DNA of 63,830 bases, counting the filler, from Octopus bimaculoides (lineage: Eukaryota), in NCBI RefSeq assembly GCF_001194135.2. It is 9 parts of 7 records of this genome, joined end to end, with 100 filler letters (N's around TTAATTAATTAA, not from the genome) between each part and the next. Parts side by side here need not be neighbours in the genome. Positions count along the whole stretch, not along the records: positions 14,010 to 44,272 come from NC_068988.1; 8 more parts are not named here. One strand, written 5' to 3'. The notes under the pieces were generated by a model. It was not told where the DNA came from, made no database searches, and saw only the letters and a program-made list of their open reading frames with translations. Below, piece by piece: positions 1-63,830 of this stretch. Within the stretch, counting starts at the first letter, position 1. Each line of letters opens with the position of its first letter. A program made the position numbers and the translations under genes.

Positions 1-39
<39 letters not shown>

Positions 40-43
40 TATA

Positions 44-320
44 CTAGGTGAGGCACTTCGTCGATTACGAAAACTAGTGTTCCAATAGTTTCGATTAATG
101 AACAACCTGATCGCGAAATTATTGTCCAAGTGTCCGAGCATACCACAGATATGCGTAGTCTCTGGGAAGTTCAGTGTGACATGCCGAATGTGGAAATGCT
201 ACGCGACTGAATGATAGGTGCAACTCATTATTGTCATCTGAATGGACTGGAGTAGTGTAAAATAAAGTGCCTTGCTCACAGACTCAATGTGCCGCTGGCA
301 ATAGAACTCACGACCTTTGT
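44..320 (-). mobile_element. tRNA-derived SINE with Deu/Nin-like central segment, decayed
   Basis: Minus strand reads ...GAGCAAGGCACTTTATTTTACACTACTCCAGTCCATTCAGATGACAATAATGAGTTG..., resembling the Deu/Nin SINE core, with a tRNA B-box-like remnant near 300-315. Family assignment is from pattern recognition. Confidence 0.6.
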
Positions 321-1351
321 ATAGGATTTTATAGCATAATAAACAATAACCACGTTTATCACCGATTCAAAGCTAGTACATTTGTTCTTGACAGTTTATT
401 TGTTATTTACATAGTAGGAGTGTCATTCACATTATCTGGAAAATAATTTCTCCTCTTTGTTGAGCCGTTATTATTTGTTAAAAGATAAACATCACGAAAT
501 TATCAGAAATGTATTCTGAAGCCAACTTTTTAGAAATTGGAAAGACCTGGGAAGCAATATTCTTCATGCATTTAAAGAACATCGTATTTCTGAATAGGGT
601 AACTGTAAAGATAATGTTGTATATCAAATAAAAATAAAAACTGTCGTATGCAAATGGAAATATTTCAAGACAAACAAAACTTTGCATGTTCCACGCTTCT
701 AGCTATATTGTAAGAAATTGCCTCAGAGCTACTTGGCACACAAATTAGCATTGAACTATAAAAGCTCTTATAGGACCTGGAAATTGCTATTCAACTTGGA
801 TTTATGTATGTTTACTGAGAACAACACTGCATAATTAGAAATTTTTGCAATCATACAATGAATGAAGTCAAATATTGAGCAACATTTTAGTTCATGAAAG
901 TAAGAAATGCATTGCATTACGTTCGGTTTACTTAGCAGTAAATGATATCTCAATTGTAATATATTAATAGAGAGAAGCACACAGAATTGAAAATTTGGCA
1001 AAAAAAACGTGATTCTTTTTCAGAAGAAGCGGAGTAAATATTTATAGAAATAAACGCAATTTTGTAAATTTAATATTAAGAGAGATATAACATGGCTGAA
1101 ACAATAAAATATGTAATGAAAATGAGGGACAAGTTACGTTCAGAAAGTATTACAAACTTTGCGAATTATCGAACTCCTATACGTTTAAGAAAGATAAAAA
1201 AGCTGTTGTTATCAAACATTTATACACCAGGTATAATTTCCAGGTAAAATTGCAGTAATCATTACATCCATATTTAAAAAGGCATAGCTATACATTAGCA
1301 CGTGCAAACACAAACACACACAGAGTATGCAAGCATACTTATGTATGTATA

Positions 1352-1401
<50 letters not shown>

Positions 1402-1555
1402 ACTACATACTTGTATACATACATACGTACGTACAGACAGCCATACAGATAGATAAATAGAGAGATAAATAGACACACATATAGATAGATAGACAAATAG
1501 ATAGGTAGGCAGACAGGAGACAGACAGACAGACAAACAGACATACGCAAACACTG

Positions 1556-1602
<47 letters not shown>

Positions 1603-3117
1603 GAGTTAGATAGACAGGAGGGTAGGTACATGTATGTATATGGATATGTCTGTACAGGAGACTTGATGCTTAATACTGAAAATGAACCTAGAACGTACAT
1701 TCTTTATTCTGTTTCTATTCGTACGGTGGCTTTTACAGGGTAGAAAAATTACTATAATGATGAAGCCTATTGAAACAGGTCCAAATTCTTAAAGCTGTCC
1801 TCTCTATAGACAATCTTATTGCTTTTCCCGTGATGGCATGTAAATTCATGAGGTCCTTGATTTTTGTTATTTAAGATTATCTCCGTAATTTTGGAGTTGT
1901 TCCCAATTTCCACGAGACTTGTTTTATCTCTTCTGAAAGTGAAGAAAATGGCAATAAATTATGAAGTTAATTCCTGTAGCACGTTGTTTACAGTCATTTG
2001 TATATTGATATATATATATATATATATATAATATACAAAATATTAGCGCTAATCAACAGTACTCTTAATTTCTCCAACTTATTGTACGATCGTCAGTTCG
2101 TATATGATTTATTATACCAAGAATCAACGTTTACCATGACATCAAAATTTGAGATAGTATTTATATTGTAGTTTGAAAAAGATTCAGCGAATGAATACCT
2201 AATTTCACCTATTTCGGAATCCCATTGCTATCTTATATCGTATTTTTCATGCAAACTTATCAAAGAATTCACAGTTTAAATCTTCATTGTAATTTACTAC
2301 TTGCTCTTTACATATAGTCTCGTCTTTTCTTTTCAGAGGTTAATAAGTTTTCATGAATCTATGCTATAAAATACATAGCTTGCAGTTACATAAGCTCTGA
2401 TATATGAAAATGTCTTGCAAGGCAGTACACGTTCTATTGTTTTTCGTATGTTGGTTATTGTTACAGCATGTATTATATTGTCGTGGTGAACCTACTTATT
2501 CAAAAATAAAGGCTTGGAAGAAAGGAGTGTCAAGTATTAAATGCTCAATATCTTTATAACTACAACTTTTTACAAGAAAATGTAGTGCGTATGAAAGTGG
2601 AATACAAAAATGAATATGGTAATCCGTCTTATGGAACTAATAGGGCGAATGCAGATAGAAAGGGGTCTGTTGAGTTGGGAATATTTGAAATTGAATAGTA
2701 GTTGATTAAAAGGTTATCATGACCAGGATGTGTAAAGGATGCTACAAAGAATACTGTTTTGGATGAAAAATAGAACAATAAACATGATGTGTAAAAGCGA
2801 ATTGTTGCTTTTATTTCTTAACTTGTTACTTTTTATTATTTCGCGATTCATCATATACTTATAACAATAAAATCAGTCTCACTAGATGTGATTTGTTAAA
2901 GGGAGTGTCACTGTCTTTCATATCAGGGAGGAGAAACTTGAAATGGCCATTCTGATCAATGTATATATTTTTGAATTCACTTAATATTTATACAGAGCTG
3001 GTCAATTCTCTTAGCTGTACTGCTCTTCAAAGCAACTACCGTGAACATAGAATAACATTCTCTTTCTGTATAATAATCCACACTATATCACTGAATTACT
3101 TATCTACCAAATCTACT

Positions 3118-3240
3118 CACAACGCTTTGGTTTGTCAGAGGCTATAGTAGAAGATACCTGCCCTAGGTGCCACGCAGTGGCATTGAACCCGGAACCATGT
3201 GGTTGGGAAGCAAGCTTCTTACCACACTGCCACTTCTGCA
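3118..3240 (-). mobile_element. SINE family A, 5' (tRNA head) fragment
   Basis: Reverse complement of GTGGCAGTGTGGTAAGAAGCTTGCTTCCCAACCACATGGTTCCGGGTTCAATGCCACTGCGTGGCACC (A-box/B-box like); the same head recurs more than 10 times in the window. Confidence 0.85.
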
Positions 3241-4944
3241 TTAATATACATACGTATAAGTATGCGTCTTTCTTGCAATAATAGTATTTTGATTTGATTT
3301 TAATCACCTCTTCGTTTTCCCTTTCGACAATTCTAGGAGTAAATAAACGAATTATTAACATATGCGACTCAACATTCAGGTGTACTTGAGACTGTTTTCG
3401 GATAAAGTGTAGTATCATTCTTCCCTGTAAATTATGAAATCTTTACCAAGTATTTCTCATTTTATGCTAATGATAGCAGAAATTATAACCAACTGAATTA
3501 TAACAAGCTGAATTAGAATTCAAATCATTATTCCAGTTCACTTTTAGTCTTGATTTTTATCTATATGCCGTTCTCGGCATCTCTTTTTGACAACACTAAT
3601 ATTGATTTCTCGCAAAGGAATAGCGTACAACATTTCATTGAGTGTAATGCTGGTCAATATTAACACATGTTCTTGACTGGTCGCTAACTTTATCGATTCT
3701 GGAAAGAGGAAAGTTCAAATTATGCCTGGTTCTTTTTGTCATCAAAAGTTTAAAATCTTTAAATAAATACCACAACACTTTGGTTCCAAGCTATAAAATT
3801 TTTGTCATTTTCCCACCCTGTAGCGCACCAACATTACAAGTAAAAGTTTGCTGTTGATTGTTTCAGTATATGAACATAAATGTTTTTTTTTACAGGGTTA
3901 TGTAAAAGCTAATCCATGCGTCTGGCTGACAAATATCATTTACATGTTGAAGAGAAAATATTGAGAATTAATTTTAAAAGAAAAGTATAACATTATACAT
4001 TTTAAATTTTCATTCGGTTAAAATATCTAATTAAAACATCTAAAACTGAGATAGCTATAGTTTTAATACCGTTAGTCGTTCAGAGTTGTCATCCTGTTCA
4101 AAAAGTATTATTTCACGCACAATAATTTACTGCCAGATATAATCGTAATATATAAATTCGATTACTATAAAATGTGAATATTTTACTTGTTTCAGCTATT
4201 AAACTGCGGCCACGCTGGTGCGCTGCTTGAGGCTCTTTATAGCCTGTATTATTTGGCAAAAGGATAAAATGATGCGCTCCAATGAAGTTCTTTCTTCATA
4301 ACCTTCAGGACAATGGAAATTTTTTAATGACCTTTTCCAGAAATAAAATTCAGATGGTGTAATTTCTAATGGTATATTAATTTGTTGTTAAGAAAATTTT
4401 TGTTTCGGGAGCAAGGAGAGCAGTTCCTGAAAATAATTGTGAGTTCGATTTCTTTCCCGTTAGCTTTCGGAAAAATAGATATTTTGAAATTTCTACAAAT
4501 GTCTTTCAGAGTGTTTCAATTACAATTATATAGGAATTTTATGTGAGAAGGAAAATGGTGAGCACGCACACATTCATACTGAGTTGGATCAAATTTTTTT
4601 CGAAATTTCACGCTTCATTATGTAGATATATGCGCTGTATATCATAACGTATGCGTGCTATTCCACAAATTACACATGTTAGATCTACTAATAGGAACTA
4701 CAAATTTGTACATGTAGGATAAATTTGTAAGAAATTTCCTTTTAGAAATTCTTCAGACAGGGAATCAGATCATACAGGATTTACATTTATATGAAGCGTT
4801 TATATATAGTTAGTGAGTAATAAGGTGTCTAGTTAGTTGGGAATGAGAGAGTAAAGAGCGAATCTAGAACACAGATAATAGACAGGAAACTGTGGGGGTT
4901 ACGGATTAGAGAAATAAGTGTCTAAATATAAACGCACATATATC

Positions 4945-4986
<42 letters not shown>

Positions 4987-7538
4987 NNNNNNNNNNNNNN
5001 NNNNNNNNNNNNNNNNNNNNNNNNNNNNNNNNNNNNNNNNNNNNNNNNNNNNNNNNNNNNNNNNNNNNNNNNNNNNNNNNNNNNNNNNNNNNNNNNNNNN
5101 NNNNNNNNNNNNNNNNNNNNNNNNNNNNNNNNNNNNNNNNNNNNNNNNNNNNNNNNNNNNNNNNNNNNNNNNNNNNNNNNNNNNNNNNNNNNNNNNNNNN
5201 NNNNNNNNNNNNNNNNNNNNNNNNNNNNNNNNNNNNNNNNNNNNNNNNNNNNNNNNNNNNNNNNNNNNNNNNNNNNNNNNNNNNNNNNNNNNNNNNNNNN
5301 NNNNNNNNNNNNNNNNNNNNNNNNNNNNNNNNNNNNNNNNNNNNNNNNNNNNNNNNNNNNNNNNNNNNNNNNNNNNNNNNNNNNNNNNNNNNNNNNNNNN
5401 NNNNNNNNNNNNNNNNNNNNNNNNNNNNNNNNNNNNNNNNNNNNNNNNNNNNNNNNNNNNNNNNNNNNNNNNNNNNNNNNNNNNNNNNNNNNNNNNNNNN
5501 NNNNNNNNNNNNNNNNNNNTATATATATATATACATATATACATATACATATATATTTATATATACATACATATCATACATATATGTATGGATTTACAAT
5601 TTATCATACATATATATATATATATATACATACATACACACACACATACACACACACACACACATATATATATATACACCTCCTCGTGCAATCAAGCACA
5701 CACGCACACATAAACAGACACACATACATGTCCAGCACACACAGACACAACCACACACATACACACACATGTATAGACAGAAAGAGTGAGACAAAATTAT
5801 ATAGATATTTACACACGCACACACACATAATCTATGTATGCATATGCGTAAATTTATATGTACTATTTGTATGTGTGTGTTGTGGTTATTTATAGGTGTT
5901 TGTATGAGTGTGAGTCTGTGTACGAGTAGGTGTATGTATTTTCCATGATATACGAGCGTATATGTTTATACACTTATTCTCTCCCAACTATTTATACGAC
6001 ACTTGATTACCATCTTTATAAAAAACGCTTCATTCAACTGTAAATTTTATATTATTTGATTCTCAAGCTAAAGACTTACTACTAAAAGATTTCTGATATG
6101 TTTATGCTACATGTACCATTTTAGAATTCCTATTAACATATAAAACATTTGTTATGGTGAATAAATAATACCAAAAAAACTTTCCAACTTCCTATTTTTT
6201 ATATATAGTTACTCTGTAAGTAGTATTTTCAACACTAATAGGTATCTCACATAAATAAAAAAGAAACTAAATACAGAATTCGGGTACTGGACCCAGGCTG
6301 GAATTTAGCACTACGTATATTCTACATAATATATATAACACAGTTTCATTCGGTTCCATGCAAATTGAAGTTTTGTAGGCTTCTATGAGAAACCCGGCTC
6401 GATCAGTGAAAGAAACAGCGAGAGGTAAATAATGCTGCTCATTGAATGTAGGCGTTGTGTGAAATACATGTAGTATTTTGGAAGTATTCAGTTTATACAC
6501 ATGAAGGATATCATGCCATTAATTCTACGTGACACATGCTCAAACTCCTATTTATACTCCTCCCAGAGCTTAAAAATTTAGAGATGTATGTGATTCATGC
6601 TACTCCTTATATGCTATTTATCATCTGGTTATTAAAGATCAGAACGAGATATGGAAAAACAATCGCACAACTTAAGAAAATATAATGCATATTTTTTGTA
6701 TGCTATCGATACAAAGGCCTTGAAATAACAGTTGATATGTAAAGATAATTCATTGATAAAATATATTTTTCAATCGAACATATTAACTTTTTATTTCACA
6801 TAAATCAACCATTAATCATGAGAGAAATTTTAATAAAACGAAAACCAAGCAAAGGTTAATAATTTCATTTCATCCCCTATCTACATATATTGACGTGTTG
6901 CGTAACACATACTGATGCCAATTGCTTTTTATATGAAATTCATATGTCTTTGAAAGTTTGTTTGTATATCCTATATGAGTATAATGACCAAGAAACTTGC
7001 CTATATTAGTTACATCGTCTACTCCATCGAAATACTTATTTATTGTCAACAATATCCTCCTAATATAATCCAAAGGCATGGTCTGAACATGTTCCGAGTT
7101 CTATTAAGAATACAGGGAATATAAAACATTATTTATCCATTTCTCTTTTGTTCCTTTATGTAATAGTAATGCAGTGTTTATGTGCAATAAACCTAGACAG
7201 CATATTTAAAATTAACTTAATCTTAGCATTTGATAGATTGAATTTATTTTCAATACATCATTATTCTGTGATATTTCATCGTTTGCATTTAATATATTGC
7301 ATTACCTTGTATCTCTCTAAGATGTCTTACAGAAAGTTATTCAATATATTGCAATTTGCATGGATAAAATTAACATAATCCACTTTAGAATCGTTGAATA
7401 ATATTCAATTAATTGTATCTAATTTGAAATCCAATAATTCATAGAAAATGTAAAATAATATTGCCTTATGTGTGACTTTGCTAAACAATGAAATTGTTAA
7501 TCGAACGTCTTTCCTTCGACTGCTCATTAATAAAATTG

Positions 7539-7577
<39 letters not shown>

Positions 7578-8160
7578 CACCAAGAATATAATATACAATA
7601 CAAGGCGTGAACTAATGAAATTTATGTATAAATGCATTATTGGTCTGTTTCTATCACTAACTATAATCATATTTGTAAAGGAAGACAATATTTTTTTTTC
7701 AAATACCCAATTTCGTAATTTTTTGCACTTATTTTCTTGCATATCGCTACTCCATTAATCTATTATCAGAATCTGTATCATCTGTCAAGACATTACACAA
7801 AATATTTCTTTTTCTCGGGTGTTGTGTTGACCTCTGGAATAGCACTATGCTTTTAGTGCATTACTATACACACCTGTAAATGAAAACATTTCCGTGGACA
7901 ATATTTTCCTGTGGAATTGTAAGGACGGATTCAAATAGCAGAAAATGGGAAAATTATGCTTCCCCGGTTCTTTTTTAAGGCCCTACCGAACCGATTTAGC
8001 TTTGGGGTTGCCTCTTCTTCTGAAACATACACATACAGAAAGTCACACACAAAGCATCCTTGCACACATATCATACTCATAGACACAAGTATGAAGAGAC
8101 ATACATACATACGCACAGAACTACATACATATATCCATAAATACATATATATACACACAC

Positions 8161-8212
<52 letters not shown>

Positions 8213-8312
8213 NNNNNNNNNNNNNNNNNNNNNNNNNNNNNNNNNNNNNNNNNNNNTTAATTAATTAANNNNNNNNNNNNNNNNNNNNNNNNNNNNNNNN
8301 NNNNNNNNNNNN

Positions 8313-8600
8313 TCTCTGTGAAAGTATCTGTCATTACAGTATCGAAATGTGATTGTTTCAGTCAGTGGAATAGTTTCATTTTTAAAGTGAAAGTATTTGA
8401 CATGAGTGTTTTTGTTTCACTTTTGACACGTAATACTTAAATAGTGGAAGAGATAGTATGTTGCCGTGTGCTCGAACTGTGCACAACTGGAACCCTAAGT
8501 AAGGCATGTGTAAAATTTGAATGAAATTGGTTGCGTAGTTCTCGAGTTTTAGGGATTCAAACACACAGNNNNNNNNNNCGAGTTTTAGGGATTCAAACAC

Positions 8601-8635
<35 letters not shown>

Positions 8636-8661
8636 CACATTCTCATTTTTATATATATAGA
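8313..8661 (-). mobile_element. Non-autonomous Helitron-type element carrying a (CTGT)n microsatellite
   Basis: Minus strand begins A|TCTATATATATAAAAATGAGAATGTGTGTCTGTCTG...(CTGT)n...GAACTACGCAACCAATTTCATTCAAATTTT: 5' TC start, internal microsatellite and conserved block typical of DINE/HINE-like elements. The 3' end is probably lost in the gap. Confidence 0.6.
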
Positions 8662-8669
8662 TTGGGGCA

Positions 8670-9130
8670 CCACTATTAAAAATGTTCCTATCGGAGGAGA
8701 GGCTAGAAATTATCTTGTAAATTCTGTGTAAATCTCGCTTTATTCTTATTCCTAATGGCTTTAAACCTGTCAAGGATTTCTATACTATTGGGCCATTGTA
8801 CTAACCTAGTAGCATATCTGACTTACGCATTGATTTTTCATAAAATTTCTTTACTAATAATAGCAATTTCTGATTTATCTGGGTTAATAAGCTTAAATTT
8901 AGGATCAGATAGCAAATTCTTTTTATGGTCCTTAATAGTTATAAATGCCTCTTTTTTTTTGGAAGGAACTCTATTTTGTTGTCTAATTTAAGCCTAGTGG
9001 CGATGATGCTAGCTTCTTTATTAATTTTGTTATAAATTTGTGGCCTAGCTTTAATGTAACTATTAATAATGTTGCTATGTAGGAGTCATGAGTATGTGCT
9101 GTTGTGTACAAGGTATAAGTTCTTGGATTT
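8670..9130 (-). mobile_element. Penelope-like retroelement reverse transcriptase relic (stops, frameshift)
   Basis: Hand translation: ...YNKINKEASIIATRLKLDNKIEFLPKK/EAFITIKDHKKNLLSDPKFKLINPDKSEIAIISKEIL*KINA*VRYATRLVQWPNSIEILDRFKAIRNKNKARFTQ..., matching the AFITLKDHK..P..RLINP.KSE...ISK.IL...N...QW.N N-terminal RT signature of Penelope-like elements. Confidence 0.8.
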
Positions 9131-9283
9131 CAACTACTAATTTGTCACATATTATATTATAGATGAATTCGTCTATTTACATAATATCGAACGAAGCCTC
9201 ATTCATTCTTTTGTTGTCATATTATTATTAATAAAAAATATATACAATATATATATATGTATGTGCGTGCGTGTGTGCTGGGT

Positions 9284-9399
<116 letters not shown>

Positions 9400-11657
9400 T
9401 TCTATATGTATGCATATACAACTAAAGCCACACAGGCACACGTATATGCCACGCACATATACACATAAATATATGTGTGTATGTGTCTGTGTGAGTATGT
9501 ATATATGTGAACGCGTGTGTGTGTCGTATGTGTCTGCGTGTGTGTTTGCTGGATGGGCGGCGAATATTTCTAACACTCTTTAGAACAATTTTAATAATAA
9601 GTACTTTGTATGCGGCAGTTGATTTTATAGAAGTATACCTACATCTAATCTCACTCGCTATTATCATTCGAAATTTGGTTGTACATACCTACCTAGAAGG
9701 AAAGAAATGACGTGAGAGAAACTTCCCTAATACGTTTGTTCAGAGGTCAGCTGCAAACCGTGTCCAACCCGCAGATAAAAAGCAAGAACGATAATAGAAA
9801 TATTGAATGAATAGTAACTGCAAAACCGTTAACGTATCTCGTTCTAAAAATGGATCACAGAAACTTTTATTTCATTTCTCTTTGTACGCGTTATTCGGCC
9901 GAAATGGTTATCGGTTCTTGCATGTAATATATTTTGAAAGTTTAATACCAAATTATAAAAGTTTTACGAGGAAGAGCAGAAAATAATGAGTAGACATAAA
10001 TATAAACGTAAATCAAAGAACATCTATTCATATCTATTATATCAAAGGAAAGAAATGCATAGATTTAACATTTCGTTAATTGTCTTGCTCTGTTTGGTTC
10101 CCCATTAGAAATAAATTCTTAGTGAAATGTCAGTCGGATTGTACATATTTTATTATGTGTGTGTGTCTATGTATTTTTGTGTTATTTATGAATATGAGTG
10201 TATGTTGGTATGCGTTTATATCTATATATAAGCTGGTCTGTATGTGTATATACATTATGTACGTAAGAAATCTTTACATATACGTTATGTTCGTATCTTG
10301 TAATGTCATCGGAAAGTATTGTTGCGATTTCAGTTCTTTAGCTGTGATATTTAATTGTAAATTCCCTCAGAATATTGCCCATTGTAGAAGTCTATGAATT
10401 CTTTGATTTAGATATATTTCAATATGTATTCATCAATTATAGAATTATTTATTACACAAGGGTATTCGTTTAAGTTTCTAATATTGATAAAATTTATAGA
10501 ATAGTCAATGACTATCATATTGAAAACGTTTTACAATTCGTTACGTCATTTGATGCCTTTAGAACATAAACTAACAATGTAGATAAGATGACATGCCGGA
10601 AGTGACTATTATAACGATTTGTTTTGATTATTTACTACAGATTGGGAAAGACAGTCCGATGAAACACTTCAGTAAGGTTGGATCCACGAGAGAAATAGGT
10701 ATCAGATGTAAAGTAACCCAGAAGACACAATAAAAGAAATAATGCATTACATACTTGTTTAATGATTCGTTGAGAAGAGTGACACAGTAGAAGTGTACCG
10801 GGCCCGTCACCACCGTAGATCGGAACTACACTCTGCGAAGAAAGGGATACTGTTTTTGATACACACTCACACGCACATACGCTCACACATATTATCTATA
10901 ACTGCTGGGATGGTAGAAAGTATATTACGCAGAAGAAATTTATACAGAGTCAAGGGGTCACCAACTTATTCGTACGGACACAAATTGCAACAACAGGCCT
11001 TTTCGCTAAGAATGTAGGACATTTGCTTGCTCTGATGCAATTAATATTTGATTTGAGCGATTTTCGTTTGGTAATAACTTTTTCTGGTCGACTATCAATG
11101 TTCAACAAATCGCAATTTCTCAAGACTATTGATCAAGTATCTGAATACTTAAAATACTAGTGGAATCGAATTACAACATGGTCTGAAAGACAACCTAAAA
11201 AAATGGCTTAAGATGATAATGATATTCATTATCTAACTTTGTCTTTACACAATGAATAAATTATAGTCTTGTAAAACGCTTCTGTTTGGTAGCTTGTAAA
11301 CTTGTCTGCCACTTTATAGTAGTCACCCATAAATTGGCACCATAGGGTTTAAATGAAATTTACCACATAATCCAGCGGTCACGCGTACACACGTGGCTGC
11401 GCATGCAGACCCATAGAAGCAGATAGGCTACATATTTAATTGGTACATAGTGGTATGTTTTACTTATATGCACAGAAAATCCTTCAAAAGAAAATTAAAG
11501 GAAAAAATTTCTCCTTCCAACACGCCTAACATACAAATATATATATACACACTCACACATGCGCACATATATAAATATAAATCGTCTTTACACTTTCACA
11601 TACATCACAATTAATTCCATTCTATTACATATCTCTTCTATATTCTGGTACTCAAAA

Positions 11658-11717
11658 GCACGATACCAAGATATATTGCACGGTACCAAGATATATTGCA
11701 CGATACCAAGATATATT
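11658..11717. repeat. 20-bp minisatellite x3 (GCACGATACCAAGATATATT)
   Basis: Three adjacent copies, one substitution in copy 2. Confidence 0.95.
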
Positions 11718-12036
11718 AGGAACAAAATACAAAACTTTAGAACAATTCACACCTTACAACAGACGAAGACGGGTGGTGTAAACAACAAATGCCCTGTATT
11801 TTCACTTTTTAAACACTGTTTTAGCGCCATTTAGCAAGAAATGTAGCGGCTGAACAAGTGTTTAACTATGTATGGATCGGTGAATATATCAGTTCAATCA
11901 TCTGGAATTATTCTGAGTGGTCTGTTTCGGCAAAGCAATGCGTGGGTACTTCCATCTTAAATCGTCACCATCTCTTTGGTCCCCTCCGTATCACACACCA
12001 GTACACACACATATACATATATGCATGTATATAATA

Positions 12037-12077
<41 letters not shown>

Positions 12078-12090
12078 GTCATATATATTA

Positions 12091-12470
12091 TCTTTTACTT
12101 GTTTCAGCCATTTTACTGAGGCCATGCAGGAACACAGCCTTGAGGGGTTTTAGTCAAGCAAATCGATCCCATGATTTATTTTTTAAGCCCAGTAGTTATT
12201 CTATCAATCTCTTTTGCTGAACTGCTATGTTACGGGGATGTAAACATCCAACACTGTATGTCAAGTGGTGGTGGGGGACAAACACAAACACACACACATA
12301 TACATATACGACAGGCTTCTTTCAGTTTTGTCTACCAAATACTTCCACAAGGCTTTGAACGGCCCGAGGCTAGAGTACAAGCCATTTTCCCAAGGTGCCA
12401 CACAATGGAACTGGATCCGGAACCATGTAGTTGGGAAGCAATCTTCTTAGCACATAACCACGCATGCACC
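12091..12470 (-). mobile_element. SINE family A, near full length
   Basis: Tail (TCTTTTACTTGTTTCAGCCATTTTACTGAGGCCATGC), body, internal (CA)n and tRNA head, all in reverse orientation. Confidence 0.9.
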
Positions 12471-12705
12471 TTAATGTATATATATATAACTTTATATACT
12501 TATTTAATATTTTGGACTAATAGGTTATATGTCAATTAGCATATTGAAGTGTTTAGTAGAGCACTGGCACAGTTTGGGCTACCTGTGTCATCCACAGTCG
12601 GGGTATATTTCTTTGGATCTACTTCAAGAACTCCGCAGTTTTAGTGGAGATAATAATAATAATTTCTTAATTAACAAGAAGATGGATTTGGTATTAATCT
12701 TTATT

Positions 12706-12811
12706 TGTACAACGGGCGTTTCGACCTATCCTACTACTGTCCCTTATGGGTGGGACTCCGTTAAACATGTTGCATTTCACCCATTTTGCAATCCAAGTCT
12801 CATCAGGTACA
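12706..12811 (-). ncRNA. Type I hammerhead ribozyme motif with extended stem II
   Basis: Minus strand: stem I TGTAC(12811-12807)/GTACA(12710-12706); core CTGATGA (12806-12800); stem II GACTTG(12799-12794)/TAGGTC(12728-12723) closing a 65-nt insert; GAAA (12722-12719); short stem III AC/GT with GCCC loop; cleavage triplet GUU; AATAAA follows immediately. Confidence 0.65.
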
Positions 12812-13036
12812 TTCATACGTAAAGTTGTCTCGCTAAAGATCCTGAGTTTTAACTGTTATGTTGTTATACGTCCGTCTGGTTAACGAATGATGAAGCCATG
12901 AAACATTGCTAAAATTTTGCAATCTAAGTCTCATCCGTTACATTCATACATAAAGTTGTGTCACGCTAAAGATCCCGAGTTTTAACTGTTATGTTGTTAT
13001 ATGTCCGTCTGGTTAAAGAATGAAACATTGCTACAA
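12784..13036. repeat. Tandem duplication of a ~125-131 bp unit
   Basis: TTTTGCAATC(C/T)AAGTCTCATC...GTCCGTCTGGTTAA...GAAACATTGCTA occurs twice head to tail with scattered substitutions and small indels. Confidence 0.95.
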
Positions 13037-13488
13037 TTTTCAATTACTATTATCTTTCTATAAGAATTGCAAGCATTTGTAAATATAGACAAATAACTGT
13101 TGATAAAAAAAAAATGTAGGGGAAGCGAATGGATGGACAAGGATGGAATGAGTTACATTGGGTTTAAGACAAAGGGATAGTACTAGAAAAGGAAAGGAAA
13201 GATATATGTCAGTTAGAATGTTTAGGGAGTGAAAGGTTGTTTAGCTAGCTTGCTTAGGTCGGGATGTGTAAACATACATTTCTACACCAACACTCATGCA
13301 TACACTCACACAAAAGAAGCTGGCCCACCCGCCATATGGTTATTTCCACCGTAGTTCATATAATTTGTGGTTGGAAGACAATCTCACCAGAAGCCTGTCA
13401 TCAAAGTCACCGCTAGACTAGGGCAAATCGCAGACAGTCTGACTCGCTACATATCTATATAAGCGAAGGTGAATCGCACGGCCCTTCG

Positions 13489-13538
<50 letters not shown>

Positions 13539-13852
13539 AACATACATGTTACATGCACATACATGCGGCGCGTATGCATACGCACGCACATACTCCTCAC
13601 TCAGAGACGCACATGCATACGTATATCTACACACACCAACACATATACATGCACACATACACATTCCTGCATCTGGTTTGTTTTTCAAACAGTAACTAAT
13701 TGTTGGCATATATTAATAATGATGATAATAATAATATGTTTGAGCGTATAGAGCCAGTACCTGTGCTGTGGGTTCAATTTACATTCGTACTCGAGGCAAC
13801 CATGTTGTGATTTTTATTATTTCTGGGTGTGTTTGTGTTGTTTGTTTTGAGG

Positions 13853-13909
<57 letters not shown>

Positions 13910-14111
13910 NNNNNNNNNNNNNNNNNNNNNNNNNNNNNNNNNNNNNNNNNNNNTTAATTAATTAANNNNNNNNNNNNNNNNNNNNNNNNNNNNNNNNNNN
14001 NNNNNNNNNCTTCATTGTGCGTGTACTCATGTGAGTGCACGTGCGCGCGTGTATGCGCACGCACGTGTGTCTGCGCATGTGCGTATGTATGTATATTCAT
14101 ATATATGCATG

Positions 14112-14158
<47 letters not shown>

Positions 14159-14263
14159 TTATATATATGTATGTATGTGTATATATATATGTATGTATGT
14201 ATATACATTTGAACGCTAGCATACTTAAGTAGACATATGTATATATATATGTGTGAGTGTATG

Positions 14264-14309
<46 letters not shown>

Positions 14310-14760
14310 CACACATACACGCACACACACACACACATATATATATATACATATACATTTGAATGCTAACATACTTAAGTAGACTTCCGTTGAAACGGCC
14401 GTATAACCAATAACACATACAGATATACGTATGTGCATATCTGTGTGTATATACAAACATGTGCATATAAAACTACAGTGGTATATTCATACACAAAAAA
14501 GCTATAATCACTCATTATTTTTAACTCGATTTAAAACAATACTATATTATTATCTTTGTCTACATTCCTGCACAATTAACAACACATTCTACTCGTTCAT
14601 CGCTATTTACATCAGCATATACATTTAAAAGGTTACCGCAACAAGCAGTTATTCTGTGAGAAAAGAAATATTACCTTACATATTAGTTGTACAGGGTAAA
14701 TCTATGCATTGCCAAAGTCAAACTGTAAAATCTGAGTTTACGATATATACTAGTTCAATA

Positions 14761-14822
14761 TACGAGCGGGTGCTGAAAAATTCCTGATTTTAAGGGTAAT
14801 CGCGAAAAGTCTGGTTGGAAGC
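14761..14822 (+). mobile_element. Mariner-derived MITE, left-end fragment
   Basis: TACGAGCGGGTGCTGAAAAATTCCTGATTTTAAGGGTAATCGCGAAAAGTCTGGTTGGAAGC matches the left end of the 15071-15293 element. Confidence 0.75.
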
Positions 14823-15070
14823 GTCCGGGATAAGGAGAATTGTTCCTAAACTCCCTATTTACAATGTCTATGAATAAAAGGAATAAATGCATATCATAAC
14901 AAATTTGCTATAAGTAAAGAAAGAAAAGATATGAGGGTTAGTAAAATTTGTGAAAAGAAATGTGTGGAATAAAAAACTCATTCACATGGTACGAGTCAAA
15001 TTTTACATGTTTCATTAGTAAATATAACTATATGAAAACCCCAACACGTGCACACATATACACATGCAAG

Positions 15071-15293
15071 TATGAGGTGGATGCTGAAAAGGTCCTGGCT
15101 TTAAGGGTTTCGCGAAAGGCTTGGCTAGAGGCCCAACCTTCTGAGTTCTTTTACGGGGGCTTAGAAAAACTGAAGGGCCGCTGTAATAAGTGTGTGAACC
15201 TGAGAGGGGAATATGTTGAATACGATCATAGTTAACTGATCCTCCTGTATTTTCTTTCACCCAAAGCCAGGAACTTTTCAGCACGCCTTCGTA
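15071..15293 (+). mobile_element. Mariner-derived MITE (~220 bp)
   Basis: TIRs TATGAGGTGGATGCTGAAAAGGTCCTGGCTTT / AAAGCCAGGAACTTTTCAGCACGCCTTCGTA with TA ends; interior encodes a mariner transposase C-terminus KAWLEAQPSEFFYGGLEKLKGRCNKCVNLRGEYVE. Confidence 0.9.
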
Positions 15294-15499
15294 CACTTAC
15301 AGATGCAGTCCGTGGACCGATCGTCAGCATTATATCCTGGGGTGACTTGGTGGTTTCGGACTTAACCATATACACCCGCAACCAGATGAGTGGAACAAGG
15401 TTCCTGAAGCTTAGGCCTGTGTCCAAGCAGCATTCTGCTGACACCCACAGGTCACCTCTTCTCGTGCATAGTCATCTAGACGCTTTCTTAGCGACCTGT

Positions 15500-16560
15500 T
15501 CGTTGTTTTCGATGAGTCTTATTCAACAAGCTTTTTCTCTATTCATGAAGATATTACAGTATTCAACATCTAGTTCCGTCCACCAAGGAAATAAATGACT
15601 AATGAGTTTATTTCCCTTAAGCAACTGCCTCACCGCAAGTGCAAACTTAGAGCGTTGTTCAAGCTGTAACAATAGGGTTCCTTTGTAAAACCATTGTTGT
15701 ACCAACAGATTTGCTCCGACTATAGATGAAACAGCAAGTAATAAGGCGCAAAAAAAGCAGGAACAAAAGTGCCTCTGTTGAAAGCCAGCCTGGCGTAAGT
15801 TTTGACGATGCCATTGGAAGAGAAGGCATACTGTATGTATTAGTAGATATGAATACTTACTTCAACGACCCCTCGATTAAGTGCGGGGTTTCAAACTCTT
15901 CTAATAGTGAAGTCTGCACCATCTGCAGAGAAGTGAGTTTTAGAACTGGATTGTTAGAGAATGTGGCGCAGCGGGGTGCAACTTAATGGTCAGTTTCTGT
16001 ATCTCAAGCAACCAAGAAGCGGCATTCTTTTCATCATGCTGTTGAAATGATGTGAAATAATCAAACTAATCCAACTCTAGTTCAGCATTGGGCTAAACTT
16101 GCTAAAGATTTCAAGCATTATGTGCAACATGAAAATAAGGTATATCGATGAGATATCTACAATGAAGGTACGCAGCTCTCATTGACAAGCTCAAGGATAT
16201 AAATGGTCAAGAATGTCAGAAATATGGTTTCTTTCGTTTTAATCACACTGAAATGAATAATCTAGCTACAGAGATCTTGAAAGACACCGTATAATGTTGA
16301 CAGTGAAACTAAAATTGCGGCAAACAAGGACGCAGACTTTCTGTAATTTTTTGACAGGGTTTGATCACAAGAAACTGTATATGCTTCCTTGATATTTATG
16401 GTGGAATTGCAAAGACATTCCAGATCATTCTATGGCTTCCTAAGTCCTTCAATATTAATGTCACTGTGTTTGTAGTTGTTTCTTTAACTATTATCGCTAC
16501 ACACCTTGAAGGTCGTACAGCACATTTTGCTTTCAAAATCCTGTTGAACTTGGATATGGT
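15500..16560 (+). mobile_element. Helitron RepHel relic (Rep-helicase linker and PIF1 helicase motif I), heavily decayed
   Basis: Fragments across frames: FSIHE..VH; KLRALFKL*Q*GSFVKPLLYQQI; RRKK...PGVSFDDAIGR; VCTICREV...GLLEN; HWAKLAKDFKH...IYNEG; CFLDIYGGIAKTF (Walker A, cf. FLDGPGGTGKTF); IIATHLEGRTAHFAFKILLNL (cf. IAATLL.GGRTAHS.FKLPL). Confidence 0.85.
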
Positions 16561-16624
16561 AATAGACCTGTGCTGCCCAACATCCAGGAACCGAAAAAGT
16601 TCTTAAGAAATATTACATAAGACA

Positions 16625-16896
16625 CAGGCGTGGCTGTGTGGTAAGAAGTTTGCTTCCCAACCACATAGTTCGGTATTCAGTCTCACTGCGTAGCACCTTG
16701 GGCAAGTGTCTTCTTTTATCGGCATCGGGTGGATTTGGTAGATGGAAACTGGAGCCCGCCGTATATATATATATATAACGGGCTTCTTTCAGTTTCCGTT
16801 TACCCTATCCACTCACAAGGCTTTATTCGGGCCGAGGCTATAGCGGTAAGACTGAACTGAGAGGCAAACTTTTTATCACACAGCCACGCTTACGCC
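16625..16896. mobile_element. Two internally deleted SINE family A copies in inverted orientation around (TA)n
   Basis: Plus copy 16625-16761 (CAGGCGTGGCTGTGTGGTAAGAAGTTTGC...), minus copy 16778-16896. Confidence 0.85.
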
Positions 16897-16904
16897 TATA
16901 CACA

Positions 16905-16992
<88 letters not shown>

Positions 16993-17340
16993 TGCATACA
17001 CACACACACACATGTACATGCATACGCATAGATGCGCACTCTCATGTGATCTAAGCTTTAGTGCTGTTGTATTTAAATTTCATTTGAGCTTCAAGAGTGT
17101 AGACATATTTAAGACAACCATTGTGTGGAATAATATTTTGTATTTTTTTTTCTTCTAGTGCATTCTAAGTTGTTACAGGTAGCCTCTTGTGTTATAATAA
17201 ATATGTTGACACGAATGTCGATTAGGCGTTGAAGAATCTGTTGTTAATTGTGTTGGAATATAGAGACATCGATAATTATACGGCTAAATTTGAAGTTGAG
17301 TTGAAATAATGAATGATTTTAGCTTTTGTGTTTGAATATG

Positions 17341-17372
<32 letters not shown>

Positions 17373-18559
17373 NNNNNNNNNNNNNNNNNNNNNNNNNNTA
17401 TGTATACATATATATACATATATATATATATACATGTACACACTCTTGCACACATCTATGTGTCTGCTTGTATGTATATATATATAACTTACATATAATA
17501 TATATATATGTTATATGTAATAAAATGTATGTTGTATATATATATATATATATATATATGCGTGTATGCATCTATGTGTTTGTGTGTATGTATATGTACA
17601 CACATACATACACATATATATATGTATATATGTATATATGTGTGTATGCATGTATGTATGTATGTATGTATGTATGTACGTATGTATGTATGCAATGGAT
17701 GTATATATATATTTTTATAATTATATGTTTATTTATTTGCAGATATGTGTGTGCGCGCATCTATACCAGCCTGTGTGTACGTATGTATATATTCGACTAT
17801 ATATAAGAATATGCATATTTACACGCACAGATTCATAAGCGCATATATATATTCTCTCTTCATATAAATTATAATTTATTCGGAGTTTTGACATTAGGTC
17901 TATACAGAAACGTTGAATTTCTAATATACACTATGAAAGAAATACACGTGATCTTACACTGTAGTGGGTCGTAGTGGGCATTTTGGTAAAAGAGGTTCTA
18001 TTTTCATATCTCTATTTCTTATAATACAGTGTCAAAATGATAAAATCTTACGTTGTGGTGAGGCTTGCGCTAAACGAAGCTCTGTTTTGATGTGTATCTC
18101 TCAACGACTGTGGAAAATAGCTCCAAATTTATAACTTACTGACTTTTTTCTGTTTCGATAACTGCATTTCTCTTCTGGCCGTGTAAAAAAAAAAGCATAA
18201 AAATCATACGTGGTAGTAGTGGGCCTTTTGTTATAGACGTTTCTGCTCTCATAACTAGATTTCTCATCAGGCAATGTAAAAGAAGCTAACATCTGTGTTG
18301 ATGAATAATTTGACCCCTAGTTATTCCTCAGATAGGGGGTGAGATATAGAACTACTCGGAACGAAATTAGACAAATTTCATATCCAAATATATAAAACTA
18401 TCTTTTGAGGAAATGCTAATCAAAGTAATCAATATTAAATGAACGTCCTAAGGGCATACGCACTCAATAATGTGATGCATATTAACTCCACGTTATATAT
18501 GATTGTTATTGCTAGTACATCCATCCATCCATCCATCCACCCACCCATACATACACACA

Positions 18560-18595
<36 letters not shown>

Positions 18596-18606
18596 TATAA
18601 AAATAA

Positions 18607-18836
18607 AGGCAGCGAGATGGCAGAATCGTTAGCACGTCGGGCGAAATGCTTAACGGTATTTCGTCTGTCTTTATGTTCTGAGTTCTAATTCCGCCGAAGT
18701 CGACTTTACCTTTCATCCTTTCGGGGTCGATAAATTAAGTACCAGTTGCGTACTGGAGTCGATGTAACCGACTTAAACCCTTTGTCTGTCCTTTTTTTGT
18801 CTCCTCTATGTTTAGCCCTCTGTGGGCAATAAAGAA

Positions 18837-18840
<4 letters not shown>
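18607..18840 (+). mobile_element. tRNA-derived SINE family B (Meta-domain-like core)
   Basis: GGCAGCGAGATGGCAGAATCGTTAGCACG...GTCGACTTTACCTTTCATCCTTTCGGGGTCGATAAATTAAGTACCAG; the core resembles the MetaSINE domain. Further copies occur near 28545, 38420, 40057, 47632, 47838, 51505 and 60892. Confidence 0.85.
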
Positions 18841-18877
<37 letters not shown>

Positions 18878-19499
18878 AATGCATCTCTCTCTCTATATAT
18901 ATGTGTGTGTGTGTGTATGTATGTGTGTATATGCGTGTACGTATGTTTGTGTCTGTTTATGTGTCTCTCTGGTCGTTTGAATGTATAAACACGAAACAAG
19001 TAATATATGGATGAAGATATTCTTGATTACATCTGTTTGTATGTTTGGCTGTTGATAAGTACAAAGATAATATTCATTCTAGGACATAATATTTAAAATT
19101 TAAAATTCAAATTATATTAAATCGGTAAGACTTCTTCCATTGTAAAAAACAAAAGCTGTGTGTATAATCTGCTTTCTTGAATAATAAAATTTACCTGGTT
19201 ACATCAAATAGATACAACTCACTGATTGCTTTTAGGTTTACTGCGACTGATGTTTAACTAGACGAGATTAACTTACTGGATGTTAACTCGTTGATTATAG
19301 TACTGTAGAGTTTTCTAAGAAACATTACGATCGGATTAAGAATGAACAGAGACATTATTGTTTAGATTCTCGCTGTTGTGCATGCACCTCCGGAATTATT
19401 ATATGTTTGGCAGACATCAGCATGTATCAGCAAATAATTTCTTGAATTCTATAAACAATAGCTTGTAGTCTTGTAAGATTCATCGTTCCGACACGGTAG

Positions 19500-19550
19500 C
19501 TTTGACTGAGAAAGCACAAAACAAGATCGAAACATCGCAGAGTTTTAAAG
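19500..19550 (+). ncRNA. Type I hammerhead motif, copy 1 (degenerate)
   Basis: Stem I CTTTGA/TTAAAG; core CTGAGAA (G8A); stem II eroded (AGC..ATC); GAAAC; stem III AC/GT; triplet GUU. Confidence 0.55.
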
Positions 19551-19820
19551 TCCCCTTACACTGGTGAATCGCGTACTACGAACACATATCGTCTGAAGGG
19601 AGAAAGTGTCCTCAGATGACGTATAACAGCAGCGTTCAGCATATTCACGTTCGAATCTGCCTGAGCATTTTAAGAATGAATAGAAATGTTATTGTTTCTG
19701 CATGCACATCAGGAATTATTACCTGTTTAGTAGACATCAATATGTCTCAACAAATTATATTTTTCATTTCTATAAACAACAGATCGTGTTCTTGTTAGGT
19801 TCACCGCTTCCGCGAGGTAG

Positions 19821-19875
19821 CTTTCACAGAGGAGACACACACACAATAAGGTCGAAACAGTGCCGTGTCTGAAAG
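19821..19875 (+). ncRNA. Type I hammerhead motif, copy 2 (single core substitution)
   Basis: Stem I CTTTCA(19821-26)/TGAAAG(19870-75); core CAGAGGA (U4A); stem II GAC/GTC with 14-nt loop; GAA; stem III ACA/TGT with 6-nt loop; triplet GUC (C17 = 19869). Confidence 0.75.
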
Positions 19876-20146
19876 TCCCCTTACACCGGTAAATCGAGCG
19901 TGTATGGACACACATCATCTATACGGAGGAGGTGTTCTCCGTTGATGAATATCTACAAATATGAGCATATTCATTTTCGTATCTACCAGAACGTATAAAG
20001 AATGAACAGGTACGCTATTGTTTAGACTGTCACTGCTTTGTTTGTTCCTCAAGAATTATCAGTTTGACAGATATCAACATCCACCAGGGAATAATTTGTG
20101 CACTGATTCCTATTAACAAAACTTCGTACATCTGTTAGGTTCATCG

Positions 20147-20452
20147 GTGTGAGTGGGAGCACAGTGACACTGGGGTACAAATATACACAGGCCCAATATA
20201 CCCATCATGATTACCCGACTGACAAAGGGTATGCCAGACACATGTATCACAACTCACAGGTAGAGCCCAATCAGAATTTTCTTCAGGTAGAGTAGCTCCT
20301 CTCACTCAAAAGAATCCTGAATAAGAGTTGCTTAACGACGATGAACGAAACATCCATATTTCAAGAGATGAATTATTGAAACCACAAAGAAGAATTCCTC
20401 TCAAAACATGGCTATGGTGCTCCCCCATTCACCCTCCTCGTGATCAGAGATA
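20147..20452. mobile_element. Dispersed repeat fragment interrupting the tandem array
   Basis: Abrupt loss of array homology and a GC-richer block (…ATACCCATCATGATTACCCGACTGACAAAGGG…CATGGCTATGGTGCTCCCCC…GTGATCAGAGAT) that I recognise as a common octopus interspersed repeat; family not determined. Confidence 0.5.
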
Positions 20453-20647
20453 CATTAATATTATTTAGTATACTGTACTTAGAATTCAATTACCTGAAAT
20501 ATTTAATGGATTCTTACATCTTTAAGGGCAATTTGGCTGTTATGTATTACCAGATCGAACGACCCTGTACTGCTTGGCTTGTACTTCCGATGAATGTACA
20601 ACCAAATATACCTTCAGAAAGACATGCAAGCACTCACACAGACATAG

Positions 20648-20687
<40 letters not shown>

Positions 20688-20919
20688 CTACACATGCAGA
20701 CACACAATTGGAAGAACCGTTCAAAACATTTAAATCGTTAAGGAGTATTCAAACTTCAAATATACTTCGATAACCAGTTGTAAATATTTACCCACGGCAA
20801 AATTGCAAGTCTTGCCGTTCCAACGCTAGTTTAAACTTGCCTTTACGATGTTTTACACGTGTAAAATACTGCTAGGATTTTTTTAAACAATGATGAAAGG
20901 AAAACACTGACCCCACTCC

Positions 20920-20960
<41 letters not shown>

Positions 20961-21263
20961 NNNNNNNNNNNNNNNNNNNNNNNNNNNNNNNNNNNNNNNN
21001 NNNNNNNNNNNNNNNNNNNNNNNNNNNNNNNNNNNNNNNNNNNNNNNNNNNNNNNNNNNNNNNNNNNNNNNNNNNNNNNNNNNNNNNNNNNNNNNNNNNN
21101 NNNNNNNNNNNNNNNNNNNNNNNNNNNNNNNNNNNNNNNNNNNNNNNNNNNNNNNNNNNNNNNNNNNNNNNNNNNNNNNNNNNNNNNNNNNNNNNNNNNN
21201 NNNNNNNNNNNNNNNNNNNNNNNNNNNNNNNNNNNNNNNNNNNNNNNNNNNNNNNNNNNNNNN

Positions 21264-21303
<40 letters not shown>

Positions 21304-21856
21304 TTTATGTGTAACAGAAGGCCTAACAACGCAAACAGAAAATATCCAAGTTTCCCCATTACGCATACACAAACTTTGCTCACCGTTGCAAATACAAATA
21401 AACCTTAGCAAGCCTCGTCAATTCTCGTCAAGCTTCGGCAAACTTCGGAGTGTAATAAAATCAATGGCGGCCATAAAAGTATAAGATATTCTCATTAACG
21501 AAGCAGTTTTTTCATTTTCTGCTGGATTATTTTTATGGCAGCGAGATATTTTCATTGGTTTTTTTGATGGCAAGAAAAATTGGTCTACGAGTTTGTATGT
21601 TGAGAATGAGATCTTTAGTAAACATAACATTCAGTGGAATCTTGGCTAATATGTGTTAATGAATGTGTGAGATTGTGAATGTATGAGTGAATGTATGTAG
21701 GTTACTGTATATGTGTGTGTGTGTATGTATGCGTGAGTATGTCTGTGCGTGTGTGCATAGACGATAGACAGACAGATAGACTCTTGATAAATGGATAGAA
21801 AAACATATGTGTATACACACACATACACACACACACATACACACACACACATATAT

Positions 21857-22140
21857 ATAGGGTGCGGTGAATAAATTGTCGTCTAAATTACGCAAAAATA
21901 GAAATAACACTGACATCTCATTTTAACATATAATTCCCAAAATTACATAAAAATATCTTGAAGTACTAAAGAATAAATTTATTCAATAAAATCGCCATTG
22001 GCTTCAACAACGGCCTCCGGACGACTTCGGAATCTCCTGCAACTCTTCTGGACGGTCTACTTGTGGAAGTTGGTGAATGCTGCCATAAGCCTTGCCTTCA
22101 GTACATCTTTGGTGTTACAAGGAGTTTTGTTGGTCTCTCG
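21857..22140 (-). mobile_element. Tc1/mariner-superfamily transposon 3' end
   Basis: Minus translation RETNKTPCNTKDVLKARLMAAFTNFHK*TVQKSCRRFRSRPEAVVEANGDFIE*, a typical transposase C-terminus, followed by a terminus in (TA)n. Confidence 0.85.
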
Positions 22141-22265
22141 ACAAAATCAAAAACAAGTAATGTGCATGCGCGAAATTAAAAATATAAAATGGCGACAATT
22201 TACCCATCGTACCCTGTATGTATGTATGTATGTATGTATGTATGTATGTATGTATGTATGTATGT

Positions 22266-22298
<33 letters not shown>

Positions 22299-23894
22299 AA
22301 GAGAGTACATAGCTTTCTCGCTCCCTCTCTTTCGGCAGCTTATTAAGGTAAATGGTTTCTGTGGCTGAGTCGTTTTTTTTTACTCTTGTTTCTAGCAATA
22401 TTGGTGCTATTTTGTACTCTTGTTTATATNNNNNNNNNNNNNNNNNNNNNNNNNNNNNNNNNNNNNNNNNNNNNNNNNNNNNNNNNNNNNNNNNNNNNNN
22501 NNNNNNNNNNNNNNNNNNNNNNNNNNNNNNNNNNNNNNNNNNNNNNNNNNNNNNNNNNNNNNNNNNNNNNNNNNNNNNNNNNNNNNNNNNNNNNNNNNNN
22601 NNNNNNNNNNNNNNNNNNNNNNNNNNNNNNNNNNNNNNNNNNNNNNNNNNNNNNNNNNNNNNNNNNNNNNNNNNNNNNNNNNNNNNNNNNNNNNNNNNNN
22701 NNNNNNNNNNNNNNNNNNNNNNNNNNNNNNNNNNNNNNNNNNNNNNNNNNNNNNNNNNNNNNNNNNNNNNNNNNNNNNNNNNNNNNNNNNNNNNNNNNNN
22801 NNNNNNNNNNNNNNNNNNNNNNNNNNNNNNNNNNNNNNNNNNNNNNNNNNNNNNNNNNNNNNNNNNNNNNNNNNNNNNNNNNNNNNNNNNNNNNNNNNNN
22901 NNNNNNNNNNNNNNNNNNNNNNNNNNNNNNNNNNNNNNNNNNNNNNNNNNNNNNNNNNNNNNNNNNNNNNNNNNNNNNNNNNNNNNNNNNNNNNNNNNNN
23001 NNNNNNNNNNNNNNNNNNNNNNNNNNNNNNNNNNNNNNNNNNNNNNNNNNNNNNNNNNNNNNNNNNNNNNNNNNNNNNNNNNNNNNNNNNNNNNNNNNNN
23101 NNNNNNNNNNNNNNNNNNNNNNNNNNNNNNNNNNNNNNNNNNNNNNNNNNNNNNNNNNNNNNNNNNNNNNNNNNNNNNNNNNNNNNNNNNNNNNNNNNNN
23201 NNNNNNNNNNNNNNNNNNNNNNNNNNNNNNNNNNNNNNNNNNNNNNNNNNNNNNNNNNNNNNNNNNNNNNNNNNNNNNNNNNNNNNNNNNNNNNNNNNNN
23301 NNNNNNNNNNNNNNNNNNNNNNNNNNNNNNNNNNNNNNNNNNNNNNNNNNNNNNNNNNNNATAATAATTTCTCAACACTCTTTTATATTCACCGTTTTTT
23401 AAAATTCTTTAACCCATTCATAAATTCTTCATTTCATTCTTTTCTTAAATTCTTTAGTCACTACATTTGTAATTTTTTTGTTTCTTTATTTTTTGGTTCT
23501 TATTTTGGCTCAGCTTCATTTCTGTCTCTCCTTCCTCTTCTCTTACTTTTTTTTCTACAATTATTTCCTTATTTCTTCTTCTTGAACTACACCTTAGTAT
23601 ATTTCTTCGCGTCTTTATTCGTTTCTTTCCATTTTGCTTCTCCTCAATTACTTTTCATTCATATTATCTTTCTTCTCTTACTCAACCTTCATTTTCTATA
23701 GTTACCATTCTTTCGTTCCTTTCCTTCTTTCTTCCCTCCTTCTTTTCTTTCTTTTTTTTATGTTCCACCCATTCTGTTTTTCTTTTTGAAATTCTTTAAT
23801 AATTTCATCACTTCTCTCTTCCCTATCTATTTTTTCTATCATAATTGTTAGATAAATCTTTGCACATAAATGAAGTGTACACGTGGCAGATGCT

Positions 23895-23975
23895 TCTTGT
23901 CTGCTGCTGCTGTTGCTGTTGTTGCTGTTCTTGTTGCTGATGGTGGTGGTGGTGGTGGTGGTGGTGCCGCCACCG
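23895..23975. repeat. Compound (CTG/TTG)n-(GGT)n trinucleotide tract
   Basis: Seen directly. Confidence 0.9.
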
Positions 23976-24351
23976 TCTGGCGAGTTCTCTTTGTTACTGT
24001 CAGCCAGAAATAAATTTCCCTTCACAGCCCAACTTTAGCATTTATTAAACATCCTTGCAAAAGATGTTTAAGCGTGTGCTTATATTTCCTCCATTACGTC
24101 GCACAGTTCTCCGAGTCTCGCAGCAAGAAGCATTCGCTTCCGAACCATAAATACGGCAAGGAAGGTGGAGATGAACGAAAATAGTTAGGTTAGACAGACG
24201 GTTCCAACGAAATGGCACTAATGCCAGCTAGAACAAAAACGTTTCTTTTAAGAAGAAATTTTACCGGAAGTGCTACAGACGAAAACACTGCCTACTCACT
24301 TTTTAACAATAGCATCAAGCTTGAGAATTTTTTTTCTCTAGAATAAATTAA

Positions 24352-24452
24352 ACAAAACAACAAGAATAACAACGACAGCAGGAGGAGCAACAACAGCAAC
24401 TGCTACGACAATAACAACAGCAGCAGCAGCAGCAGTGGCAACAACAACAGCA
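24352..24452. repeat. Degenerate (CAA/CAG)n tract
   Basis: Seen directly. Confidence 0.9.
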
Positions 24453-24780
24453 AAATTGTTTTGTGCTATTTATATATATTTCACATATTGAAAGAAAATG
24501 GAGACTGTGAGGAGGGGAGAGGTTCTCCGTCAGTCTCAATGATGAGCATTTAGGTTTACGACCACTTGATTTCCTATCTGTGAAATTATTGTTTGAGTGG
24601 TTGAGTATTTCGCAAACATGCTTATCTTAAATGCACTTTTCGGGTAAAATCAGCCTGAGTCAATGTGACGAGGCAGGGTTATTAAATTATGGGAACGACC
24701 CAGAAAGAAAGAAAGAATGAAAGAAAGAAAGACAGAAAGATAGATAGACAGACACAGATAGTTAGACAGAGAGACACACC

Positions 24781-24846
<66 letters not shown>

Positions 24847-25325
24847 CAAACAGACACACAGACAGATAGATAGATATGTCTCTTTATTGGCCACACAGGG
24901 CTGAACACAGAGGGAAAAAATACAAAGTAGAGCTTTTCTTTTTGGGAAGAGAAGAAGGAAAAGAAGAAAAAAGAGGAAAAAGGAGGGTAGACATTCGATC
25001 AAAAGGAATCGTTAAAAAAAAAGGCCGATCAATAGGGATCGTGTATCACAGAAACGTTATAGAGTAAAAAAGGGAAACAGATTAGGTAACCTCGGGCAAT
25101 AATGGCATGCAAAAAAACGCATTACAGTAAGTGACTCTCTTTTTTCCCTTCTTTGTATGGGTTTTTATGGGCTCAATTTCATGAGCAAGTCGTTCTGTTG
25201 GTCGAATCAACTGGAACACACCTCATCGTAATCGATGGAGAACCAGTCATTTATGTGCAAGAGAAGGACAGCATTTATACCAATCGTGTTCATTTAACAA
25301 GCTGTAATCTCTATCTATCTCTCAC

Positions 25326-25369
<44 letters not shown>

Positions 25370-25425
25370 ACTCTCGCTCTTTCCATTTCTATGTGTATAT
25401 TTCTGCGCGCCTTTTGTGTGTGTGA

Positions 25426-25524
<99 letters not shown>

Positions 25525-63830: not shown

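What the first reader, a model, noticed from the sequence alone, without database searches (positions are those of the whole stretch)
19336..20146. Tandem ~330-bp array in which each unit carries a type I hammerhead: candidate cephalopod non-LTR retrozyme
Seen: about 2.5 diverged head-to-tail units (periods 321 and 340 bp). Both complete units hold a hammerhead at the same position. Copy 2 folds fully: stem I CTTTCA/TGAAAG, stem II GAC/GTC, stem III ACA/TGT, GUC site, and only U4A in the core. Copy 1 keeps CUGA but has G8A and an eroded stem II, while stem I is kept through a G-U change. The lesions differ, so the two-copy consensus (CTGAGGA GAC...GTC GAAACA...GT(C/T)) is a canonical hammerhead. 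Established: non-coding tandem monomers of a few hundred bp with one type I hammerhead each are the architecture of metazoan non-LTR retrozymes, which make self-cleaved circular RNAs (reported in e.g. corals, mussels, amphibians). Inference: this is a fossil copy of an octopus retrozyme family; I cannot tell whether it has been described.
Basis: partly seen in the sequence, partly recalled or inferred. Interest (0 to 1): 0.85.

Follow-up and report, generated by a model that had tools for sequence, protein, structure and literature searches.

The report
Decayed hammerhead-ribozyme tandem repeat (retrozyme fossil)
This is an old, mutated 2.5-unit tandem repeat whose units carry the remains of a type I hammerhead self-cleaving RNA, which is the layout of the known animal "retrozyme" mobile elements; both ribozyme copies look dead, so it is a modest new example of a known kind.

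Summary
A head-to-tail array of about 2.5 units (periods 320-340 bp, 66-75% pairwise identity) lies at 19329-20146.

Unit 2 carries a complete type I hammerhead topology at 19820-19876. Its only core lesion is U4A. In a narrow scan Rfam Hammerhead_1 aligns to it end to end at 23.8 bits, below the gathering score of 34. My own descriptor finds it as the only hit in the 30-kb piece. It found none in 80 Mb of composition-matched random sequence, which gives about 1e-4 expected per piece.

Unit 1 keeps only a wreck at the homologous place, and Rfam does not detect it. Unit 3 ends before the motif.

Array size, 39% GC, lack of coding capacity and one type I hammerhead per monomer fit metazoan non-LTR retrozymes. 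The best reading is a neutral fossil of such an element, with both ribozymes probably inactive.

Three things could not be tested. I could not look for other genomic copies, because no eukaryote genome collection was available and every indirect search failed. I could not test for circular RNA. I could not confirm the cephalopod origin. The claim of a "canonical consensus" from two copies cannot be polarised. I rate this a new member of a known kind, of low to moderate interest.

The parts
19329..20146 (+). Whole tandem array, about 2.45 units, 39% GC, non-coding
   Evidence: Searches give the repeat families, blastn and nhmmer placements. fixes the boundaries. One search gives the GC content and a longest stop-free stretch of 76 aa.
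19329..19662 (+). Unit 1 (334 bp)
   Evidence: Alignment A1; nhmmer 19329-19661
19663..19988 (+). Unit 2 (326 bp)
   Evidence: Alignment A1; nhmmer 19663-19987
19989..20146 (+). Unit 3, partial (158 bp); it ends about 15 nt upstream of where the hammerhead would start
   Evidence: The tail beyond 20146 is no more similar to units 1 and 2 than shuffles are.
19820..19876 (+). Unit 2 type I hammerhead motif. Stem I is 19820-19826 paired with 19870-19876. The core CAGAGGA is 19827-19833, with A19828 in place of U4. Stem II is 19834-19836 paired with 19851-19853, with a 14-nt loop. GAA is 19854-19856. Stem III is 19857-19859 paired with 19866-19868, with a 6-nt loop. The predicted cleavage is 3' of C19869.
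   Evidence: Rfam Hammerhead_1 at 23.8 bits, covering the full model 1-45. It is the only descriptor hit in the piece.
19814..19882 (+). Extended stem I of the unit 2 motif: distal helix GAGG (19814-19817) paired with CCUU (19879-19882), separated from the proximal helix by a 2x2 internal loop (UA / CC)
   Evidence: The helix is present in the minimum-free-energy and centroid folds. GG/CC and both internal-loop strands are identical in unit 1.
19499..19551 (+). Unit 1 hammerhead remnant. Stem I GCUUUGA/UUAAAGU is kept. The core is CUGAGAA, with A19511 in place of G8. Stem II is lost and stem III is reduced to 2 bp. U19544 sits at the cleavage-site position.
   Evidence: Alignment A2 and pair counts. 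Rfam does not detect it, and neither does the descriptor with up to 2 mismatches.
19545..19869 (+). Notional 325-nt monomer RNA between the two cleavage-site positions
   Evidence: Its fold is not more stable than shuffles, z = -0.94.

Best explanation
The array is a neutral, decayed genomic copy of a non-autonomous retroelement of the metazoan non-LTR retrozyme kind.

In the live element a multimeric transcript of ~325-330-nt monomers would be cut once per monomer by a type I hammerhead, here 3' of the GUC at the position of C19869. [quoted passage not shown] A reverse transcriptase supplied in trans, most likely from a Penelope-like element, would copy the circle more than once round. That would give a head-to-tail multimeric cDNA that integrates with arbitrary ends.

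What is shown here: the tandem architecture, the hammerhead topology in unit 2 and its statistical significance, the homologous wreck in unit 1, the low GC and the absence of coding capacity.

What is inferred from published work on the family: self-cleavage in the ancestor, circularisation, mobilisation by Penelope-like elements, and insertion as a multimer.

Both present copies are most likely catalytically dead. Unit 2 has U4A, weak 3-bp helices II and III, and a competing fold. Unit 1 has G8A and no helix II.
For: 1. Rfam's independent type I hammerhead model aligns end to end (model 1-45) to 19821-19875 on the + strand at 23.8 bits. E is 3.4e-4 even after multiplying by 4227 families.
2. 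A structural descriptor finds this site as the only hit in 30 kb on both strands. The descriptor asks for at most 1 core mismatch, stem I of at least 6 bp, stems II and III of at least 3 bp, G10.1-C11.1, A15.1-U16.1 and H17.
3. The same descriptor found none in 80 Mb of composition-matched random sequence. With stem I relaxed to 2 bp there were 19 per 100 Mb. That gives at most about 1.5e-9 per base for 7 bp, or about 1e-4 per piece and 2e-6 per array.
4. The motif lies in a head-to-tail repeat of 320-340 bp with 39% GC, no open frame above 76 aa and no Pfam domain nearby. This matches the published definition: ~150-450-bp tandem monomers, GC below 45-50%, one type I hammerhead each, and no LTR, PBS or PPT (PMC7229834).
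5. Stem I continues past a 2x2 internal loop into a second helix, as in natural type I hammerheads.
6. The array is 2.45 units long, not a whole number. Simple tandem duplication gives whole multiples, whereas a more-than-unit cDNA from a circular template gives arbitrary ends (inference).
7. All three units are about equally diverged at 66-75% identity, as expected if they were inserted together. The Jukes-Cantor distance is about 0.16 per copy to the ancestor. That is close to the Penelope-like-element burst at JC 0.2 reported for Octopus vulgaris (PMC13282606), which matters only if the host is an octopus.
Against: 1. The Rfam score is below the curated gathering threshold (23.8 vs 34). The hit did not appear in the gathering scan or in the 1.5-kb E-value scan.
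2. Neither copy has an intact core. Unit 1 is not detectable as a hammerhead.
3. Helix II has only 3 bp and a 14-nt loop. Helix III has 3 bp and a 6-nt loop. Published canonical metazoan motifs have a 4-bp helix II and a 1-2-bp helix III with a 2-4-nt palindromic loop (PMC4209133).
4. The catalytic fold (-10.2 kcal/mol) loses to an alternative GACAC/GUGUC pairing (-16.7 kcal/mol).
5. The 325-nt monomer is not more structured than shuffles, z = -0.94, whereas live retrozyme circles are described as highly self-paired.
6. Identity between units is not higher in the ribozyme than elsewhere.
7. I found no target-site duplication, no second copy in the 30-kb piece and no reverse-transcriptase remnant among the longer frames.
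8. The family-level test, other genomic copies, could not be run.
Confidence: 0.7

Rival explanations
1. The array is a remnant of the terminal pseudo-LTR region of an autonomous Penelope-like element, or of a tandem Penelope-like insertion that lost its coding part. It would then not be a dedicated small non-autonomous retrozyme.
For: Penelope-like elements carry type I hammerheads in their pseudo-LTRs and insert as partial tandems (PMC4209133; PMC8557442). A 2026 preprint finds that vertebrate retrozymes are sister to pseudo-LTRs (10.64898/2026.07.22.740005), so the two categories shade into each other. Penelope families are reported in Octopus vulgaris.
Against: The units abut directly, with no reading frame between them. 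No RT or GIY-YIG signal appears in the longer frames of the piece. Hammerheads of Penelope-like elements are described as minimal: helix III absent or 1 bp, helix II 6-8 bp, helix I 4-5 bp. Here helix I is 7 bp plus an extension, and helices II and III are 3 bp each.
Confidence: 0.13
2. The array is an ordinary local tandem duplication or minisatellite-like repeat, and a hammerhead-like motif arose in it by chance.
For: The Rfam score is below gathering. Neither copy has an intact core. There is no excess conservation of the motif, no significant fold, no other copy in 30 kb, and external copies could not be found.
Against: The expected number of such motifs is about 1e-4 for the whole piece and about 2e-6 for the array. 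On the same rate only a handful are expected in a genome of a few gigabases. The chance that one of them falls in a ~330-bp AT-rich tandem repeat is very small. The Rfam E-value agrees. The non-integer unit number does not fit plain duplication.
Confidence: 0.1
3. The array is a host-domesticated hammerhead, for example an intronic or regulatory ribozyme, that is still functional.
For: Isolated conserved type I hammerheads exist in vertebrate genes, as noted in PMC7229834.
Against: Core lesions are present in both copies. Divergence looks neutral across the whole unit. The catalytic fold is disfavoured. No gene is evident in the surrounding 30 kb.
Confidence: 0.03

Closest known systems
Metazoan non-LTR retrozymes (Cervera and de la Pena 2020, NAR 48:5054; PMC7229834), e.g. 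those of Mytilus galloprovincialis, Acropora millepora and Ambystoma mexicanum
   Same: Both are head-to-tail monomers of a few hundred bp (here 326-334). Both have low GC (here 39%), no coding capacity, no LTR, PBS or PPT, and one type I hammerhead per monomer on one strand. The array here is a short multimer, within the published range of dimers to large multimers.
   Different: Only 2.45 units are present and both ribozymes are damaged. Helix II is shorter (3 bp) with a large 14-nt loop partly made of an (AC)n run. Helix III is 3 bp with a non-palindromic 6-nt loop. No loop-loop tertiary motif is recognisable. The monomer fold is not unusually stable. Copy number in the genome and RNA expression are unknown.
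Rfam RF00163 Hammerhead_1 (type I hammerhead ribozyme)
   Same: The topology is the same, with an open helix I and closed helices II and III. The order of core elements is the same, with G10.1-C11.1, GAAA, A15.1-U16.1 and a GUC cleavage triplet. The alignment covers the full model.
   Different: The score is 23.8 bits against a gathering score of 34. There is a U4A substitution, and loops 2 and 3 carry long insertions relative to the model.
Minimal hammerheads in pseudo-LTRs of Penelope-like elements (Cervera and de la Pena 2014, PMC4209133; Lunse et al. 2017)
   Same: Both are type I hammerheads linked to retroelement repeats arranged in tandem. Penelope-like elements are the probable source of the reverse transcriptase.
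   Different: The minimal motifs lack helix III, have a 6-8-bp helix II and a 4-5-bp helix I, and flank a ~3-kb RT/GIY-YIG reading frame. None of this is seen here.
Newt satellite 2 and Schistosoma Sm-alpha hammerhead repeats
   Same: These are ~330-bp tandem or SINE-like repeats that each encode a type I hammerhead and are transcribed into monomer-length RNAs (own knowledge, and for the amphibian repeats).
   Different: Those families are high-copy and have intact, experimentally active ribozymes and characteristic loop nucleotides. No sequence similarity to them was tested or seen here.

Membership tests
Type I hammerhead ribozyme (Rfam RF00163) | Three helices around the core, with helix I open and helices II and III closed | tested here: met
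   Unit 2 at 19820-19876 has helix I of 7 bp, helix II of 3 bp and helix III of 3 bp in the right order.
Type I hammerhead ribozyme (Rfam RF00163) | Intact conserved core: C3 U4 G5 A6 N7 G8 A9, G12 A13 A14, A15.1-U16.1, H17 | tested here: not met
   Unit 2 has A at position 4 (19828). Unit 1 has A at position 8 (19511), A at 10.1 and no helix II. All other core positions of unit 2 are canonical.
Type I hammerhead ribozyme (Rfam RF00163) | Score at or above Rfam's gathering threshold (34 bits) | tested here: not met
   Unit 2 scores 23.8 bits. Unit 1 gives no hit. The gathering scan gives no hit.
Type I hammerhead ribozyme (Rfam RF00163) | Match beyond chance expectation | tested here: met
   E is 3.4e-4 over all families in the narrow scan. 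The descriptor gave 0 hits in 80 Mb random and extrapolates to at most 1.5e-9 per base.
Type I hammerhead ribozyme (Rfam RF00163) | Site-specific self-cleavage | not testable with these tools
   This needs in vitro transcription. The thermodynamic model disfavours the catalytic fold by 6.5 kcal/mol.
Metazoan non-LTR retrozyme | Head-to-tail tandem monomers of about 150-450 bp | tested here: met
   Units are 334, 326 and 158 bp, with periods of 320-340. The definition comes from PMC7229834.
Metazoan non-LTR retrozyme | One type I hammerhead in every monomer, same strand, same position | tested here: inconclusive
   Unit 2 is near-complete. Unit 1 has a homologous but eroded motif. Unit 3 ends before the motif.
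Metazoan non-LTR retrozyme | Low GC (below 45-50%), non-coding, no LTR, PBS or PPT | tested here: met
   GC is 39% and the longest stop-free stretch is 76 aa. The nearby frames that were scanned have no Pfam domain.
Metazoan non-LTR retrozyme | Dispersed multicopy family in the host genome | not testable with these tools
   No eukaryote genome collection was available. There are no further copies in the 30-kb piece. Pattern scans of metagenome, viral and prokaryote collections gave only chance seeds. Protein-based look-ups were empty.
Metazoan non-LTR retrozyme | Expressed as monomer-length linear and circular RNA | not testable with these tools
   No transcriptome data were available.
Metazoan non-LTR retrozyme | Monomer RNA predicted to be stable and highly self-paired | tested here: not met
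   The 325-nt monomer has MFE -74.2 kcal/mol and z = -0.94 against shuffles. This is expected to erode in a fossil.
Metazoan non-LTR retrozyme | [quoted passage not shown] 2026) | tested here: not met
   Criterion. Here there is one near-complete motif and one eroded motif.
Metazoan non-LTR retrozyme | Co-occurrence with Penelope-like elements in the same genome | not tested
   No RT or GIY-YIG was seen among the longer frames of the piece. Literature reports Penelope families in Octopus vulgaris, but the host of this window is unverified.
Penelope-like element pseudo-LTR with minimal hammerhead | Minimal hammerhead (no or 1-bp helix III, long helix II), with repeats flanking an RT/GIY-YIG reading frame | tested here: not met
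   Helix III has 3 bp and helix II has 3 bp. The units abut with no reading frame between them.

The most novel reading that the evidence does not exclude
The fossil marks an undescribed retrozyme family of cephalopods. Younger members elsewhere in the genome would still self-cleave and give abundant ~325-nt circular RNAs. Their hammerhead would be a variant with an enlarged loop 2 and a 3-bp helix III with a hexaloop, so it would be active as a monomer, unlike the dimer-dependent amphibian motifs. No paper in the searchable library links hammerheads or retrozymes to cephalopods.
Probability: 0.3. Interest if true: 0.45.

Novelty: new member of a known kind. Interest (0 to 1): 0.3.

Why it matters
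If the family is confirmed genome-wide, it would add cephalopods to the animal groups that carry hammerhead retrozymes. Molluscs are so far represented by a mussel. It would provide a consensus for testing a slightly unusual type I hammerhead, and a handle for looking for small ribozyme-derived circular RNAs in cephalopod tissues. It would also allow dating of retrozyme activity against the Penelope-like-element bursts reported in octopus.

On its own, this locus is a dead, neutral relic of an element class already known to be widespread in invertebrates. It changes no current view.

Tried and rejected
1. I looked for other copies through spurious reading frames.
   - The search for homologous proteins with the 63-aa minus-strand frame over the ribozyme found no candidates.
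   - An exact look-up of that frame found nothing on record.
   - A full HMMER search of 1.84 billion representatives with the 76-aa frame gave one hit, P0001 (E 4.7e-10, 12 stretches). P0001 is a protein of 58-aa repeats and shows no BLASTP alignment to the query. I rejected it as an artefact of summing weak repeated matches.
2. I ran DNA pattern scans with the most conserved block, AAAGTCCCCTTACAC(NGGT). They returned 2 metagenome loci, 14 viral loci and 3 prokaryote loci. For the 16 metagenome and viral loci, blastn showed no extension beyond the seed. The 3 prokaryote loci all come from bacterial MAG contigs and were not checked by blastn. All were treated as chance.
3. I tried to identify the host from a mariner-like frame and found no candidates. 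A literature search for SINE sequence strings found nothing.
4. I built a family-specific covariance model (R1) from the two motifs and scanned the piece with filters off. The one marginal hit, at 16222-16292 (14.4 bits), is only a CUUUC/GAAAG hairpin without any hammerhead core. I rejected it.
5. I tested whether unit 3 continues into the hammerhead, which would have given a third state for position 4. Its tail is no better than shuffles, so there is no outgroup.
6. I tested thermodynamic support. The folds of both motif regions and of the monomer are no more stable than shuffles.
7. I looked for a target-site duplication. Only a shared 5-mer (ATCGG) occurs at the two junctions, which is not meaningful.
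8. I looked for other ribozyme classes and for features on the opposite strand. There are no Rfam hits.

Full report
**The array**

The region holds a diverged head-to-tail repeat. The repeat finder reports three-copy families with start-to-start spacings of 320/337 and 321/340 bp, and two-copy blocks of 57-121 nt at 70-81% identity. blastn of the units against the 30-kb piece gives unit 1 vs unit 2 at 73% over 294 nt (E 2e-42) and unit 1 vs unit 3 at 70% over 161 nt (E 3e-15). It finds nothing else in the piece. A profile of the three units places them at 19329-19661, 19663-19987 and 19989-20166, and again finds nothing else.

Local alignment against shuffled controls shows that homology begins at about 19329 and ends at 20146. 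The array is therefore 818 bp, or 2.45 units. Tandem Repeats Finder does not report it because the copies are too diverged. Pairwise identities in the shared part are 75%, 72% and 66%. All three units are about equally old, with a Jukes-Cantor distance of roughly 0.33 between units 1 and 2, or about 0.16 per copy. GC is 39%. The longest stop-free stretch in any frame is 76 aa.

**The hammerhead in unit 2**

The sequence at 19820-19876 reads as follows:
- stem I 5' strand: GCUUUCA
- core: CAGAGGA
- stem II: GAC, a 14-nt loop, GUC
- GAA
- stem III: ACA, loop GUGCCG, UGU
- C19869, the cleavage-site nucleotide
- stem I 3' strand: UGAAAGU

This is the type I topology, with helix I open.

Rfam gave no hit at gathering thresholds over the piece, and none in a 1.5-kb E-value scan. 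In an 86-nt scan, where the filters are laxer, Hammerhead_1 (RF00163) aligns over its whole length (model 1-45) to 19821-19875 on the + strand. The score is 23.8 bits and E is 3.4e-4 after correction for all 4227 families. That is below the curated 34 bits. The losses come from U4A and from long insertions in loops 2 and 3.

I wrote a descriptor to estimate the chance rate. It asks for at most one core mismatch, helix I of at least 6 bp, helices II and III of at least 3 bp, G10.1-C11.1, A15.1-U16.1 and H17.
- On the real piece it finds this site only, on both strands, even when relaxed to two mismatches and shorter stems.
- In 80 Mb of first-order Markov sequence with the piece's composition it found nothing.
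- With helix I relaxed to 2 bp it found 19 per 100 Mb.
- That extrapolates to at most about 1.5e-9 per base for a 7-bp helix I.

This means about 1e-4 expected for the piece, about 2e-6 for the array, and only a handful for a genome of a few gigabases. The motif is not a chance match.

Helix I also continues past a 2x2 internal loop (UA / CC) into a GAGG/CCUU helix, in both the minimum-energy and the centroid folds. This is the usual shape of natural type I hammerheads.

**Unit 1 and unit 3**

At the homologous place (19499-19551) unit 1 keeps helix I. One pair has changed on both sides, C-G to G-U. It keeps CUGA, GAAA and the first two pairs of helix III. It has A for G8, A at 10.1, no helix II, and GUU at the cleavage site.

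Rfam does not detect unit 1 even in a narrow scan, and neither does the relaxed descriptor. "Both units hold a hammerhead" is therefore true by homology only.

Unit 3 stops about 15 nt before the motif, so there is no third state to polarise differences. The single double-sided change is not statistically informative: 263 of 500 shuffles do as well. Identity between units is no higher in the ribozyme than elsewhere, as expected for neutral decay.

**Is it active now?**

Probably not. From established hammerhead biochemistry (Ruffner, Stormo and Uhlenbeck 1990; my own knowledge), substitutions of U4 or G8 reduce cleavage by orders of magnitude.

In unit 2 the catalytic fold evaluates at -10.2 kcal/mol. 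An alternative fold pairs GACAC, which is partly an (AC)n run in loop 2, with GUGUC, which is the 3' strand of helix III plus the cleavage-site C. It reaches -16.7 kcal/mol. Neither the motif regions nor the 325-nt notional monomer (19545-19869) fold better than shuffles.

**What it is**

The published definition of metazoan non-LTR retrozymes (PMC7229834; PMC7761336) is:
- tandem monomers of ~150-450 bp, from dimers to large multimers
- GC below 45-50%
- one type I hammerhead per monomer
- no LTR, PBS or PPT, and no coding capacity
- expression as linear and circular monomer RNAs
- probable mobilisation by Penelope-like elements

The features I could test are met, or met in eroded form. Copy number, expression and the autonomous partner could not be tested.

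The non-integer number of units argues mildly for insertion of a more-than-unit cDNA rather than plain duplication (inference).

The motif differs from the "canonical" metazoan description, which has a 4-bp helix II and a 1-2-bp helix III with a small palindromic loop. It also differs from the minimal motifs of Penelope-like pseudo-LTRs, which have no helix III and a 6-8-bp helix II (PMC4209133). Mussel retrozyme hammerheads also lack most of the archetypal loop nucleotides.

No reverse-transcriptase or endonuclease domain was found among the ten longer non-microsatellite frames of the piece, and the units abut directly. A truncated autonomous Penelope-like element is therefore less likely. 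A 2026 preprint argues that retrozymes derive from pseudo-LTRs anyway.

**Searches for relatives**

The available DNA collections hold no cephalopod genomes.
- Pattern scans with the best conserved block returned only chance seeds in metagenome and viral contigs, and three bacterial MAG contigs in the prokaryote collection, which I also take as chance.
- Protein-level tricks with spurious frames gave nothing.
- One further hit was an artefact of summing weak repeated matches.
- A covariance model built from the two motifs found no further motif in the piece.

**Host**

I could not verify the cephalopod origin. The piece is a gap-rich, microsatellite-rich draft scaffold. It holds dispersed SINE-like repeats that I recall as the abundant octopus SINE. 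That is memory only. A literature string search found nothing, and a protein search with a mariner remnant found nothing.

If the host is an octopus, the per-copy distance of about 0.16 is close to the Penelope-like-element expansion at JC 0.2 reported for Octopus vulgaris, which also has recently active Penelope families (PMC13282606).

**Literature and novelty**

No paper in the searchable library connects hammerheads or retrozymes with cephalopods. The class is described as widely but patchily distributed among metazoan phyla, molluscs included.

**Verdict**

It is only partly supported, because the family-level, expression and host claims are untested and both ribozymes are damaged. I rate it a new member of a known kind, with interest about 0.3.

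Noticed in passing
18622-18777, 28539-28629, 40071-40227, 40270-40417: There are four copies (63-92% identity) of a ~190-nt SINE-like dispersed repeat (AGAATCGTTAGCACGCCGGGCGAAATGCT...GTTCAAATTCCGCCGAGGTCGAC...GGGTCGATAAATTAAGTACCAGTTGCGTACTGG). I recall it as the abundant octopus SINE, but that is from memory only. ARAGORN finds no tRNA, and a literature string search found nothing.
   Followed up: partly
16641-16724, 30974-31057, 32658-32741, 43935-44018: A second dispersed repeat family of ~84 nt (GTAAGAAGTTTGCTTCC.AACCACATGGTTCTGGGTTCAGTCCC...) is present in four copies at 70-86% identity. It is probably another SINE.
   Followed up: no
14769-15295: This is a mariner-derived fossil. Inverted terminal repeats (GTGCTGAAAAGTTCCTGGCTTT) lie at about 15080 (+) and 15295 (-), around a remnant of the transposase C-terminus (frame 14960-15235...FFYGGLEKLKGRCNKCVNLRGEYVE). 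A further partial terminal-repeat copy lies at about 14769. There is no Pfam hit and the protein search found no homologue.
   Followed up: partly
14010-44272: The piece is a draft scaffold with 11 internal N gaps of 10-931 bp, most of them bordered by microsatellites. Repeat and ORF finders give many artefacts across the gaps.
   Followed up: yes
18837-18962 and 20631-20676: The array and about 400 bp of unique flank on each side sit between a (TA/TG/TATG)n tract upstream and a (CA)n tract downstream. The two tracts are complementary in composition (inverted-repeat pairs I1-I8). Penelope-like elements are reported to prefer microsatellite targets, but the tracts are not adjacent to the array ends, so this is probably a coincidence in a microsatellite-rich region.
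   Followed up: no
19837-19845: Loop 2 of the unit 2 hammerhead contains an (AC)4-like run and is 4 nt longer than in unit 1. This is probably secondary slippage. The run creates the competing GACAC/GUGUC pairing that outcompetes the catalytic fold.
   Followed up: yes
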